DNA of 64,000 bases, taken from IMG/VR virus record IMGVR_UViG_3300035047_000196. One strand, 5' to 3'. The stretch's first letter is position 1. Each line of letters opens with the position of its first letter. The position numbers and the translations under genes were made by a program. The notes under the pieces were generated by a model. The model was not told the origin of the DNA and searched no databases. It saw nothing but the letters and a program-made list of their open reading frames with translations. This DNA comes from a virus. Shown piece after piece: positions 1-64,000 of the stretch.

Positions 1-1
1 T

Positions 2-346
2 GTATGTTCCGACAGGAAAGAGGGTGTTGGTGGGTACAGCGGAAAGCCGGACATGGTTCGTGGCTGATATCACCTCACCCGTTACAACCATCCAACCCAT
101 GCTGGCATTCGTAGCCGTCACAATGTACCAAACAGGGTAAGCTCCAGAGTTCGTCACTTCCATGTAAGGAGAAGAACCGTCGTTCACCCAGAGATCATAT
201 TGCAAGGAATCCCCCTGGTGGATCTCAAACTGTTCCGTAGTATTACGGACATTCCTGACATCGCTGGTTGCTGTCAAATTCTGATGGACTGCATATGCAG
301 GACTCACCAGAAGCATCAGCATCAGTACTACAATCAATTTTCTCAT
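2..346 (-). CDS. Partial distal tail-region protein with signal-peptide-like N-terminus (runs off window start)
   Basis: Hand translation from ATG at 346: MRKLIVVLMLMLLVSPAYAVHQNL..., open to the window edge; preceded by GAGGAG RBS. Confidence 0.7.
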   Translation of the reverse strand, partial: MRKLIVVLMLMLLVSPAYAVHQNLTATSDVRNVRNTTEQFEIHQGDSLQYDLWVNDGSSPYMEVTNSGAYPVWYIVTATNASMGWMVVTGEVISATNHVRLSAVPTNTLFPVGTY

Positions 347-1934
347 TGTGTTCTCCTCTCTTAAATATCAGTGCAAGTCACCAGCCCAGTGTTTGCCGGA
401 GTCAAGGTGACTTTGTATAGATTTGTTGTGACCGTGTACAGATAGATGTTTGTGCCTATCCAGGTTTTGTTACCGGTATTTTTGAGTTCGTCTTTGATTT
501 CAAAATCCTCGTCAACCGCTCCCTTGGGGAACACTAATCCTTCAGCATAAGTGAATCGTGTAGTAAGAGCCTGATTAAGCCCGTTACCCCACCCATAGAT
601 ATAAGCACTACCGCCGGCAGAAGCCCCCGCTCCCCAGTTGGGATAGATATGAACATCCCCGCCTTGAGAAGAGGAACCGTCATTCCCCTGCCCCGCCTTG
701 AGCCATAGATCATTTGCATCTGCAGTTCCAGATGCTGAACTGCCCGGCTGAACTGTCATGTCTTCATTCACCCCATTCAATCCGTAATGCTGTTTAGAAC
801 GAACCACGTTTGAAAAGATACCACTGTTACTGTCCAAATCGGATATAGAAGCATCTTGACTAACGATCTCTTTCATATAACCACGGCCACCAACATACAA
901 ATTATTTCCAATCCGGACCGTTCCATTAGTGTGCGGACGGATGTAAAAGTCATCGAAGTATGCCTGTCCATTTGTGATGGTTAAATACAACCGCAATGGT
1001 TCAGAAGAAATAGGGTTTAATTCAAAATGCTGATCCCCAAAGACATCTTCGAAAAGCTGTGTCACACTTCCAACAGCTACTACAACATCACAAGAAGAAT
1101 TCGCTATGTTGAAACTTCCCGTATAGGTGACACCCCAATAGAATGCCATACTGTTAGTAGGATAGATAGTTGGAGTAGTCTCATCATTACCCACTAGCTT
1201 ATTCAGCGAGTAAGACATGGTATCTATTTCCCACCACTCAGCATCTCCGGTGAATGTCCCGTTGTTGGCCAGACTTCCACCTGGCTCATAAGTGAGGTCC
1301 AATATATTCCCATCCTGGAGGTCTGTTCTCGTGTCCAATGTGAGTTGATATTGCCCCTCTGCTATACCGAAAGAATTGCTTTTATCTGCTATGATTTCAG
1401 GAGGCAGATTAGTGATTCCTTCTTCATTGATCCAAATGCCTTTTGCATTAGTAATGGACCCATCTTCGGTGAGGATAACGCCGTTGGCTATCTTGATCTG
1501 TTCTGTGGTACGGAACCCTGTCCCATCATACCCTAATAAGCCTTCGCCAAGACCCGCGCCGGAATCTTTTAACTGGAGTGCGCCGGAAATAGGGCCGCCC
1601 CCTACAGCACTTATGACTAAGGATGCGCTAGGTCCAGACGCATTAGTTACCTCAAAAGAAGTATTCGCATATGCATTTTGAAAATGACTGGGTCCGGATA
1701 AACTCAAAGATGAAAACTTGGCCGTACCATTACTGACAGTACCTCCATTGAGATTGAGATTAGTCACTAACATACTGCCTTCAAAAATAGCATTGGAAAA
1801 AGTATTCCCATCTCCATCCAAATTCGTTACCAGCTTACCGTTTTGAATCGGGAATGTCCCGTCCCCAAAAGCCATCCCAACTGTCAAAATCAATATCGCA
1901 ATTCCAGTTCTCTTCATTGTGTTCTCCTCTCTTA
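344..1934 (-). repeat. Identical stop-RBS-start junction (TAAGAGAGGAGAACACAATG on minus strand) at 344-363 and 1915-1934
   Basis: cattgtgttctcctctctta occurs at both ends of the 518-aa gene. Confidence 0.9.
361..1917 (-). CDS. Gly/Asn/Thr-rich distal tail or fibre-like protein with signal-peptide-like N-terminus
   Basis: 518-aa ORF downstream of tape measure; beta-rich composition; starts MKRTGIAILILTVGMAFG. Confidence 0.55.
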   Translation of the reverse strand: MKRTGIAILILTVGMAFGDGTFPIQNGKLVTNLDGDGNTFSNAIFEGSMLVTNLNLNGGTVSNGTAKFSSLSLSGPSHFQNAYANTSFEVTNASGPSASLVISAVGGGPISGALQLKDSGAGLGEGLLGYDGTGFRTTEQIKIANGVILTEDGSITNAKGIWINEEGITNLPPEIIADKSNSFGIAEGQYQLTLDTRTDLQDGNILDLTYEPGGSLANNGTFTGDAEWWEIDTMSYSLNKLVGNDETTPTIYPTNSMAFYWGVTYTGSFNIANSSCDVVVAVGSVTQLFEDVFGDQHFELNPISSEPLRLYLTITNGQAYFDDFYIRPHTNGTVRIGNNLYVGGRGYMKEIVSQDASISDLDSNSGIFSNVVRSKQHYGLNGVNEDMTVQPGSSASGTADANDLWLKAGQGNDGSSSQGGDVHIYPNWGAGASAGGSAYIYGWGNGLNQALTTRFTYAEGLVFPKGAVDEDFEIKDELKNTGNKTWIGTNIYLYTVTTNLYKVTLTPANTGLVTCTDI

Positions 1935-2738
1935 TTCAAATAACAGATACGAAAGTTTGTAACCGCTCTTGTCCGTCACTGCGGAAAGGTCGGCGGTGAA
2001 TCCTGCAGTCGATATGGTCCCGTCCCTGACAGACGCCCAAAGGTTCTGATCCGAGGCCCCCGGCTTATGGACAGTTAACATAACAACTGAGGGAGTGGCC
2101 GAAAGGCTCAAGCCGGAAACAATCACTGAATCAGCTCCATCAGCAATACTGACTACCCCCGCTGAAAGCTGTGCGCCGTAACGAGCATCTGATTGCGCTT
2201 TGGTATAATAATCAGAATCAGGTTCCGGCGGGACAGAACTGGCATCATCAATGATATTGAAACATCTGAAATCAAACTGAATAGCATAGATCAAGTCTCC
2301 AGTACCGGCCTCATATGCTAGTAATTCAAAAAGAGTGCTGTTCTCTTCGCTATCAGTACTGATCTTGTCTTGGTAGGAAGAATTGTTGGCATCAAGACGA
2401 ATGCTGAACTCCCCTGTGGTCGGGTCGGCTTGTGTGCCTCCTCCTGACGAACCCTGATCCCCATACCAATCCCCGACCTTATTGATATTCGCGTCTAGTG
2501 TTTTGCACATAGGGTCTGTGCTATGATCAAAGTCACTATCTACAGAAGCGGTGAATGTCTCTGTCCCATCAAAGACCTCAATTGGGTTGTTGATGGAACC
2601 GTCCACTAAGCGAAGATTCACAATAGGCTTTTCCTTGTAGATGATGTACGGATACTGAGCTTGCCTGATCTCCTCGTCAGAAGCGTTCAAGTGTCTCTTG
2701 TTTGTGACGTCGTACCAAATGTCAATTATTCGAGCCAT
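1932..2738 (-). CDS. Tail/baseplate-region protein (possible BppU-like adaptor)
   Basis: 268-aa ORF with RBS in distal tail position; family guess is weak. Confidence 0.45.
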   Translation of the reverse strand: MARIIDIWYDVTNKRHLNASDEEIRQAQYPYIIYKEKPIVNLRLVDGSINNPIEVFDGTETFTASVDSDFDHSTDPMCKTLDANINKVGDWYGDQGSSGGGTQADPTTGEFSIRLDANNSSYQDKISTDSEENSTLFELLAYEAGTGDLIYAIQFDFRCFNIIDDASSVPPEPDSDYYTKAQSDARYGAQLSAGVVSIADGADSVIVSGLSLSATPSVVMLTVHKPGASDQNLWASVRDGTISTAGFTADLSAVTDKSGYKLSYLLFE

Positions 2739-2740
2739 TT

Positions 2741-5596
2741 CTATTCTCCTTCTTCATGGGTGTAATCAAATTGAAAATCTACAACCGCCAAAGCCCTGGG
2801 CTTGGGAGCGGAAAAGGTGGCGCCTCCCCACATTGACTGAACATATCGTTGGTTACATTCCGGACCATAACTGGACTGATCCATAATAGTATCTAAACTG
2901 TAAGGGAAACGCCCTGGTGTTAAACCAGTGTAAGGATAGTTCCAAAACCAGTAAGCAGAACCAGCCGAACCATACCAAGTGTACTGATCATCAGATATAT
3001 GCGGCCGGGTTTCTGTTTCCAAGACAGCATCATCTTCGTCGTAGTAGAGTCCTCTTACAAAAGTCAAAGCCGAAGACACCCAATCACTGGCCCCATAAAA
3101 ATCCACCTCCAAAACCTCTGGCTCTACTGTTACAGTTTCTTGGTGGACAAACCCCTGAGAATCACCAGCCCAGTCAGGAACACTGACATCTGGATCCATA
3201 GCCATCATAACCCAATTGGTATACGGTTGATTCTGAACAGCACGGACATCCCCGTCCTGCCGGCCGGCATAGCCCTGGGTGTCCAGAAACCAACTCACTA
3301 CTACAGGCTTCTCATAGGCAAGCAATAGCAGATGCTCCCAACGAGCCCTACGCCCCGAGCCGCTACAACGATGGAACTCTTGGAAGTCGCCACACCAAAA
3401 GCTATCATGGGTCCATCCTGAATACTCACTTGCCCATTCATTACGGTATGCAAAATAAGTAGGATCAATGGACTGTGATATGTGTTCTATAGAATTTGTC
3501 AACACAAAGCTAGCAGTAATATCATCATCTTCACCGATTCCAAAGTTTTCATTCACCCCGTACTGGTCTTCTTGTACATCATAGAAAAAGCGCTCGTTAT
3601 AGTTATCGTCATCACGGAATTGCTGACGGCCGAAACATTCCAAAATAGCCCGGCGAGCCCAAAGTTGTTTTTTAGTAACGAACCCAGGATTAGAACCCAT
3701 GCGAACGTAACGCACAGCTCCGGCAGGAATGACTGTCTTGACCTCAATCCTGTAACCTACGTCATGCGGTTTGTTGACAGAAAGCCAAGCATCATTTGTG
3801 AATACCATATAGCGATCTTCCGGAGTATTGACAGTCACCGACCAACTCCAGGTGTCTGCCTGATTGGTAAACATATTGACATCTATAAACGCATCAATAT
3901 CGACTACATCGTCATCTGGGGATTCTATAGTGGTCAGCCCCGTACGAAATGCTGTTTTCAAACCCACTCCGGCGTCCCATTGAAAAGCATCTGTAGCCGG
4001 TTCATGTCCATCAGGCCAAACCCAAAAGTGTTTCGGTGGTGCGTGGTCAACGTTAGGCTCCCCCCAAGCATAACCGCCAAGCGGAAAGGAGAATGGGAAT
4101 GCTTCGGATTCTTCTACCGCTCCGGTATGCGAATTATAGGCTAGGACGAAAGAACGAAACTTGGATTGATCCTCAAGCCTGAAAAGATAGAAAGCATTAT
4201 ACGGCCGCCAAACACCTTGGACCCGTTCACCGGTATCTTTCATTTCCCAAGCCACTTCCCGAACAATCCCAGTTCCTCTATAATTGAAATCGCCAGTAGG
4301 CCAAAACTCTTCTGGAGACACATTGCTATCAATAACGGTGTCCCCTAGATACCAACTCAAGCCAAGTGTGTCTCTGTATCCGGTAGTGCTTATTTCGGTA
4401 TCGCCAGAGACTATATACCAAGCAAGCCACTGCGGCCGGAAGAAAGGATCATAGCTAGAAAAGAATCCAGAAGCCTTATTCATATCAGTCCCATACAACA
4501 CCCAGCTTCCATTAGTAGGAGAAAACTTTGCGACGGCGATTGGGTCTTCTGAGAAACTCCAAGCCGGGGGATCCACTTCGACAATCCCATCAAAGTAGTA
4601 AGAGCCATTCAGTTGAACCCCTCCTCCATCAACAATACCGGTACTCCACCCACTGATTTGAATGTTGGTCTCGTAGTAATGCATTCCGGAAGCCCACCCA
4701 TACATTTTTGTGTGAGCAACAGCAAGCGTTACAGTGGTGTCTGTCAGATACTCCTTCGAGAAAATGAAAGGCCAGTCTTGTGGCGTGATAATTCCGTAAT
4801 GATCTACATAATGAACCTCATCCCGAGTCTCTTCAGCTTCATACACATTGTACTGCGGGGGAGTAAGAGCATGCCCTTCCAACGTTTCTGTAACAGAAGT
4901 GGTAAATGTTCTGGTCGGGAAAGTTATCAGCGAGTGGCCCATGCCCAGTGTATTGGAACCGACGCTGTTCACATAAACTTGAATGCTGGTCCACGACAGA
5001 CGTGGAAGGCTGCGGGTCCATCTTGCTGAATAGGGTTTCCATATATCATCGTCATCATCCCAACGCCAGCCTTGAACAGTATTGGTAGCAAAGATTTCTC
5101 GAATGGAAGAAGCTCCCATACTCGCCCAACCCAAACCCGGCTCGTCTATCCAGTAAACATCGTATTCAGAAATGAGTTCAACAATCTTAGAATCTACTGC
5201 AGACAGCATCGGCCAATAACGAAAGACTAAAGGGAGTCGATCAAAAGGTCGCCAACGGCTCGGCACACCGGACATCCCGGTTAAATAAAGGTTTGTCAAG
5301 GTTAATATGGCCTGGCTACCGTCGTCCGCTTCCAATTCAAAATCATTTACCCAAACCGCCGGGCTCACTTCATCTTGCCAAAGCGCAGTTCCGTCATTTG
5401 GATCAGTGGATTCTTCCTCTACATCCAAATTATGGGACCGGCAGGCTTCTGCCTTTTCAGTTGCTGAATCCAGTAAGTTCAAAAAGAGATCTGAATGAAT
5501 GGAAGTGTCCTCCCAGTGTTCAGACCATTGTGAATCTGCAAAGGACATTCTCGAAAAGAGAACGACACCTATCAAAATGTATGTAAACTTACGCAT
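2741..5596 (-). CDS. Large Trp-rich tail-region protein with signal-peptide-like N-terminus
   Basis: Probable start M24 of the 974-aa ORF (MRKFTYILIGVVLFSRMSFA), overlapping the upstream stop. Confidence 0.6.
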   Translation of the reverse strand: MRKFTYILIGVVLFSRMSFADSQWSEHWEDTSIHSDLFLNLLDSATEKAEACRSHNLDVEEESTDPNDGTALWQDEVSPAVWVNDFELEADDGSQAILTLTNLYLTGMSGVPSRWRPFDRLPLVFRYWPMLSAVDSKIVELISEYDVYWIDEPGLGWASMGASSIREIFATNTVQGWRWDDDDDIWKPYSARWTRSLPRLSWTSIQVYVNSVGSNTLGMGHSLITFPTRTFTTSVTETLEGHALTPPQYNVYEAEETRDEVHYVDHYGIITPQDWPFIFSKEYLTDTTVTLAVAHTKMYGWASGMHYYETNIQISGWSTGIVDGGGVQLNGSYYFDGIVEVDPPAWSFSEDPIAVAKFSPTNGSWVLYGTDMNKASGFFSSYDPFFRPQWLAWYIVSGDTEISTTGYRDTLGLSWYLGDTVIDSNVSPEEFWPTGDFNYRGTGIVREVAWEMKDTGERVQGVWRPYNAFYLFRLEDQSKFRSFVLAYNSHTGAVEESEAFPFSFPLGGYAWGEPNVDHAPPKHFWVWPDGHEPATDAFQWDAGVGLKTAFRTGLTTIESPDDDVVDIDAFIDVNMFTNQADTWSWSVTVNTPEDRYMVFTNDAWLSVNKPHDVGYRIEVKTVIPAGAVRYVRMGSNPGFVTKKQLWARRAILECFGRQQFRDDDNYNERFFYDVQEDQYGVNENFGIGEDDDITASFVLTNSIEHISQSIDPTYFAYRNEWASEYSGWTHDSFWCGDFQEFHRCSGSGRRARWEHLLLLAYEKPVVVSWFLDTQGYAGRQDGDVRAVQNQPYTNWVMMAMDPDVSVPDWAGDSQGFVHQETVTVEPEVLEVDFYGASDWVSSALTFVRGLYYDEDDAVLETETRPHISDDQYTWYGSAGSAYWFWNYPYTGLTPGRFPYSLDTIMDQSSYGPECNQRYVQSMWGGATFSAPKPRALAVVDFQFDYTHEEGE

Positions 5597-6092
5597 GGCC
5601 AAACTCCGCTGATATATGAATATCCCCGCCCAGCCAGCAACGCTCAGTGATTCTCCAGCGGCCATTAGACTTCCGAAGTCGCAGAAGCGTTTTCCAATAG
5701 TAGTCCATATTTGGGACTTTGTATTCAGTCTCCGCCTCTTCCGGAATCACAGCGGTCTGTGTCAAACGATCATATCTCAAACAAATGTAGCAATCTGTTC
5801 CGACTAGACTCACTGTTCGGTAAGGCACTGATATTGGAGTGTCCAAACCGTCAACAATAACCCGTCCACCATTGATAGTTGCTTCATTAGCATCGGAATC
5901 GATATCAGTCTGTGCCATACCAAACGTGACAATATCCCAATCCATTCCTCCTCCTCCTGATGTGGGAGGGGCTTTATGCCTTCTGCGCATGGGCGTTCCG
6001 GAACCACGGGAACGTTCAAAGTCCCGAACCACTACAGCGGTACGCTCCATGAAGTCTCTACTTGGCAATACAGGTTTGTTAGCGTCAGCCAT
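5589..6092 (-). CDS. Tail-region hypothetical protein
   Basis: 167-aa ORF coupled to both neighbours. Confidence 0.65.
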   Translation of the reverse strand: MADANKPVLPSRDFMERTAVVVRDFERSRGSGTPMRRRHKAPPTSGGGGMDWDIVTFGMAQTDIDSDANEATINGGRVIVDGLDTPISVPYRTVSLVGTDCYICLRYDRLTQTAVIPEEAETEYKVPNMDYYWKTLLRLRKSNGRWRITERCWLGGDIHISAEFGHA

Positions 6093-7015
6093 TACACTTC
6101 CTTCGGTAGATCCAGATTAGTCCAATTGATTGCATAATAGGTTTGGTATTCCAGGTAGACCGGGTCGGCGCCATCAGCTAGGACACCGCCTTCACCGTCC
6201 ATCTTCTTCGGCTCAGTGACGTAGTTGTCGTCTGTGTCCTTGATTGGCGTCCATTCTCCATCTTCATCCTTGGTGTAATATCCTACATCAAGTATCTTAC
6301 GGATATGGGTATCCGGACGGACTTCAATAGTGTACTCGACTTCCCAATACTTCTGCCCATCCTCATTCCATGCCGGCTTTCCTCTAATACCTCTCATCAG
6401 CCCACATTTGGGTTCTATCTTTACATCGGCGACAACAAGCTGCTCGCTGTTGATGGTGTTTTTGTACTTCTCAGCACGGCCCGGCGAGAAGTCCTTTTCG
6501 TTACGCCGAATCTTGATAACGAGGTTGCTGACGTCCTGCATGATCGGTGGATCAAAAGATTGCCCTGCTGAATTTTCTATCGGGACGGATGGCGACTCTC
6601 GTTCATCTTGAGAAGCACCGGAATCGTCTTTCGTCATGCGATAAGCTCGGTCAACAACTTTGTTCAATCTTGCCCAATCAAAATCAATAAGCGGCCGAGC
6701 CTGCCAAGGAAAGGCAATGCTTTCATCTCCAGATATGAGATTCTGGTTACGGGGTCGGTAATGGACTGCCACATTCCAGAACAACCGGCCTTCATCATCC
6801 CGGCGAATATCCAAGTCGGTGCAAATAGCATTGGTGTCCGACGGATAGAAATCGTACACGTAAGGTAACTCGGATGTGCTTTGAAAATAATCAGCAATGG
6901 TCGGAATAGTGTCTGTAATCGCTGACACCTTCACCTGATAATTCCGAACGTAGTGGCGTCCGTTTTTATCTACCTTGCCGCTCCGGCTTTTCTCATGTAC
7001 CCATTCAATGCTCAT
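6092..7015 (-). CDS. Putative distal tail / tail-tip protein
   Basis: 307-aa ORF immediately after tape measure with ATGA overlap. Confidence 0.6.
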   Translation of the reverse strand: MSIEWVHEKSRSGKVDKNGRHYVRNYQVKVSAITDTIPTIADYFQSTSELPYVYDFYPSDTNAICTDLDIRRDDEGRLFWNVAVHYRPRNQNLISGDESIAFPWQARPLIDFDWARLNKVVDRAYRMTKDDSGASQDERESPSVPIENSAGQSFDPPIMQDVSNLVIKIRRNEKDFSPGRAEKYKNTINSEQLVVADVKIEPKCGLMRGIRGKPAWNEDGQKYWEVEYTIEVRPDTHIRKILDVGYYTKDEDGEWTPIKDTDDNYVTEPKKMDGEGGVLADGADPVYLEYQTYYAINWTNLDLPKEV

Positions 7016-9237
7016 AGTGTGACCACCTCCAGGTCTTCCATAGAGAAGCCCTCGGCTTCTAGCGCCTTGGCAATCCTACGATTCAACTTCTCTATAGCTT
7101 TCTGGTATTTCAAATTCTCACGTTCATGTTTTTCAATCTTATTAATGTCTTGTTCAGACTTGGACTTTCTTTGCGCTAGGCTATAGGCCTCACGAGACCC
7201 CTTCTCATAAGCACCAGCTCGTTGATTGAACAATCCCCGTCCTGTTGTATCTGCTGCACCATCCTTTAATAGATTGGAGTACAAACCAAATTGAGCTTGA
7301 GCTACTTTCAACAACTTCATTCGAGTCTTTGCTTGATCGATAGCAGTGCCCTTAGTCAAATCTTCTTCTAACTGCTTCCGCTGCATAGCAAGAACCTTGA
7401 GCTTCTGCTCATCTGTTAATCTATCAGCAGCGAACCTTTTTAATTGATCTGCATACTCACTATTCAACTCAGCTACACGTGCCGCCCTTTTCTCTTCCAT
7501 CTGCACAACACTCTCTTGAACCTTTTGAATGCGTTGTGCATATTCGTCGATAAATTGATTCAGAACATAACGTTCTGATTTAGCCCAAGGTTCATTATTA
7601 CCTTGAAGATCGGTAAGCTGTTCCCGTAATGCGTCCTGCATTCCTTGAAGAGAAGACAAGCGCTTTTCAGGAGTCATAATCCCAAGATCTTCTTGGCGTT
7701 TGAATTCCTTGTTCAACAAACGCATCTGTTTGGTAAGCTCACTGGTCTTTTTCTGCATGTGATCGAGAGCCGCACCAGATACCTCGAATCCAAATTCTTT
7801 CTTCATCTTATGCTGCTGCTGGGCCCAAGCTGATGCTGATTCGTAATACGCAGATTGAGCATCCTTCATCTCTGCCCATTTCTTTACTACAGCAGACCAA
7901 ACTACAAGAGCAGCACCAGCCGCCCCACTCGCTGCAGACATAGCCCCCGTCATATTCTTCAACCCTACCGCAGCAAGGCCTGTTGCCTTCGACAGGAGAC
8001 CGAGTGTCAGTAACATAGGACCTAACCCCATGGACAAACCAGCGGTGATTCCTACACCCCTTTTCATTTCATCACTCATGCCTCTGAGATTGGATGTGAA
8101 CTGTCTTAAATCTTTTGAAGCATCAATAAGTGCCGGCTTCCACACATCGGAAAAGTCTCTTGCTAAATTCTGCAATTCATGACGAGTCATCGTCATTTGA
8201 TTGTTGAAAGCGGCAAGTTGCTTATCGGCAACATCTTGGGTAGTCCCACCTGCTTTGCGCAATTCTCTCTCGTACTCCCGAATCTTTTCAGACGTACCAA
8301 GAAGGAGCTTGATGAGTTTCCTCGATCGAACTGAGAAGCCCATCTGCTCTAAACGATAAGCACGCTCTTGATCTGAAACACCAACCAGCGCACGTTCCAA
8401 ATCTTCAACCACATCAGCCAGGTTCCTCATCTGCCCTGTACTATCATATAAAGACACACCATAGCGCTTGAACTCAGATTGATTCTCCATAGCGGCTTTT
8501 TCTAAGTGGTCAAGAACAATGGATAATTGCATGCCGGCTCGGCGTCCTTTTACACCCTGGTCTGCAAAAACAGCAAGGACAGCAACACCCTCTTCTATAT
8601 CTTTATTCATTGCCTTCAAAGCAGCACCAGCTCTGTTAGTCAATGAAGTTGAAAATTGCTCTACAGTAGCATTAGCCAACGTATTTGCTTTAACCAGAAC
8701 ATCTGTCACTCTGGTCAAGCCTTTCAAATTCTCCTCTACGTCTTTGGACTTCAATCCAAGAGCGCTTTGCGCATCAGCAGCAAGGGCAGTAGCGGTAGAC
8801 AAATCAAAAGCGCCAGCTTGAGCAAAACGCATAACAGGTCCTAAAGCTCCGAGGGATTGCTTGGCATTCATACCCGCAGAGAAAAGGTAGAAGTAGGCCT
8901 TTCCAAGCTCGTGCGCTGCAAAAGTCCCTTGAGTAGACATAGTATCTGCCATACCTGACAATTCGTTCTTCATCTGCTTTGTCATGTCTGAAACAATTGC
9001 TGTACTCTCAACCATGGACTTATCAAAACGACCCATCTCTCTAATGGACACAGCAGACAAGATGGACAGAGGGAGGGTCACACGAGTCGATAACGTGCGC
9101 CCCCACTGTGACATCATCTGTCCTGATTTCATAGTAGTAGCAGAGAAAGACTCTAATCTCATTTGCGAACGAACAATCGCCCTATCAAACGAAGATGTTT
9201 TTGCGTATAAACCTACACTGATATTTCCAAGATTCAT
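7012..9237 (-). CDS. Tail tape measure protein (TP901-like core)
   Basis: 741 aa, helical Ala/Leu-rich core, hydrophobic Gly/Ala segment; follows the tail chaperones. Confidence 0.9.
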   Translation of the reverse strand: MNLGNISVGLYAKTSSFDRAIVRSQMRLESFSATTMKSGQMMSQWGRTLSTRVTLPLSILSAVSIREMGRFDKSMVESTAIVSDMTKQMKNELSGMADTMSTQGTFAAHELGKAYFYLFSAGMNAKQSLGALGPVMRFAQAGAFDLSTATALAADAQSALGLKSKDVEENLKGLTRVTDVLVKANTLANATVEQFSTSLTNRAGAALKAMNKDIEEGVAVLAVFADQGVKGRRAGMQLSIVLDHLEKAAMENQSEFKRYGVSLYDSTGQMRNLADVVEDLERALVGVSDQERAYRLEQMGFSVRSRKLIKLLLGTSEKIREYERELRKAGGTTQDVADKQLAAFNNQMTMTRHELQNLARDFSDVWKPALIDASKDLRQFTSNLRGMSDEMKRGVGITAGLSMGLGPMLLTLGLLSKATGLAAVGLKNMTGAMSAASGAAGAALVVWSAVVKKWAEMKDAQSAYYESASAWAQQQHKMKKEFGFEVSGAALDHMQKKTSELTKQMRLLNKEFKRQEDLGIMTPEKRLSSLQGMQDALREQLTDLQGNNEPWAKSERYVLNQFIDEYAQRIQKVQESVVQMEEKRAARVAELNSEYADQLKRFAADRLTDEQKLKVLAMQRKQLEEDLTKGTAIDQAKTRMKLLKVAQAQFGLYSNLLKDGAADTTGRGLFNQRAGAYEKGSREAYSLAQRKSKSEQDINKIEKHERENLKYQKAIEKLNRRIAKALEAEGFSMEDLEVVTL

Positions 9238-9629
9238 TTACGCTGCCCTTTCTCCTCTTGCCTGATCCTGGCCCTCTCCATGAAAAGAGCCTGCCTCAAT
9301 TTTCCCTTCAACTGTTTCGAAGATGGGAAACGGGAGACTTCCTTCTTGCGCGACAGCTTTTTGTGGTCTGTTCTCTCTTGTGTTTTGAACCGGATGAGAA
9401 AATCTTCCATGTCCAATTTGCTCTTGCTCGAAGAGAACATCTCGACTATCCACTTGCAGATCTGTGCAGCAGCATAATTCACCATATCTTCGATGGGAGG
9501 ATTCGTTTGATTGAAGATCCGCCATTCGGCAAACTCCATACTCGACATCCTCATCTGTGCTTCTTCTACTGTGCATCCTATCTGTCTCGCTATCTGAAAC
9601 CAAGCGACCCTTTCAGGCCGCTGATTCAG
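9234..9629 (-). CDS. Tail assembly chaperone GT extension (-1 frame)
   Basis: -1 frame from 9629 reads LNQRPERVAWFQIARQIGCTVEEAQMRMSSMEFAEW and runs into ORF 9234..9554. Confidence 0.8.
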   Translation of the reverse strand: MNQRPERVAWFQIARQIGCTVEEAQMRMSSMEFAEWRIFNQTNPPIEDMVNYAAAQICKWIVEMFSSSKSKLDMEDFLIRFKTQERTDHKKLSRKKEVSRFPSSKQLKGKLRQALFMERARIRQEEKGQRK

Positions 9630-10000
9630 TTTTTTTCAGGGTTCTCCGAATCTCCAATACCATTGAGCTTTTGGAGTTTTGTAGCCAACGTCTCTATGAT
9701 CTTGGCCGGCATTTCACCCAGCTTGTCCAAATCATTAGTTGAAAACATGCGATTGCCATTCTCATCTATGATGGACATTTGGATCAAACGAACGCGAAGC
9801 CCCTTGATGGAAACCTGAGGCTTGCCATCTTCATCAATCGTGGTGTTTTGGTCCACGAAGGATTGAAAGATATCACGCTCTTTTCCACTAAGCTCTCTTA
9901 CACGGACAGATTTTCCCAACCTGGGAATATCGATCTCGAACGTTTCAAGCTTCGCTCCAAACAGCTCTTCTTTTGTTGCTATCTTCGACATATGCTTCAC
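9626..10000 (-). CDS. Tail assembly chaperone G
   Basis: 124 aa; VRVRELSGKERD motif; lies between tail tube and tape measure. Confidence 0.85.
   Translation of the reverse strand: MKHMSKIATKEELFGAKLETFEIDIPRLGKSVRVRELSGKERDIFQSFVDQNTTIDEDGKPQVSIKGLRVRLIQMSIIDENGNRMFSTNDLDKLGEMPAKIIETLATKLQKLNGIGDSENPEKN
9629..9635 (-). other. -1 programmed frameshift slippery heptamer A AAA AAC
   Basis: Minus strand reads GAA AAA AAC TGA at the chaperone end (XXXYYYZ pattern). Confidence 0.8.
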
Positions 10001-10022
10001 TCCTTCTCTATTTCTTCTCTTA

Positions 10023-10388
10023 TTATGTGATGGCCAGATCTCCAGTAACCTTCACAGTCACTTCAGCCGTCATTTTGTCTTCCAACGGTACTGCCGGTTT
10101 CATCGACGTCATGAATGCGTTAAACACCCATATGCTTCCGTCCGGGAAAGTGATCGTACAACTACTCGCTGCCGAATCAATCGGAGGGGTATCACTTGGG
10201 TCATAAGCAATCGTCACTGTCATCTCTCCCCAGTCCACCAAATCGGCGGGGGTAAAAATATGAGACGAACCTGTACCCATGTGAGATACGTCAATTGCTT
10301 CCCTCGATGCTCCTGGAGGATTTACATCCAGCAACTCGCCAAGGAAACTTTCCCAAGAAATACTTGTGCCTGTTCCAATATCAGCCAT
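10023..10388 (-). CDS. Tail tube protein paralogue 2
   Basis: 121 aa; IGTGT..PPG.SREAIDVSHMGT..P.DL.DWGE..KV(T)G pattern shared with 10415..10792. Confidence 0.75.
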   Translation of the reverse strand: MADIGTGTSISWESFLGELLDVNPPGASREAIDVSHMGTGSSHIFTPADLVDWGEMTVTIAYDPSDTPPIDSAASSCTITFPDGSIWVFNAFMTSMKPAVPLEDKMTAEVTVKVTGDLAIT

Positions 10389-10414
10389 TTCTTTTCTCCT
10401 TTCTTATCCTTACA

Positions 10415-10792
10415 TTAAGATACTGACCCACTAACCTTGACAGTTACTTCAGCCGTCATCAATTCTTCCATTGGAGCAGCGGGTTCATATCCGGTCATAA
10501 ATCCTTTGAAGGATATACTCCCAGCTCCACTAGCTCCAAAAGCGATTGTGATCTCTTCAGGAATAGTTACTGTTAATGCAGTGGCAGGGTCTACCGACGG
10601 ATCGAATTGAATCGTCATACTGAACTCTCCCCAATCGGGAAGATCTGCTGGCATAAATACTTTCTGCCCCGTAGTACCCATATGGGTGATGTCTATTGAT
10701 TCCCTATCCGGTCCGGGTGGGGTGATCTCAATAATGTCCGCTGTAAAGCTGGACGTACCAAAAGTCACTGTTGTTCCTGTTCCGATATACAT
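10415..10792 (-). CDS. Tail tube protein paralogue 1
   Basis: 125 aa; IGTGT..PPGPDRESIDITHMGT..PADLPDWGE; position after tail terminator. Confidence 0.75.
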   Translation of the reverse strand: MYIGTGTTVTFGTSSFTADIIEITPPGPDRESIDITHMGTTGQKVFMPADLPDWGEFSMTIQFDPSVDPATALTVTIPEEITIAFGASGAGSISFKGFMTGYEPAAPMEELMTAEVTVKVSGSVS

Positions 10793-10795
10793 AAT

Positions 10796-11086
10796 CTATT
10801 CTCCTTTCTTTTCAAAGGCCTTGTTAACAGCATCAGTTTCCGGCTTTATATTTGCCAATCCGATACGGTTAACTTCTTTCCAGAAGTATGCCTTGCATGG
10901 ATACTCCTCTTTCTGCTCTTTGGTGATGGGCTTCTGCTTCACTTCGAACACTACTGAATTCTTCTCAAAGCGGACTCTCTGCGCCCCCCTGAAAAGAAAT
11001 CCTTTGCGCTTATTATGAAACCACCCATTCTTAACCAAGAGCCGAATGAGTTCTTTCTTTGTCTTCTCCAGCTTATTCATTTTCAT
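10796..11086 (-). CDS. Hypothetical basic protein between terminator and tube genes
   Basis: 96-aa ORF with RBS. Confidence 0.6.
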   Translation of the reverse strand: MKMNKLEKTKKELIRLLVKNGWFHNKRKGFLFRGAQRVRFEKNSVVFEVKQKPITKEQKEEYPCKAYFWKEVNRIGLANIKPETDAVNKAFEKKGE

Positions 11087-11092
11087 CTTCTC

Positions 11093-11527
11093 CTATGTTG
11101 TCGTTTCTTCTCGCACCGTTCTGAAGTTGGCGGTGAACGAGTATCTTTTCTCTTCATCCTGCTGTAATGGAATTGGACCACTCAAAAGGAAGATGCCCTT
11201 ATATGTTTGAGTCCTTTCATCAGATGTAACAGAAAACCTATCATGCTGGTCCAGGAAATCAATGATGTCATTGATCTTATTGTAGCCTTCTTGATATGTC
11301 CTGGATCTTACAAGTACCTGAACCATCAAATACTCAACGGGAGACTTTGAAGTGTCGGCAAATCTGGTACGCTGCTCAGACGTATAATCCCGCAATGTAA
11401 TGCAACGATCTGGCTGATCTGGCTGTGCATGAATGTAGAGACTCCAATCTTGTATACCGCCAAAGGTTCCCGACATCCCGCTTTGAGTAAGGATCAAATT
11501 CTTCAAATCTGTTGCAGGTGAATTCAT
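11093..11527 (-). CDS. Tail terminator / tail completion protein
   Basis: 144 aa; QPDQPDRCITL and VQVLVRS motifs; conserved neck gene order. Confidence 0.75.
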   Translation of the reverse strand: MNSPATDLKNLILTQSGMSGTFGGIQDWSLYIHAQPDQPDRCITLRDYTSEQRTRFADTSKSPVEYLMVQVLVRSRTYQEGYNKINDIIDFLDQHDRFSVTSDERTQTYKGIFLLSGPIPLQQDEEKRYSFTANFRTVREETTT

Positions 11528-12000
11528 AATCCCTTCCTCGCATGGTTAGCAATCTCTCTGAGCATTGCATCCTCGTTCTCTCCAATAGCTATTTCCAAAA
11601 ACTTGTACGTCTTGCCGTCTGTGTGGTGGGCGTCTGGATCTTCATGAACATATATGGCGTAATTTGCTGTATATCCAAATATGACCAAAAGATCATCTTT
11701 CAATTGTTGCACCTTGCCTTTCAAACTAGATTGAACTTCAAGATGCTCTTTCCCCATCTCACTAGCACCTTTGCCTTTGAAACTAGCAGCCTTTGGAGCA
11801 CTCTTGTCCCATACAACAAAAGAAGAGGCCCTTAGATTACCAGTATCAATTGGAATGATCCTTCCAGACTCTCTAATGACCAGAAAAGCAGCTTGTATCA
11901 AACCAGCCTGGGTCAAACCCTTGATCTTCTGGGCACTGGTATTCAAACGAGCTAGTGTTGCTGACAACCCCTTTGTATGAATGCCTGCTATATTTTTCAT
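11524..12000 (-). CDS. HK97 gp10-like neck protein
   Basis: IPIDTGNLRAS, YTANYAIYVHE and YKFLE motifs. Confidence 0.8.
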   Translation of the reverse strand: MKNIAGIHTKGLSATLARLNTSAQKIKGLTQAGLIQAAFLVIRESGRIIPIDTGNLRASSFVVWDKSAPKAASFKGKGASEMGKEHLEVQSSLKGKVQQLKDDLLVIFGYTANYAIYVHEDPDAHHTDGKTYKFLEIAIGENEDAMLREIANHARKGL

Positions 12001-12350
12001 AACATAGCCACCCTTAAAAATTCGACAGCCTTCAAATCAGGAAACTTCTGCCAACCCTTAATAGGCTTGGCTCCCTTGGTCTCTTGCGGATCCGGCTTAA
12101 TCGCATCATCATTCAATCGTCCTAGAAACAACCAACCGCCAATTTTCAAATCACGGTCTGGATATACAATCGAACTGGAGATGTTTTTATTGCCATTAGA
12201 ATCAACAAACTCTTTGACCTCGTCGTCCCACCTGCATTCAATCTCTACAGGAGCTTCGAAAGCCTTCCGACCAAACCCGTCTCCACCGGATAGCTCTTTG
12301 GGCGCCCAGTAGACGGCTTTTTGTTTTCTCATTCTGGTGATGATGCTCAT
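11997..12350 (-). CDS. Head-closure / stopper protein
   Basis: 117 aa in neck gene order; DGFGR..F..PVEIECRW. Confidence 0.7.
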   Translation of the reverse strand: MSIITRMRKQKAVYWAPKELSGGDGFGRKAFEAPVEIECRWDDEVKEFVDSNGNKNISSSIVYPDRDLKIGGWLFLGRLNDDAIKPDPQETKGAKPIKGWQKFPDLKAVEFLRVAML

Positions 12351-12748
12351 GAGTTTGCCGGACTGATCGGTTCAATTCCATTGATCCGTGCGGTCCTTCT
12401 GCCTTTCTTCCTATTCAACTCCGCCAAAGCGCCAGACGTATCAAGCAGTATTGCCTGCTGCCCAAACATCGTAGCATCCAAACGGTATCCGACCTTATAT
12501 TGATATGATGCTGAGACCGGCCCGGCCTTCTCACTGGCAATGCGCTGTTCCCTCAGAGAGGCGAAGTGAGCTGAAAGATACAACTCAATATCTTTCAACT
12601 GGGCTTCGGTTAGAGAGCTGTCCGTACAAACCGAATCCGTAAATCTATTTGCAAGATTGATGAACGGGGTCAGTGTCAGCGAGTCCTCAAACTCAGCGAT
12701 TGCTCGGACTTCTGCTTGTGTGTTCCTAGCAGCCATTGTCTCCTCCAT
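12347..12748 (-). CDS. Head-tail adaptor (DUF4054-like)
   Basis: IELYLSAHFASL and ATMFGQQA motifs. Confidence 0.75.
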   Translation of the reverse strand: MEETMAARNTQAEVRAIAEFEDSLTLTPFINLANRFTDSVCTDSSLTEAQLKDIELYLSAHFASLREQRIASEKAGPVSASYQYKVGYRLDATMFGQQAILLDTSGALAELNRKKGRRTARINGIEPISPANS

Positions 12749-13397
12749 TCCACAACTTAGGGTCTACGAATTCAGAAACCGCCTTCTCATTCCATTTCAA
12801 GCCAAGCTGCTCAATAATTGATTTGATTTGTGAAAATTCTCCTCGGACAATATCTGGTGTCCACACTACAGAGATATCAAGCCCGGCTTCTCTCATCTCA
12901 CGAAATCTCCGGATATGTGTGTGAACCCATTCACGCCAAGCCTCGGCGGTTTTGAGTTTCCTCATGAAAGGAGTCTTCAAACAAGAGAAGACGATCTCTT
13001 CTATGGGCCTGCGTACGATGATCCATTTGGCATTCGGGAATGCTTTGTGGAAAACCGGCCAGACAAGGCACATCTTAGCTCCTTTGTAATACCACGGTCC
13101 ATTCCGATATCCATCCTGCTTCATGATCAATTCCATTTCAAAACCCAACTCAGGATATGCCTTGAGAGAATTCATGTCTTGTGGTAAAGGAAACTGTCCC
13201 ATAGGATCAAAACCCATTGATCGCAGATAAGGCTTGATGAGGCCATTACGCACCCGCTCGTTTTCGAACATCCCCTTCTTGTTATTGCGGTTTGGACCGG
13301 CAGTGATCCCACCAAAGGCCCCGCAGATATCGACAATACCAGCGGTCATGGAAGTGCCCGACCTAGCAGCTCCTGTTATGAGAATAGGATCACACAT
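12726..13397 (-). CDS. PAPS-dependent sulfotransferase-like protein
   Basis: ILITGAARSGTS (5'-PSB-like) and IIVRRP..IVFS (3'-PB-like); probable start 13397. Confidence 0.75.
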   Translation of the reverse strand: MCDPILITGAARSGTSMTAGIVDICGAFGGITAGPNRNNKKGMFENERVRNGLIKPYLRSMGFDPMGQFPLPQDMNSLKAYPELGFEMELIMKQDGYRNGPWYYKGAKMCLVWPVFHKAFPNAKWIIVRRPIEEIVFSCLKTPFMRKLKTAEAWREWVHTHIRRFREMREAGLDISVVWTPDIVRGEFSQIKSIIEQLGLKWNEKAVSEFVDPKLWNGGDNGC

Positions 13398-15783
13398 TAT
13401 TCCATGCCCCCTGCACATCTATGTTGTCCACATTGTGAGGCCTTGGCTTTCCATGGAAACAAATCACATCAGCTTTATCCGGTACTGTGTTTGTTTCTTT
13501 GCAATCCCTTTTCCAGGAAACGATATTCATTACGTTCTGGATTGGATCCGGTCTCACTCCATACAGCTCCATTAACTGGGTCTCTATGAATTGCTGTTCT
13601 GTCATAGCACGCAACCCAAGTTCCTCAGATTTAGCCATCAACTCTTTTCGGCTGTTCAAGAAGGCATCCCAAAGTTTTTCAAAATCCCCTCCACGCCAGC
13701 ACATGATTCCTGAAGCGAATCTTTTCTTGGAACGGAAGCTGCGCAACATACCAAACCCATGCTTTGGTGCCATCTGTAACTGTCCATTGAGGGTGTGCAT
13801 GAAAACTGTATCCAGATCAAAATACCAAACCAACTCACCGCTCTGGAAAACACCCTCCCTGAAAAGTTCCATCTTCGCCCAAGTGCGAACACGCTTATGA
13901 TCGTACTGCCCTTCTATCGAGATGCACTCGACCCCTTCTATATCAAGCGGGTGTTCGGTCAAGAGTCTCTTCTCTTGGTCAGGGAATTGGTTGAACAGAT
14001 TCCTGACATACCGCTCATCAAAGCCATTGCCTTCTAAGTAGACTCCAGCGACTACAACGCGCAGGTTTTCAAAATGCTTGAACCCATTGGCCTTCTTTAC
14101 CTTGATCGGCTTCTGCTTCTTGAACCTGGTAACAGATTTGTTCTTAGATTCCTTCTTGATGGAAGCGATATCTTTCCAATCCGGTTGTGTGCTCTGCCCT
14201 TTCACCAAACGTTCAAAAGACCGGACTACTGTTTCGACTCTGAGATCCAAAGTATCGAGTGCTGTATACCATACATCTCGCGAATCTGGAGGGCAGCTGT
14301 GCCACCAGAAGTCTGGGTGATAATAGCTATTCCATAACATAAGGGTCGGTACCTTGAATCGTGTGGACATGATTGTAATACCGCTTAGATATCCGACAAC
14401 GCCAATAGACCCTTTCATCATCCCAAAGACATCTTCCAATGAAGTACGACCGACTTCATTGTAAATGAAATTCGTTCCTTCTGCCTTCTGAATACGAAGA
14501 AGGATTTTATCCAGCTTCCCTCTGTCCCATGCAGCACCAACCAGGACTACATTTGCTTTCAGCCTATCGCTGATCTCCCGTAGGGCTACATACGTTTTCT
14601 TGATATCGAATTCATCCAGCCAACGCTTGTATGTCCCGTGCGGAACTATGTAACAAACAACATAACGCCCATACCGGTTTTGATACCGGTCGATAGCGGC
14701 CTGTTCTTCCAAACTCTCAAACATCGGGAAATACCACTGCGGTTCAAGGTGTGGATCAACAGCGGACAAAGATGCTCCATAACGCATCACCCCGTTGTAA
14801 GCAATGAACTTATCACACCCGACGACGTTATCAAAGATGGTGCGGCCATCGTGCATGTACGCTTCTTTCCAGATCTTTCCTTCATGGTCATGCTTCAAAT
14901 ATCCGGCAGCATTACACCAGCTACACATACGCACGTAATCAATACTGCGGTCACGGGCATTCTTCATTGGAGAAGAGATATAAATATCGGGTTGGCCATA
15001 TCCACCTTGTTCGCAAAAAGACTTGGCTTTCAAAAGGCTCCAATAGATGTCACCGACACCCGGCGGAACCAAAATACTGATGCGAGCCTGTTTTAGTTTA
15101 TGGACCGTGAAAGCCAGTTTGGAAGAGATGGGTTGAACAACACCGACAACCTCAAAACCTATCTCTTCAAGGAGTTGGATCATCTGTTCCTTGGTCGGCA
15201 TCCATAGATGCTCAACCATTTTCCAGTGATGCTTACCCGACCTGCTCCAGAAGTGTGGGATTTCAAGCACAGCAAATCCAGACGGCTTCAAACAGCGATA
15301 GATTTCTTCGAGGACCTGCTTCGGATTTGGCATATGTTCAAGGACATCAAATGAAACGACACTGTCAAAGTAGTCTGTCGGGAAATGGATCTGTTCGATA
15401 GTCTTTGGGAAGAACCTTCGTGCTCGGGATGTTGGTGAAAGGTCACAACCCATTGCATCAACACCCTTATCCAATAAGGTGTTCACGAACGCTCCGGAAC
15501 CACAGCCAACGTCAAGCACCCGATCGCCCTCACCCATATCCTGGAAACTGTATTCCTCCACACGGGCTTTTGCTACTTCCAGATCGTGTTCATAAGAGTG
15601 CTGATAGACCGCTTCATGGTATTGCTCTTCATACCACTTAGCTAGCTCAGAAGCCGGCATATCACCAACGTCTTGATGGCTGACACCGCACCTCTGGCAA
15701 ACCAACATCGGTATACCGTTCTTGGTCTTGTGATCAAAAGACCGGCAACTGCAGATGTAGCATTTCTCTATCACTTTCTTCAT
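13390..15783 (-). CDS. Multidomain enzyme: Zn-ribbon + class I SAM methyltransferase + GT9-like (GT-B) + GT8-like (GT-A) glycosyltransferase
   Basis: CxxC..CxxC; VLDVGCGSG and FDVLEH; PPGVGDIYW and GVVGYLSG; YFDLDTV (DxD) and CFHGKPRPH. Confidence 0.75.
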   Translation of the reverse strand: MKKVIEKCYICSCRSFDHKTKNGIPMLVCQRCGVSHQDVGDMPASELAKWYEEQYHEAVYQHSYEHDLEVAKARVEEYSFQDMGEGDRVLDVGCGSGAFVNTLLDKGVDAMGCDLSPTSRARRFFPKTIEQIHFPTDYFDSVVSFDVLEHMPNPKQVLEEIYRCLKPSGFAVLEIPHFWSRSGKHHWKMVEHLWMPTKEQMIQLLEEIGFEVVGVVQPISSKLAFTVHKLKQARISILVPPGVGDIYWSLLKAKSFCEQGGYGQPDIYISSPMKNARDRSIDYVRMCSWCNAAGYLKHDHEGKIWKEAYMHDGRTIFDNVVGCDKFIAYNGVMRYGASLSAVDPHLEPQWYFPMFESLEEQAAIDRYQNRYGRYVVCYIVPHGTYKRWLDEFDIKKTYVALREISDRLKANVVLVGAAWDRGKLDKILLRIQKAEGTNFIYNEVGRTSLEDVFGMMKGSIGVVGYLSGITIMSTRFKVPTLMLWNSYYHPDFWWHSCPPDSRDVWYTALDTLDLRVETVVRSFERLVKGQSTQPDWKDIASIKKESKNKSVTRFKKQKPIKVKKANGFKHFENLRVVVAGVYLEGNGFDERYVRNLFNQFPDQEKRLLTEHPLDIEGVECISIEGQYDHKRVRTWAKMELFREGVFQSGELVWYFDLDTVFMHTLNGQLQMAPKHGFGMLRSFRSKKRFASGIMCWRGGDFEKLWDAFLNSRKELMAKSEELGLRAMTEQQFIETQLMELYGVRPDPIQNVMNIVSWKRDCKETNTVPDKADVICFHGKPRPHNVDNIDVQGAWNNV

Positions 15784-15989
15784 GTCACTATCCTCGTCAC
15801 TACAATCACAACCTGAACATCAGTTGCTTCTCCTCCATGTGCTATTCCTTGCCATGTCCCATCCACATTGCGACGAAAATGAGCTATGACATCCCACTCC
15901 TCTTCATTCAAAGGATTTCCTGTGGTGACAGACCGCACCAGATCCTTCACCACTTCGGCTGGTATGATGTTATGGTTGAATTGGGTCAT
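15780..15989 (-). CDS. Small hypothetical protein in the modification island
   Basis: 69 aa from ATG 15989; its stop overlaps the start of the 797-aa gene. Confidence 0.5.
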   Translation of the reverse strand: MTQFNHNIIPAEVVKDLVRSVTTGNPLNEEEWDVIAHFRRNVDGTWQGIAHGGEATDVQVVIVVTRIVT

Positions 15990-16761
15990 ATCCAAAAGCC
16001 TCTTGCAAACGATTGATGTCCTGCAAATAGGGTTCCACAAGTTTCATGTACTCGGAATAAATCGCCCTTGCGCTCTTGGACATCCCTGTGCATGAAATCT
16101 TGGTTTCGTATTGATCAGGGTCGGGTGGGTTAATCAAGCCAACATCCTGACAGAGCTTGGTTGCTGCGGGACGGCCACCTGAAACGAGATCCTCGTGCCT
16201 GACCAAAATCCTCAAATGGTTCTTTTCAATACCAGCGATCAATTCAAATTGTTTGATCCACTCTTCACAGAATTGTCGAATGTCACCCTCTCTTGTGCAG
16301 TTCGGGGTATGTACTGAGAAATCCTTTTTGAAACGGCTTGTGAAACTCATGAAGAAATCACGAATAAGGAAAACCACGTTTGATTCTGGAAACTTCTTGT
16401 TGATGAAATGCAGGACCGTTTCATTCCAATTCACTTCCTTGAGTCCCCACCTAGAATAGCCTTCCCGTTGTGCCGTAACAGCATAAAGCCTATCCAAGTA
16501 AAGAGCACGAGCAGCAAAAGCATCCTCCAGTTCAGGCGAGAGAACGGCCATCCACATATTTGCCTTCTTCTCCCTGAATGTCTTCAAATCATGGCCGCTG
16601 CGGTCAGGACTCCAACGATCACCATAGGGGAAAAGCAATGATGTATTCTCACCCCAAACAAGCACCTCATTAGTAGAGGTCAGGATTCTCTGAACCCATG
16701 TGCTTCCAGATCTAGGACACCCGGCTAAAACAAAGATTGGCCTATTATGCAAGATACTCAA
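15970..16761 (-). CDS. PAPS-dependent sulfotransferase-like protein
   Basis: FVLAGCPRSGSTW, WGLKE, FLIRD..SF.S and VRHEDLV motifs. Confidence 0.8.
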   Translation of the reverse strand: MSILHNRPIFVLAGCPRSGSTWVQRILTSTNEVLVWGENTSLLFPYGDRWSPDRSGHDLKTFREKKANMWMAVLSPELEDAFAARALYLDRLYAVTAQREGYSRWGLKEVNWNETVLHFINKKFPESNVVFLIRDFFMSFTSRFKKDFSVHTPNCTREGDIRQFCEEWIKQFELIAGIEKNHLRILVRHEDLVSGGRPAATKLCQDVGLINPPDPDQYETKISCTGMSKSARAIYSEYMKLVEPYLQDINRLQEAFGYDPIQP

Positions 16762-17453
16762 CGTAACGCTTCCTCCAACGCCATCTTCGGAAATTCATTA
16801 AGGCCGGATTCAGGGTTGGCGTTGATCACCTCAACATCCGGCACGGACTTCTTCAAATTCTTTGCGAGGACGGCGAACCCTTTATGGAACTTATCTAGCA
16901 ACTGATCACCCTCTTTACTAGACTTCGCCTTGGCTACATGACAGGGATTATTTTTCGGGTTGGGATGCCAGTTCCAATTTGGTACATCGTTCTTCATATC
17001 AAACCCGACAAGGATTATCTTCTTGCAACCCAATTTCACAGCCAGCTCAACAGCAGAGGCGCCAGTGTTCAAATACCATTTGATTTCAAAGGACTGCTTT
17101 GCCAATCCTCCGGTTGAAATCCTCAACTGATTCAAGAACCGCACAGCCCTCTCACCATAATCCCGAACCATGTTTACCTGCCGAGCTACTGGACAGCATG
17201 TGACTTTCAATCCGGCGAACTTGGCTAATCGCTGGCGGTGGATCTCTTCCCACCAAACGTAATCGCCAAAGAAACAGATGTCCACCCACGCACCAAGAAG
17301 GTATGCATCATTGCAACCAATGATACGGAAGTCTTTGATGAGATCCAGGTCGATGCCCTCTATGGAGGGTCCGCCACCTACGATCACGCAAGTACGATCT
17401 CTCCACATTTCAGGAACCGACCAAAACCATTTCTCTGGATTGTGAGTGGACAC
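16758..17453 (-). CDS. DUF115/Maf-like (sialyltransferase-like Rossmann fold) glycosyltransferase
   Basis: VIVGGGPS, IGCND, DICFFGD, NTGASAVELAVKLGCKKIILVGFDM. Confidence 0.7.
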   Translation of the reverse strand: MSTHNPEKWFWSVPEMWRDRTCVIVGGGPSIEGIDLDLIKDFRIIGCNDAYLLGAWVDICFFGDYVWWEEIHRQRLAKFAGLKVTCCPVARQVNMVRDYGERAVRFLNQLRISTGGLAKQSFEIKWYLNTGASAVELAVKLGCKKIILVGFDMKNDVPNWNWHPNPKNNPCHVAKAKSSKEGDQLLDKFHKGFAVLAKNLKKSVPDVEVINANPESGLNEFPKMALEEALR

Positions 17454-17470
17454 TTTAATCCTTTACAGCC

Positions 17471-17905
17471 TCACGACTTTTTCTTTCGTTTGGCTTTGAC
17501 TTTCTTTTTGGGCTTCTTGGGTTCCTTGGGCATAGCTTCAAGAATGTCAGGAAGGGCTTCGACTCCACCTTCAACTAACTCATCTGCCTGTTCACGAGTC
17601 AGATAACCATCATGTACTGATTCACCTGTCTCTGTATTGAACACTACCCAACGAGCCCCTCCCTTGTGCTTCGCTGCCAAGGTGATAGATTCTTCATCAA
17701 GCTCGTCATCTTCTGCTTCAATGATCGCTCTTACATCCTCATCATCAGCATCAATGAGACCTTCGACTCGCTCAAACTTCGACGGCCATGTCTTCTTGAG
17801 ATCACGGTCGGAAGTAACGATTTGCCCCGGCTTAAATACCATGTCCCCGACACGGTACGTTCCGAAAAGCAGTTTGAATTGCATCTTCTTACTCATTTGC
17901 TTCAC
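17471..17905 (-). CDS. Capsid-adjacent protein with acidic linker and basic C-terminal tail
   Basis: 144-aa ORF right after the major capsid gene (probable start 17896); ends KKPKKKVKAKRKKKS. Confidence 0.65.
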   Translation of the reverse strand: MKQMSKKMQFKLLFGTYRVGDMVFKPGQIVTSDRDLKKTWPSKFERVEGLIDADDEDVRAIIEAEDDELDEESITLAAKHKGGARWVVFNTETGESVHDGYLTREQADELVEGGVEALPDILEAMPKEPKKPKKKVKAKRKKKS

Positions 17906-17937
17906 TCCTTCTCTTTTTCTCTTTCCCTTCCACCCTT

Positions 17938-17961
17938 GGGGGGAGTTTTTACGCTCCCCCC
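17938..17961 (-). other. 8-bp GC stem-loop downstream of the major capsid gene
   Basis: ggggggag-tttttacg-ctcccccc; no U-tract in the minus sense, so stabiliser or attenuator rather than a classical terminator. Confidence 0.5.
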
Positions 17962-17979
17962 TTGGGCAGAAGATTAGGG

Positions 17980-18960
17980 TTATTCGGCGAAGTCAGCGAT
18001 ACCACAGCTACCGTCCTGATCGGTGCGGAGCAGCGGAACCTGAATCGTCATCACCTTGTTGGTCGTCTTCAGACCACCCATGGAATCCCAGCGAACGTTC
18101 GTCACTGCGAGACCTTCGACGATTGCGGCAACATCCTTGGTAGCCTGCAACATGATCACATGACCATCTGTCAGCTTATCAGCGATGTCGATAGAGAGGA
18201 TGCCTTCCATCTCCATCAGGCGCGAACGAACCGTCTTCGGATAATTCGAAGTGTAGTCATCATCCAGCACAGTGTCATACGCCGTCGGCGCGAACACCAT
18301 GTACGGACCATAGTAGCCGGCATCGATCAGGGCCTGCTTCATATTCAGCAAGTCAGTTTTCGGTGCGGCACCAGAGGCATCCCAAGGAGCCGTCAAGCTG
18401 CCGGCATTGGCAGACGGGAAGTCTACCAGTCCGTAGATCACCTTGTCGGCGAACTGGAACGAATCCAGACCATTGCACGCAATATCCTCAACCTTCTCTG
18501 CAACCTTACGGCCAGCAGCGGAGGCATAACTCGTGTCCAGGTTACGGCCATTGTTGCGGGCCGCCTGAATCATACGTGCATTCAAGGAATACGATTTGTG
18601 AACGATGGGCAGAGGGAGTCCCCTCAACTCATAGTTCAGGCGATCGTCGTCGCCCTTGGTAACCGCATCCATATCAACATCGGCATCATCCATGTCACTC
18701 ACGTCTTCGTATTCGTAGATCGTTGTTCCGAGACCACCGGTCAGCGGAATCACCAAGCCACGAGAGCGAAGAGCTGCGACAACACGTAAACGCTGCTGCA
18801 CTGCTTCAACGATAGCCGTATCGTACTGCTTCCATTCATCCTTCCGAAGAAGATCATTGGTACGCAGACCCGACGGATCCATGTTGCAAGCGAGCAGCTT
18901 GGTCGCGACATCGCCATGAGCCTTGCCATTGATGATGGCGTCCATTCTTGCTTTGCTCAT
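17980..18960 (-). CDS. Major capsid protein (HK97 fold, encapsulin/Linocin-M18-like)
   Basis: 326 aa; LRKDEWKQYDTAIVEA and LPLPIVHK motifs; follows protease and decoration genes. Confidence 0.85.
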   Translation of the reverse strand: MSKARMDAIINGKAHGDVATKLLACNMDPSGLRTNDLLRKDEWKQYDTAIVEAVQQRLRVVAALRSRGLVIPLTGGLGTTIYEYEDVSDMDDADVDMDAVTKGDDDRLNYELRGLPLPIVHKSYSLNARMIQAARNNGRNLDTSYASAAGRKVAEKVEDIACNGLDSFQFADKVIYGLVDFPSANAGSLTAPWDASGAAPKTDLLNMKQALIDAGYYGPYMVFAPTAYDTVLDDDYTSNYPKTVRSRLMEMEGILSIDIADKLTDGHVIMLQATKDVAAIVEGLAVTNVRWDSMGGLKTTNKVMTIQVPLLRTDQDGSCGIADFAE

Positions 18961-18996
18961 TTTTTCTTTCCTTCCTGTAGTTAGTTGTTAAAAGCC

Positions 18997-19488
18997 TTAC
19001 ACCGCGATGCACTTCAGCAGGCGGGTAGATTCCGCACCACTGGAGCTACTCAGATCGAGTGCTTCTTCTGCGATTGCTACGATCTGCTTACCGTAAATCG
19101 TAGTCAGAGCACCAGAGCTGTCAGCCCCAAGTGTCTCTGTATCCGGTGTGTGAGGCTGTACGTCGCCGTCACCTGCGCTCTCAAGAGGATCCCCAATAGA
19201 AACACTCTCGCCGTCTTTCAACTGCAAGAGAACGCGATCGCCCGGCCGGAGGACTTCCGCCTGCAAGCGGTTGTCTGCCGAATAATCATCCGTGACCGTC
19301 TTACCCTGCAGATCATCTTCGACAGCAACGATAAGCGGAAGTACATTGCCACCAGCAGTGGAGTGCTTCTGGAACTTATCAGCGCTTGTCAACTCGACGA
19401 TCTGGCCGGGTGCCACTGCTTCTGCAGCAGGCCGGTCGTAGCGAATCGGGTCGCCGTAGCGAGCGAGTACGATTTTCCTTTTAGCCAT
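18997..19488 (-). CDS. Capsid decoration / cement protein
   Basis: 163 aa between scaffold and capsid genes; AVAPGQIVEL, VAVEDDLQG. Confidence 0.7.
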   Translation of the reverse strand: MAKRKIVLARYGDPIRYDRPAAEAVAPGQIVELTSADKFQKHSTAGGNVLPLIVAVEDDLQGKTVTDDYSADNRLQAEVLRPGDRVLLQLKDGESVSIGDPLESAGDGDVQPHTPDTETLGADSSGALTTIYGKQIVAIAEEALDLSSSSGAESTRLLKCIAV

Positions 19489-19520
19489 TTTCTTTCTCTC
19501 CTTTCAAAGAGTTGTTGTGA

Positions 19521-21008
19521 TTAGCCGTCCTGCCGGTCGTAGTTGACTTCCGGCATATCAGGGACGTCTTCATCTTCTTCGTTCGTCTCCGGCTCTGCGG
19601 GAGCTTGGGCGGTGTGATCCACCGTCTCACCCGAAAGTGCCAAGAGATTCTCCAGCTCGCCCAACTTCTTGGCCTGAAGTTGCTGCTTGCTGAAACGACA
19701 CGCTTCGTTCTTGGTCAGGACGTCAACGATGGCATCCTTACGGGCCTGCAACGAGCGCTGTCCTTCTTCGAGGACTTCACGAATCTCCTCAGGAGCGTTC
19801 GCAATGAACTCTTCTGCGGACTGAGGCTTTTCTTCCTCATTCGGAGTCGGTTCCGGTTCTTCCGTTTCCTTCTCAGGGTCCGGTTCTTCCGTTTCCTTCT
19901 CAGCAAGGGCCTTGATGGGAGCATGCATCTTCTGGAGCTGCTCTTCTTCGAGACCTTCGAGGAAGCCTTTGTCCTCATCCGTCCACTGACCATTCTCGAT
20001 CAGCGCTTGGATCAGTTCGGTTTTGTTCACGGTATGTTCTCCTTTCGCTTGGTTTTCTACCGTATCCTTCTCTTCTTGTCCCACGTCGTCGTCCCCTTCC
20101 TTTGGGGAATCTGAATTCATTACGGGGACGAATTCCTTTTTCTCTACGACCTCAACCGGGTCGCCCGAAAACTCTACCTTATCGTCAGCACCAACGGAGT
20201 ATGCCTGCTTGTACATAGTGACGCCGTCGTTGTTTTCAACAGAGTAGATGAAATACTTGTCATAGATTTCTTTGATGAATGTATAGACATCATCAGGGTA
20301 GTTCTGGGAGAGGATAGCATAGATACTGTCCTGGATATCCCAGTGGCTTAACTCATGGATAGTCAAGCCACACTTACGGGCGATCTTGTGTGTCAGCCTC
20401 TGGAGGAAATTGACCGACGGGATAGACTTATCGCCACTTTTATCCCTGTTAAGCCTCGGCATGCCAGCGCCATCATCCCAACTGCATGCACCCACACTAC
20501 CAGGGAGGAGAGCCAAATGGTCAGGCCGGTAGTTCCTTGCAATAGCAACATACTCTTCACCGTTCCACTGTGCACCATCTTCTACGGCTTCATTCTCGGT
20601 AAAGAGGCCGGTGGACACTTCGATGGGTTCATCCTGGATCAACATAGCCATACACTCAGGACTGATCTTGGACAGCTTATCCTTGCGCAACCATGCTTCG
20701 GCTTTCAACTTTCGCTGGTCCGGATCCCAGTTTGCCTTGAACAAGGTCCCGACCGTCTGCTTCTCGAAAAGATCAGGACTATTTGCCGTGGTAGGATTCC
20801 CCTGGGCATCTTCCGGATGGAAAATCACAACCGGACGGCCATTCCATGCGTCGGTAAATGTAGCAAGTTCATCGGGCGGATAGTAAAGATTGTTGTGAAC
20901 ACCCTCGCATATCAGCACCGTAGGAACTACAAGATGGGCATGGCCGTCAAGCATCTCCTCACGGATGAAGCTCGCCATGTTGTGGCGAAGTTTTTTCAGA
21001 TCACTCAT
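19521..21008 (-). CDS. Prohead protease (DUF2213-like) with acidic scaffold C-terminus
   Basis: AWNGRPVV..HP, EVSTGLF, DHLALLP..GACS; probable start MSDLKK at 21008. Confidence 0.75.
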   Translation of the reverse strand: MSDLKKLRHNMASFIREEMLDGHAHLVVPTVLICEGVHNNLYYPPDELATFTDAWNGRPVVIFHPEDAQGNPTTANSPDLFEKQTVGTLFKANWDPDQRKLKAEAWLRKDKLSKISPECMAMLIQDEPIEVSTGLFTENEAVEDGAQWNGEEYVAIARNYRPDHLALLPGSVGACSWDDGAGMPRLNRDKSGDKSIPSVNFLQRLTHKIARKCGLTIHELSHWDIQDSIYAILSQNYPDDVYTFIKEIYDKYFIYSVENNDGVTMYKQAYSVGADDKVEFSGDPVEVVEKKEFVPVMNSDSPKEGDDDVGQEEKDTVENQAKGEHTVNKTELIQALIENGQWTDEDKGFLEGLEEEQLQKMHAPIKALAEKETEEPDPEKETEEPEPTPNEEEKPQSAEEFIANAPEEIREVLEEGQRSLQARKDAIVDVLTKNEACRFSKQQLQAKKLGELENLLALSGETVDHTAQAPAEPETNEEDEDVPDMPEVNYDRQDG

Positions 21009-21178
21009 TACGCTATCTCCTTTTTCTGTTTCTTGGTCCAATCGATCTCATCAAAATTCTTCCTGCCGGTGTCGGACAGAAGGGGACTTCTAGACTCTGC
21101 ACGGTTACGAGCAATCTCATTCAAGTCGCCGGGATTCTGTTTCTTGCGCTTACCTAGTCCTTTGCTGATGTAAACCAT
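21008..21178 (-). CDS. Small 56-aa hypothetical protein (not in ORF track)
   Basis: Hand translation MVYISKGLGKRKKQNPGD...KKEIA*; TAATG-type overlaps at both ends. Confidence 0.65.
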   Translation of the reverse strand: MVYISKGLGKRKKQNPGDLNEIARNRAESRSPLLSDTGRKNFDEIDWTKKQKKEIA

Positions 21179-21450
21179 TAGGCTTCCTCCACTTCTCTTT
21201 CCATCACTTCAGTGGCTCTTGCCATAGATCCAGAAATCCCTCTTGGAATAGCTTTCAAAAAAGCAAGTTTGTCATTTGGATACAGAGCTCGACCATCGGG
21301 AAGTTGAATGCCATAGGCTTTCCAATAACGAACAAGAAGGCTAGCGGATCCATTGAAAGACATCTTGTCTCCTCTCAAAGAGACTTCTCCAATTACCTTC
21401 TGCTGCCCGTTCTTCAAGGTCTTCAATATCTGTACATATTGTTCCTTCAT
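21178..21450 (-). CDS. Candidate immunity protein for the MuF kinase
   Basis: 90 aa, ATGA-coupled directly behind the MuF-kinase gene; function inferred from position only. Confidence 0.45.
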   Translation of the reverse strand: MKEQYVQILKTLKNGQQKVIGEVSLRGDKMSFNGSASLLVRYWKAYGIQLPDGRALYPNDKLAFLKAIPRGISGSMARATEVMEREVEEA

Positions 21451-23339
21451 AAGATAGTTCCTTTCTCAAAGGACTCGACAATAACCCTGAACTCTTCGAA
21501 CACAGGTTTAATACGTTCTGGAACGGTCGAATCAAAACCAGAAGAATATAGTCTGAAAGCATCATAGCCGTCTTCGTCCTGCAACGCCCGAACCAGAAGC
21601 TGACGACGAGCTTCTAAAGTATTTTTTGTAACCTCGTTCACACCTAATTTGGACATCTCTGGACCATTGAAAAACTTCTCCACATCCAAATCTTGCAACG
21701 TCTTCAACCAGCGACTTCTCATGTACTCAAAGTCATCCGGAAGAGTGGCAAGGAAATCGCTACGCATGTGTGCTTTTATCAAGTTACTAGAAAAACAATA
21801 GCCATTATCAATCAATTTCAAAACAGACTCTTTACCCTTGGTTGAAACCATCCAATTATACGAATGTCGATCTCCGGCACCCGTCAGATAATCAAACACA
21901 AAAGTATCGGCGCCCTGTTTGGAGTCGATGAGATTATCTACAAAATCCCAAGGCAACTTGCCATTTGCAGCAGCATCTGCAGCGGGAACATAATCATCAA
22001 GATACTGCTGTATTGAAACATTGCCATAGTCTTTCAAACCTCTTCGATAAACAGTACGTGGAACTTTGTTCAGACCAATCTCTTGATCAAATAAATAAGC
22101 AGCACGCTCTCTTTGAGCCGCTGTGAACTCTGGATTCTCAAGTAAAGCGGGGTGCTTGTATTCTCCAGACTCCTTCTTGAGAACTCCTGTAACCTTCTTG
22201 TCCCCTTTTTTCAAACGAACTAATTGAGCATCATTCACACCCCCACCAAGATTAGATGATTCTGTTACAGTTCCAGTTCCAAAAGCAACCTCATCTGTAA
22301 TGGGAACAGAAGGCACAGCGTCCGGCTTTGCCGGCAGACAGACACAACGACAGTTTGGATGAACAGGAATAAGGCCGCGAGCTTCCTTCAATGAAAATAT
22401 CTGACCCTCTAACTCCATGCACTGAGAACAGACGCGGTCATCAAGAGCAGTAGCAAACTCGGCCAATACTGTAACACCCTCTGCCCCTGCCTGCTCATAA
22501 GTATTTATGGTAGCGACATGATGAGCACGTACGATTTCTGTTCTTGCAAGCGTTCTGGCCCTCTTGATCTCCAAACCAACCGCTTTGTTCATCGCACGGG
22601 CGATCTTCTTAGGATTATCACCATCAATAAGACCCTGTGAAAGAACACGGGTGATGGCGGTTTCTGTTCGACGCGTCACACTCTTGACCCCATCCCAAGT
22701 ACGAGTGTAGAGATTGGCTACAGTGTCCATATGAATAGGGGCATTAAATGGAGACTGGAATGGACCATCAGACACCTCACCTATGCCAGCGATCTCTAAT
22801 TCGGTCTCCGCTCGAATCATCCCCTTCTTATAGCTGGACTCGATATATTGATCAGTCCAGCGGACAGCACCACCAGAGGACCCTTGAACAACACCAAGAG
22901 GCGCGTCCGGCTTGGCCATCTCATCTTCCAACCATTTTTGGAAGTCCTCTATCTTCTGATCGCTTGTGGTGAAGCCGGCGAAGGCACGGGGAGGGAGAGC
23001 CTCGTTCGCTGTAAGTGTATTGGTCGAGTGTGACTCGCTCAATCCCCGTAACGCCGGCATTGGATCTCTCAACCCAAAGCAATCGTTTTCTATGACACTC
23101 TTGTTGATCAACCCTTTAATCAATCTGAAACGCTTGTACATTTCGGCGGACATTTTTCTACGTAACATAGTCGTGCGGGTTGGGTCGGCCCTTCCGGTGG
23201 TGCTCCCGTTCGTTGCCAAGGAGGAAGCGGTGAGAGAGCGAAGACCTCCCTGCCTCACGCTTTTTTGGAGCACACTGAGCCGACCCAACCCCATCCGGGT
23301 GGAGGTACATACAGCACAGGTATGTTGCACGATGGTCAT
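21447..23339 (-). CDS. MuF (SPP1 gp7-like) minor head protein fused to a PI3/4-kinase/HipA-like kinase domain
   Basis: ARTEIVRAH, CSQC, PVHPNCRC (MuF); GGGVN, VLKKE, RERAAYLFD, GAGDRHSYN, IDNG (kinase). Confidence 0.8.
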   Translation of the reverse strand: MTIVQHTCAVCTSTRMGLGRLSVLQKSVRQGGLRSLTASSLATNGSTTGRADPTRTTMLRRKMSAEMYKRFRLIKGLINKSVIENDCFGLRDPMPALRGLSESHSTNTLTANEALPPRAFAGFTTSDQKIEDFQKWLEDEMAKPDAPLGVVQGSSGGAVRWTDQYIESSYKKGMIRAETELEIAGIGEVSDGPFQSPFNAPIHMDTVANLYTRTWDGVKSVTRRTETAITRVLSQGLIDGDNPKKIARAMNKAVGLEIKRARTLARTEIVRAHHVATINTYEQAGAEGVTVLAEFATALDDRVCSQCMELEGQIFSLKEARGLIPVHPNCRCVCLPAKPDAVPSVPITDEVAFGTGTVTESSNLGGGVNDAQLVRLKKGDKKVTGVLKKESGEYKHPALLENPEFTAAQRERAAYLFDQEIGLNKVPRTVYRRGLKDYGNVSIQQYLDDYVPAADAAANGKLPWDFVDNLIDSKQGADTFVFDYLTGAGDRHSYNWMVSTKGKESVLKLIDNGYCFSSNLIKAHMRSDFLATLPDDFEYMRSRWLKTLQDLDVEKFFNGPEMSKLGVNEVTKNTLEARRQLLVRALQDEDGYDAFRLYSSGFDSTVPERIKPVFEEFRVIVESFEKGTIL

Positions 23340-24820
23340 TCAGCTTCTTCCTCTTCGATGTCAATTTCTTCTTCGGGCTCTTCCAGTCCAGCGGCTTCTG
23401 CCTCTTCGCGTTCCTGTTCCAGGTACTCCTCAACAGACTTCATCATTTCCTGAACACGTTCGCTGTCCCATCCAAGCAAATCAGTAAGGAAGTATTCAGG
23501 AGGAACGATCTGGTCAGCTCCGGACTTGATATATTCAGCAAGGGCCTTGGTCACATTGAGTACGATCTCGCTAGTCTCTTTCTCATTGCTCTCGATGAGT
23601 GGAGGCCATTCAAGACGGTAATCATAATCGCCGTCAAGGGCATCATCGACAGAAGCAGGAGCTGTGATGGCACCGACTGAGATCAACCTATCGATGAATG
23701 CTCTTACAATAACAGCCTCGGCGAAATTCTCCCTGCGTTCAGCCACCCTGTCATACCAAGCCTGTTGGTCCTGTGAACTAGCCAGCTCCCCCCGCTCACT
23801 ACCAAGAAGAATACGAACAGGTATCTTGGACTGGGCCGAGATCAACTTCATCTGGATATCAAAATGCTCTTTGGGATTGGCTACCTGAGGAGATAATGGC
23901 TTGGCAGTAACCCCTTCCAGTTTCAGGAAGCGAGACAGGCCATGGATGTAGTTTTCAATCTCGTCATCGATGGCGTCAGAGGTCTGATCAAATTCGTACT
24001 CGGGATCTTTCTCGAAAGAATAGCCCGGGAAGCCACCACGCCAGAACATCTCACCAGAACCGCCGGCAATCTTCTGGACATCATAGAGGTTATTGAAAAT
24101 CTTCTGGAGTCGGGGTGTACCATAAACATCGGACTCCTCAAGCTCCTCTGCTACGTGAATGACCCTCTTCCAATGGACCAGGTGTGTCCGCGAAGAGGCT
24201 CCTTCTGAATCAGCCATCTGCACCTGGACCTTCAACTTGTAAATCTCTGGAAGGCCATAACGAGGATCTGACGGGTCATTAACCGTCGAATGGATTGTGG
24301 CGTTCGTCTGAGAATAAGGCTTCACATACAGAAGCTGGGAAACACCCGAGGGTTCATTCTGCATGTCCTCCGGCTTTTTGACATCATTAAACCCAAGGAA
24401 CAAGACACCGTATTCACCGATACCGGAAATAATATCTAAGCGACGGAAGTAATGACGCAGCTTGAGCCTCTTGACATACAGTTTCCATTCTTTTTCAAAG
24501 TCAGTGAAGTTGTTCTCATCTTCGTCATCAATAACCTCTGGCATGCCCTTCCATGTAGCATCAGGGTAAGCCTTAACTATCCGGTCAGCGATACCCATGC
24601 GTTTGAACTTTTTCTCGAAGTCCTGGAATGTCAGAACCTCCTTGTAGCCACAAGACTCATAGATATTACGATCACCACCGAATTGATCGCCAAGGCCGGC
24701 AGCAAGAGCGGACCGGCTGACCATAGCAGAAGAGAGAACGCGAAGAAGACCGTCGGTCGCTTTTCTTTGGTTACCTGATATCTTCTTCTTAACGGTTATT
24801 TTCTTCTTTGCTTTTGCCAT
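23336..24820 (-). CDS. Portal protein (DUF1073-like)
   Basis: 494 aa after terL; HWKRVIH, IPVRILLGSERGELASSQD. Confidence 0.85.
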   Translation of the reverse strand: MAKAKKKITVKKKISGNQRKATDGLLRVLSSAMVSRSALAAGLGDQFGGDRNIYESCGYKEVLTFQDFEKKFKRMGIADRIVKAYPDATWKGMPEVIDDEDENNFTDFEKEWKLYVKRLKLRHYFRRLDIISGIGEYGVLFLGFNDVKKPEDMQNEPSGVSQLLYVKPYSQTNATIHSTVNDPSDPRYGLPEIYKLKVQVQMADSEGASSRTHLVHWKRVIHVAEELEESDVYGTPRLQKIFNNLYDVQKIAGGSGEMFWRGGFPGYSFEKDPEYEFDQTSDAIDDEIENYIHGLSRFLKLEGVTAKPLSPQVANPKEHFDIQMKLISAQSKIPVRILLGSERGELASSQDQQAWYDRVAERRENFAEAVIVRAFIDRLISVGAITAPASVDDALDGDYDYRLEWPPLIESNEKETSEIVLNVTKALAEYIKSGADQIVPPEYFLTDLLGWDSERVQEMMKSVEEYLEQEREEAEAAGLEEPEEEIDIEEEEAE

Positions 24821-24832
24821 CGTTTTGATCTC

Positions 24833-26344
24833 CTACCAAGTGCCATCCAGCACTTTCTTCCCAAGGGCTATTTTATTGAATGCTCCTGCCGATGCATCGA
24901 CCATGTCCTTGTAATCAGAAAGAGGAAAGTCATGGAGCTGGTCAATGAAATCGCCGGTCCAATCCCGTATAAGAACATATACGTTACCGGCTTCAACTTG
25001 GATTGCAAAGGGCTCAGCCCTACGCACCTTGTCACCCTGGCCACTGACTTTGTCGGCCTTGACTTTGAAACCAGCCAGATCCTTGATACTGAACTCAGCA
25101 GATTCTTTACCACCGGAGCCGGGTTCCTGCTCTAACCAGATTGTCAAACCGTCATACCCTTTTGCCTCATCAGCTTGAGCAACGGCCTTTATGATCTTGT
25201 TACGTTTGCCATACGACCATTGGCCCTGCCTGATGTTCTCTATGACATAGGAACCGTCCTTCATTCGGTGCATCAACACCCCGGCCGTATAACAACCACC
25301 GCCCTCTGTAGCGGCCTTATCCCAGTAACGAGCAGACTTTTCAATCTTAGTGCGATCAAACTCGTGGATCTGTTTGATGTTCTCTACCTTGAACATTCCA
25401 CCTTCGCGAGGAGTGGGTTCCTGGTCCAACTGAGCAGCAGTTCCGTAAGAACCCAGCTTCTTCTTCCACGTGGCCATAGTCTTCTTGGTAAATCGGCCGG
25501 GCATCAGAAGTTCGTTGGGTTTCGTCCTCGGGTCCTTGACATCCAAAGGTGATTTGATTATGGAACTCTTCTTGTACTCGGCGGGTAGCTTGATGATGCA
25601 CCAGTCATCATCGCCTTCGTTTTCCAAGACGTGACCAAACAGATCCTGATGATGTGAACGCTGACCGATCAACACATATGCTCCGGTGTTAGGGTCATTC
25701 AAGCGGGTACTGAGGCTCTCATCCCACCACCGACAACAAGTCTGCCTTTTAATGTCACTCTCGCCCTCCATGATATTATGAGGATCGTCTACGGTGATTA
25801 TATCGCCACCTTCTCCCGTTGCTACTCCTCCAATGGAAGTAGCCAACCTGTAACCGCCCCTATTGTTTTCATACCGGATCTTAGTGTTCTGATCGGAGGT
25901 GAGTTCAAAGAAAGGAGTACCGTCTGCAGTGATCTGTCGAATAAGCGCTTGGTATTCTTCGGACTGAATGAGACGCCGGGTTTTGACACTATCACGTACG
26001 GCAAGGTTGTGGGCATAAGAGGCGCTGAGGAATTGAATTGCCGGTTCATGAACCCAAGCCCATGCTGGAAAGAACACACCACACGAAAGACTCTTCATGT
26101 GGCGAGGTGGGATGTTGATCATAAGATAGCGGATGTATCCCTGGAAGACCGCCATGAGATGATCTGCCATACAATCAATATGCCAATTGCTTACAAAGCT
26201 TCTAGTTTCTACCGTGCCCCAAAAGTGGCGAATGAAGTCGCCCAGCGACCGGCGAGCTATCTCGCGTCGCAGTATTTTGGGGTTCGGGAGATGAGGTAGC
26301 TTCGTCGCCGATGGCTTCTTCAAGCATGTCTGCGAGTTGCTCAA
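24833..26344 (-). CDS. terL: Terminase large subunit
   Basis: INIPPRHMKS (Walker A), ITVDDPH (Walker B), YWDKA, EQEPGSGGK, KDMVDA nuclease motifs. Confidence 0.92.
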   Translation of the reverse strand: MSNSQTCLKKPSATKLPHLPNPKILRREIARRSLGDFIRHFWGTVETRSFVSNWHIDCMADHLMAVFQGYIRYLMINIPPRHMKSLSCGVFFPAWAWVHEPAIQFLSASYAHNLAVRDSVKTRRLIQSEEYQALIRQITADGTPFFELTSDQNTKIRYENNRGGYRLATSIGGVATGEGGDIITVDDPHNIMEGESDIKRQTCCRWWDESLSTRLNDPNTGAYVLIGQRSHHQDLFGHVLENEGDDDWCIIKLPAEYKKSSIIKSPLDVKDPRTKPNELLMPGRFTKKTMATWKKKLGSYGTAAQLDQEPTPREGGMFKVENIKQIHEFDRTKIEKSARYWDKAATEGGGCYTAGVLMHRMKDGSYVIENIRQGQWSYGKRNKIIKAVAQADEAKGYDGLTIWLEQEPGSGGKESAEFSIKDLAGFKVKADKVSGQGDKVRRAEPFAIQVEAGNVYVLIRDWTGDFIDQLHDFPLSDYKDMVDASAGAFNKIALGKKVLDGTW

Positions 26345-26876
26345 GTTTCTTCTTCCCTATCTTACTCAACTTACTGATGTCAAATTCATGTGAATGGCTA
26401 TGATCCATTTTGCCAACGATAGTCTGGATGTTTTTCCAACGATCCGGATTTCGATTGCACAACCAGAAGATCATAGCGGTAACGTTTGGAGCCATGTGCT
26501 TCCTCATTGTGATGATCTTGTCTGCAGGGACTCTGACTAGATTTGCTCCTCTACCTTGGCGAAGCTCAATCTGCTCGGTCTTGGTTTCGGTGTACCAATA
26601 TCCAAGAGCGCGTTTGAGGAGTCCTTGTTCAACCCTGCCGTTGTCGAAATCTTCTCTACCGGCTTTTTTAGCTTCCAATAAATCAGGGTGTTCTTGCATC
26701 CATTTGTTTAGGGTCTGAACAGAGATATCAAGAATTTCAGCGACCTCTTCATTACCACACCCCCGCCTGTACAGCTTGCCAATCACCGATACATGATAGG
26801 CAGGATCGTACTCAATAGGAGGACGTCCCCGTCCAGCACTCATCTTGCTTTTCTTCTTTACCGTTACCTTTGCCAT
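26202..26876 (-). CDS. terS: Terminase small subunit
   Basis: GRGRPP..Y, HTH (EEVAEILDISVQTLNKW), LLKRALGY, AMIFWLCNR.PDRW; probable start 26876; overlaps terL by 143 nt. Confidence 0.85.
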   Translation of the reverse strand: MAKVTVKKKSKMSAGRGRPPIEYDPAYHVSVIGKLYRRGCGNEEVAEILDISVQTLNKWMQEHPDLLEAKKAGREDFDNGRVEQGLLKRALGYWYTETKTEQIELRQGRGANLVRVPADKIITMRKHMAPNVTAMIFWLCNRNPDRWKNIQTIVGKMDHSHSHEFDISKLSKIGKKKLEQLADMLEEAIGDEATSSPEPQNTATRDSSPVAGRLHSPLLGHGRN

Positions 26877-27071
26877 AACGCTTTGCAATATATGGACCAC
26901 AGCCAAAGAGGATAAGAAGGAATTGATATTCGATTCCAAAAAATACTGATATATGTGTGTTTTCTGCATGTAAAAAATACTTAAAAAACTTTAAGTTTTA
27001 CCTTTACCTCTACCCAGCCCGGAGGTAGTATATAAGTAGGTTCTTTGATAAATAGGAAGGCGGTTATGAGA

Positions 27072-27342
27072 CACCCTCCTCAAAACACCAGACAGGGGCA
27101 GCCTCCTGAGAGAGCCGAGACCTCCTGATCAGACCCATAGGTTGTGGTGTTAGAGATGAAGTTGAGGACGGGGTGATCGAAGTGGATTAAGAAGAGCACC
27201 AATCGAGCGTGTACTTGCCACGGAGACACTTGATAGGAACGACGGTAGACTTCATCGAAATCCTGATGGGTGGGGGTGAGCGTGTTGCTTCAATGTAACA
27301 CGCTCCTCTCATTAAAGGACAAGCTGAGTCCAAAGTCTCAGC
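27072..27342 (+). ncRNA. Candidate structured leader / ncRNA at the start of the early arm
   Basis: Nested helices 27072-83/27162-75 and 27084-90/27145-51; hairpins 27278-27305 and 27323-27342. Confidence 0.45.
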
Positions 27343-27366
27343 ACAAGCAACATAAGGAGAGAGAAG

Positions 27367-27435
27367 ATGAAAAGGCCTTTTCAAGAGGTAGAAGCTTGCT
27401 GGGAGCACACGGAAAAAGAAGAGGAGGAAGAATAA
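27367..27435 (+). CDS. 22-aa leader peptide
   Basis: MKRPFQEVEACWEHTEKEEEE* behind a strong RBS; TAATG overlap with the next gene. Confidence 0.5.
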   Translation: MKRPFQEVEACWEHTEKEEEEE

Positions 27436-27626
27436 TGTATATCGGAACAATAAGCCAAAGCGAGATAGAAAAATTGGCTAATGAAATCAAAAACGAAATC
27501 ATAGCCATGGACGGAAAGCCGAATAAGGAATGGCGGCTTAGTATCTCGGCGAATGGAAATGTCAGAGTACAGGTTGTCTTTCAAGATTTCGTAGGAATGG
27601 AAGATATCCACGAAAAGTATCTGTAG
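27435..27626 (+). CDS. Small early hypothetical protein (63 aa)
   Basis: Probable start MYIGTIS at 27435 within the listed ORF. Confidence 0.65.
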   Translation: MYIGTISQSEIEKLANEIKNEIIAMDGKPNKEWRLSISANGNVRVQVVFQDFVGMEDIHEKYL

Positions 27627-27637
27627 ACTATACTAAA

Positions 27638-27702
27638 TCGAAAGAGGAGGGCTTCACCCTCCTCTCATACTAACGTGGTGGTTAGTATCTGATGAGAAGC
27701 CA
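27638..27702 (+). ncRNA. Type II hammerhead ribozyme
   Basis: C-GAAA (27639-43); stem III 27644-51/27657-64; UC cleavage site (27665-66); stem I 27667-74/27681-88; CUGAUGA-G (27689-96); stem II only 2 bp. Confidence 0.8.
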
Positions 27703-27719
27703 ACATAAGGAGAGAGAAG

Positions 27720-28001
27720 ATGAGAATGAAGAAAACAATGAAAGAAATCAAAGAACAACTACTGAACCATAAACGTGAACTCGAATCTATACATGGACCA
27801 TTAGGACCTCCACTGAAAAGAATAGTTGCTGTTGGAAACATGGGGCCTCCTGTTTATCAATGGTGGGATGGTGGATCCAAGAGTCTGAAGCGCTTCGTTG
27901 AAAAACACCATGCAGATAAGAGCATTTCCAAAATTGTGGTTCAATACATTTACATTCCATATAGCTCCGCTCACAGCGAGGTTGTGGTCTGGGAACGATG
28001 A
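27720..28001 (+). CDS. Early hypothetical protein
   Basis: 93-aa ORF with the repeated RBS, directly behind the hammerhead. Confidence 0.7.
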   Translation: MRMKKTMKEIKEQLLNHKRELESIHGPLGPPLKRIVAVGNMGPPVYQWWDGGSKSLKRFVEKHHADKSISKIVVQYIYIPYSSAHSEVVVWER

Positions 28002-28120
28002 TTCTGCAAAACATCGGTCAACAATTCTTTTGAACTTTTTTCAACACTGCTATAGCTGAACGTTTTTTTGAAGTAAGGCTCTGAAAGTGGGATATGACGA
28101 ATTTTCAAAAACTCGATTTG

Positions 28121-28129
28121 GTATAATAG
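28121..28129 (+). promoter_or_regulatory. Candidate -10 box GTATAATAG
   Basis: TATAAT in an intergenic region, followed by a small hairpin and RBS. Confidence 0.5.
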
Positions 28130-28176
28130 TAGTAGTGAGTTGGAATTGATCCGACTACAGACAAAGGAGAGAGCAG

Positions 28177-28395
28177 ATGAAGTGGTATCGTACTGAATGG
28201 AATCAGCAGGTCAGGAAAAGAAAGGGATCTGATGCCGGCAAGATGGTGCGGGAAAGAAAGTGCTACGAAACGAAAAGTCTCACGGACTTACATGCAACCA
28301 TCCGAAGTCGGCACCCAGGAGCCAGGACACTGATGCTGGATGACAGCATCGAGTGGCCGTTCGGAACATATGCTGAAATCATAGCAAGGAGCTGA
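28177..28395 (+). CDS. Early hypothetical protein
   Basis: 72-aa ORF with AGGAGAGAG RBS. Confidence 0.7.
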   Translation: MKWYRTEWNQQVRKRKGSDAGKMVRERKCYETKSLTDLHATIRSRHPGARTLMLDDSIEWPFGTYAEIIARS

Positions 28396-28396
28396 C

Positions 28397-28807
28397 ATGG
28401 GACACTATAAAGAAGAAGAAAGAATCTGGTTTGAAGCATACAGCATCTGGATAAGTGAAGCAGAGGCAGTCCGCATAATCCAAAAGTTGGACAGATGGAC
28501 CGGCATGGAAACAACCTGCAAATTCAGAAGTAGCTTCGGTGGTGTCGCATATCCCTGGAGGAAGACGATTATGCTTCCATCCAAGACCCTGACAGTTGGA
28601 CTACTGCTACACGAGTACGCTCATATAGCTCATTACTGCCCCGATGTGTTTACCGACATACCAAGACTGACAAGGAGAGATAGAAAGGGCCGTAAAGTCA
28701 AACCACATGGTGTTGAGTTTGACACGGTCTTGATGCGCATCCACCACTACGGCAAGCGGAAGAACTATTGGAGAAAAAGAAAGGTGAGGGTACGGAAAAT
28801 AAAATGA
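28397..28807 (+). CDS. SprT-like zinc metalloprotease
   Basis: LLHEYAH (HExxH) and downstream HGVEF. Confidence 0.7.
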   Translation: MGHYKEEERIWFEAYSIWISEAEAVRIIQKLDRWTGMETTCKFRSSFGGVAYPWRKTIMLPSKTLTVGLLLHEYAHIAHYCPDVFTDIPRLTRRDRKGRKVKPHGVEFDTVLMRIHHYGKRKNYWRKRKVRVRKIK

Positions 28808-29271
28808 AGACATCAAAGCTACCAAAGAAATTAGAACGAGGACAATACATCATTTCGAAAACGGGGATCGTGGCTAAAGTCATGATCTCATTAAGAAGAG
28901 AATACCGAGTCTTCAACAAGCAAAATTCCAAAGTGGGTTTCAAGATGCGAGGCAATGCCAGACAAGCTCGGGCAAGACTGCAAGATGAATATGGGATCAA
29001 CTACTACAACAAGAAAAGCAGAAAGGGATGGAAGATACAGAGCAGAACTCTGTATCGTCTGCAATACTTGCCAAACGAATATCATCCCAAACAGAGCATG
29101 AAGAGCCACACCCAATTCACCAGAGCAGACCTTATCAAATCTGGATGTCGATTGATTGTGGTAGAAGAAAAGACCCCAAAACGGAAAATCAAAGTCAAAT
29201 CGAAGAAGCGGAAAATCAAAGTCAAATCGAAGAAGCGGAAGATCAAAGTCAAGAAAAGGGGATCCAAATGA
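28804..29271 (+). CDS. Very basic protein with (RKIKVKSKK)x3 tail
   Basis: Probable start MKTSKL at 28804 (ATGA overlap); 27-nt tandem repeat at 29182-29252. Confidence 0.7.
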   Translation: MKTSKLPKKLERGQYIISKTGIVAKVMISLRREYRVFNKQNSKVGFKMRGNARQARARLQDEYGINYYNKKSRKGWKIQSRTLYRLQYLPNEYHPKQSMKSHTQFTRADLIKSGCRLIVVEEKTPKRKIKVKSKKRKIKVKSKKRKIKVKKRGSK

Positions 29272-29576
29272 ACAATGAACTGGCAAATCAAGTCCAAGCG
29301 ATATACAATATCGTAAACCTAGAACCCATTGTGAGCCATGACCAATTGGAACAAACCATAGCCTGTGCGAGCATAAATGACATCGCCAATATGGGGCTTA
29401 TGGGATTCCTTTGGTTCTCAAAACATATGTCCTGGGAACAAGAAATCCGACTCGAACACATAATGAAGTATCTCAATATGGAAATCTCCTTCAAGGAGTA
29501 TCGGCAATTCGCCGGCAGGTGGATTGAAGATCAAGACGAAGGGGAAGAAGGAGCGCTACCATGTGTGTCCTACTAA
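29268..29576 (+). CDS. Hypothetical protein
   Basis: Probable start MNNELA at 29268 overlapping the upstream stop. Confidence 0.6.
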   Translation: MNNELANQVQAIYNIVNLEPIVSHDQLEQTIACASINDIANMGLMGFLWFSKHMSWEQEIRLEHIMKYLNMEISFKEYRQFAGRWIEDQDEGEEGALPCVSY

Positions 29577-29672
29577 TAGTGGTGCTGGCAATATGGCTGT
29601 CCTTCATAGCAGTCATACTGGGAGAGCTTATTTGGGAAGTGATCAAGATTACAAAAACAGGAGAGAGAAGAA

Positions 29673-31631
29673 ATGAGGACAAAAGACAAAGTCGAAGAAA
29701 TCAAAAAACGAATTGATGAAGAGGATGGCTTTGCTATTGCCGCCCTGTTGGAGGTTTACTCCTATCAGACTAACGATGAGCAACAAGCCCACCACACGAT
29801 TGAACAGAACGGAAGAGGATTCAATAGTACTGATGCAGCAATCCTCAGTTCAATTGCCGAGCAGTATATAAAACGGCAAAGTGTCTCGGAACGGCAACTC
29901 GCTGTTGTTAAAAAGTGCCTGAAGAAGTACCACGGCCAGATCCCGAGCACCTTAAGTCCTGTCAACGCAACTATAGGGCGGGGCAAAAAGAAAGATGAAT
30001 CAAAACTCGGCAAGATGGCTGGTATCGTCAATGGGAAAATCAAAATCATCTTCCCTTACGATACAGAAACAGTTGCTGGAGTAAAGAACAGGATCGCAGG
30101 CCGGCGATTCAAAAAGGAAGGAAAGAAGGCATGGTGGGAAGCACCTTTGAGCGTACCCAACACAGAAGCCCTTATCGATATGGGCTTCGAAATCAAAGGC
30201 AAGCTCAAGCGCTGGTATGATGAACAGACTAGTGCACCAGATCCTGTAGATATAGATGGACTGTATGACTTCCAGAAGCTGGGCGTTGGTTTCATTGAAT
30301 CCAGGAACGGAAGAGCCTTAATAGCCGATGAGATGGGGCTAGGGAAGACCGTTCAAGCCCTTGGCTACTGTAAGACCCATCCAGAAAAAAGAACGCCGTC
30401 AGAGCCTTGTTTAGTGGTGTGTCCGGCATCGGTTAAACTGAACTGGGCGAAAGAAGCTAGAAAGTGGATTCCAGATGCCGAGGTAGAAGTTCTGAATGGA
30501 CGTACCCCATATGAAACCGAAGGATCGATCCTCGTGATTAACTACGACATCATGAGCGGATGGATTGAGAAGTTCCAAAGAATGAAAATCGGGATGGTAA
30601 TCCTGGATGAGTGTCACTACATCAAGAATGTCAAAGCAAAGCGAACGAAAGCATGTCTTACCCTATGTGAGCACTCTGACTCAGTCGTGTGCCTGTCGGG
30701 AACCCCAATAACGAACCGCCCAGTGGAATTTTATACAGCACTGCGGGCAATCGACAAAAGGGCATTCCCCTCATTCTGGCAATATGCCAAACGCTTCTGT
30801 GGAGCGACGAGAGGCAGGTTTGGGTGGGACTTCAGTGGAGCAACTCACACAGATGAACTCCACAGCCTGCTTACCAAGACGTTGATGATACGAAGACTCA
30901 AGGAAGATGTACTGACCGATCTTCCAGCAAAGCAACGATCAGTTGTACCAATGGAATTGAGTAAGCAAGGAAAAGCAACATATGAAAAAATCATGTGTGA
31001 CTTTGAGGGCTGGCTCGAGGAGCAGGGAAAGACACCGGAAGAGATTGAACGTACAGCAGCAGCAGAAGCACTGACAAAAATAGAGAAGCTGAAACAGGCT
31101 GCAGTAGAAGCAAAGATGAAATCCTGTATTGAATGGATCCAGGATGAAATCGATGCCGGCGAAAAGCTGGTAGTCTTCGCAACACATATCAAGACTCTTG
31201 ATGAACTGGAGAAAAAGTTTGAAGGAAAAACAGTTCGTCTGGATGGATCCACTGCTCAAAACAAACGGCAGGAAGTTGTGGACAAATTCCAAAACGATTC
31301 CAGCATTCGCCTCTTCCTTGGAAACGTCAAAGCAGCCGGTGTAGGAATTACGCTAACCGCAGCGAGCAATGTGGTTTTCGTAGAGCTTGGCTGGACTCCA
31401 GGAGAGCATATTCAAGCGGAAGATCGAATTCATAGAATCGGACAGGAAGCCGACAGTGTCATGGCCTACTACCTAGTAGCTGATGAAACTATCGAGGGAG
31501 ATATTGCTGAGATGCTGAATGAGAAACAAAAGGTCCTGGATTCCGTACTCGACGGAAAAGGTGGAGAGGCCAGCACTGTGTTGGTTGACTTGCTGGGATC
31601 ATTAATAAAGAAGGAGAAGGGATCAACCTGA
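29673..31631 (+). CDS. SNF2 / SMARCAL1-like helicase
   Basis: IADEMGLGKT, ILDECH, LSGTP, AGVGITLT, QAEDRIHRIGQ. Confidence 0.9.
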   Translation: MRTKDKVEEIKKRIDEEDGFAIAALLEVYSYQTNDEQQAHHTIEQNGRGFNSTDAAILSSIAEQYIKRQSVSERQLAVVKKCLKKYHGQIPSTLSPVNATIGRGKKKDESKLGKMAGIVNGKIKIIFPYDTETVAGVKNRIAGRRFKKEGKKAWWEAPLSVPNTEALIDMGFEIKGKLKRWYDEQTSAPDPVDIDGLYDFQKLGVGFIESRNGRALIADEMGLGKTVQALGYCKTHPEKRTPSEPCLVVCPASVKLNWAKEARKWIPDAEVEVLNGRTPYETEGSILVINYDIMSGWIEKFQRMKIGMVILDECHYIKNVKAKRTKACLTLCEHSDSVVCLSGTPITNRPVEFYTALRAIDKRAFPSFWQYAKRFCGATRGRFGWDFSGATHTDELHSLLTKTLMIRRLKEDVLTDLPAKQRSVVPMELSKQGKATYEKIMCDFEGWLEEQGKTPEEIERTAAAEALTKIEKLKQAAVEAKMKSCIEWIQDEIDAGEKLVVFATHIKTLDELEKKFEGKTVRLDGSTAQNKRQEVVDKFQNDSSIRLFLGNVKAAGVGITLTAASNVVFVELGWTPGEHIQAEDRIHRIGQEADSVMAYYLVADETIEGDIAEMLNEKQKVLDSVLDGKGGEASTVLVDLLGSLIKKEKGST

Positions 31632-31644
31632 CACGGAGGAAATC

Positions 31645-32520
31645 ATGAAAGAAGCATTCGTACCATGCAAGAAATTCTCTGACAAGAGCATAGCCGTTTT
31701 ACACCACGCGAATGAAATCGTGCAGGAGTATATGGCTCAAGGATACCAACTCACACTACGCCAACTCTACTACCAGTTCGTGGCGCGAGGTTTATTTGAG
31801 AACGACGGCCGGAACTACGGTATGCTAGGCCGACTTCTCAATGATGGGCGTATGATGGGTTTAATTGACTGGAAAGCTATCGTAGACAGAACAAGGTTCG
31901 CCCGTATGAACGCCCACTGGCCTGATGCCGCTTCTATCGTGCGTGACGCAGCCCGTCAGTTCAAACTGGATAGGTGGGAAAACCAAGACCATTACGTGGA
32001 AGTGTGGGTCGAAAAGGATGCTCTCATTGATGTAGTCAAGACGGCCTGTACGCCGCTGGATGTGACATGCCTTTCCTGCCGAGGGTACATGTCCGTGAGC
32101 TCTGTATATGAAGCGTCCAAGAGATATCTATTTGCGGGGGATGAAGGCAAATGCTTGTGGCTTTTTCACCTCGGTGACCATGACCCAAGCGGAATAGATA
32201 TGACCCGCGATATCCGAGATAGGCTTGAACAGTTTATCGGAAGCTCTGTCTATGTTAAACGGTTAGGGCTTAACATGGATCAGGTCGAGAAGTACTCACC
32301 ACCGCCGAACCCGACTAAACTCAAGGACACTCGTGCGGAAAACTATGTCAGCCGTTTCGGAAAGACGAGCTGGGAGTTAGATGCTCTTGAACCCAAAGTG
32401 CTGGTCAAGTTAATCAAAGACGCCGTGGAAAAACTGATCGACTGGAATGAATGGGAAGAGCGTGAAAAAGAAGAAGAACTGAGTAAGCAAAAACTGTTGG
32501 ACTTCAGCGAGTCGCTGTAA
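31645..32520 (+). CDS. Topoisomerase VI-A / Spo11-like protein (winged helix + TOPRIM)
   Basis: LTLRQLYY, VWVEKDA, RGY, LGDHDPSG, WELDAL. Confidence 0.7.
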   Translation: MKEAFVPCKKFSDKSIAVLHHANEIVQEYMAQGYQLTLRQLYYQFVARGLFENDGRNYGMLGRLLNDGRMMGLIDWKAIVDRTRFARMNAHWPDAASIVRDAARQFKLDRWENQDHYVEVWVEKDALIDVVKTACTPLDVTCLSCRGYMSVSSVYEASKRYLFAGDEGKCLWLFHLGDHDPSGIDMTRDIRDRLEQFIGSSVYVKRLGLNMDQVEKYSPPPNPTKLKDTRAENYVSRFGKTSWELDALEPKVLVKLIKDAVEKLIDWNEWEEREKEEELSKQKLLDFSESL

Positions 32521-32552
32521 CAACAAGAAAACCAAAATAAGGAGGAAGAATA

Positions 32553-32876
32553 ATGGAGATCAAAGAAGTATTAAGAATGTTGGAACAGATGGAAAAGGAC
32601 ATCAAATCTGGAGATGTGATGGAGATGATGATCAGTGCCAGGGTAGTCTTAGAAGCAGAACCAGGAATGCGTACATATCTGTTTTCTGTAAACCCAGAAG
32701 TAGCAAACGTGCTGGCAATTCTTGCCATTGGCTATCTGTACAAAGTTCTTCCAAAGAACCTGTTTGTTAATATCTTTGACAAACAGAAACAGGAAAAATA
32801 CTCAATGAAAAAAATCAAAGAAATGGGGCTCGGTAAACTATTCGGACTAGACGATGAGAAGGGTGGTCTCGGATGA
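32553..32876 (+). CDS. Hypothetical protein
   Basis: 107-aa ORF with GGAGG RBS. Confidence 0.65.
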   Translation: MEIKEVLRMLEQMEKDIKSGDVMEMMISARVVLEAEPGMRTYLFSVNPEVANVLAILAIGYLYKVLPKNLFVNIFDKQKQEKYSMKKIKEMGLGKLFGLDDEKGGLG

Positions 32877-33016
32877 GTGGAATCAGTGGTGCCATTATGG
32901 CCAAGGTGAACAAGATGGAAAAGGAGCTAGAAGAAATCCGACTCCTTTCCAAACGAGTTGAACAGCTTGAACTCAAGCTCCAAATGAAAAAAGGAGATGA
33001 AAAAGATGAAAACTGA
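32873..33016 (+). CDS. Small coiled-coil protein (47 aa, not in ORF track)
   Basis: Hand translation MSGISGAIMAKVNKMEKELEE...; ATGA overlap. Confidence 0.45.
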   Translation: MSGISGAIMAKVNKMEKELEEIRLLSKRVEQLELKLQMKKGDEKDEN

Positions 33017-33197
33017 AACAAACTTCGCAGTGGAGAAATTCCCGGTGAACCTGCGTCAAAGATACAAAGCAGCGTGCATCAAAAAAGGGGTCACGATGAG
33101 AAATCAACTCATAGCCCTGATTGAGATATGGGTCAATCATCAAGAAAGCAAAAGCATCGACGCAGCTATAAAAAACAGACAGGAGATGAGAGGATGA
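33006..33197 (+). CDS. Ribbon-helix-helix-like DNA-binding protein
   Basis: KFPVNLRQRYKAACIKKGVTMRNQLIALI pattern. Confidence 0.6.
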   Translation: MKTETNFAVEKFPVNLRQRYKAACIKKGVTMRNQLIALIEIWVNHQESKSIDAAIKNRQEMRG

Positions 33198-33766
33198 AGA
33201 TCAGACTATCTAAAGCAAAGACAGAACAACTATGGGATCAATATCAAAACATGGTCTATGAAAGAATCTGGTCATGGAATCGGACAACGGGCTTCGATGT
33301 GTCTGAATTAGAAAGTGAAGCCTATGTCCTATTCATGCGAGCTATCACCAAGTGGGATCGCAAAAGAAACTTTGGGACATTTCTGACAACCGTCCTGAAT
33401 AATGGATTTCTCTTCATGATCAAAAAGGCCATCGAAAAAACTCCCATAGCTACAGATCCGTCCTGCTTGGAATTCATGGCCACTGTCCCTCCGGAACAAT
33501 GCATCCCTTCTGCACAAGAAATATGGATGCAGATTGAGATTCATCTTCATGATGATCCGGTCAGCAGGAACCTCGTTGAAGCCTTGATCAAAGATCCCAA
33601 AAGCCTTGGGCTGGACGGTACTGAATCCTCCGTAGAAGCCAGGGTCAAGCTTCGAAATGGTTTGGAAGCTAAGGGCTTAAAAAGGACGGACTGGTACAGG
33701 ATAAGACGACTCCTTTCAAAAATAATTGCAAAAATTCCGGAAGGGGTTGGTGGCGTATGTGTATAA
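33194..33766 (+). CDS. Sigma70 region-2-like transcription factor
   Basis: ELESEAYVLFMRAITKWD..RNFGTFL..VLNN resembles sigma region 2; probable start 33194. Confidence 0.65.
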   Translation: MKIRLSKAKTEQLWDQYQNMVYERIWSWNRTTGFDVSELESEAYVLFMRAITKWDRKRNFGTFLTTVLNNGFLFMIKKAIEKTPIATDPSCLEFMATVPPEQCIPSAQEIWMQIEIHLHDDPVSRNLVEALIKDPKSLGLDGTESSVEARVKLRNGLEAKGLKRTDWYRIRRLLSKIIAKIPEGVGGVCV

Positions 33767-33770
33767 TATA
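33761..33770 (+). promoter_or_regulatory. Candidate -10 box GTATAATATA
   Basis: Same decamer as at 38582, 46972 and 51583; only 9 nt before the primase ATG. Confidence 0.5.
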
Positions 33771-33778
33771 TTGGAAGC

Positions 33779-34705
33779 ATGCGACAAAGATTCAACTTCA
33801 AACTGATGTGTCAGGCCCTGGGTTTGCCGACAGCTCCTGCAGGGCACAAGCACCATCAAAACGGATGGGTGGGCATTCCCTGCCCATTCTGTTCTGGGCA
33901 GCATGAAGGATTCCATCTTGGCTTCAATGAGCAGAAGCAGTTCTTCAATTGCTATCGATGTGGTTTCCATAAAACTCTGGACGTCATCTCTGCACTAACA
34001 GGAGCAGGGACGAGTGAGGCAAAAAAGCTCCTCCGCAAATACAGCGGAGGAGCTTTTTCTATGTCCAGCCCTACTCGGATAGAACGCAAACATAAGGAAA
34101 GGATCTCGATCGTTAAAAGAGGTGTTTCCTTCCCGCCAGGAACTAATCGCATGCTTCCAAGGCACAAACGCTATCTGGCGTCCAGAGACTTTGATCCAGA
34201 AAAACTAGAAAAAGAATGGGGCCTCATGGGAACTGGACCAATGGGTCCTTATGCTTTGAGAATAATTGCTCCCATCACTTACAAAAGACGTAGAGTATCC
34301 TACCAAGGAAGAGACATAACCAACAGAAGCAAACTAAGATACAAAGCCTGCCCAAAGAAGTCAGAAATAGTAGAACATCAATTCCTTCTGTATGGATATG
34401 ATGAAGCCAAAGCATCAAACAAAGTTGTCATAACAGAAGGCATAACAGACGTTTGGAGATTTGGATATGGAGCGGTAGCTACATTTGGGCAAACGATCAC
34501 AGCAGAGCAGTTTGATCTAATGCTTGAATGGGATGAGTTGTTCATCATGTTTGATGAGGATGCACAAGATCCAGAAGCTATTGGAAGCAAGCTGGCTCTG
34601 CGTGGGAAGAAAGTGGAATGGATAACAGACCTCGGTGTAGATGATCCTGCTCTAGTATCAGATAAAAACGCAGAGGCATTTATGAGGGAAATAGGGATAC
34701 GATGA
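33779..34705 (+). CDS. DNA primase (Zn ribbon + TOPRIM)
   Basis: CPFC..FNCYRC; YQGRDI; ITEGITD; MFDEDA. Confidence 0.85.
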   Translation: MRQRFNFKLMCQALGLPTAPAGHKHHQNGWVGIPCPFCSGQHEGFHLGFNEQKQFFNCYRCGFHKTLDVISALTGAGTSEAKKLLRKYSGGAFSMSSPTRIERKHKERISIVKRGVSFPPGTNRMLPRHKRYLASRDFDPEKLEKEWGLMGTGPMGPYALRIIAPITYKRRRVSYQGRDITNRSKLRYKACPKKSEIVEHQFLLYGYDEAKASNKVVITEGITDVWRFGYGAVATFGQTITAEQFDLMLEWDELFIMFDEDAQDPEAIGSKLALRGKKVEWITDLGVDDPALVSDKNAEAFMREIGIR

Positions 34706-35916
34706 GTAAAAGAAAAAACAGAATCACAGTCAGGAAGAAAGGACAAAGGAACAGAATAAAGGAGAAGGATCGTCGACAAACTCCCATAACAATTCCCTAT
34801 GAAGCTGTCCGTAGAATCCTATCAGAAGGTGAGCCAGAAAAAGAGATGGACAGAGGGCACGCATGGTTGATCTATGCTTTGTATCTGTCTGTGAATAGAT
34901 GGGAAGACAAAGAACATATCACCATTAAAAAGGCAGCGGACATTCTTGGAATTGGTGAACGAGGAGTCCGCAGGGCCAAAGCCTTTTTACTTGAACTTGA
35001 TCTTATAGAAGAAACCATAATAAGAGATGAAGTTTCAGGTAAAGTGATGGGTCATGAAATTGTGGTGATCAAACCGTCCACCCTAGTCAATTGCCACACG
35101 CTGGTTTTTGACAAGGGTGGGTTATATATAAAGAAGAGGAATTCTTATTCCTCTTCTTCTATTAACGGAGATAAGTATATACCCACAACTCCCAAATCTG
35201 CAGAACCATCCAAGAAGTCCAAATCAAGAAAAAAGAAGCTGCCAAGAAAGTACAAAGACCTTGTTGATTGGTTCCATTCAGAGCAATTAAAAAATCATCC
35301 AAAATTAAAACATCTGCAAAATCCATCCAAGGCAAAAGTACGAGCCGCTGCTGAAACAATAGATAAGTTAGTGAGGATAGATGGTTTTGATTTTGAAGAT
35401 GTTGTCAGGCCTGCCATTGAATATGCAACAACAGATTCATTTTGGAAAAACAATGTACGCTCCTTGGCCTCATTGCGAACCAAATCTAAAAGAAATGGAG
35501 AGTCTAAGTTTGTGAACATTTTATATTCAATGGGTTCACATGAAAACAAACAGCAACCCATAGAAGCCACAAAGACAGAAAAGGTTATGTTTGATACTCT
35601 ACGATGTTGGTGGTCCGAAGTCATGGATGAAGAATTGGAATCAAAAAATGGCTTCACTGTAATTGCACCCATGTACGCTTTTTGGAAACAACTACCAGGT
35701 GATAGTAAGTCATCCAGTATTCATAAAGGCAAGGCCAAATACTTTTGGAAAACTCCTATGTTGTTATTGATTGATTATCTCAAATATGTTGAAAAACGAA
35801 CATGGCCTGAAATGAGCCCCTCAGCTATCAAGCCAGAAACCAGAATGTGGAATAGGTTTTTGAGAGAGAAGGAACAAGACTTCGATCTGCCACTAAGAAA
35901 CAGAAAGAGTGCATAA
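34702..35916 (+). CDS. Putative replication initiator / helicase loader with N-terminal HTH
   Basis: TIKKAADILGIGERGVRRAKAFLLELDLI; lies between primase and helicase. Confidence 0.55.
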   Translation: MSKRKNRITVRKKGQRNRIKEKDRRQTPITIPYEAVRRILSEGEPEKEMDRGHAWLIYALYLSVNRWEDKEHITIKKAADILGIGERGVRRAKAFLLELDLIEETIIRDEVSGKVMGHEIVVIKPSTLVNCHTLVFDKGGLYIKKRNSYSSSSINGDKYIPTTPKSAEPSKKSKSRKKKLPRKYKDLVDWFHSEQLKNHPKLKHLQNPSKAKVRAAAETIDKLVRIDGFDFEDVVRPAIEYATTDSFWKNNVRSLASLRTKSKRNGESKFVNILYSMGSHENKQQPIEATKTEKVMFDTLRCWWSEVMDEELESKNGFTVIAPMYAFWKQLPGDSKSSSIHKGKAKYFWKTPMLLLIDYLKYVEKRTWPEMSPSAIKPETRMWNRFLREKEQDFDLPLRNRKSA

Positions 35917-37441
35917 CGTGAAGAGGAAACAGATAGATGGTTCACTGTCGCGCAGGATCTTACAAGCGGCTATTTGGAATGATGGCTATTTGAAATTGGT
36001 TTCTGAGATTTATCGAGATGGAAGTATGTCTGATACGTCTGCAGATGCTCTTATGCGATGGTGTATTCAGCACTACAAAGAATATATGAGAGCTCCAGGA
36101 AAGGCAGTTGAGGATCTGTTTGATTTTGACATGGTTTCTGGTCCTCAAAAGAAGGAACTCACATCTTTGGTTCAGTCTATAATTGAAGAGCATGATGAGC
36201 CGCATGCCGATCTGAATATCAAATACCTAATGAAGAGATCGGCAGAGCTTTTCAGAAGGAACAGACTCAAGAAAACAAGAGACTTGATCGACGCTGGACT
36301 TGAAGATGGAAACATCGATGTTGCTGAAAATGCGGTGGATGCGCATCGATCAACAGAAATAGAAGTCACTACTCCTCCCATCGATTTGTATGTAGAAGAA
36401 GAAGCTCTGAAAGAAGCTTTTGAAGCTGCTCAAGATCCTTTGTTTGAATTTCCTGGACCTTTAGGTGACTTGATAAATGATGAATTCATGCGTGGTAACT
36501 TTCTGGCTTTCATGGGGCCGGAAAAAAGAGGCAAGACATGGTGGCTTCAAGAGATTGGTTTTCAAGCGTACAAGCAAAGAAGGAATGTTGCTTTCTTTGG
36601 TGCCGGCGATATGTCCGCTAGACAGATGCGCATGCGTGGAGCCATTCGTCTATGTGGCAAATCTCATAAGGAGCGATATTGTGGTGAACTTCTCATTCCG
36701 GTATTGGACTGTAAACGTAACAGGACGGGAGATTGCCCCCGTAGCAAAAACAGATCCAGTATATATGTAGAAGATGAAGATGGAGAAGAAACAGAATTAA
36801 CATGGGAAGAGGCACCGGAGGACTACTCTCCATGTGCTCGGTGTAGAAGGAACAAGAATTTTGAAGGTGCTGTTTGGTACAAAAAAAGAAATCCGGTCAA
36901 ACCACTAACTCGCAGGCAAGCTATCCGAGCCAGTAGAAGATTTCAATTTGCAGTCAGGGGCGTGCGTCATCTAACAGAATGCTACCCAAATGATTCTTTG
37001 TCAGCGGTCGATATTGAGACAAGGCTGGACTCATGGGAATATAGATATGGATTTGTGCCTGACGTGGTGATCGTGGATTACGCCGACATTCTAGCTCCTA
37101 TCGATAGAAGCATGCAATACAGGCATCAACAAAATCAAACGTGGCAGAGACTTCGGTCGATAGGACAGAAAAGAGATTGTCTGGTCGTAACAGCCACTCA
37201 AGCCGATGCAGGATCTTACGGCAAGGGCAGACTCGGCTTGTCCAATTTTTCGGACGACAAACGCAAGTATGGGCATGTGACGGGCATGCTCGCATTGAAT
37301 CAAACAGAGCAGGAAAAGATTGCTGGTCTTATGCGTTTGGGTTGGCTGGTACGAAGAGAGGATGATTTTGCAGTTTCGAGGGAAGTGCATGTTCTGCAAT
37401 GCCCTCAAATAGGAAGGCCCGTTCTGGGCAGTTATGTATAA
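35909..37441 (+). CDS. dnaB: DnaB-like (SF4) replicative helicase with Cys-rich insert
   Basis: GPEKRGKT, VVIVDYAD, VTATQ, SNFSDDKRK. Confidence 0.85.
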   Translation: MHNVKRKQIDGSLSRRILQAAIWNDGYLKLVSEIYRDGSMSDTSADALMRWCIQHYKEYMRAPGKAVEDLFDFDMVSGPQKKELTSLVQSIIEEHDEPHADLNIKYLMKRSAELFRRNRLKKTRDLIDAGLEDGNIDVAENAVDAHRSTEIEVTTPPIDLYVEEEALKEAFEAAQDPLFEFPGPLGDLINDEFMRGNFLAFMGPEKRGKTWWLQEIGFQAYKQRRNVAFFGAGDMSARQMRMRGAIRLCGKSHKERYCGELLIPVLDCKRNRTGDCPRSKNRSSIYVEDEDGEETELTWEEAPEDYSPCARCRRNKNFEGAVWYKKRNPVKPLTRRQAIRASRRFQFAVRGVRHLTECYPNDSLSAVDIETRLDSWEYRYGFVPDVVIVDYADILAPIDRSMQYRHQQNQTWQRLRSIGQKRDCLVVTATQADAGSYGKGRLGLSNFSDDKRKYGHVTGMLALNQTEQEKIAGLMRLGWLVRREDDFAVSREVHVLQCPQIGRPVLGSYV

Positions 37442-37461
37442 TGAGAAAGGAGATAAGAGAG

Positions 37462-37899
37462 ATGAGAGGGTACACAATCAGGAAGACATTCAAGTTTGAG
37501 GCGGCTCATTTTCTTGAACACGCATACTCAACAGCCTGCATGTCCGTACATGGTCATTCATATGTTGTTGAGGTATTTGTAAGAGCGGATCAATTGAACA
37601 AAGATGGAATGGTGATAGATTTCGGTCAACTTAAAGACGTTGCCGGCAATCTGATAGATTCATTCGACCATGCTTTGATCATTAAGGAGTCAGAGAAAGA
37701 TCATCCATTGTCCAAGGCAGAGAAGGTTGTTACCATGAAAGAAAATCCGACAGCCGAAAACATGGCCCGACACTTTTTTGAGAAGATTAGATCAAAACTG
37801 ATAGATAATCGGAGTATGGATAACGAACGGCGTGGGCTGCGTCTCGTCAAAGTAAGAGTTCATGAAACCAAAACAGGATGGGCTGAATATGAAGGTTAA
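37462..37899 (+). CDS. queD: 6-carboxy-5,6,7,8-tetrahydropterin synthase
   Basis: FEAAHFL, C..VHGHSY, IDFG, FDHA, PTAENMA, VHET. Confidence 0.92.
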   Translation: MRGYTIRKTFKFEAAHFLEHAYSTACMSVHGHSYVVEVFVRADQLNKDGMVIDFGQLKDVAGNLIDSFDHALIIKESEKDHPLSKAEKVVTMKENPTAENMARHFFEKIRSKLIDNRSMDNERRGLRLVKVRVHETKTGWAEYEG

Positions 37900-38563
37900 T
37901 GAAATTTTCACATCCTTCTCTGGAGAGGTTGGTTTGTTTCCTCAGGGAACAGCGGTTCAGTTTATTCGTTTTCCAGGATGCAACTTGCGTTGTACTTTTT
38001 GCGACACTAAGCAAACTTGGGATTCTGATAATGGAAGTGAATTCAATTTGGAAGAATTGCTTGACCGTCTTGAAGCTTCCTCCTTGCGCAGAGTTGTCAT
38101 AACAGGAGGTGAGCCTCTTTTACAAGGACGTCAACTTGGAGATCTGATAGAGATTCTGATTTCTGTTGGATACAAAATTCAAATCGAAACCAATGGAACC
38201 ATGCTCCCTTCCGGTAAGATCCTGTGTGCCGATTGTTTTGTCTTTGACTATAAGCCATTGTCTTGTGGAATTGAGGAGCATGCTTCAATGATGTCCCCAG
38301 ATATGTTTGCCAAAGCACCCAGTGGCTCTTGGATTAAAGCCCCGTACATGAACAGACATGACCTAGCACAGGCCATAATCTTCATAAAAGAAGTCCTCCA
38401 ATATCGGGACCCAAGTGACTTGAATGTTGCTATTTCTCCTGTGTTTGGAAAAGACGGGTCTTTGCTTTGTGGTTTTGATCCTTTAGGGATGTTGGATTCT
38501 GCCGGTTTGCTAGAACATGTAGTGATGAATATCCAAATCCATAAAATTGGAAATTTTTCATAA
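37889..38563 (+). CDS. queE: 7-carboxy-7-deazaguanine synthase (radical SAM)
   Basis: F.SFSGE, FIRFPGCNLRCTFCDT, ITGGEPL, IETNG, QIHK. Confidence 0.92.
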   Translation: MKVNEIFTSFSGEVGLFPQGTAVQFIRFPGCNLRCTFCDTKQTWDSDNGSEFNLEELLDRLEASSLRRVVITGGEPLLQGRQLGDLIEILISVGYKIQIETNGTMLPSGKILCADCFVFDYKPLSCGIEEHASMMSPDMFAKAPSGSWIKAPYMNRHDLAQAIIFIKEVLQYRDPSDLNVAISPVFGKDGSLLCGFDPLGMLDSAGLLEHVVMNIQIHKIGNFS

Positions 38564-38592
38564 CTCTTGCAGGCCTTGTGAGTATAATATAG
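38555..38592 (+). promoter_or_regulatory. Candidate phage promoter TTTTC..AACTC-N16-TATAATATAG
   Basis: Same elements and spacing as 46944-46982. Confidence 0.6.
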
Positions 38593-38636
38593 TGAACAAA
38601 GGGTGAAAGTCGAACCACAACACATAGGAGGAAGAC

Positions 38637-47526: not shown

Positions 47527-48810
47527 ATGGTGAAAAGAAGGAAAAAACGCAGCAGCAAAAGAAGACAAAGAACGGTTGATGCACGTCAGGTTATTGATCA
47601 GGCGAAAAAGGCGGATACAGGATCTGGTCGATCTGACACATTCCAAGTTCCTGCAGGAACAGAAGTCTATGAATGGAAGGAAAAGGTAAATCGCCTGTCT
47701 GTCATTCCTTATGAAGTATCCAGAAAGGATCATCCGGAAAATATAGAGCCCGGCTCCTTGTGGTGGCGCACTATATTTTATGCGCATAGGGATGTAGGCG
47801 GATCTGGTCAATGGGCTGTGTGTCCTCGGAAGACGTTTGGTCTTCCCTGCCCCATTTGTCAAGAAGGACGAAAAGTAGCAGACGACCCTACTCAAGGAGA
47901 TGATGCAGAACGGGCATTCTGGCCTTCCAAACGCATTCTCATGAATGTTGTTGATGTGAGCAAGAAAGGGGATCCGGACAAGGTCTTACTCGCAGAGATT
48001 TCTTATCATGCTTTTGGTAAGACCATGACAGATGAATTATCAATGGCTGAAGATGAATCAGTCGGGGCTTTTTCATCACCGGATGGTGGTCATGTTCTCA
48101 AGGTGCGGATGGTCAAGGAAACCGGAGGTGAGTTCATTTATCTCAAAGCACAGCGAATTGACTTCGTTCCACGAGAGGATGTTCCTGATGAAATTCTGGA
48201 CCAAGCACATGACTTGGATGAATTGATCAGAGCAAAACTTCTTTCTTCCGAAGATCTGACCAGTCTGCTTTGGGGAGAAGCGGGGGATGAGCAAGAGGAA
48301 GACGATGAGCCCGCTGATCTCGAAGAAGACGAGGACGACGAGCCGGACGACGAGCCGGAAGAGGACGACGAAGAAGAGGATGACCTCTGGGAAGACAATG
48401 AAGAGGAGGAGCCGGAAGAAGAGGACGAGCCGGAAGAGGAGGATGACCTCTGGGAAGACGATGAAGAGGACGAGCCGGAAGAGGAGGACGAGCCGGAAGA
48501 GGAGGACGAGCCGGAAGAGGAGGACGAGCCGGAAGAGGAGGACGAGCCGGAAGAGGAGGACGACCTCTGGGAAGACGAAGAAGACGACGAGGACGAGGAC
48601 GAGGATGTAGCGACTCCTGGAAAGGGAGAAAAACTGTGCCCCGCCTGTGAAGGAACAGGCAAGAGCAGCAGAGGTAAAAAATGCATTCCCTGCAAAGGTA
48701 AGGGTGTTGTTAAGAAAACTGCCAAGAAAAGGGTAACAAAAAAGAAGAAGGCATCGACCAAGAAAAGGGCGACAAAAAAGAAGAAAGTATCAACTCGGCG
48801 ACGTAAATAG
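47527..48810 (+). CDS. gp32-like ssDNA-binding protein with acidic repeats, DnaJ-like Zn motif and basic tail
   Basis: VCP.KTFGLPCPICQ core; (EPEEED)x5; CPACEGTG..CIPCKGKG; probable start 47527. Confidence 0.7.
   Translation: MVKRRKKRSSKRRQRTVDARQVIDQAKKADTGSGRSDTFQVPAGTEVYEWKEKVNRLSVIPYEVSRKDHPENIEPGSLWWRTIFYAHRDVGGSGQWAVCPRKTFGLPCPICQEGRKVADDPTQGDDAERAFWPSKRILMNVVDVSKKGDPDKVLLAEISYHAFGKTMTDELSMAEDESVGAFSSPDGGHVLKVRMVKETGGEFIYLKAQRIDFVPREDVPDEILDQAHDLDELIRAKLLSSEDLTSLLWGEAGDEQEEDDEPADLEEDEDDEPDDEPEEDDEEEDDLWEDNEEEEPEEEDEPEEEDDLWEDDEEDEPEEEDEPEEEDEPEEEDEPEEEDEPEEEDDLWEDEEDDEDEDEDVATPGKGEKLCPACEGTGKSSRGKKCIPCKGKGVVKKTAKKRVTKKKKASTKKRATKKKKVSTRRRK
48472..48561 (+). repeat. Tandem repeat (GAGCCGGAAGAGGAGGAC)x5
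   Basis: Read directly; lies within a wider degenerate acidic tract at about 48290-48605. Confidence 0.9.
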
Positions 48811-48819
48811 ATAGGAATG

Positions 48820-48900
48820 AAGAAGAGGGGCATTCATTGACTCTCTCCTGAAGTGCCTATGATGGACATTTCAAAACCAAAATGAATGCCCCTTCTTCTT
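48820..48900 (+). other. About 80-nt rod-like hairpin between ssb and recA
   Basis: ggggcattcatt 48827-38 pairs with aatgaatgcccc 48881-92; extends to 19 bp with one bulge; inner helix also present. Confidence 0.7.
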
Positions 48901-48925
48901 TTCTCTTGTAAAGATTGGATGAAAA

Positions 48926-49975
48926 ATGGTCAAAGTGCGAAAGAAGAATAGAAGACCAATTGAAAACATGATCCCAACCGGATGTCGATTGTTAAATCTT
49001 GCTATATCCGATGACATCAATGGTGGATATCAAAGGGGTCGAATCGTGAATGCTATTGGAGATTCTCATGCAGGCAAAACGCTCATGGCACTAAACTGTT
49101 TGGCGAATCTTGCGAACGATTCTCGGTTCAAAGATTATGCATTGATCTACGATGATGTTGAAGGTGGATGCTTATTTGACATCCCCCATCTTTTTGGGGA
49201 AAGAGCCGCGTACAGAATCGAACCACCTCAGATCAAAGAAGGCGAGGCTGCATACAGCGACACTATTCAAGATTTTTTACAAGCTTTAGATTCTTTAGAA
49301 GGCCCCTACGTTTACATATTAGATTCTCTAGATGCTCTGACCACTACACAAGAACAGACAAAAGCAAAGAAGACAATCAAAGCAGCAAGGAAGGGTGAAA
49401 GTACATCTGGAGACTACGGACTTTCAAAACCTAAGATGTTGTCTCAAGTTCTTAGACTGTGCAAAAGAAAAATTCAGGACACAGATTCACTCATCATGAT
49501 TATCAGCCAGACTAGGGATGATATTTCGATGAGCTTCTCAAAGAAAACCCGGGCCGGTGGTCGAGCTCTTGAGTTCTATTCTTCGCACATATATTGGCTA
49601 GCACATGCTGGTCGTCTCTTGAAAACCGTTAAGGGAAAAAAGCACACCATAGGAAATGAGACAATCATAAACAGCACCAAAACTCGGATCACAGGCAAGG
49701 TTAGAAAAGTAACCATTCGATCCTACTACGACTATGGGGTGGACGATATCGAATCCTGCATTCTATGGTTGGTTGACAATGGTTTCTGGAAAAAGAAGAG
49801 TGGTGGGAAAATATCTTGGCCAGGAAGTAAGCAACCGGAGTCTATGCGAAGCATTGTAGAGAAAGTGGAGGCCAGTGATAAGTTGATGCAAGCGCTTTGG
49901 AAAGAAACTCAAAAAGCATGGGATGAAATAGAAGATGCTTTGAAACTGAAACGAACAAGGAGGTATTCACAATGA
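48926..49975 (+). CDS. recA: RecA/UvsX-like recombinase
   Basis: TGC..LNLAIS, GDSHAGKT, YDDVEG, ILDSLDAL, IISQTRD, GGRALEFYSS. Confidence 0.88.
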   Translation: MVKVRKKNRRPIENMIPTGCRLLNLAISDDINGGYQRGRIVNAIGDSHAGKTLMALNCLANLANDSRFKDYALIYDDVEGGCLFDIPHLFGERAAYRIEPPQIKEGEAAYSDTIQDFLQALDSLEGPYVYILDSLDALTTTQEQTKAKKTIKAARKGESTSGDYGLSKPKMLSQVLRLCKRKIQDTDSLIMIISQTRDDISMSFSKKTRAGGRALEFYSSHIYWLAHAGRLLKTVKGKKHTIGNETIINSTKTRITGKVRKVTIRSYYDYGVDDIESCILWLVDNGFWKKKSGGKISWPGSKQPESMRSIVEKVEASDKLMQALWKETQKAWDEIEDALKLKRTRRYSQ

Positions 49976-50205
49976 ACGGCAAAAGAGTTAAGTGGCTGAA
50001 AAGAGCTTTGAGATTCAATTTCAGAATGCATTATGGAACGGAGAACATAAGCCCGAAAGCATGGCGTAGAATGAAGAAATGGTTTGCCAGATTGTCAAGA
50101 CCAGAAAAAGAACGATTCATCAAGAATCAAAACGAATTGATGTCCATAGAAGATAAGTTTGGAATGGATGATGCTCGTCACATGGCAGAAAGTACTCAGG
50201 AATGA
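49972..50205 (+). CDS. Hypothetical basic protein
   Basis: 77 aa, ATGA-coupled on both sides. Confidence 0.65.
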   Translation: MNGKRVKWLKRALRFNFRMHYGTENISPKAWRRMKKWFARLSRPEKERFIKNQNELMSIEDKFGMDDARHMAESTQE

Positions 50206-51095
50206 TTCTTTTGATAGACAGTCAATTCATCTGTTACCAAGCACACTTTGCCTTGGACAGATTAACAAATGGTTCAGGAGAAGAAACGGAGGTAATCTTC
50301 GGTTTCCTTTCCAGGATCAATTACCTGGCTCATCTATTCAAAACTAATGAAATTGTTTTTTGTTGGGATAGTAAGCATTCGTTGAGGAGAAAAGTTCGAC
50401 CTGAGTACAAAAAACAAAGACGGGACTCAAAGGATTACAAGAAATTGATTCCGGTCTTTCGACAGATGGAAAGTCTGCGAACAGATATATTGCCCTCAAT
50501 GGGATTCGCCAACATCTTCCATCACAAAGGACTTGAAGCAGACGATCTTATGGCTCATGTTTGTAGAAGTACCATTGATCAAATTGTTATGGTTACGGCA
50601 GATAATGATATGTTCCAATGTCTGGCTTCTAACATTTCGATGTACAATCCTAGTTCGAAGAAAAAAAGCAAAACAATAACTAGAGAAGACTTTTGCAAAT
50701 CCTATGGAATAACACCGAGTATGTGGTGGAAGGTTAAAGCCATTGCTGGTTGCAAGAGTGACAACGTACAGGGTGTCAGGGGTGTGGCTGAAAAGACAGC
50801 CATTAAGTACTTGTTAGGGAAGACTACTCCAACACAAACTAGAAAAATACGCTCTCATAAAAAATTGATTCTTGAAAACGTCAAACTTGTCAAGCTGCCA
50901 TTTGATGAACCTGTTGATCTGCAATTAAAGCAAGATGGGTTGATGTGGGAAAAGTTTGCTGTGGTTTTTGAAGAACTTGGATTTGAATCCTTTTTGAATG
51001 ATGAGACAAAATGGAGGCAATTCGCATCCGGTAGATTTGAAGGAGAACGCAGAGAGATTCAAGTTCGGGTTAATAGGAGAAAGAGAAAAGGATGA
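50202..51095 (+). CDS. 5'-3' exonuclease / flap endonuclease (T4 RNase H-like)
   Basis: LLIDS, YK.QR, LEADDL, TADND, GCKSDNVQGV.GVAEKTA. Confidence 0.88.
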   Translation: MILLIDSQFICYQAHFALDRLTNGSGEETEVIFGFLSRINYLAHLFKTNEIVFCWDSKHSLRRKVRPEYKKQRRDSKDYKKLIPVFRQMESLRTDILPSMGFANIFHHKGLEADDLMAHVCRSTIDQIVMVTADNDMFQCLASNISMYNPSSKKKSKTITREDFCKSYGITPSMWWKVKAIAGCKSDNVQGVRGVAEKTAIKYLLGKTTPTQTRKIRSHKKLILENVKLVKLPFDEPVDLQLKQDGLMWEKFAVVFEELGFESFLNDETKWRQFASGRFEGERREIQVRVNRRKRKG

Positions 51096-51562
51096 GGGTA
51101 AAAAGAAAAATCAAGGACCTTGTTGCCGGAGTAGATCCGGGCAAATCCGGCGCCGTAGCGTTTTTGCGAGTTGATGGATCCATAGAAACCATTGTCCGCA
51201 TGGATGATACTGAACAGGACATTGCTGATCAAATAAGAAGATTGGGAAGGAGAACTGTTTTCTGCCTTTGTGAGAAGGTTGCATCACGACCTGGTCAAGG
51301 AGTCCATAGTGTTTTCACCTTTGGATATTGGTATGGATTCATCTGCGGAATTTTTGCAGCGAACAGGGTTCGAAGAGAGACTCGAACACCTAAGCAATGG
51401 CAGACCGAAATGAAATGCAAAAGTGGGGGTGATAAAAATGTGACGAAGCAAGCAGCCCAGGAGCTCTTTCCTGATATGAAGATCATTCATAGAAATGCAG
51501 ATGCTTTGCTTATTGCTGAATTAGCTCGTAGGATCGCATTGAAAAGAAAATGGATTTCTTGA
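51092..51562 (+). CDS. RuvC-like Holliday junction resolvase
   Basis: GVDPGKSG, CEKV, FTFG..YG, ADALLIA. Confidence 0.8.
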   Translation: MRVKRKIKDLVAGVDPGKSGAVAFLRVDGSIETIVRMDDTEQDIADQIRRLGRRTVFCLCEKVASRPGQGVHSVFTFGYWYGFICGIFAANRVRRETRTPKQWQTEMKCKSGGDKNVTKQAAQELFPDMKIIHRNADALLIAELARRIALKRKWIS

Positions 51563-51582
51563 AAGTTTTAATCTGTTCGTTA

Positions 51583-51593
51583 GTATAATATAG
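51583..51593 (+). promoter_or_regulatory. Candidate -10 box GTATAATATAG
   Basis: Identical to the boxes at 38582 and 46972; intergenic. Confidence 0.55.
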
Positions 51594-51609
51594 GTGAAAG
51601 GACGAAGCG

Positions 51610-51792
51610 GTGAAATCAAAGTATTTCAGAGAGGTTCGTTTGCGAGATGGAGAATCCAAAATGCTGGAACTCACCACAAAGGCAATCAAAGAAGAGGACA
51701 TCCCGGAGCTAATCAAGGATCTTGTAGAAAGGCTCCGACTCAAAAACTGCAAAGGAGAAGGAGAGAGAAAATGCAGAAGCAATCATTCGTAA
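51610..51792 (+). CDS. Small hypothetical protein
   Basis: 60-aa ORF after the candidate promoter. Confidence 0.5.
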   Translation: MKSKYFREVRLRDGESKMLELTTKAIKEEDIPELIKDLVERLRLKNCKGEGERKCRSNHS

Positions 51793-52142
51793 TACACGCA
51801 GCTCGGGCTCTTGGTAAGGTCGCTGATTTCTTTGGCTTTCAAAGGAAGGCCGGAGGGAATGTACAACTGCGCAAGAAGAAGTCAAAACAGGATCGCCTGA
51901 CTTATATCCCATCCGGAGGCCCCCGCCGAGAAAATACCGATGCCACAAAGAAGGGAAATGCCAAAGGGGCGTTCGGTTCTGGCCCTTCTCTCTGCTGTGC
52001 AGGCCCCCGGATAGAGCTGAAAACGAAGCCGGGCGAATGTGAATGTGGGAATCGGTTCCGCACCATGAAGAAAAACAAGTCTGCAAACTTGCGTAGAATA
52101 GCTTGCCGAGTGTGCGGACTCAGAAAGGACGTGGCGTTATGA
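51771..52142 (+). CDS. Basic protein with C-terminal Zn finger
   Basis: CECG..CRVCG; probable start 51771. Confidence 0.55.
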   Translation: MQKQSFVIHAARALGKVADFFGFQRKAGGNVQLRKKKSKQDRLTYIPSGGPRRENTDATKKGNAKGAFGSGPSLCCAGPRIELKTKPGECECGNRFRTMKKNKSANLRRIACRVCGLRKDVAL

Positions 52143-52438
52143 ACAAATGTCTCCAAATCGGGTTCGCTATTGGATATATCTTATTGGGTGTGGCTCTTTG
52201 TTTGGCAGCAGTCACCTTATATGTGTTGCTAGTAATAGACCCACAACCACAAGCCGTCGTGGGTAAAACGAATGTAGTTATTGGCACAGCATACTCCGAA
52301 GAGGAGCGGCCGGAGGACGTAGTGGAAGTACGCCATGTTCGTGACAGTGCCGGGAACTATCAGGGAGCCATCCTTATTCGGCGGGACGGCCTTCTGAAAC
52401 GGGTATACGCGAGTGAAAAAGGAGATCGCTGTGAGTAA
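52139..52438 (+). CDS. Membrane-anchored protein
   Basis: N-terminal hydrophobic helix; probable start 52139. Confidence 0.6.
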   Translation: MNKCLQIGFAIGYILLGVALCLAAVTLYVLLVIDPQPQAVVGKTNVVIGTAYSEEERPEDVVEVRHVRDSAGNYQGAILIRRDGLLKRVYASEKGDRCE

Positions 52439-52658
52439 AAAGCCGCAGATCATTGACCTGGACGGTTACATCATTCAGGATGCTATGGGAAGACTTCTAA
52501 CAGCACTTCCTACATTCACGAACGGGCAGACGGTCCCTGTGGTCACACCCAAAGCCAAGGACCAGGTACTGAATGCTCTGAATAGCGACGACCGCCGGAA
52601 AGAGCGCGGACCCTATTATGCTATCCCAGTGAAAGTCATAGATGGAGATTGCTCATGA
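52413..52658 (+). CDS. Hypothetical protein
   Basis: 81-aa ORF coupled to neighbours. Confidence 0.55.
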   Translation: MKKEIAVSKKPQIIDLDGYIIQDAMGRLLTALPTFTNGQTVPVVTPKAKDQVLNALNSDDRRKERGPYYAIPVKVIDGDCS

Positions 52659-52939
52659 AAGGCCCTTCAATATACCCGCATTATCCAAGCGAAGGGTCTC
52701 CTCCTGATATGCCGAGGTACAAACTGTGCTTACCGGAAGAGTATGACTGTCCATGCATCTCCCTTGTAGATCATTTGGGGAATTTCATATGTTGGTTTCA
52801 AAAAGGAAGCCACTATCAACCGGGTGTCTACAAAGAACTTGCTAATAGAGGATTTGACACTAATTGGGCTGTCTGGAGTGACAATGGGAAGTTCGTTTGT
52901 AAACGGAAGAGTAGTAAAAAGGAAGGAGAAAAAAGATGA
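52649..52939 (+). CDS. Hypothetical protein
   Basis: 96-aa ORF coupled to neighbours. Confidence 0.55.
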   Translation: MLMKGPSIYPHYPSEGSPPDMPRYKLCLPEEYDCPCISLVDHLGNFICWFQKGSHYQPGVYKELANRGFDTNWAVWSDNGKFVCKRKSSKKEGEKR

Positions 52940-53095
52940 AAGTTGCAGAACTCAGAGAAAAAGCCATCGAGGAAATGAACACTGCTGAAAAACGCAGGGT
53001 CATCGAAGAGTTGAAGCGCATCGAGAGGGAGTTATACGCAGCCCGCAAGGTCGTGAAGACTCTCGAAAAGAACAGGGCCGAATTCTTGGAGCAGG

Positions 53096-53611
53096 ATGTT
53101 AATAAATTGCTCTAATAAAGCAACCGTTCAAATCGGTGATTTGGTGGTGGAGGTTTTGGAGGCTCAAATTGAGCCTCTGCCCACCACCTCGCTTGTCAAG
53201 TATAATGATGGAAGTATTCCAATCCAAATTCTGGAACCGCCGGAGAACGAGGCTTATTTTAGTATTCATCTCACAGATCCAACAGATGTACCGACCGGTA
53301 GATTTCCAGAAGTGGCCATACTATCTTGGGCCGAGGGGGATGTAGAGATTGTTCTCTTTCTAAAGTCAATAGTATTATCAGAAGGGCCTTTTGGTTTCAT
53401 TGTGGAATGTGTTGGACCTATCAAAGAGGTGCGGCCGAAGAAGAATATAGGGCCAATCACTTTACTCTCTATCTTGCGGCAGATCCAAAAAGTGATAGGC
53501 TCTAACTACACTGAAGAAGAGTTGCAAGCACTGATGAAGCAAGCCTATGAAAAACTAGGGATTGAATACTGGGAGTTTGGAAAAGCAAGGCCACATAATC
53601 ATGAAGATTAA
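53096..53611 (+). CDS. Hypothetical protein
   Basis: 171-aa ORF before sbcC-N. Confidence 0.55.
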   Translation: MLINCSNKATVQIGDLVVEVLEAQIEPLPTTSLVKYNDGSIPIQILEPPENEAYFSIHLTDPTDVPTGRFPEVAILSWAEGDVEIVLFLKSIVLSEGPFGFIVECVGPIKEVRPKKNIGPITLLSILRQIQKVIGSNYTEEELQALMKQAYEKLGIEYWEFGKARPHNHED

Positions 53612-54545
53612 ATCCATACGCATACAGAACTTCCAGAGCCATAAGGATACGTCTCTGCATCTCCATCAGGGAGTGAATGTGATCACCGGCCAGACGGATA
53701 GTGGTAAGTCTGCTATTATGCGGGCATTGAGGTGGGTGGCTTTCAATCGTCCTATGGGAAATGAATTTCGATCCTGGTGGGCAAGAGAGCGTGGCGGTGA
53801 GACAAAAGTTGAGATTGAATTAGAAGATGGGTCTATTGTTAGGAGAATTCGAACAACATCAAAGAACCAGTATGAATTGGTAGAACAGGATGGAAAAGAA
53901 TTCGTATTTGAATCCTTTGGGACATCCGTACCAGAAGAGATTCAGGAGGTGCTCGGTATTGGAGACCTCAACTGGCAGAATCAACATGATGCTCCTTTCC
54001 TTCTATCTTCTGCCACTTCTTCTGGTGAAGTTGCCCGCAGGTTGAATGAAGTTTCTGATCTTAAATCTATCGACTCGACCATTTCTTATGCCGCATCAAA
54101 AATTCGGGAACACAAAGCGAAGTCTCTGCAGGCACAGGAAAGAGTTACTTCGATACAAGACAAGCTTGACAACATGCCGGATCAAAAACGAATGAAAGAT
54201 TTGATGGAAGTTGTATCCGATATTTTGAAGAAGCTCATTAGTTTGCAAAAAGCCGCCTCACGTTTGAAAAGAACTATTTCAGATTACGAAGATAGCAAGG
54301 ATCGATTGAAAAAAGCCAAGAGCAAAGCGTCTGAAGAGTTAGACCCTTTGTTTTCCGAGGTTGATCAACTGTTGATTACCTTGAAAAGCAAGAAGAACAG
54401 GCAGGACGGCCTTCAAAAACTTCTCGACGGATATATGGCAATCTTCCAGAATCTAAAAAAGACCGCCAAGGAAGCCAAAGAAATCCAAAAAGAATTCGAA
54501 GAAGCATTTCCGAATACATGCCCGCTTTGTGGAAAGAAGGTCTGA
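53601..54545 (+). CDS. sbcC: SbcC/Rad50 N-terminal half (Walker A, coiled coil, Zn hook)
   Basis: IRIQNFQSH, GQTDSGKSA, QNQHD, ends CPLCGKKV; probable start 53601. Confidence 0.85.
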   Translation: MKIKSIRIQNFQSHKDTSLHLHQGVNVITGQTDSGKSAIMRALRWVAFNRPMGNEFRSWWARERGGETKVEIELEDGSIVRRIRTTSKNQYELVEQDGKEFVFESFGTSVPEEIQEVLGIGDLNWQNQHDAPFLLSSATSSGEVARRLNEVSDLKSIDSTISYAASKIREHKAKSLQAQERVTSIQDKLDNMPDQKRMKDLMEVVSDILKKLISLQKAASRLKRTISDYEDSKDRLKKAKSKASEELDPLFSEVDQLLITLKSKKNRQDGLQKLLDGYMAIFQNLKKTAKEAKEIQKEFEEAFPNTCPLCGKKV

Positions 54546-55429
54546 TGAACAAACACCCCATAGCTATCGCAACAGCAGACTGGCACCTACGTCCGGACAA
54601 GCCAAGATGTCGAATAGATAAGGACTGGCTCAAAACGCAAGAAGATAAGTTAGATGCTATACTCAAACTTCATCAAGAATTAGACGTACCTATATTGAAT
54701 GCCGGCGACCTCTTACATAGGCATGAAGTTCCACATTGGTTTGAAACATGGGTATATGAAAGACTGGTAGGAGCACGCATGTTTTTCACACCAGGTCAAC
54801 ACGACCTCCCTAAGAACAATTTGGATCTATTCGATCAATCAGCCACTCACCATATCTTAACAACTTTGAATCTTCTACACGACCTAGACTCGTCTGAATT
54901 TGAAGTCACTTGTTTTCCATACGGAGCTGAACTCAAGCCAGCGGAATCATTAGATGGAGTTCATATCGCTTTAGTCCATACCTTAGTCTACAACAAGAAG
55001 CCATTTCCAGGAGCACCAACAGATGGCAACATATCGATAATACAAAAGAAACTCCGTGGATTTGATTTTGCTGTTTGCGGAGATAACCATGTCCCTTTAG
55101 TTGTTGAAGGTTCTGAAGATAAACCAGTTATTGTTAATCCTGGGCCTTTAACTCGACAATCTGCAGACAATAGTTTCCGTCCAAGAGTATATGTTTTGTA
55201 TTCAGACTTTTCTGTCAAAGCCATCCCTCTACCGGCGAAGAAAACAAATGTTTCTCGGAAGCACATAGAGAAGGAGAAGGAACGTAAAAAACGAACAAAT
55301 GTTTTTGTCGAAGGACTAGCAGAGGACATTGATGCTGATATAGACTTCTTGAAAAATCTAGGGCGATACGTAAAGAAGAAGAAGGCGAAAAAATCAATTC
55401 GAAAAAAGGTATTTGAAGCTGCAGGTTAA
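54545..55429 (+). CDS. sbcD: SbcD/Mre11 nuclease
   Basis: TADWHL, AGDLLH, PGQHD, GDNH, NPG. Confidence 0.85.
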   Translation: MNKHPIAIATADWHLRPDKPRCRIDKDWLKTQEDKLDAILKLHQELDVPILNAGDLLHRHEVPHWFETWVYERLVGARMFFTPGQHDLPKNNLDLFDQSATHHILTTLNLLHDLDSSEFEVTCFPYGAELKPAESLDGVHIALVHTLVYNKKPFPGAPTDGNISIIQKKLRGFDFAVCGDNHVPLVVEGSEDKPVIVNPGPLTRQSADNSFRPRVYVLYSDFSVKAIPLPAKKTNVSRKHIEKEKERKKRTNVFVEGLAEDIDADIDFLKNLGRYVKKKKAKKSIRKKVFEAAG

Positions 55430-55584
55430 TTCCACTGATCAGCATGAATAAACCCATGAAACAGAAAACAAACAGAGAAAGAAATGGTCTCTGTGTGTTC
55501 CGTACGAGATCAAATCCGAAATGAGTGTTTGGTATTGTGGCACTCTCAGGAGAGAAATCCTGCGGTATGCTGATCAGTGGAATT
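55428..55584. repeat. Perfect 18-bp inverted repeat enclosing 121 nt with internal hairpins
   Basis: aattccactgatcagcat (55428-45) / atgctgatcagtggaatt (55567-84). Confidence 0.9.
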
Positions 55585-55601
55585 CAAAAAGGAGAAAATA
55601 A

Positions 55602-55874
55602 ATGGTGAAGGTAAAGAAAAAGCAAATGGTTTCTGACGTTGCTGAAGAATTACTTCGTTTGAAAGAAGAGCATGAAGAACGGCAACGGCAAATAGAAAGA
55701 CTCAATGGAAGGCTTGACGAACTTAAAACAAGGTTCAAAGAATTTGGGACTACAGCAAACAAGGCTAAGTCTACTCTGAAAAAGATGCATTCAGAAATCC
55801 AAAGAGTTGAAGATGAACTTCATAGTAAAATAATAGAGCTTCAAAATTTGATGGAGAATGGTGAAGATGAATGA
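55602..55874 (+). CDS. Coiled-coil protein (probable middle piece of split SbcC)
   Basis: 90 aa heptad pattern between sbcD and sbcC-C. Confidence 0.6.
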   Translation: MVKVKKKQMVSDVAEELLRLKEEHEERQRQIERLNGRLDELKTRFKEFGTTANKAKSTLKKMHSEIQRVEDELHSKIIELQNLMENGEDE

Positions 55875-56490
55875 GTTGATTCAGGAAGCAGAAGAGATAC
55901 TGGATAGATGTAAAACAGTAGCAGGGAAAAGGGAGCAGCTTGAAAGTGACCTGGCAGAAGCTGAGTTATTGAGTAAAGAAGAGACTCGGGAAATGGAAGA
56001 ATGGGAAAGAGCACAAAAACTTATCCATGAGGCAGCGTTAATCACTCAACAGAAATTAGAATATCATATCAGTGAATTAGTCACACTGGCTTTAGAATCT
56101 ACTCTACCGGATCCATATACATTCAAAGTCTGCTTTAGTGTAAAGCGGGGACAGACAGAATGTGATTTGTTTTTCGAAACAGAAAGTGGAGACCTCCTCT
56201 CACCCATCGATGCTTCTGGGGGCGGGGCAGTAGATATCGCTGCCCTTGCTCTCAGAGTATCTTTTATTCATCTGTGCCGAACTCCTGTTGCCCCTATGCT
56301 TTGGATGGATGAGCCAATGAAAAATCTATCCAAAGACTTGCAGCAAGAAGCGGGAGAAGTTCTTAGGGAGCTTTCAAACAGACTTGGATTTCAATTCATA
56401 ATAGTGACGCATGAGAAAGCCATTACGGAATGTGCACAAAGAACATTTCAAATTCAAAAAGTAAATGGGATATCTGAGGTACAGATATGA
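55858..56490 (+). CDS. sbcC: SbcC/Rad50 C-terminal half
   Basis: ASGGG (signature), LWMDEP (Walker B), IVTH. Confidence 0.85.
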   Translation: MVKMNELIQEAEEILDRCKTVAGKREQLESDLAEAELLSKEETREMEEWERAQKLIHEAALITQQKLEYHISELVTLALESTLPDPYTFKVCFSVKRGQTECDLFFETESGDLLSPIDASGGGAVDIAALALRVSFIHLCRTPVAPMLWMDEPMKNLSKDLQQEAGEVLRELSNRLGFQFIIVTHEKAITECAQRTFQIQKVNGISEVQI

Positions 56491-56717
56491 AACTACACAT
56501 TGGATGGTATGGGAAGCCCGGTGAAGGGCCTGGAACTAAAACCCATTTCGTACGAGTCCGTGATAGGAAGCCCTTGTGTGGTTGTCGTGTCAGTAAGGAC
56601 AAACTTTTTCAATGGTGCTCCACTATTGATTCTGAGGAAGGACCTGATTATATGATTCGTCGATATGTCGAGTGTGAAAACTGCAAACGGATACTTTCCA
56701 GAAAGGAGAAAAAATGA
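56487..56717 (+). CDS. Small Cys/His protein
   Basis: KTHFV..PLCG..CENC. Confidence 0.6.
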   Translation: MKLHIGWYGKPGEGPGTKTHFVRVRDRKPLCGCRVSKDKLFQWCSTIDSEEGPDYMIRRYVECENCKRILSRKEKK

Positions 56718-57454
56718 AGCCAACAGAAGAACAGCATAAGTCACTGGCCGATCAAGTCAAAGAATTGGAAGCGAAGGCGAAGGAACATGAGGAGTGGCGA
56801 TGTGGGGAAGTTCGGGCAACCCTGCTTGTCAACTTCGGCTGTGGTGGACGTACGGTACCTGGTCTTGTCAATAAGCATATGTCTACATTCGAAATGCTTA
56901 TGATCGTGCTCCGGCATTATCATGATGCCACGAAAGAAGAACCGAAGTATCCGAGAGTGTTCAAAGACCATGTTTCAGGGGTTGTCTGTGTTTTTGATGG
57001 GCCAGAGTCGAGGGCGAAACGATATGACGCCAACGATTCATATAAGGAATATGTGTGTAATTATAGTCTTAAATGGCACGAAAGCTATAGTAACACTAAA
57101 GAGTTGTTCGGAACGGATCGAGAAGGGGCGTTGAAGGAGATTGAGAAAGCGAACAAGTGGCCGAGGGTGTTTGTTGACACAGAGCGGCAATGGGTCATGG
57201 AAGATGAAAAGGAAGGAAAATTCTATGTGGATTATAAGTATATAGATCCCTCCTTACAAACTTGTTTAGGGCTTAGTAAATTGACCAACGAACTTTTTGG
57301 AAAAGAGCGGCAAGAAATTCTGAATAAGATCGAGCAGATGAACAAACGTAAACAACAACCCTACAATGGCCAATGCCCACATGGGATTCCTATCGGCCAG
57401 CCATGTGAGGAATGTGGAAGAGGAATACTACCAGAAACCAAGAAAGCGAGTTAG
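56714..57454 (+). CDS. Hypothetical protein with internal repeat (YPRVF / WPRVF) and C-terminal Zn motif
   Basis: 246 aa; CPHG..CEECG. Confidence 0.6.
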   Translation: MKPTEEQHKSLADQVKELEAKAKEHEEWRCGEVRATLLVNFGCGGRTVPGLVNKHMSTFEMLMIVLRHYHDATKEEPKYPRVFKDHVSGVVCVFDGPESRAKRYDANDSYKEYVCNYSLKWHESYSNTKELFGTDREGALKEIEKANKWPRVFVDTERQWVMEDEKEGKFYVDYKYIDPSLQTCLGLSKLTNELFGKERQEILNKIEQMNKRKQQPYNGQCPHGIPIGQPCEECGRGILPETKKAS

Positions 57455-57456
57455 GG

Positions 57457-57978
57457 ATGGGCGGAGCACACACAGAACTCGTTGAAATAGCCGCTAGATG
57501 GCTTCGGCGGGAACATTATATTGTAGTGAGCGAAATGGCAAGCGGTGCAGGGGAAGAGCCGGATGGATTGGGGTTCAATAGCAGGTTCTCAACGCTCGTT
57601 GAATGCAAAGCCAGTAGAAGCGACTGGAATGCCGACCGCAGGAAACCCTACAGAATGAGCGACAGCCTAGCTCTCGGAACCTACCGGTGGCTAATGTGTC
57701 CTTCGGAATTAGTACAGCCGGATGAACTCACAGAATACGGTCGGGCAGACTACTCAAAGTGGGGCTTGTTGTGGGTAAAATCCGGAAGGATCTATACCAA
57801 GAAAAAGGCAGAAAAATGTGAAAAGTCGTGGCGGTGTGAACAATCGTTGCTAGTCAGTTGTATCCGTCGCATTGGTCAGGATGCGCCGGAAGGCGTGAGC
57901 GTGCGATGCTACAATTTTTGGACTAAGAACAAGGCCGCTTTGGGGATTGCGGTAGAACAGAAAGCGAGTGAGGGATGA
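57457..57978 (+). CDS. PD-(D/E)XK nuclease (MmcB-like)
   Basis: EEPDGLG, LVECKASRSDW..D..KP.R; probable start 57457. Confidence 0.65.
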   Translation: MGGAHTELVEIAARWLRREHYIVVSEMASGAGEEPDGLGFNSRFSTLVECKASRSDWNADRRKPYRMSDSLALGTYRWLMCPSELVQPDELTEYGRADYSKWGLLWVKSGRIYTKKKAEKCEKSWRCEQSLLVSCIRRIGQDAPEGVSVRCYNFWTKNKAALGIAVEQKASEG

Positions 57979-58331
57979 AGCATTCAGTTGTTCGCAATCC
58001 AGACAAGCCCGTGAATGACATTTGTCTGTGCATTTGGGCAATGCTTTGGGCGGCAAAACATGGACGCCGACCACGAGTGTCAGAACTGCCGAAGAAAGGA
58101 CAAATTGCGCTGGGCAAGAAAGTCTTTGAGTTTGCTGACTATCGCGATAAGTGCCACCCGTCCATGACGGATGAAATGGTGTACTGCGGTTGCCTTCGTG
58201 ACCATGGTATTGACAGGGATAGACCTGATGGCATTGATGTTGCGAACAACGAAGATGAACTCGACGAGATGCGCGGTGAGTTGTTTGACGCTATCTGTGA
58301 GGCTGGGCGCAAAGGCGCGATGGCCCTTTAG
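57975..58331 (+). CDS. Hypothetical protein
   Basis: 118 aa starting within a junction motif. Confidence 0.6.
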   Translation: MKHSVVRNPDKPVNDICLCIWAMLWAAKHGRRPRVSELPKKGQIALGKKVFEFADYRDKCHPSMTDEMVYCGCLRDHGIDRDRPDGIDVANNEDELDEMRGELFDAICEAGRKGAMAL

Positions 58332-58355
58332 TGTGAACAAGAAAGCGAGCGAGGA

Positions 58356-58568
58356 ATGAGCGAGATGAATGGTAGTTCTCCAGCGCCTTGTTTGGAACCA
58401 CGCACATTCAATGTGTGGTTCGATCAGGTCAACCAGTGCCGCATTGAGGTCAAAGCTACCGACGAAAACCAAGCGATTGAAAAGGCGTATCGCGTGTGGC
58501 GACGTGACTATGCAACGAATCAGTGCAGCTACGTCGAAGAGGTGCCGAACGAAGAAGATGATTCGTGA
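58356..58568 (+). CDS. Hypothetical protein
   Basis: 70 aa starting within a junction motif. Confidence 0.55.
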   Translation: MSEMNGSSPAPCLEPRTFNVWFDQVNQCRIEVKATDENQAIEKAYRVWRRDYATNQCSYVEEVPNEEDDS

Positions 58569-58606
58569 GTCAAATAAAGCAAAAACAGAAAGCGAGTGAG
58601 GGGCCA

Positions 58607-58807
58607 ATGAAGGATAAGGCGATTGGGGTCGGTTTGTCGGCGACGGCCGGACGGAGCATGCTCGGTGCTGACGTACACGCTTCTTCATTGGCCCCCGAGC
58701 CCGCGGTTGTGCCCCCCTTGTCAGAGTGTCCTTCGTGTCACTGCTGGCATGGAGGTACCGGGAAATGTTACCGATGCAATGAACAAACGAAAGCGAGTGA
58801 GGGATGA
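58607..58807 (+). CDS. Small Zn-ribbon protein
   Basis: CPSC..CYRC; bounded by two junction motifs; probable start 58607. Confidence 0.5.
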   Translation: MKDKAIGVGLSATAGRSMLGADVHASSLAPEPAVVPPLSECPSCHCWHGGTGKCYRCNEQTKASEG

Positions 58808-58962
58808 TGTGGATATTACTGATAACGTTTTGGGTGTGTGGTTTTATAGGGCTTTTGGCTTTATTTAAATCAGGCAAAATCGCAGATCAGAGAATCAAAT
58901 TCATGATGGAACAACAAACAGACCCCGACTTCTGTGGCAGTACATGCAGGGAGATACAATGA
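58804..58962 (+). CDS. Small membrane protein (52 aa, not in ORF track)
   Basis: Hand translation MMWILLITFWVCGFIGLLALFK...; ATGA overlaps at both ends. Confidence 0.5.
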   Translation: MMWILLITFWVCGFIGLLALFKSGKIADQRIKFMMEQQTDPDFCGSTCREIQ

Positions 58963-59222
58963 AAATATACGACTTATTTGGAATAGACCCGTATGAGTTT
59001 GGAATGATTAAAAATCCGATACCGCCCATGTGCGCCTTTGAAAGTTGTGGAGCCGAGCCGCACGATTGGGAGAAGGCGTGGATAACAAAGTCTTTTGAGA
59101 AAGCGAAACGAATGAGGATCAAAAAACTCAAGCACGTTGTGGATATTTGTGAGCGAGAAATTGAAGCAACCAAAAAGCTTGAAGAAAAAGATGTTGAGCT
59201 AACACAAAATCCATTTGCGTAA
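58959..59222 (+). CDS. Hypothetical protein
   Basis: Probable start MKIYDL at 58959. Confidence 0.55.
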   Translation: MKIYDLFGIDPYEFGMIKNPIPPMCAFESCGAEPHDWEKAWITKSFEKAKRMRIKKLKHVVDICEREIEATKKLEEKDVELTQNPFA

Positions 59223-59486
59223 ACCCCATGAATAAAACAACAGCGATAGCGATTTGGCTTATTTTAACCATAGCATTCTTAACCATAGTGTTTCCTCTAT
59301 AGAGTGAAAGGAAGGCAAAAGCGGACATGAAGCTGTCGGGAGTGAAAGTGAAGCAGAATCGCAGAATTAGACGAGAACGCACGATCTATTCCGGCCTATG
59401 TCCATGTATAGGGTTGGTGGAGATCGTCAATCCTCGGCTAAAATAGAGCGGTTTCATGGGGTATACAGACAGACAGAAGGTGTAAA

Positions 59487-59732
59487 ATGAACGCATTGTA
59501 TATGTTTGATGAAGAGTACAGAATGTTTCAAGACATTATCGGTGATGCTATAGATGCGTTCTTAGACGACCCTGCTTCTTTTTCATACCCTGAATCAGTG
59601 GGTGAAACAAAGCGGGTTTTGAGTAAGCTTGCAGACCATGCACGGCTTAATATGAGAGACTTCGGGAGTGAAAGCCAAGCAGATTTTCTGCTTGATTTAA
59701 TTAGAGAAGAAGAAAGGCAGGGTGTGACATGA
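59487..59732 (+). CDS. Hypothetical acidic protein
   Basis: 81-aa ORF. Confidence 0.55.
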   Translation: MNALYMFDEEYRMFQDIIGDAIDAFLDDPASFSYPESVGETKRVLSKLADHARLNMRDFGSESQADFLLDLIREEERQGVT

Positions 59733-59917
59733 CTGAGCAACCGTTTGGCTGGACTGAAAGAGCTAAGTGTAAAGAAATCTACAGCAAGCCATGCCTTGTA
59801 TGCGGATGGGGAGAGTTAATACAACATCGGGCTGGTCGCCTGTTCACGTACTTGTGTACAAGCTGTAAAGCAACATGGGAAGAAGTTAAACGGAAACGGA
59901 AAGTGAGTGGGGAATAA
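59729..59917 (+). CDS. Small Zn-ribbon protein
   Basis: CLVCG..CTSC. Confidence 0.55.
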   Translation: MTEQPFGWTERAKCKEIYSKPCLVCGWGELIQHRAGRLFTYLCTSCKATWEEVKRKRKVSGE

Positions 59918-60243
59918 TGAAAACGAAGATTAAAATGTGGCTAGGTAAAAAAGCGCTCTTAACATGTGATAACTTTTTTGTTGCTCCCGATGGAAAACAG
60001 TATCGGTCCGTTCATGGAGTTGTGCGTGGCGTTTTTACTTCAGAGGAAACATTGGGGATAAAAACAAACGCACGATCAAGCAATTGGTATGTAATGATTG
60101 GCAATATGATAATTGCAGGTTGCCAGATCCATTATGCCGTTCGATGCGAAGAAGTGAACAGCATGGACGTAGAGGAACAGACGTGGAGTGCGGAAGGCGG
60201 GTTGAAAACGTTTTTGCGAAAAACAGTTATTTATAACGCATAA
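59917..60243 (+). CDS. Hypothetical protein
   Basis: 108 aa starting at a junction motif variant. Confidence 0.6.
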   Translation: MKTKIKMWLGKKALLTCDNFFVAPDGKQYRSVHGVVRGVFTSEETLGIKTNARSSNWYVMIGNMIIAGCQIHYAVRCEEVNSMDVEEQTWSAEGGLKTFLRKTVIYNA

Positions 60244-60308
60244 CAACGCTACGGCATTGAGAAAAAAAACAAGTCGGTATATGCTAAAACAAACGAAGCG
60301 AGTGAGGG

Positions 60309-60587
60309 ATGACCGAACGCAAAGAAAGAATGAGCAAAGCGAATGGGGATAACCTCTGTCTAATCTGCTTACGTGAGCACCCACCAAATATCGAATGCAG
60401 TGATATGCGTCTAACGTACGTTGATTGTGGAGCACAGATTAAGCCAGTGGATGAATGGATAGCTATCGAACGCACGGACATGTTGATTGATTCACGTGTC
60501 GGGTACCGAAGAAAATGGGCCCGTCCCTTGTGTCAAGAATGTTGTATGAAACGAACCAATACCGATTATAAGGAAGGAGAAAAATGA
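60309..60587 (+). CDS. Cys-rich hypothetical protein
   Basis: CLIC, CG, CQEC; starts within a junction motif. Confidence 0.55.
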   Translation: MTERKERMSKANGDNLCLICLREHPPNIECSDMRLTYVDCGAQIKPVDEWIAIERTDMLIDSRVGYRRKWARPLCQECCMKRTNTDYKEGEK

Positions 60588-60766
60588 TGAATGGAGATAA
60601 TAAATTCTGGCTGGGCTTTTGGATTATAATCGTTTCAGGGATCGTCGCTTTTGGCGTCGTTATCGCTTGCTACTATTACAACGTAAATCGGGTTGCTTTC
60701 GAAAACGGCTACGAAAGAGTACAACTCAACGGCTCACGCGCTACGGCATGGCAAAAGGTCAGATAA
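60584..60766 (+). CDS. Small membrane protein
   Basis: One hydrophobic helix. Confidence 0.55.
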   Translation: MMNGDNKFWLGFWIIIVSGIVAFGVVIACYYYNVNRVAFENGYERVQLNGSRATAWQKVR

Positions 60767-60800
60767 AGGATGAGTAAAGAACCCCTAAAGGAGAAACAAA

Positions 60801-61103
60801 ATGGGAGTACCTGTAATCAAGGAAGCTAGGAAAGACCATGCTTGTGACAAACCTGGATGTAAGGAAAAAATCAAAGCCGGAACTCGTTACCTAGACAATG
60901 GACTGGGTAAGAAGTATCATCTGGTGTGTGGCAATGCTCCACACTCTAATCGCTCACCAGATGAATTCTTCAATGGACTCCGACAGGCACAGGACAATCC
61001 ACGGGTATTGATCGGCGCATATATAGGGCAATGTAAGGGATGTGATTGTTCCCTTATGAAGTGTGACAGAAAGTGTCCCTCTTGCGGAAGGAAGGTTCAA
61101 TGA
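60801..61103 (+). CDS. Zn-finger protein (PARP/LIM-like N-terminus)
   Basis: CDKPGC..IKAG..YHLVC; C-terminal CxxC pairs. Confidence 0.55.
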   Translation: MGVPVIKEARKDHACDKPGCKEKIKAGTRYLDNGLGKKYHLVCGNAPHSNRSPDEFFNGLRQAQDNPRVLIGAYIGQCKGCDCSLMKCDRKCPSCGRKVQ

Positions 61104-61372
61104 TGGGTGGGACTATACTGCTGACCAGAGAAGATGTTGAACTATTTGATTGCAACAACACGTACCACCGGTACTTTGTGCAGTTCAATGATTCAGGAGA
61201 ACCTGAAAAGATCCTCTACATAGAAAGCGCTGAGTTCATTCAGGCTATGCGTAAGCGTATCAAATCAAATGTCCATCTTACAGACCCACAAAAAAGGAAG
61301 ATGGCGCCGAAGCCCTTTGGGTCTTATCCGACACCATCTTCCGAGGTTATCAATTTAATCGCTGGACTATGA
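61073..61372 (+). CDS. Last gene of the plus arm, hypothetical
   Basis: 99 aa; stop overlaps the convergent minus-strand ORF. Confidence 0.5.
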   Translation: MSLLRKEGSMMGGTILLTREDVELFDCNNTYHRYFVQFNDSGEPEKILYIESAEFIQAMRKRIKSNVHLTDPQKRKMAPKPFGSYPTPSSEVINLIAGL

Positions 61373-61879
61373 CTTGAATCTTTCGATCATTGCCCTTGCC
61401 AAAGAAGATCCCCTCCAGATAGGCACATGGACCCTCTGGAAGTTTCCGCTCTTAGCTATGAAGTCAACTCCGTAACCGTGACTCCAGGTGGACGGTTTGC
61501 TATGCTGCCAAAGCCTCTGGCGTTTGCACAGACACCCTGGATTGAAAGCCTTCACAATTCCTACCGAGGGAAAGACGACAGTAGCAGTATCTTCCCGATG
61601 AGTGCAGAAGTAGGTGATGTTACCAGCCGTTTTCTCTGCGGTGTCCCTTGCAGCATTCTTCGTGATCTTGAAGCTGTGAGTGAAGTACATCTTGCCAAGT
61701 TTAATCCAGCCCGGCGGGAGTCCTTCAACATACACAACTCCTCTACGGTAGTAGCTGATGTTTCTTTCATCGAGCCGTAGCATGTATTGAGGAGCGAAGG
61801 CCCGGCGAAGGAATTCTGCATCGCGCTTGTGGGCCATTGTTGTATCAACACACCAACGTTCCACTCGATCTTCATGTCT
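61367..61879 (-). pseudogene. 5'-truncated metallophosphoesterase-like remnant
   Basis: Frame opens directly after a TAA with R-HEDRVERW; then FTHS, CTHR, NPGCLC, WSHGYG; no DxH/GD N-terminal motifs. Confidence 0.45.
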
Positions 61880-62305
61880 TTAACCATGGTATTTTGCTGC
61901 AGTATCAGGATGCATGACACACTTGATATAATTCCCAGGGGACTCCTCAACGTACCGAAGGGCATCGTGGCGCTTGGCATGCTTGGCCACTGTTTCTGGA
62001 CTGATGTTCCATTCCTTACTCAATTCGATGACTGGAAATCCTTTCCCTTTGGGAAGAGAAAAGATCAAAGCCTTGGTCCGATCCTGGGGTTGTTGTGTAT
62101 ACACATTTACTCCTTCTTTCAATGGGATGCCTTTGAAGCTGGGCGGTGGGGCATCATCTAGCCCTCCCAGCTCCTTGAGCTTCCTCAACACATTCCCCCG
62201 AGTGGTGCCGCAAGACTCTTGACACCGCCTTATCAATTCCTCTCGATCTGGATACTGGTCTTTGTTAGCTATCAGCCAGCGCTTTGTTGTCATTTTCTCA
62301 GGCAT
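61880..62305 (-). CDS. Hypothetical protein with possible HTH motifs
   Basis: 141 aa; ELSKEWNISPETVAKHA. Confidence 0.6.
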   Translation of the reverse strand: MPEKMTTKRWLIANKDQYPDREELIRRCQESCGTTRGNVLRKLKELGGLDDAPPPSFKGIPLKEGVNVYTQQPQDRTKALIFSLPKGKGFPVIELSKEWNISPETVAKHAKRHDALRYVEESPGNYIKCVMHPDTAAKYHG

Positions 62306-62960
62306 ACAGGTACTCCTTTCTCCTGAATAGTGACTTGAATGACACCTTGTGAATCCGGCGGTTTTCCGGAGCTAAGATGACATCAAGTTTGTACTCAATG
62401 TCATTTGGTGTCTGTTGGTCATGAGTCTCGCCAAGATCTCTTACATCGAAGCGAGTTCCTCCGACAGTCAGCAATTGAATCGAACATCCCTCGGAACAAA
62501 TGTGCTTGTCAGGGGAGGACGGGATGGGGACTTTGAAAATTCGGTTGAGGGGGATTAGAGCAATCTGCCATTCAGAATAGGACGTTTTGTCTTTCTGCCA
62601 ATCCAAAAGTTCCTGCAGGCCGGCATATAGCCGCTGCTGATTAAGGCAAAGCTGAGGAAGCCAAATAACCCGCAGCCTCCTCCACCATTTGCCCTTCTCC
62701 CAGTCCTGCACTTTGGAGAGCATGAAAGGCCCTCTGTACCCCTCTGTATGAGCATGTATCTCCCAATATAGTAAGAGGTCTTCATCATATCCTCTCAACC
62801 GTACTTGATAGACAGGGAAGCAATGACTCGCCCATCGATATTTGCCGAACGGTCCGGTTGCTGTCGCTGCTGATATTGCTACACCAGCAGGATTAGGTGC
62901 CCAGGTAAACCCAATTCCAAATCCATTTATTGACAGAACATCGTGGCCCATGATTTTCAT
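62298..62960 (-). CDS. Permuted papain-like (YiiX/YaeF, NlpC/P60-related) amidase
   Basis: His before Cys order: ASHC...YWE.H...SY...ICSE. Confidence 0.6.
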   Translation of the reverse strand: MKIMGHDVLSINGFGIGFTWAPNPAGVAISAATATGPFGKYRWASHCFPVYQVRLRGYDEDLLLYWEIHAHTEGYRGPFMLSKVQDWEKGKWWRRLRVIWLPQLCLNQQRLYAGLQELLDWQKDKTSYSEWQIALIPLNRIFKVPIPSSPDKHICSEGCSIQLLTVGGTRFDVRDLGETHDQQTPNDIEYKLDVILAPENRRIHKVSFKSLFRRKEYLYA

Positions 62961-62963
62961 GTC

Positions 62964-63770
62964 TCATCTCCTCTTCGGTGTTTTGATCAAAAACGCTTCC
63001 CAACCCCGAAACTCTGCCCACTCTTCTTTTTCCCAACCCGGCGGGAGTTCCAATTGGATACCACCGTCCAGGTACATCCTTGTCCAATCTAGCCAAGCAG
63101 TCAGGAAATACCCGAAGTACCCCCAGTCAGCCCCCCAAGAATTTTGAGACAGAACAAAGAAGTTCTCTCCTTGAGGAATGATCTCCAGTGCTAGGGTAGC
63201 ATGCCCACCCGTGAATGGATCGAAACGCATAGGAGCAAAAATCTGGCCATTGGCTGCTGGATGCTCCCAGCTATCTGACACAAAATGGGCTTGAAGTATT
63301 GGAGACTTTACCAGGGCCTCACTGAAATCAATAAGATCGGGCGGGACCTTCTTCCACTCCGTCCCTGGAGGAAGTGCTCCCAGATCAACAGCGGCCTCAA
63401 TCGCTTGATGCAACAACAAACCGTCATTGTATCGTACATCCCCGTCAGGACCCCTCCAGAACATCTGCCTAGCACGGCGCCAAAAAGAATCCCCGTCAAT
63501 TTGATAGCCCTTTGGAATAGCACGCTTATCCCAAGCCCGTAACAGATGCTCTATCAGATTGGCAGTAGCATGCCCAACACACGACGGCCACTCTTGGGAA
63601 TATGTAGGAATGGAATTTTGGTGCCATCCCTGATGTACCTTGATTTCACCTTTACCCAGATCAACATCCCGATTTGGAACAGTCCTCAGAAGCGGTGGGG
63701 GTGCTAGACAGCCTTGCCATTTTTTCATGTTGCTATCCTCAATAACTTGGTGCAGGGATTGGATCCCCAT
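62964..63770 (-). CDS. Papain-family (C1-like) cysteine peptidase
   Basis: SQEWPSCVGHA, GGHAT, QNSWGADWGYFGY; start uncertain. Confidence 0.75.
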   Translation of the reverse strand: MGIQSLHQVIEDSNMKKWQGCLAPPPLLRTVPNRDVDLGKGEIKVHQGWHQNSIPTYSQEWPSCVGHATANLIEHLLRAWDKRAIPKGYQIDGDSFWRRARQMFWRGPDGDVRYNDGLLLHQAIEAAVDLGALPPGTEWKKVPPDLIDFSEALVKSPILQAHFVSDSWEHPAANGQIFAPMRFDPFTGGHATLALEIIPQGENFFVLSQNSWGADWGYFGYFLTAWLDWTRMYLDGGIQLELPPGWEKEEWAEFRGWEAFLIKTPKRR

Positions 63771-63933
63771 CTACATCTGTGGGTGGTCCCTTGTATCTGG
63801 CCCCGAACGTTCCACAACCGACGAATAGCCAGAGAAGAAGCGCACTGACAAGAATACCGATAAGAATGCTTGTTAGTGTTTCTCTTGGCCCTGGCCCTAC
63901 TTCTCCTGGTGTGCTCATTTTCAATCTTCCCAA
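63739..63933 (-). CDS. Small membrane protein / possible lipoprotein
   Basis: Hydrophobic helix ending LFVG-C (lipobox-like). Confidence 0.45.
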   Translation of the reverse strand: MGRLKMSTPGEVGPGPRETLTSILIGILVSALLLWLFVGCGTFGARYKGPPTDVDGDPIPAPSY

Positions 63934-64000
63934 GATTCTGTATTACTATTGTCCACCGTCACTGGGCCTGTCTTGGATTCGTAAATTGTCTGATCCCCTC

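Follow-up and report, generated by a model that had tools for sequence, protein, structure and literature searches.

Genes for sugar-adding, methylating and sulfate-adding enzymes between the capsid and head-tail adaptor genes of an uncultivated oil-field phage

An uncultivated phage from oil fields carries genes for sugar-adding, methylating and sulfate-adding enzymes in the stretch that separates its capsid and head-tail adaptor genes. The DNA analysed here (64,000 nucleotides of IMG/VR record IMGVR_UViG_3300035047_000196, referred to as the window) contains five tightly coupled open reading frames on the minus strand at 12726-17453, exactly where a first-pass annotation, made from the sequence alone, had described an island within the late head operon. 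All public runs that contain the phage DNA (n=17) are oil-field DNA runs. Ahead of the island come the major capsid gene and one small conserved gene, behind it comes the head-tail adaptor gene, and within it the gene junctions are overlaps of 4-29 nt. The genes upstream encode a decoration protein, the HK97-type major capsid protein and a protein of 144 aa; those downstream encode a DUF7370/DUF4054-type adaptor, neck proteins and a tail terminator. The features are:

18997..19488, minus strand: head decoration protein, 163 aa, putative acceptor (phrog_766, 1e-15)
19027..19056, minus strand: serine-cluster loop DLSSSSGAES, residues 145-154 of the decoration protein, candidate O-glycosylation/sulfation site
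17980..18960, minus strand: major capsid protein, HK97 fold family, upstream anchor (DUF6260 1.5e-17, Linocin_M18 1.6e-9, phrog_771)
17471..17905, minus strand: 144-aa protein with acidic core and basic tail, conserved by position, not island-specific
16758..17453, minus strand: Maf/GT42-like (MptE-like, DUF115) transferase, 231 aa (PF01973, phrog_4603, Foldseek)
15970..16761, minus strand: sulfotransferase 1, 263 aa, TTG start, rare accessory gene (Sulfotransfer_3, 7e-20)
15780..15992 (70 aa, ATG) or to 16040 (86 aa, TTG), minus strand: orphan small ORF, predicted by one gene caller
13390..15783, minus strand: 797-aa fusion of Zn ribbon, SAM-MTase, GT9-like and GT8-like domains (profiles, structure matches)
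15688-15762, minus strand: Zn ribbon of the fusion (C8/C11/C29/C32)
15145-15573, minus strand: SAM-MTase domain of the fusion (Methyltransf_23; VLDVGCGSG from residue 89)
~14188-15093, minus strand: GT9-like GT-B domain of the fusion (profile and Atlas structure match; PPGVGD from residue 240)
13393-14058, minus strand: GT8-like GT-A domain of the fusion (profile, AF2 and Foldseek; D656-L-D658, H777)
12726..13418, minus strand: sulfotransferase 2, last island gene, overlapping the adaptor gene (Sulfotransfer_3, 3e-6)
12347..12748, minus strand: head-tail adaptor, DUF7370/DUF4054-like, downstream anchor (family profile matches)

Every domain call of the first-pass annotation agreed with Pfam, PHROG, profile and Foldseek checks, and cofactor and catalytic motifs were found in all four island enzymes. 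In NCBIfam no island protein had a match above cut-off, and a DNA similarity search with a 7.5-kb query returned zero matches among 50,697 phage records. The island proteins have no membrane segments (maximum KD19 hydropathy 1.37), indicating that the enzymes are soluble. Promoter and terminator counts around the island equal chance expectation, and speak neither for nor against its separate transcription. At the downstream border, the adaptor gene probably starts at 12736, overlapping the end of the sulfotransferase 2 gene; sulfotransferase 2 itself probably starts at its second ATG (13397, by family alignment), which gives 223 aa instead of 230. At the upstream border, Pfam, PHROG and NCBIfam searches found no family match for the 144-aa protein (17471..17905), and in island-less relatives its slot is taken by a 100-123-aa ORF with a similarly charged tail. 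The island had been described as having five genes: the four enzyme genes stand, and the small ORF was rejected as part of the system, having no homolog across about 130 related loci. It also has no family match, and its internal ATG start (15780-15992) is likelier than the TTG start (15780-16040).

By profile and fold, the first island protein falls with the Maf/GT42 sialyltransferase-like (MptE-like, DUF115) proteins. Its score against PF01973 (MptE-like/DUF115), 34.6 bits, exactly equals the curated cut-off, and it matches phrog_4603, 'alpha-2,3-sialyltransferase', at 3e-34. Foldseek searches with an AF2 model (pLDDT 83) gave TM values of 0.45-0.56 for the top matches, and retrieved CstII/CstI (5e-6), a P. 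multocida sialyltransferase, the Maf structure 5mu5 (5e-4) and MptE HPPK; a pterin pyrophosphokinase is also among the members of the MptE-like fold. In 13 phage homologs GGGPS, N48, D64, D152 and H163 are invariant; the catalytic acidic residues of M. magneticum Maf are E324 and D415 (bioRxiv 10.1101/2020.06.03.131540). The phage protein does not have the full Maf architecture (~600 aa), measuring 231 aa against the 632 residues of 5mu5, with a TM by target of 0.23. The domains that flank the catalytic core of Maf are thought to engage flagellin, and because they are missing here we file the protein as Maf-like/GT42-like, not as Maf. It is probably the initiating glycosyltransferase of the island.

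The fusion protein joins a methyltransferase to two glycosyltransferase domains. Methyltransf_23 matches residues 71-213 at 9e-25. For the middle domain (residues ~231-532), PF01075 is recorded on many homologs but has no match at E <= 0.01 on the fusion of this phage. A 34-sequence profile of the domain matched WaaF (1psw, 4e-4) and TibC (0.05), and its Atlas model aligned with GT9 clusters at TM 0.68/0.83 and 0.67 over 262-283 residues. Homolog annotation, profile and fold together place the domain in GT9, with D245 in PPGVGD invariant; TibC is a GT9-like enzyme able to glycosylate protein serines. The hallmarks of GT8 are a GT-A fold, a DxD metal site and a C-terminal His ligand. In the GT8-like domain D656-L-D658 is a nearly invariant DxD and H777 in FHGKPRP is invariant; the AF2 model (pLDDT 94) drew 50 top Foldseek matches that are all GT8 (E about 1e-8), including Skp1 alpha-GalT, glycogenin, LgtC and GlyE. 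Profile matches again pointed to Skp1 alpha-GalT and glycogenin, with 6mw5 at 5e-4. Homologs of the fusion fall into >100 clusters, and the protein as a single query found zero loci among viral contigs. A single-sequence search of solved structures likewise returned nothing for the glycosyltransferase part; profiles were required for the matches to these domains and to the sulfotransferase.

PAPS sulfotransferases bear a 5'-phosphosulfate loop, K/R-S/T-G-S/T-S/T, and a 3'-phosphate-binding R...S motif. By profile and by these binding motifs, both island sulfotransferases have the PAPS-dependent fold. Sulfotransferase 1 scores 72.7 bits against Sulfotransfer_3 (PF13469; cut-off 27) and contains PRSGST at residues 16-21 and RD..S from residue 134. 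Sulfotransferase 2 is marginal, at 28.0 bits against the same cut-off of 27, and its homologs bear PF13469; it contains ARSGTS at residues 18-23, and R19-S-G-T-S23, R137 and S145 are invariant in 37 homologs. The two are not recent duplicates, being only distantly related (hhalign probability 24%). Neither gave a match in a single-sequence search of solved structures, and the nearest solved sequences to sulfotransferase 2 are TPST1/TPST2, at an E of 0.02-0.05 that is below significance. Homologs of sulfotransferase 2 form at least 1305 clusters, and the Atlas places the protein in sulfotransferase clusters that are mostly Uroviricota. Current lists treat phage sulfotransferases as auxiliary genes whose function is unclear (PMC10580990).

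The rest of the window bears on precursor supply, host and target. A profile scan of the 20 larger ORFs outside the structural arm found replication and recombination functions only, so that the earlier statement that no PAPS or nucleotide-sugar genes are visible holds for these ORFs; nonulosonic-acid (Pse/Leg/Neu) genes were likewise absent among the scanned ORFs. Relatives L027 and L028 have an APS kinase gene immediately before that of the sulfotransferase 2 homolog, which eases the worry over the source of PAPS. The replication genes are of lytic type, and the phage encodes a sigma-70 region 2 protein and bacterial-type RecA and PolA, which point to a bacterial host. Labels of related contigs assigned to MAGs conflict (Methylococcaceae, Deltaproteobacteria, Bathyarchaeia, Heimdallarchaeia, Spirochaetota and others), and given this inconsistency we name no host. 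Glycosylation, methylation or sulfation might instead hypermodify the bases of virion DNA, an alternative already raised in the first-pass annotation, and base-decorating phage glycosyltransferases are known (bioRxiv 10.1101/2023.12.21.572611). The scanned ORFs include no hydroxymethylase, TET or kinase that would provide a sugar-accepting base, the fold relatives of the island enzymes act on proteins or glycans, and the association is with the head operon. A putative DpdA/7-deazaguanine cluster at 37462-42201 would mean that this phage invests in DNA modification, but would also place its genes for that purpose in the other, replication arm. We grade DNA hypermodification as highly unlikely.

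The synteny survey that the first-pass annotation had proposed places the island at a fixed site in most relatives. Capsid and decoration-protein queries gathered 80 distinct capsid loci, 62 of which have enough downstream DNA to be informative. The island occupies the capsid-adaptor site in 53 of these 62; the nine loci without it all belong to one sister clade, and a single gain or loss on the capsid tree (support 100/99) suffices to explain its distribution. Complete islands (n=31) range in size from 1.6 to 8.6 kb. All 31 begin with the Maf-like gene and 29 end with sulfotransferase 2, and sulfotransferase 1 is found in one of the 31. The interiors vary, with GT2, GT-D, methyltransferase, radical SAM/SPASM, cupin, transketolase-half, SDR and PfkB kinase genes, and the minimal islands, L004 and L009, are exactly a Maf-like gene plus a sulfotransferase. 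Mean identity is 44% for sulfotransferase 2 and 42% for the capsid protein, so the two are equally conserved.

Related genes also recur at other positions. In L003, a homolog of sulfotransferase 1 lies between the MuF and scaffold genes, and a prophage of another lineage, in Euryhalocaulis caribicus JL2009, has a Maf-sulfotransferase pair between its MuF and head protease genes. Two Halioxenophilus genomes carry a sulfotransferase 2 homolog directly after a flagellin-family gene (FlgL position), followed by a glycosylation-type cluster of DegT, HMW1C-like GT, FkbM MT and acetyltransferase genes.

Taken as a whole, gene content and context are best read as an island that modifies a virion protein by glycosylation with sulfation, a reading to which we assign a probability of roughly 0.55. 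The first-pass annotation had proposed virion modification as well, and that part of its interpretation is the one best supported by context: the fixed site, the prophage pair, the flagellin neighbour and the soluble enzymes. Gaps between capsid and neck genes often take up accessory genes, and the site might accordingly be a tolerated moron insertion whose products act on host flagellin or pilin, a non-structural phage protein or a small molecule; bacterial sulfotransferase homologs also occur beside an RTX/Hint protein and a haem peroxidase. Yet the end genes are kept across a deep clade with the conservation of the capsid protein, and the Maf-sulfotransferase pair, or a sulfotransferase, recurs in head modules at other positions. 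A target outside the virion therefore appears quite unlikely.

With virion modification as the preferred reading, the island would be one version of a hypervariable late-operon glycan-tailoring cassette, whose position is fixed across a large clade of tailed, uncultivated phages. The soluble, cytoplasmic enzymes would most likely act on new head proteins before or during assembly. In a first step, the Maf/GT42-like transferase might put a CMP-activated keto-sugar acid, possibly Kdo or a nonulosonic acid, onto a Ser/Thr of a virion protein. Extension of this sugar could then fall to the GT9-like and GT8-like domains, plausibly using ADP-heptose and UDP-hexose out of host LPS-precursor pools, after which the methyltransferase domain may O-methylate the glycan and the two unrelated PAPS sulfotransferases may add sulfate esters. 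PAPS would come from the host for this phage, and through their own APS kinase in some relatives. Because Maf enzymes are able, in E. coli, to attach Neu5Ac and Kdo to Ser/Thr by O-linkage (bioRxiv 10.1101/2020.06.03.131540), the CMP-Kdo of a Gram-negative host could serve as donor. Conserved end genes around a changeable interior would permit cassette swap by recombination, as at O-antigen loci. What the analysis shows is gene structure, folds, motifs, synteny and gene associations; we infer the substrates, donors, step order and target protein, and assume that CMP-Kdo, ADP-heptose and PAPS are available. The lack of the Maf flanking domains, the pterin pyrophosphokinase within the MptE-like fold and the absence of nonulosonic-acid or nucleotide-sugar genes among the scanned ORFs weigh against this scheme.

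Among possible acceptors, the serine-cluster loop in the decoration protein ranks first. The decoration protein has 438 relatives in IMG/VR. The strict motif D[LM]S.SS is present in 31 of the 61 distinct decoration proteins that come from loci with an island, a looser form is present in 45, and the remaining proteins have other Ser/Thr-rich loops; in three readable island-less loci the loop is shortened or altered. Since the island distribution amounts to one evolutionary change on the capsid tree, which offers no independent contrasts, we rejected the motif as a correlation test and treat its link to the island as a lead. The capsid alignment has no Ser/Thr-rich segment particular to island-bearing loci. 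Complex prediction for the Maf-like and decoration proteins gave a score of 0.00, which counts neither way on binding.

The fusion domains fit a second kind of target equally well. GT9 and GT8 enzymes build the LPS inner and outer core (profile matches to WaaF and LgtC-type enzymes), the Atlas includes a GT2-sulfotransferase fusion cluster, and sulfotransferases occur in bacterial surface-glycan clusters and have been noted in O-chain islands (PMC3542563). The island might thus remodel the host envelope by changing, on the cytoplasmic side, the LPS core, the capsule or some other surface glycan; by masking receptors, this would block superinfection or the loss of progeny on cell debris. Several features make this unlikely. 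None of the island proteins is a flippase, an Und-P-linked component or a membrane component; all are soluble. Translational coupling ties the genes to neck genes within a late head operon, and the replication genes of the phage are of lytic type. In temperate phages, genes for surface conversion are normally found outside structural operons. The Maf-sulfotransferase pair also recurs within the head module of a prophage that is unrelated.

A further question is where the sulfate goes. As TPSTs are the nearest solved sequences to sulfotransferase 2, sulfate is perhaps placed on protein, not sugar: the enzyme may act on Tyr/Ser/Thr of a head or neck protein independently of the glycosyltransferases, yielding a particle with both glycan and protein sulfate esters, or with sulfate alone in the case of minimal islands. 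Consistent with direct protein sulfation, fusions to TPR protein-binding repeats occur among bacterial homologs (L123), and the sulfotransferase 2 gene always abuts and overlaps the adaptor gene. However, the TPST matches fall under significance, the Maf-like transferase nearly always co-occurs, with both genes making up the minimal islands L004 and L009, and homologs stand in sugar-tailoring contexts (GT2 fusion, DegT/HMW1C-like neighbours). We consider sulfation of this kind doubtful. With TPST1/2 (PDB 5wrj, 3ap1), sulfotransferase 2 shares a Sulfotransfer_3-type fold and the 5'-PSB and 3'-PB PAPS motifs; it differs in that the similarity reaches only E 0.02-0.05 and in genomic neighbours that suggest sugar tailoring.

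Returning to a sulfated glycan on the virion, we also offer a specific version, tentatively and with low expectation that all its parts would hold. An LPS-core-like chain, consisting of a keto-acid sugar such as Kdo, heptose and hexose, would be built on the serine loop of the decoration protein from host CMP-Kdo, ADP-heptose, UDP-hexose and PAPS only, and would be capped by methyl groups and two sulfates to give a polyanionic, strain-variable coat. The Maf-like and sulfotransferase genes would act as recombination anchors, and a sulfated flagellin glycan in Halioxenophilus would be the cellular counterpart. The donors of the GT9/GT8 LPS enzymes, ADP-heptose and UDP-Glc/Gal, are present in Gram-negative hosts. 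The fusion domains match the folds and motifs of LPS core enzymes (WaaC/WaaF in GT9; LgtC and WaaO/R/T-type in GT8; TibC/BAHT) but, unlike these, they are encoded by a phage within a head operon and are fused to one another, to a methyltransferase and to a zinc ribbon.

Virion glycosylation by phages has a precedent in mycobacteriophages (cluster O Corndog-type, Che8, Myrna), according to the accounts in PMC11600133 and PMC12582341; in cluster O, as summarized in PMC11600133, citing Freeman 2023, tandem glycosyltransferases encoded beside an O-methyltransferase modify capsid and tail tube proteins. The oil-field phage similarly has soluble glycosyltransferases and a methyltransferase, inside the head operon. 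It differs in its Maf/GT42-like, GT9-like and GT8-like set, the added sulfotransferases, the hypervariable cassette at a fixed site and a host without known actinobacterial affiliation. A tblastn search of INPHARED (50,697 phage records) with the fusion found no mycobacteriophage match and only GT8-like/MTase pieces (Stenotrophomonas and Xanthomonas jumbo phages, P1 PmgQ and others). On this comparison, the resemblance to the mycobacteriophage enzymes is functional, not by descent. To our knowledge, mycobacteriophages are the only phages for which virion glycosylation by phage-encoded enzymes has been demonstrated, and there it influences recognition by antibodies.

Two further systems resemble the island in part. 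Flagellin islands of Campylobacter, Aeromonas and Magnetospirillum (Maf 5mu5) also combine a Maf-fold transferase with variable tailoring genes beside a self-assembling surface protein; the phage island differs from them in its 231-aa core without flanking domains, in its proposed capsid-associated target and in the absence of Pse/Leg/Neu genes among the scanned ORFs. We know of no description of sulfation of Maf-type flagellin glycans. Fibril-glycosylation clusters of Megavirinae (Moumouvirus australiensis, Cotonvirus) contain SAT/APS kinase and sulfotransferase genes and are predicted to make sulfated glycans (PMC10117803). Both viral systems unite glycan genes with a sulfotransferase and, in relatives of our phage, a PAPS-supply gene, and particle-surface sulfation is predicted in both. 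However, the Megavirinae are eukaryotic giants with full nucleotide-sugar pathways, different enzymes and fibril proteins as targets, whereas the island belongs to a tailed phage (65.6-kb contig) that would draw mainly on host precursors.

In the literature searched, we found no phage sulfotransferase described as acting on virions. If the preferred reading is correct, particle glycosylation would be common in environmental phages (at least 1305 sulfotransferase clusters, 438 decoration-protein relatives), and sulfate esters, with which no phage particle is documented, would be a new chemistry. A changeable anionic coat could alter stability, grazing and recognition by host defences, as well as sticking to minerals, oil-water interfaces and exopolymers. 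The same reading would offer a function for an unannotated class of phage sulfotransferase genes. It also indicates cultivable systems, namely the Euryhalocaulis caribicus JL2009 prophage and the Halioxenophilus flagellar cluster.

The window is nearly an entire phage genome. Its proteins are found on a 65,611-bp contig, and a structural arm on the minus strand (about 1-27000) is followed by a replication arm on the plus strand. The genes that surround and make up the island are as follows:

Gene order of the head, island and tail genes in the window (all on the minus strand)
Head genes upstream of the island, in order: MuF-type minor head protein (21447-23339), 90-aa gene, DUF2213-like scaffold/protease
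Head genes next, up to the island: decoration protein (18997-19488, phrog_766), HK97-type major capsid protein, 144-aa protein (17471-17905)
16758-17453, minus: Maf-like protein
15970-16761, minus: 263-aa sulfotransferase
15780-15992, minus: small ORF
13390-15783, minus: 797-aa fusion
12726-13418, minus: 230-aa sulfotransferase
Genes downstream of the island, in order: DUF7370/DUF4054-type adaptor, neck proteins, tail terminator, tube, chaperones, tape measure

The first-pass annotation had described five overlapping genes at 12726-17453 within the late morphogenesis genes. All five ORFs are found there and, by gene order, the island lies between the capsid and 144-aa genes on one side and the adaptor gene on the other. 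Island genes overlap at their junctions by 4-29 nt, and the last runs past the point where the head-tail adaptor gene probably starts; the block is therefore built for translation together with the neck genes. A sufficiently long hydrophobic segment, as expected of a membrane helix or signal peptide, was found in none of the island proteins. Judged from sequence, the island is best read as directing virion glycosylation with sulfation, because its enzymes appear soluble, its genes are coupled to those for head and neck proteins, its association with head modules recurs, and a bacterial parallel occurs at a filament protein gene.

The Maf-like protein scores exactly at the PF01973 cut-off and matches phrog_4603 at 3e-34. 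Its AlphaFold model, for which 13 phage homologs were used (pLDDT 83), most resembles two Campylobacter GT42 sialyltransferases, CstII and CstI (E 5e-6), with further matches to a Pasteurella sialyltransferase, a Magnetospirillum Maf (5e-4) and then the archaeal MptE kinase. Invariant features include GGGPS, N48, D64, D152 and H163. Since its 231 residues comprise the catalytic core only, we name the protein Maf/GT42-like rather than Maf. In the 797-aa fusion, a four-cysteine ribbon is joined by a class I SAM-methyltransferase. Three lines of evidence mark the middle domain as GT9-like: Pfam hits among homologs, a match to WaaF by profile and an Atlas structure match. The C-terminal domain was identified as GT8-like both from a profile and from a model with pLDDT 94, and the DxD motif and histidine ligand are conserved. 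Among the sulfotransferases, the 263-aa protein is a clear Sulfotransfer_3 member (7e-20), whereas the 230-aa protein falls narrowly above the cut-off of that family; the two are only remotely related. The 230-aa family comprises at least 1305 clusters, mostly viral in the Atlas, and in the 230-aa protein both PAPS-binding motifs are invariant. Absence of catalytic residues had been named at first pass as a finding that would refute the reading; on inspection, the cofactor and metal motifs are present. The small ORF has no relative among about 130 loci.

Searching IMG/VR with the capsid and decoration proteins (the latter has 438 relatives there) yielded 105 loci, with 80 capsid loci after removal of duplicates. 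Where at least 1.5 kb of sequence follows the capsid gene, a Maf-like gene comes after it in 53 of 62 loci; in the remaining nine, the adaptor gene begins 350-460 nt past the capsid gene with only a small charged protein between. These nine island-less loci form one clade (100/99 support), and island presence thus reflects a single gain or loss. Complete islands (n=31) span 1.6-8.6 kb. All 31 contain the Maf-like gene, 29 the 230-aa-type sulfotransferase and 16 a GT8-like domain; the full three-domain fusion and the 263-aa-type second sulfotransferase each occur in one of the 31. Minimal islands (loci L004 and L009) consist of the Maf-like gene and the 230-aa-type sulfotransferase and nothing else. 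Bigger ones add GT2, GT-D, several methyltransferases, radical SAM/SPASM enzymes and a cupin, as well as a split transketolase, short-chain dehydrogenases and a PfkB kinase. The pattern at this fixed site is a changeable interior between conserved end genes. At 44% identity, the 230-aa-type sulfotransferase equals the capsid protein (42%) in conservation, and the Maf-like gene evolves faster (32%). In two related loci, L027 and L028, an APS kinase lies immediately upstream of the sulfotransferase, which connects the family with PAPS chemistry and responds to the first-pass question of PAPS supply. The large island of L027 (L027:1-10723, on a 107-kb metagenome contig) holds a zinc ADH, a PfkB sugar kinase, DUF268, a split transketolase, an SDR, an MTase-GT9 fusion, the APS kinase and the sulfotransferase; the phage there thus encodes supply genes for both sugar precursors and PAPS.

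When species-representative genomes were scanned with a profile of the sulfotransferase, 22 loci emerged. In a prophage of Euryhalocaulis caribicus JL2009, whose portal and capsid families differ from those of the window phage, a Maf-like gene and a sulfotransferase homolog lie between the MuF and head-protease genes; in the related locus L003, a homolog of the 263-aa second sulfotransferase sits between MuF and scaffold genes. Neither a single insertion site nor a single lineage therefore accounts for the siting in the head module. In Halioxenophilus aromaticivorans KU68F and Halioxenophilus sp. WMMB6, the sulfotransferase homolog directly follows a flagellin-family gene in a FlgI-FlgJ-FlgK series. 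It is followed by a DegT aminotransferase, an HMW1C-like glycosyltransferase, an FkbM methyltransferase, a hexapeptide acyltransferase and an AMP-binding enzyme (L126:4607-12650 and L118). This looks like a flagellar glycosylation cluster and suggests that some cultivated bacteria sulfate a flagellar glycan. Other bacterial homologs are TPR-repeat fusions or have unrelated neighbourhoods. The TPR fusions, together with weak TPST matches, fit a rival reading in which the sulfotransferase sulfates protein directly.

The donors of GT9 and GT8 enzymes are ADP-heptose and UDP-hexoses. In E. coli, Maf enzymes can join Kdo and Neu5Ac to Ser/Thr through an O-link (bioRxiv 10.1101/2020.06.03.131540). 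Combining these specificities, all three transferase modules could be fed from the LPS precursor pools of a Gram-negative host. As noted at first pass, no nucleotide-sugar genes were found among the window ORFs scanned. GT9 and GT8 are also LPS-core families, in keeping with a second rival, remodelling of the host envelope by the island enzymes; action on a non-virion target is a further competing reading. DNA modification is the least likely, as nothing that would create a sugar-accepting base was found among the window ORFs scanned.

If the island glycosylates virions, the decoration protein offers a candidate acceptor. Decoration proteins of island-bearing phages carry a conserved loop ahead of the last strand (DLSSSSGAES in the window). 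Of 61 sequences, 31 have the strict motif and 45 a looser form, and the others have different Ser/Thr-rich loops; among the three available sequences from island-less loci, two have a shortened loop. Because island presence represents one evolutionary event, we regard this loop as a lead only. Alternative candidate acceptors are two tandem tail-tube-like paralogs:

10415-10792, minus: 125-aa tail-tube-like protein
10023-10388, minus: 121-aa tail-tube-like protein

Both contain 22-23% Ser+Thr, and in several relatives one single gene matches both.

Mycobacteriophage virion glycosylation is the nearest demonstrated system (PMC11600133); in a tblastn search with the fusion protein against 50,697 phage records, the enzymes of the two showed no sequence relationship. 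In logic, the closest analogues are flagellin glycosylation islands. Megavirinae clusters with APS kinase and sulfotransferase provide a viral parallel, itself predicted (PMC10117803). The function of phage sulfotransferases has been stated to be unclear (PMC10580990), and we found no report of one acting on virions in the literature searched.

Several further features were observed. Known targets of Fam20 kinases are secreted proteins and the xylose of proteoglycans. The MuF protein has a C-terminal kinase-like domain (residues 474-551; PI3_PI4_kinase 1e-6, Fam20C 1e-4) for which, given such substrates, a link to virion modification is conceivable; the 90-aa gene directly after is coupled to the MuF gene. 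The 144-aa protein is acidic at its centre and lysine-rich in its tail; whether or not a relative has the island, its capsid gene is followed by an ORF comparable in size and charge pattern. Immediately past the capsid stop codon, a GC-rich stem-loop (17922-17945; 8-bp G/C stem, no T-run) may act as a transcript stabiliser or as a read-through attenuator between the capsid gene and the island. In the Euryhalocaulis prophage, the portal protein (L120:2442-4340; Phage_portal_3, 1.5e-110) carries a C-terminal Acb1 anti-CBASS phosphodiesterase domain (2e-34), so that a counter-defence enzyme would be part of the virion portal. In the replication arm (43226-45836, plus strand), a uracil-DNA-glycosylase-superfamily domain and a PolA-type 3'-5' exonuclease form one fusion, followed by the PolA polymerase as its own gene; the polymerase is thus split. 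Window DNA was found in 17 oil-field metagenome runs (17 studies or samples), nine of which contain half or more of the sampled words, and the phage is thus recurrent in this habitat.

Follow-up and report, generated by a model that had tools for sequence, protein, structure and literature searches.

A type II hammerhead ribozyme and a candidate P5 twister placed before near-identical ribosome-binding sites in an oil-field phage

Introduction

What does a self-cleaving ribozyme do when it lies between two genes of a phage? Phages and prophages abound in type II hammerheads and twisters, whose biological role is still unproven. According to Perreault et al. (2011, PMC3088659), natural type II hammerheads are a common feature of both bacteria and prophages. 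In these RNAs stem II can be as short as 1-2 bp, and a pseudoknot of at least 4 bp, formed by loop I with the tail right after stem II, was found by mutagenesis to be needed for fast cleavage. Clustered prophage hammerheads that flank single genes cleave, and have been read as devices for processing long phage transcripts (PMC3088659). Twisters and hammerheads are known to co-locate (PMC5408937).

The locus described here belongs to a 64,000-nt stretch of viral DNA (hereafter the window), in which a first-pass annotation had recognised a hammerhead between two small genes. The analysis below adds a candidate twister upstream of it. Two ribozyme classes, set in near-identical contexts and followed by near-identical Shine-Dalgarno (SD) sequences, would thus surround a tiny coding unit, and the same placement recurs in distant relatives. 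The locus offers a compact test case for the question above.

Results

Genomic setting

The window is a tailed-phage genome, from a phage of about 65 kb in an oil-field metagenome. The leftward genes, beginning at 26969, encode the small and large terminase subunits (terS, terL), the portal and a MuF-like head protein; small ORFs and then an SNF2 helicase gene (29673-31631) run rightward. Judging by this layout, the rightward (replication) operon is presumably early. The phage sequence is present in 15 runs, all of DNA, from a single oil-field metagenome series, and the other contigs with this region, up to 65.6 kb in length, are identical copies. Among the leftward genes, the C-terminal stretch of the MuF-like head protein (21447-23339, minus strand) matches the Pfam models for PI3/PI4-kinase and Fam20C kinase (E 1e-6 and 1e-4, respectively).

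The small ORFs that concern us are arranged in the order twister, SD, 22-aa ORF, 63-aa ORF, hammerhead, SD, 93-aa ORF:

27354-27359 (+): SD AAGGAG after the candidate twister, within repeat 27348-27373, which is 96% identical to 27701-27726
27367-27435 (+): 22-aa mini-ORF whose stop overlaps the next start (UAAUG)
27435-27626 (+): 63-aa ORF between the two ribozymes, called as a gene on a public contig
27707-27712 (+): SD AAGGAG of the downstream ORF, part of repeat 27701-27726
27720-28001 (+): downstream 93-aa ORF, without homologues outside this phage in protein searches

The 22-aa mini-ORF has an acidic tail (MKRPFQEVEACWEHTEKEEEEE) and sits behind a strong SD. Its UAAUG overlap with the 63-aa ORF suggests that the two are translationally coupled. 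Searched against 5.8 billion proteins, the 93-aa protein had no homologue other than itself; the INPHARED phages gave no match, and IMG/VR searches with the single proteins found nothing. A scan of 26700-28500 detected no sigma-70-like promoter. With no promoter located, the placement of both ribozymes on one transcript is an assumption in what follows.

A type II hammerhead in front of the 93-aa ORF

An Rfam covariance-model search (cmscan) matched Hammerhead_II (RF02276) at 27636-27705 (+) with 43.2 bits, above the gathering score of 37; the E value of 1.7e-5 refers to the whole 64-kb window and all 4227 Rfam families, among which this was the sole one over threshold. The match starts 9 nt past the stop that closes the 63-aa ORF, and its end precedes the SD at 27707-12 by 1 nt. 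Its parts are as follows.

27636-27705 (+): type II hammerhead, full Rfam match (RF02276)
27638-27643 (+): stem II 5' strand (U11.2 at 27638, C11.1 at 27639) and core G12 A13 A14 A15.1, as read by script
27640-27642 (+): GAA (G12-A14), located by script
27643-27665 (+): stem III hairpin of 9 bp, counting A15.1-U16.1 (A27643-U27665), with loop CUUCA (MFE fold, script)
27644-27651 and 27657-27664 (+): stem III strands GAGGAGGG / CCCUCCUC (script)
27666 (+): C17, predicted cut C27666/A27667 (Rfam alignment position and hammerhead numbering convention)
27667-27688 (+): stem I hairpin of 8 bp, loop GUGGUG, pseudoknot bases 27676-79 (MFE fold, script, pooled test)
27667-27674 and 27681-27688 (+): stem I strands AUACUAAC / GUUAGUAU (script)
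27689-27697 (+): core C3-A9 CUGAUGA (27689-95) and stem II 3' strand G10.1-A10.2 (27696-97) (Rfam alignment, script)
27699-27702 (+): 3' tail GCCA, which starts 1 nt after stem II and pairs with loop I UGGU in the pseudoknot (register, shuffle test)

The script found the invariant core complete (C3 U4 G5 A6 N7 G8 A9, G12 A13 A14, A15.1-U16.1, and an H17 that is not G), together with the 10.1-11.1 pair, G27696-C27639. The topology is also that of type II, with stem II open and stems I and III closed by loops in the Rfam alignment, the MFE fold and the script reading alike. Stems III and I make up the MFE fold of the hammerhead (-24.9 kcal/mol, z -2.5); stem II consists of 2 bp, U27638-A27697 and C27639-G27696. 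The first-pass annotation had described a type II hammerhead with every core nucleotide in place, and both this description and all of its coordinates proved correct; the ribosome-binding site that it had put about 40 nt past the cut is the SD AAGGAG at 27707-12, which begins 40 nt after the predicted cleavage position.

Could the match be a chance resemblance or an inactive relic? The element is a single copy without close relatives in which conservation could be read, the searches having returned identical copies only, and its stem II measures just 2 bp. Against these points stand an E value that already allows for the whole window and all families, the presence of all the invariant core bases, and a second ribozyme candidate adjoining the first; moreover, a stem II of 1-2 bp combined with a pseudoknot is the normal active form of type II (PMC3088659). 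This explanation is therefore scarcely credible, and 27636-27705 is almost certainly a real type II hammerhead. From the sequence, it is also likely to be active in vivo. Taken singly it is an ordinary element, a further member of a well-described family.

The pseudoknot of the hammerhead and its relatives

A pseudoknot had also been proposed for this hammerhead, and the script showed loop I UGGU (27676-79) to be complementary to GCCA (27699-702). In this register the pseudoknot covaries across the seven hammerheads of the phage group (six of which are introduced below): its summed length is 33 bp, as against 18.6 +/- 2.8 bp in shuffled tails; the 33 bp were reached by 0 of 20000 shuffled tails and by 0 of 1854 swaps of tails among the ribozymes. 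The pooled test is register-specific, with loop and stem boundaries set by hand; the pseudoknot begins 1 nt after stem II in six of the seven hammerheads. A looser control that accepted any helix within a 16-nt tail was uninformative, 18-87% of the shuffles matching. The pairing is thus borne out as a feature of the class.

A candidate twister upstream of the 22-aa ORF

The first-pass annotation had missed a second element, which lies 350 nt upstream of the hammerhead. A permissive Rfam scan of this small region returned a match to Twister-P5 (RF02684) at 27262-27340 (+). Its 31.4 bits lie 6 bits under the gathering score of that model, 37.6 (E 5e-5 over 271 nt, 2.3e-4 over 1251 nt). The Rfam scan of the whole window did not list it.

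27262-27342 (+): candidate Twister-P5 ribozyme (sub-threshold RF02684 match plus tertiary pairs)
27262-64 and 27316-18 (+): P2, CCU / AGG (model match)
27265-69 (+): L1, GAUGG (model match)
27270-27312 (+): long P1 hairpin (model match)
27313-15 (+): UAA, predicted cut U27313/A27314 (model match)
27319-20 (+): L2, AC
27323-42 (+): P4/L4

Helices P1, P2 and P4 come in the order of type P5, and an N-A cleavage dinucleotide lies between P1 and P2. The L4/L1/L2 tertiary pairing scheme of twisters, as given in PMC5408937 (reviewing Roth et al. 2014), supplies a further check, one that is independent, since the covariance model does not score the pseudoknots. Every interaction of that definition has a counterpart in the candidate. 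T1 is provided by U27267-A27332, G27268-C27331 and G27269-C27330, with A27266-A27333 as the A-A contact; T2 by A27319-U27336 and C27320-G27335; and the pairs within L4 by G27328-C27337 and U27329-A27334. Two positions in T1 and T2 are off consensus, and both are compensated. G27265, the first base of L1, and A27314 align with the conserved L1 guanine and with the adenine 3' of the scissile bond; on our reading of the numbering this G would be the catalytic guanine.

The likeness to Twister-P5 (RF02684, PMC5408937) extends to the order P2(3')-L1-P1 hairpin-UAA-P2(5')-L2-P4/L4, to an L4 of the form G-U-NNNA-A-GN-C, to a T1 of three Watson-Crick pairs plus A-A and a T2 of two pairs, and to the proximity of a hammerhead. 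The candidate differs in its P2 of 3 bp, in an unusually long P1 (7 + 9 bp, with a bulged U), and in having T1 UGG:CCA and T2 AC:GU in place of the consensus pairs GGG:CCC and GC:GC. That these departures preserve pairing, and that related phages carry other compensated T1 variants (see below), makes the candidate, as far as its sequence can tell, probably a real twister. If so, a real twister can fall under the Rfam threshold and escape a whole-window scan, yet reveal itself by the pseudoknots that the model leaves unscored.

The segment 27246-27373 was also considered as a dead copy of the hammerhead, an interpretation that was rejected when the twister model matched. In the leader preceding the twister (27040-27262), a search for a third structured RNA gave no Rfam match and a fold no better than that of shuffled sequences (z 0.19).

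Ribozymes in related phages

The SNF2 helicases closest to that of the window share no more than 50% identity with it, but their contigs have the same divergent layout. The scan for all Rfam families covered four such loci; that for the two ribozymes covered 79 IMG/VR records. Hammerhead_II was found in one of the loci (L005) and in five of the IMG/VR records (6/83), four of the six exceeding the gathering score; Twister-P5 was found in two records, with 54.3 (L090) and 46.8 bits (L091). Both ribozymes are missing from about 75 of the 83, of which many are fragments; the element is therefore dispensable for this type of phage. A Twister-P5 match in a further record (L092; 13.5 bits, E 0.03) was treated as noise.

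Where ribozymes are present, their position recurs. The SNF2 helicase gene follows 1.6-5.4 kb downstream, on the same strand, in the case of five of the six hammerheads and of both twisters. Counting that of the window, all seven hammerheads are followed by an SD-like motif 1-18 nt after the 3' end (in L093 and L089 as read by eye), and the twisters of the window and of L090 likewise end just before an SD. T1 reads UGG:CCA, GAG:CUC and GGA:UCC in the three twisters, a different pair being compensated in each; the T2 variant of the window, AC:GU, recurs in L090. These variants support the identification of the window's twister.

The L090 twister (1501-1571; IMG/VR 3300009149_004057) starts 5 nt after the upstream ORF and ends at the next SD, and that of L091 (1501-1570; IMG/VR 3300002220_000317) starts 12 nt after an ORF and has a GGAG about 15 nt past its end. 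Two of the related hammerheads, L089 (1501-1569) and L087 (1501-1573, minus strand), have the core variants UUGAUAA and CUGAAGA. The former combines C3-to-U with G8-to-A, a paired change, and has an extra U before stem II; the latter has A at position 7. Both retain 5-bp pseudoknots.

A cassette shared by the two ribozymes

The SD-ATG block at 27701-26 is repeated at 27348-73, and two more blocks are repeated in the same order. Aligned over 27240-27380 and 27623-27732, the two regions have 77 identical columns out of 110. The common blocks are TAnACTnnATCGAAA; GCTTCA...CACnCTCCTCTCAT, comprising the hairpin loop, the 3' arm and the context of the cut site; and AGCnAACATAAGGAGAGAGAAGATGA. The cassettes differ in the segments that define each ribozyme class. 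One further feature of the twister copy should be listed:

27246-27260 (+): 5' flanking block of the twister cassette, with UCGAAA; its paralogue is 27629-27643

This UCGAAA (27255-60) is hammerhead core sequence and not a twister feature, and the L090 and L091 twisters are not preceded by it. Its retention in the twister copy, though only a hammerhead needs it, hints at a duplicated cassette in which one class of ribozyme took the place of the other. In a fuller scenario, which we consider distinctly unlikely, the classes would have been exchanged at paralogous sites, stem III and P1 would be the same hairpin, and the pair might excise a possibly ligatable 353-nt mRNA.

The same flanks invite another explanation, namely that the ribozymes cleave but are mere passengers, selfish or neutral: small cassettes carried by recombination from one intergenic site to another, without benefit to gene expression. 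Their sporadic distribution (hammerheads in 6 and twisters in 2 of about 83 related records) is in keeping with this, and so are the flanks common to the two cassettes of the window (the 77/110 columns), which point to duplication of a module or recombination. The flanked and downstream genes are orphans, and flanked genes are not constant elsewhere either (PMC3088659). Against it speaks the precise placement, right after a stop and right before an SD, on the coding strand and nearly always in the same region of the operon. Moreover, no copy has lost its core nucleotides or its pseudoknot, a sign of ongoing selection. The passenger explanation seems unlikely to us.

Discussion

With the two motifs, their tertiary pairings and their recurrent placement in relatives established, the question becomes what the RNAs would do in a transcript of this operon. 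In the hammerhead, stems III and I would each form a local hairpin; stem II, with its 2 bp, would close, and pairing of loop I UGGU with tail GCCA would hold stems I and II parallel. The RNA would cut itself between C27666 and A27667, leaving an upstream RNA that is closed off by the stem III hairpin and bears a 2',3'-cyclic phosphate, and a downstream mRNA that carries a 5'-OH, opens with the stem I hairpin and has its SD 40 nt from the cut. The twister probably plays the same role 350 nt upstream, cutting at U27313/A27314 and leaving its P4 hairpin 12 nt before the near-identical SD. Both cuts together would yield a 353-nt mRNA (27314-27666) with the 22-aa and 63-aa ORFs, starting near the P4 hairpin and ending in the stem III hairpin. 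Every cistron would in this way receive a fixed, hairpin-capped 5' end, whatever lies upstream.

We regard it as probable that both ribozymes act constitutively, cutting the early polycistronic RNA just before the SDs into separate hairpin-capped mRNAs. That such processing or insulation is the function for which they were selected is a more delicate point, on which we lean only slightly towards an affirmative answer. We infer cleavage in vivo and consequent effects on mRNA stability and translation. Cistron separation is the standard reading of hammerheads in prophages (PMC3088659), and it would fit a site directly before an SD.

The hammerhead resembles other type II hammerheads (RF02276, PMC3088659) in its permutation, invariant core, very short stem II and pseudoknot of at least 4 bp, as well as in lying between genes of a phage operon with another ribozyme nearby that flanks a small gene. 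There are no structural differences. What sets it apart is that it resides on a free phage contig without close relatives, and that its partner is a twister instead of a second hammerhead.

A parallel may also be drawn with the engineered RiboJ insulators. These are said to consist of a type III hammerhead from a satellite RNA placed behind promoters (Lou and co-workers, 2012), and the self-cleaving ribozyme and a hairpin directly upstream of the SD reportedly fix the 5' end of the mRNA. The phage locus likewise has a ribozyme and a hairpin before the SD; it differs in that its ribozymes are a natural type II hammerhead and a P5 twister and that they lie between cistrons.

Alternatively, the ribozymes could be regulators whose cleavage is conditional, gated by translation of the upstream ORF or by pairing of the twister P2 strand with the SD. 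The upstream stop codon falls between -2 and +9 nt from the start of the hammerhead in 5 of 7 cases, close enough for a terminating ribosome to cover the 5' strand of the core; the AUACUAA repeat discussed next could be covered in its stead. Tight packing of phage genes explains this spacing equally well, however, and in L005 the gap is 79 nt. The first-pass annotation had further suggested that a second AUACUAA, just past the upstream stop, competes for stem I. The script confirmed this copy (27630-36), and a repeat of the 7-mer arises in 1.3% of shuffles, which makes it unlikely by chance in the window; it falls inside the 5' flank block common to both cassettes (27629-43 and 27246-60). The competition itself found no support. 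The helix 27630-36/27682-88 comes to -18.3 kcal/mol, 6.5 worse than the -24.8 with stem I, with a pair probability of 0.003 as against 0.94, and none of the six related hammerheads has an upstream copy of the stem I strand.

At the twister, before cleavage, the leader's MFE fold has UCCU 27261-64, which includes the P2 strand, paired to AGGA 27355-58 of the SD, and UUCAUC 27251-56 to GAUGAA 27366-71 at the start codon. On this model twister cleavage could free the ribosome-binding site, with the proviso that RNAfold cannot weigh the pseudoknotted, active folds. All in all, conditional cleavage appears improbable, and constitutive cleavage remains the preferred interpretation.

Constitutive cleavage at both sites would release the 27314-27666 RNA, and it is conceivable that its ends are then joined by a host ligase of the RtcB type into a circular or spliced product. 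The 5'-OH and 2',3'-cyclic phosphate are the end chemistry that RtcB joins, and two ribozymes do flank one short coding unit. Spliced or circular products were raised as a possibility in PMC3088659; they were also sought there, and none was detected. In the present case no complementarity is seen that would bring the ends of the 353-nt RNA together. We hold such joining to be very improbable.

In the 175-nt gap that follows the 93-aa ORF, the segment 28020-28130 (+) contains T-rich inverted repeats; an extended -10-like sequence, TGGTATAAT, is found at 28119-27, and a third SD block at 28158-83. From its sequence, 28020-28130 may combine a terminator with a second promoter, in which case twister, ORFs, hammerhead and 93-aa ORF would form a short unit of their own.
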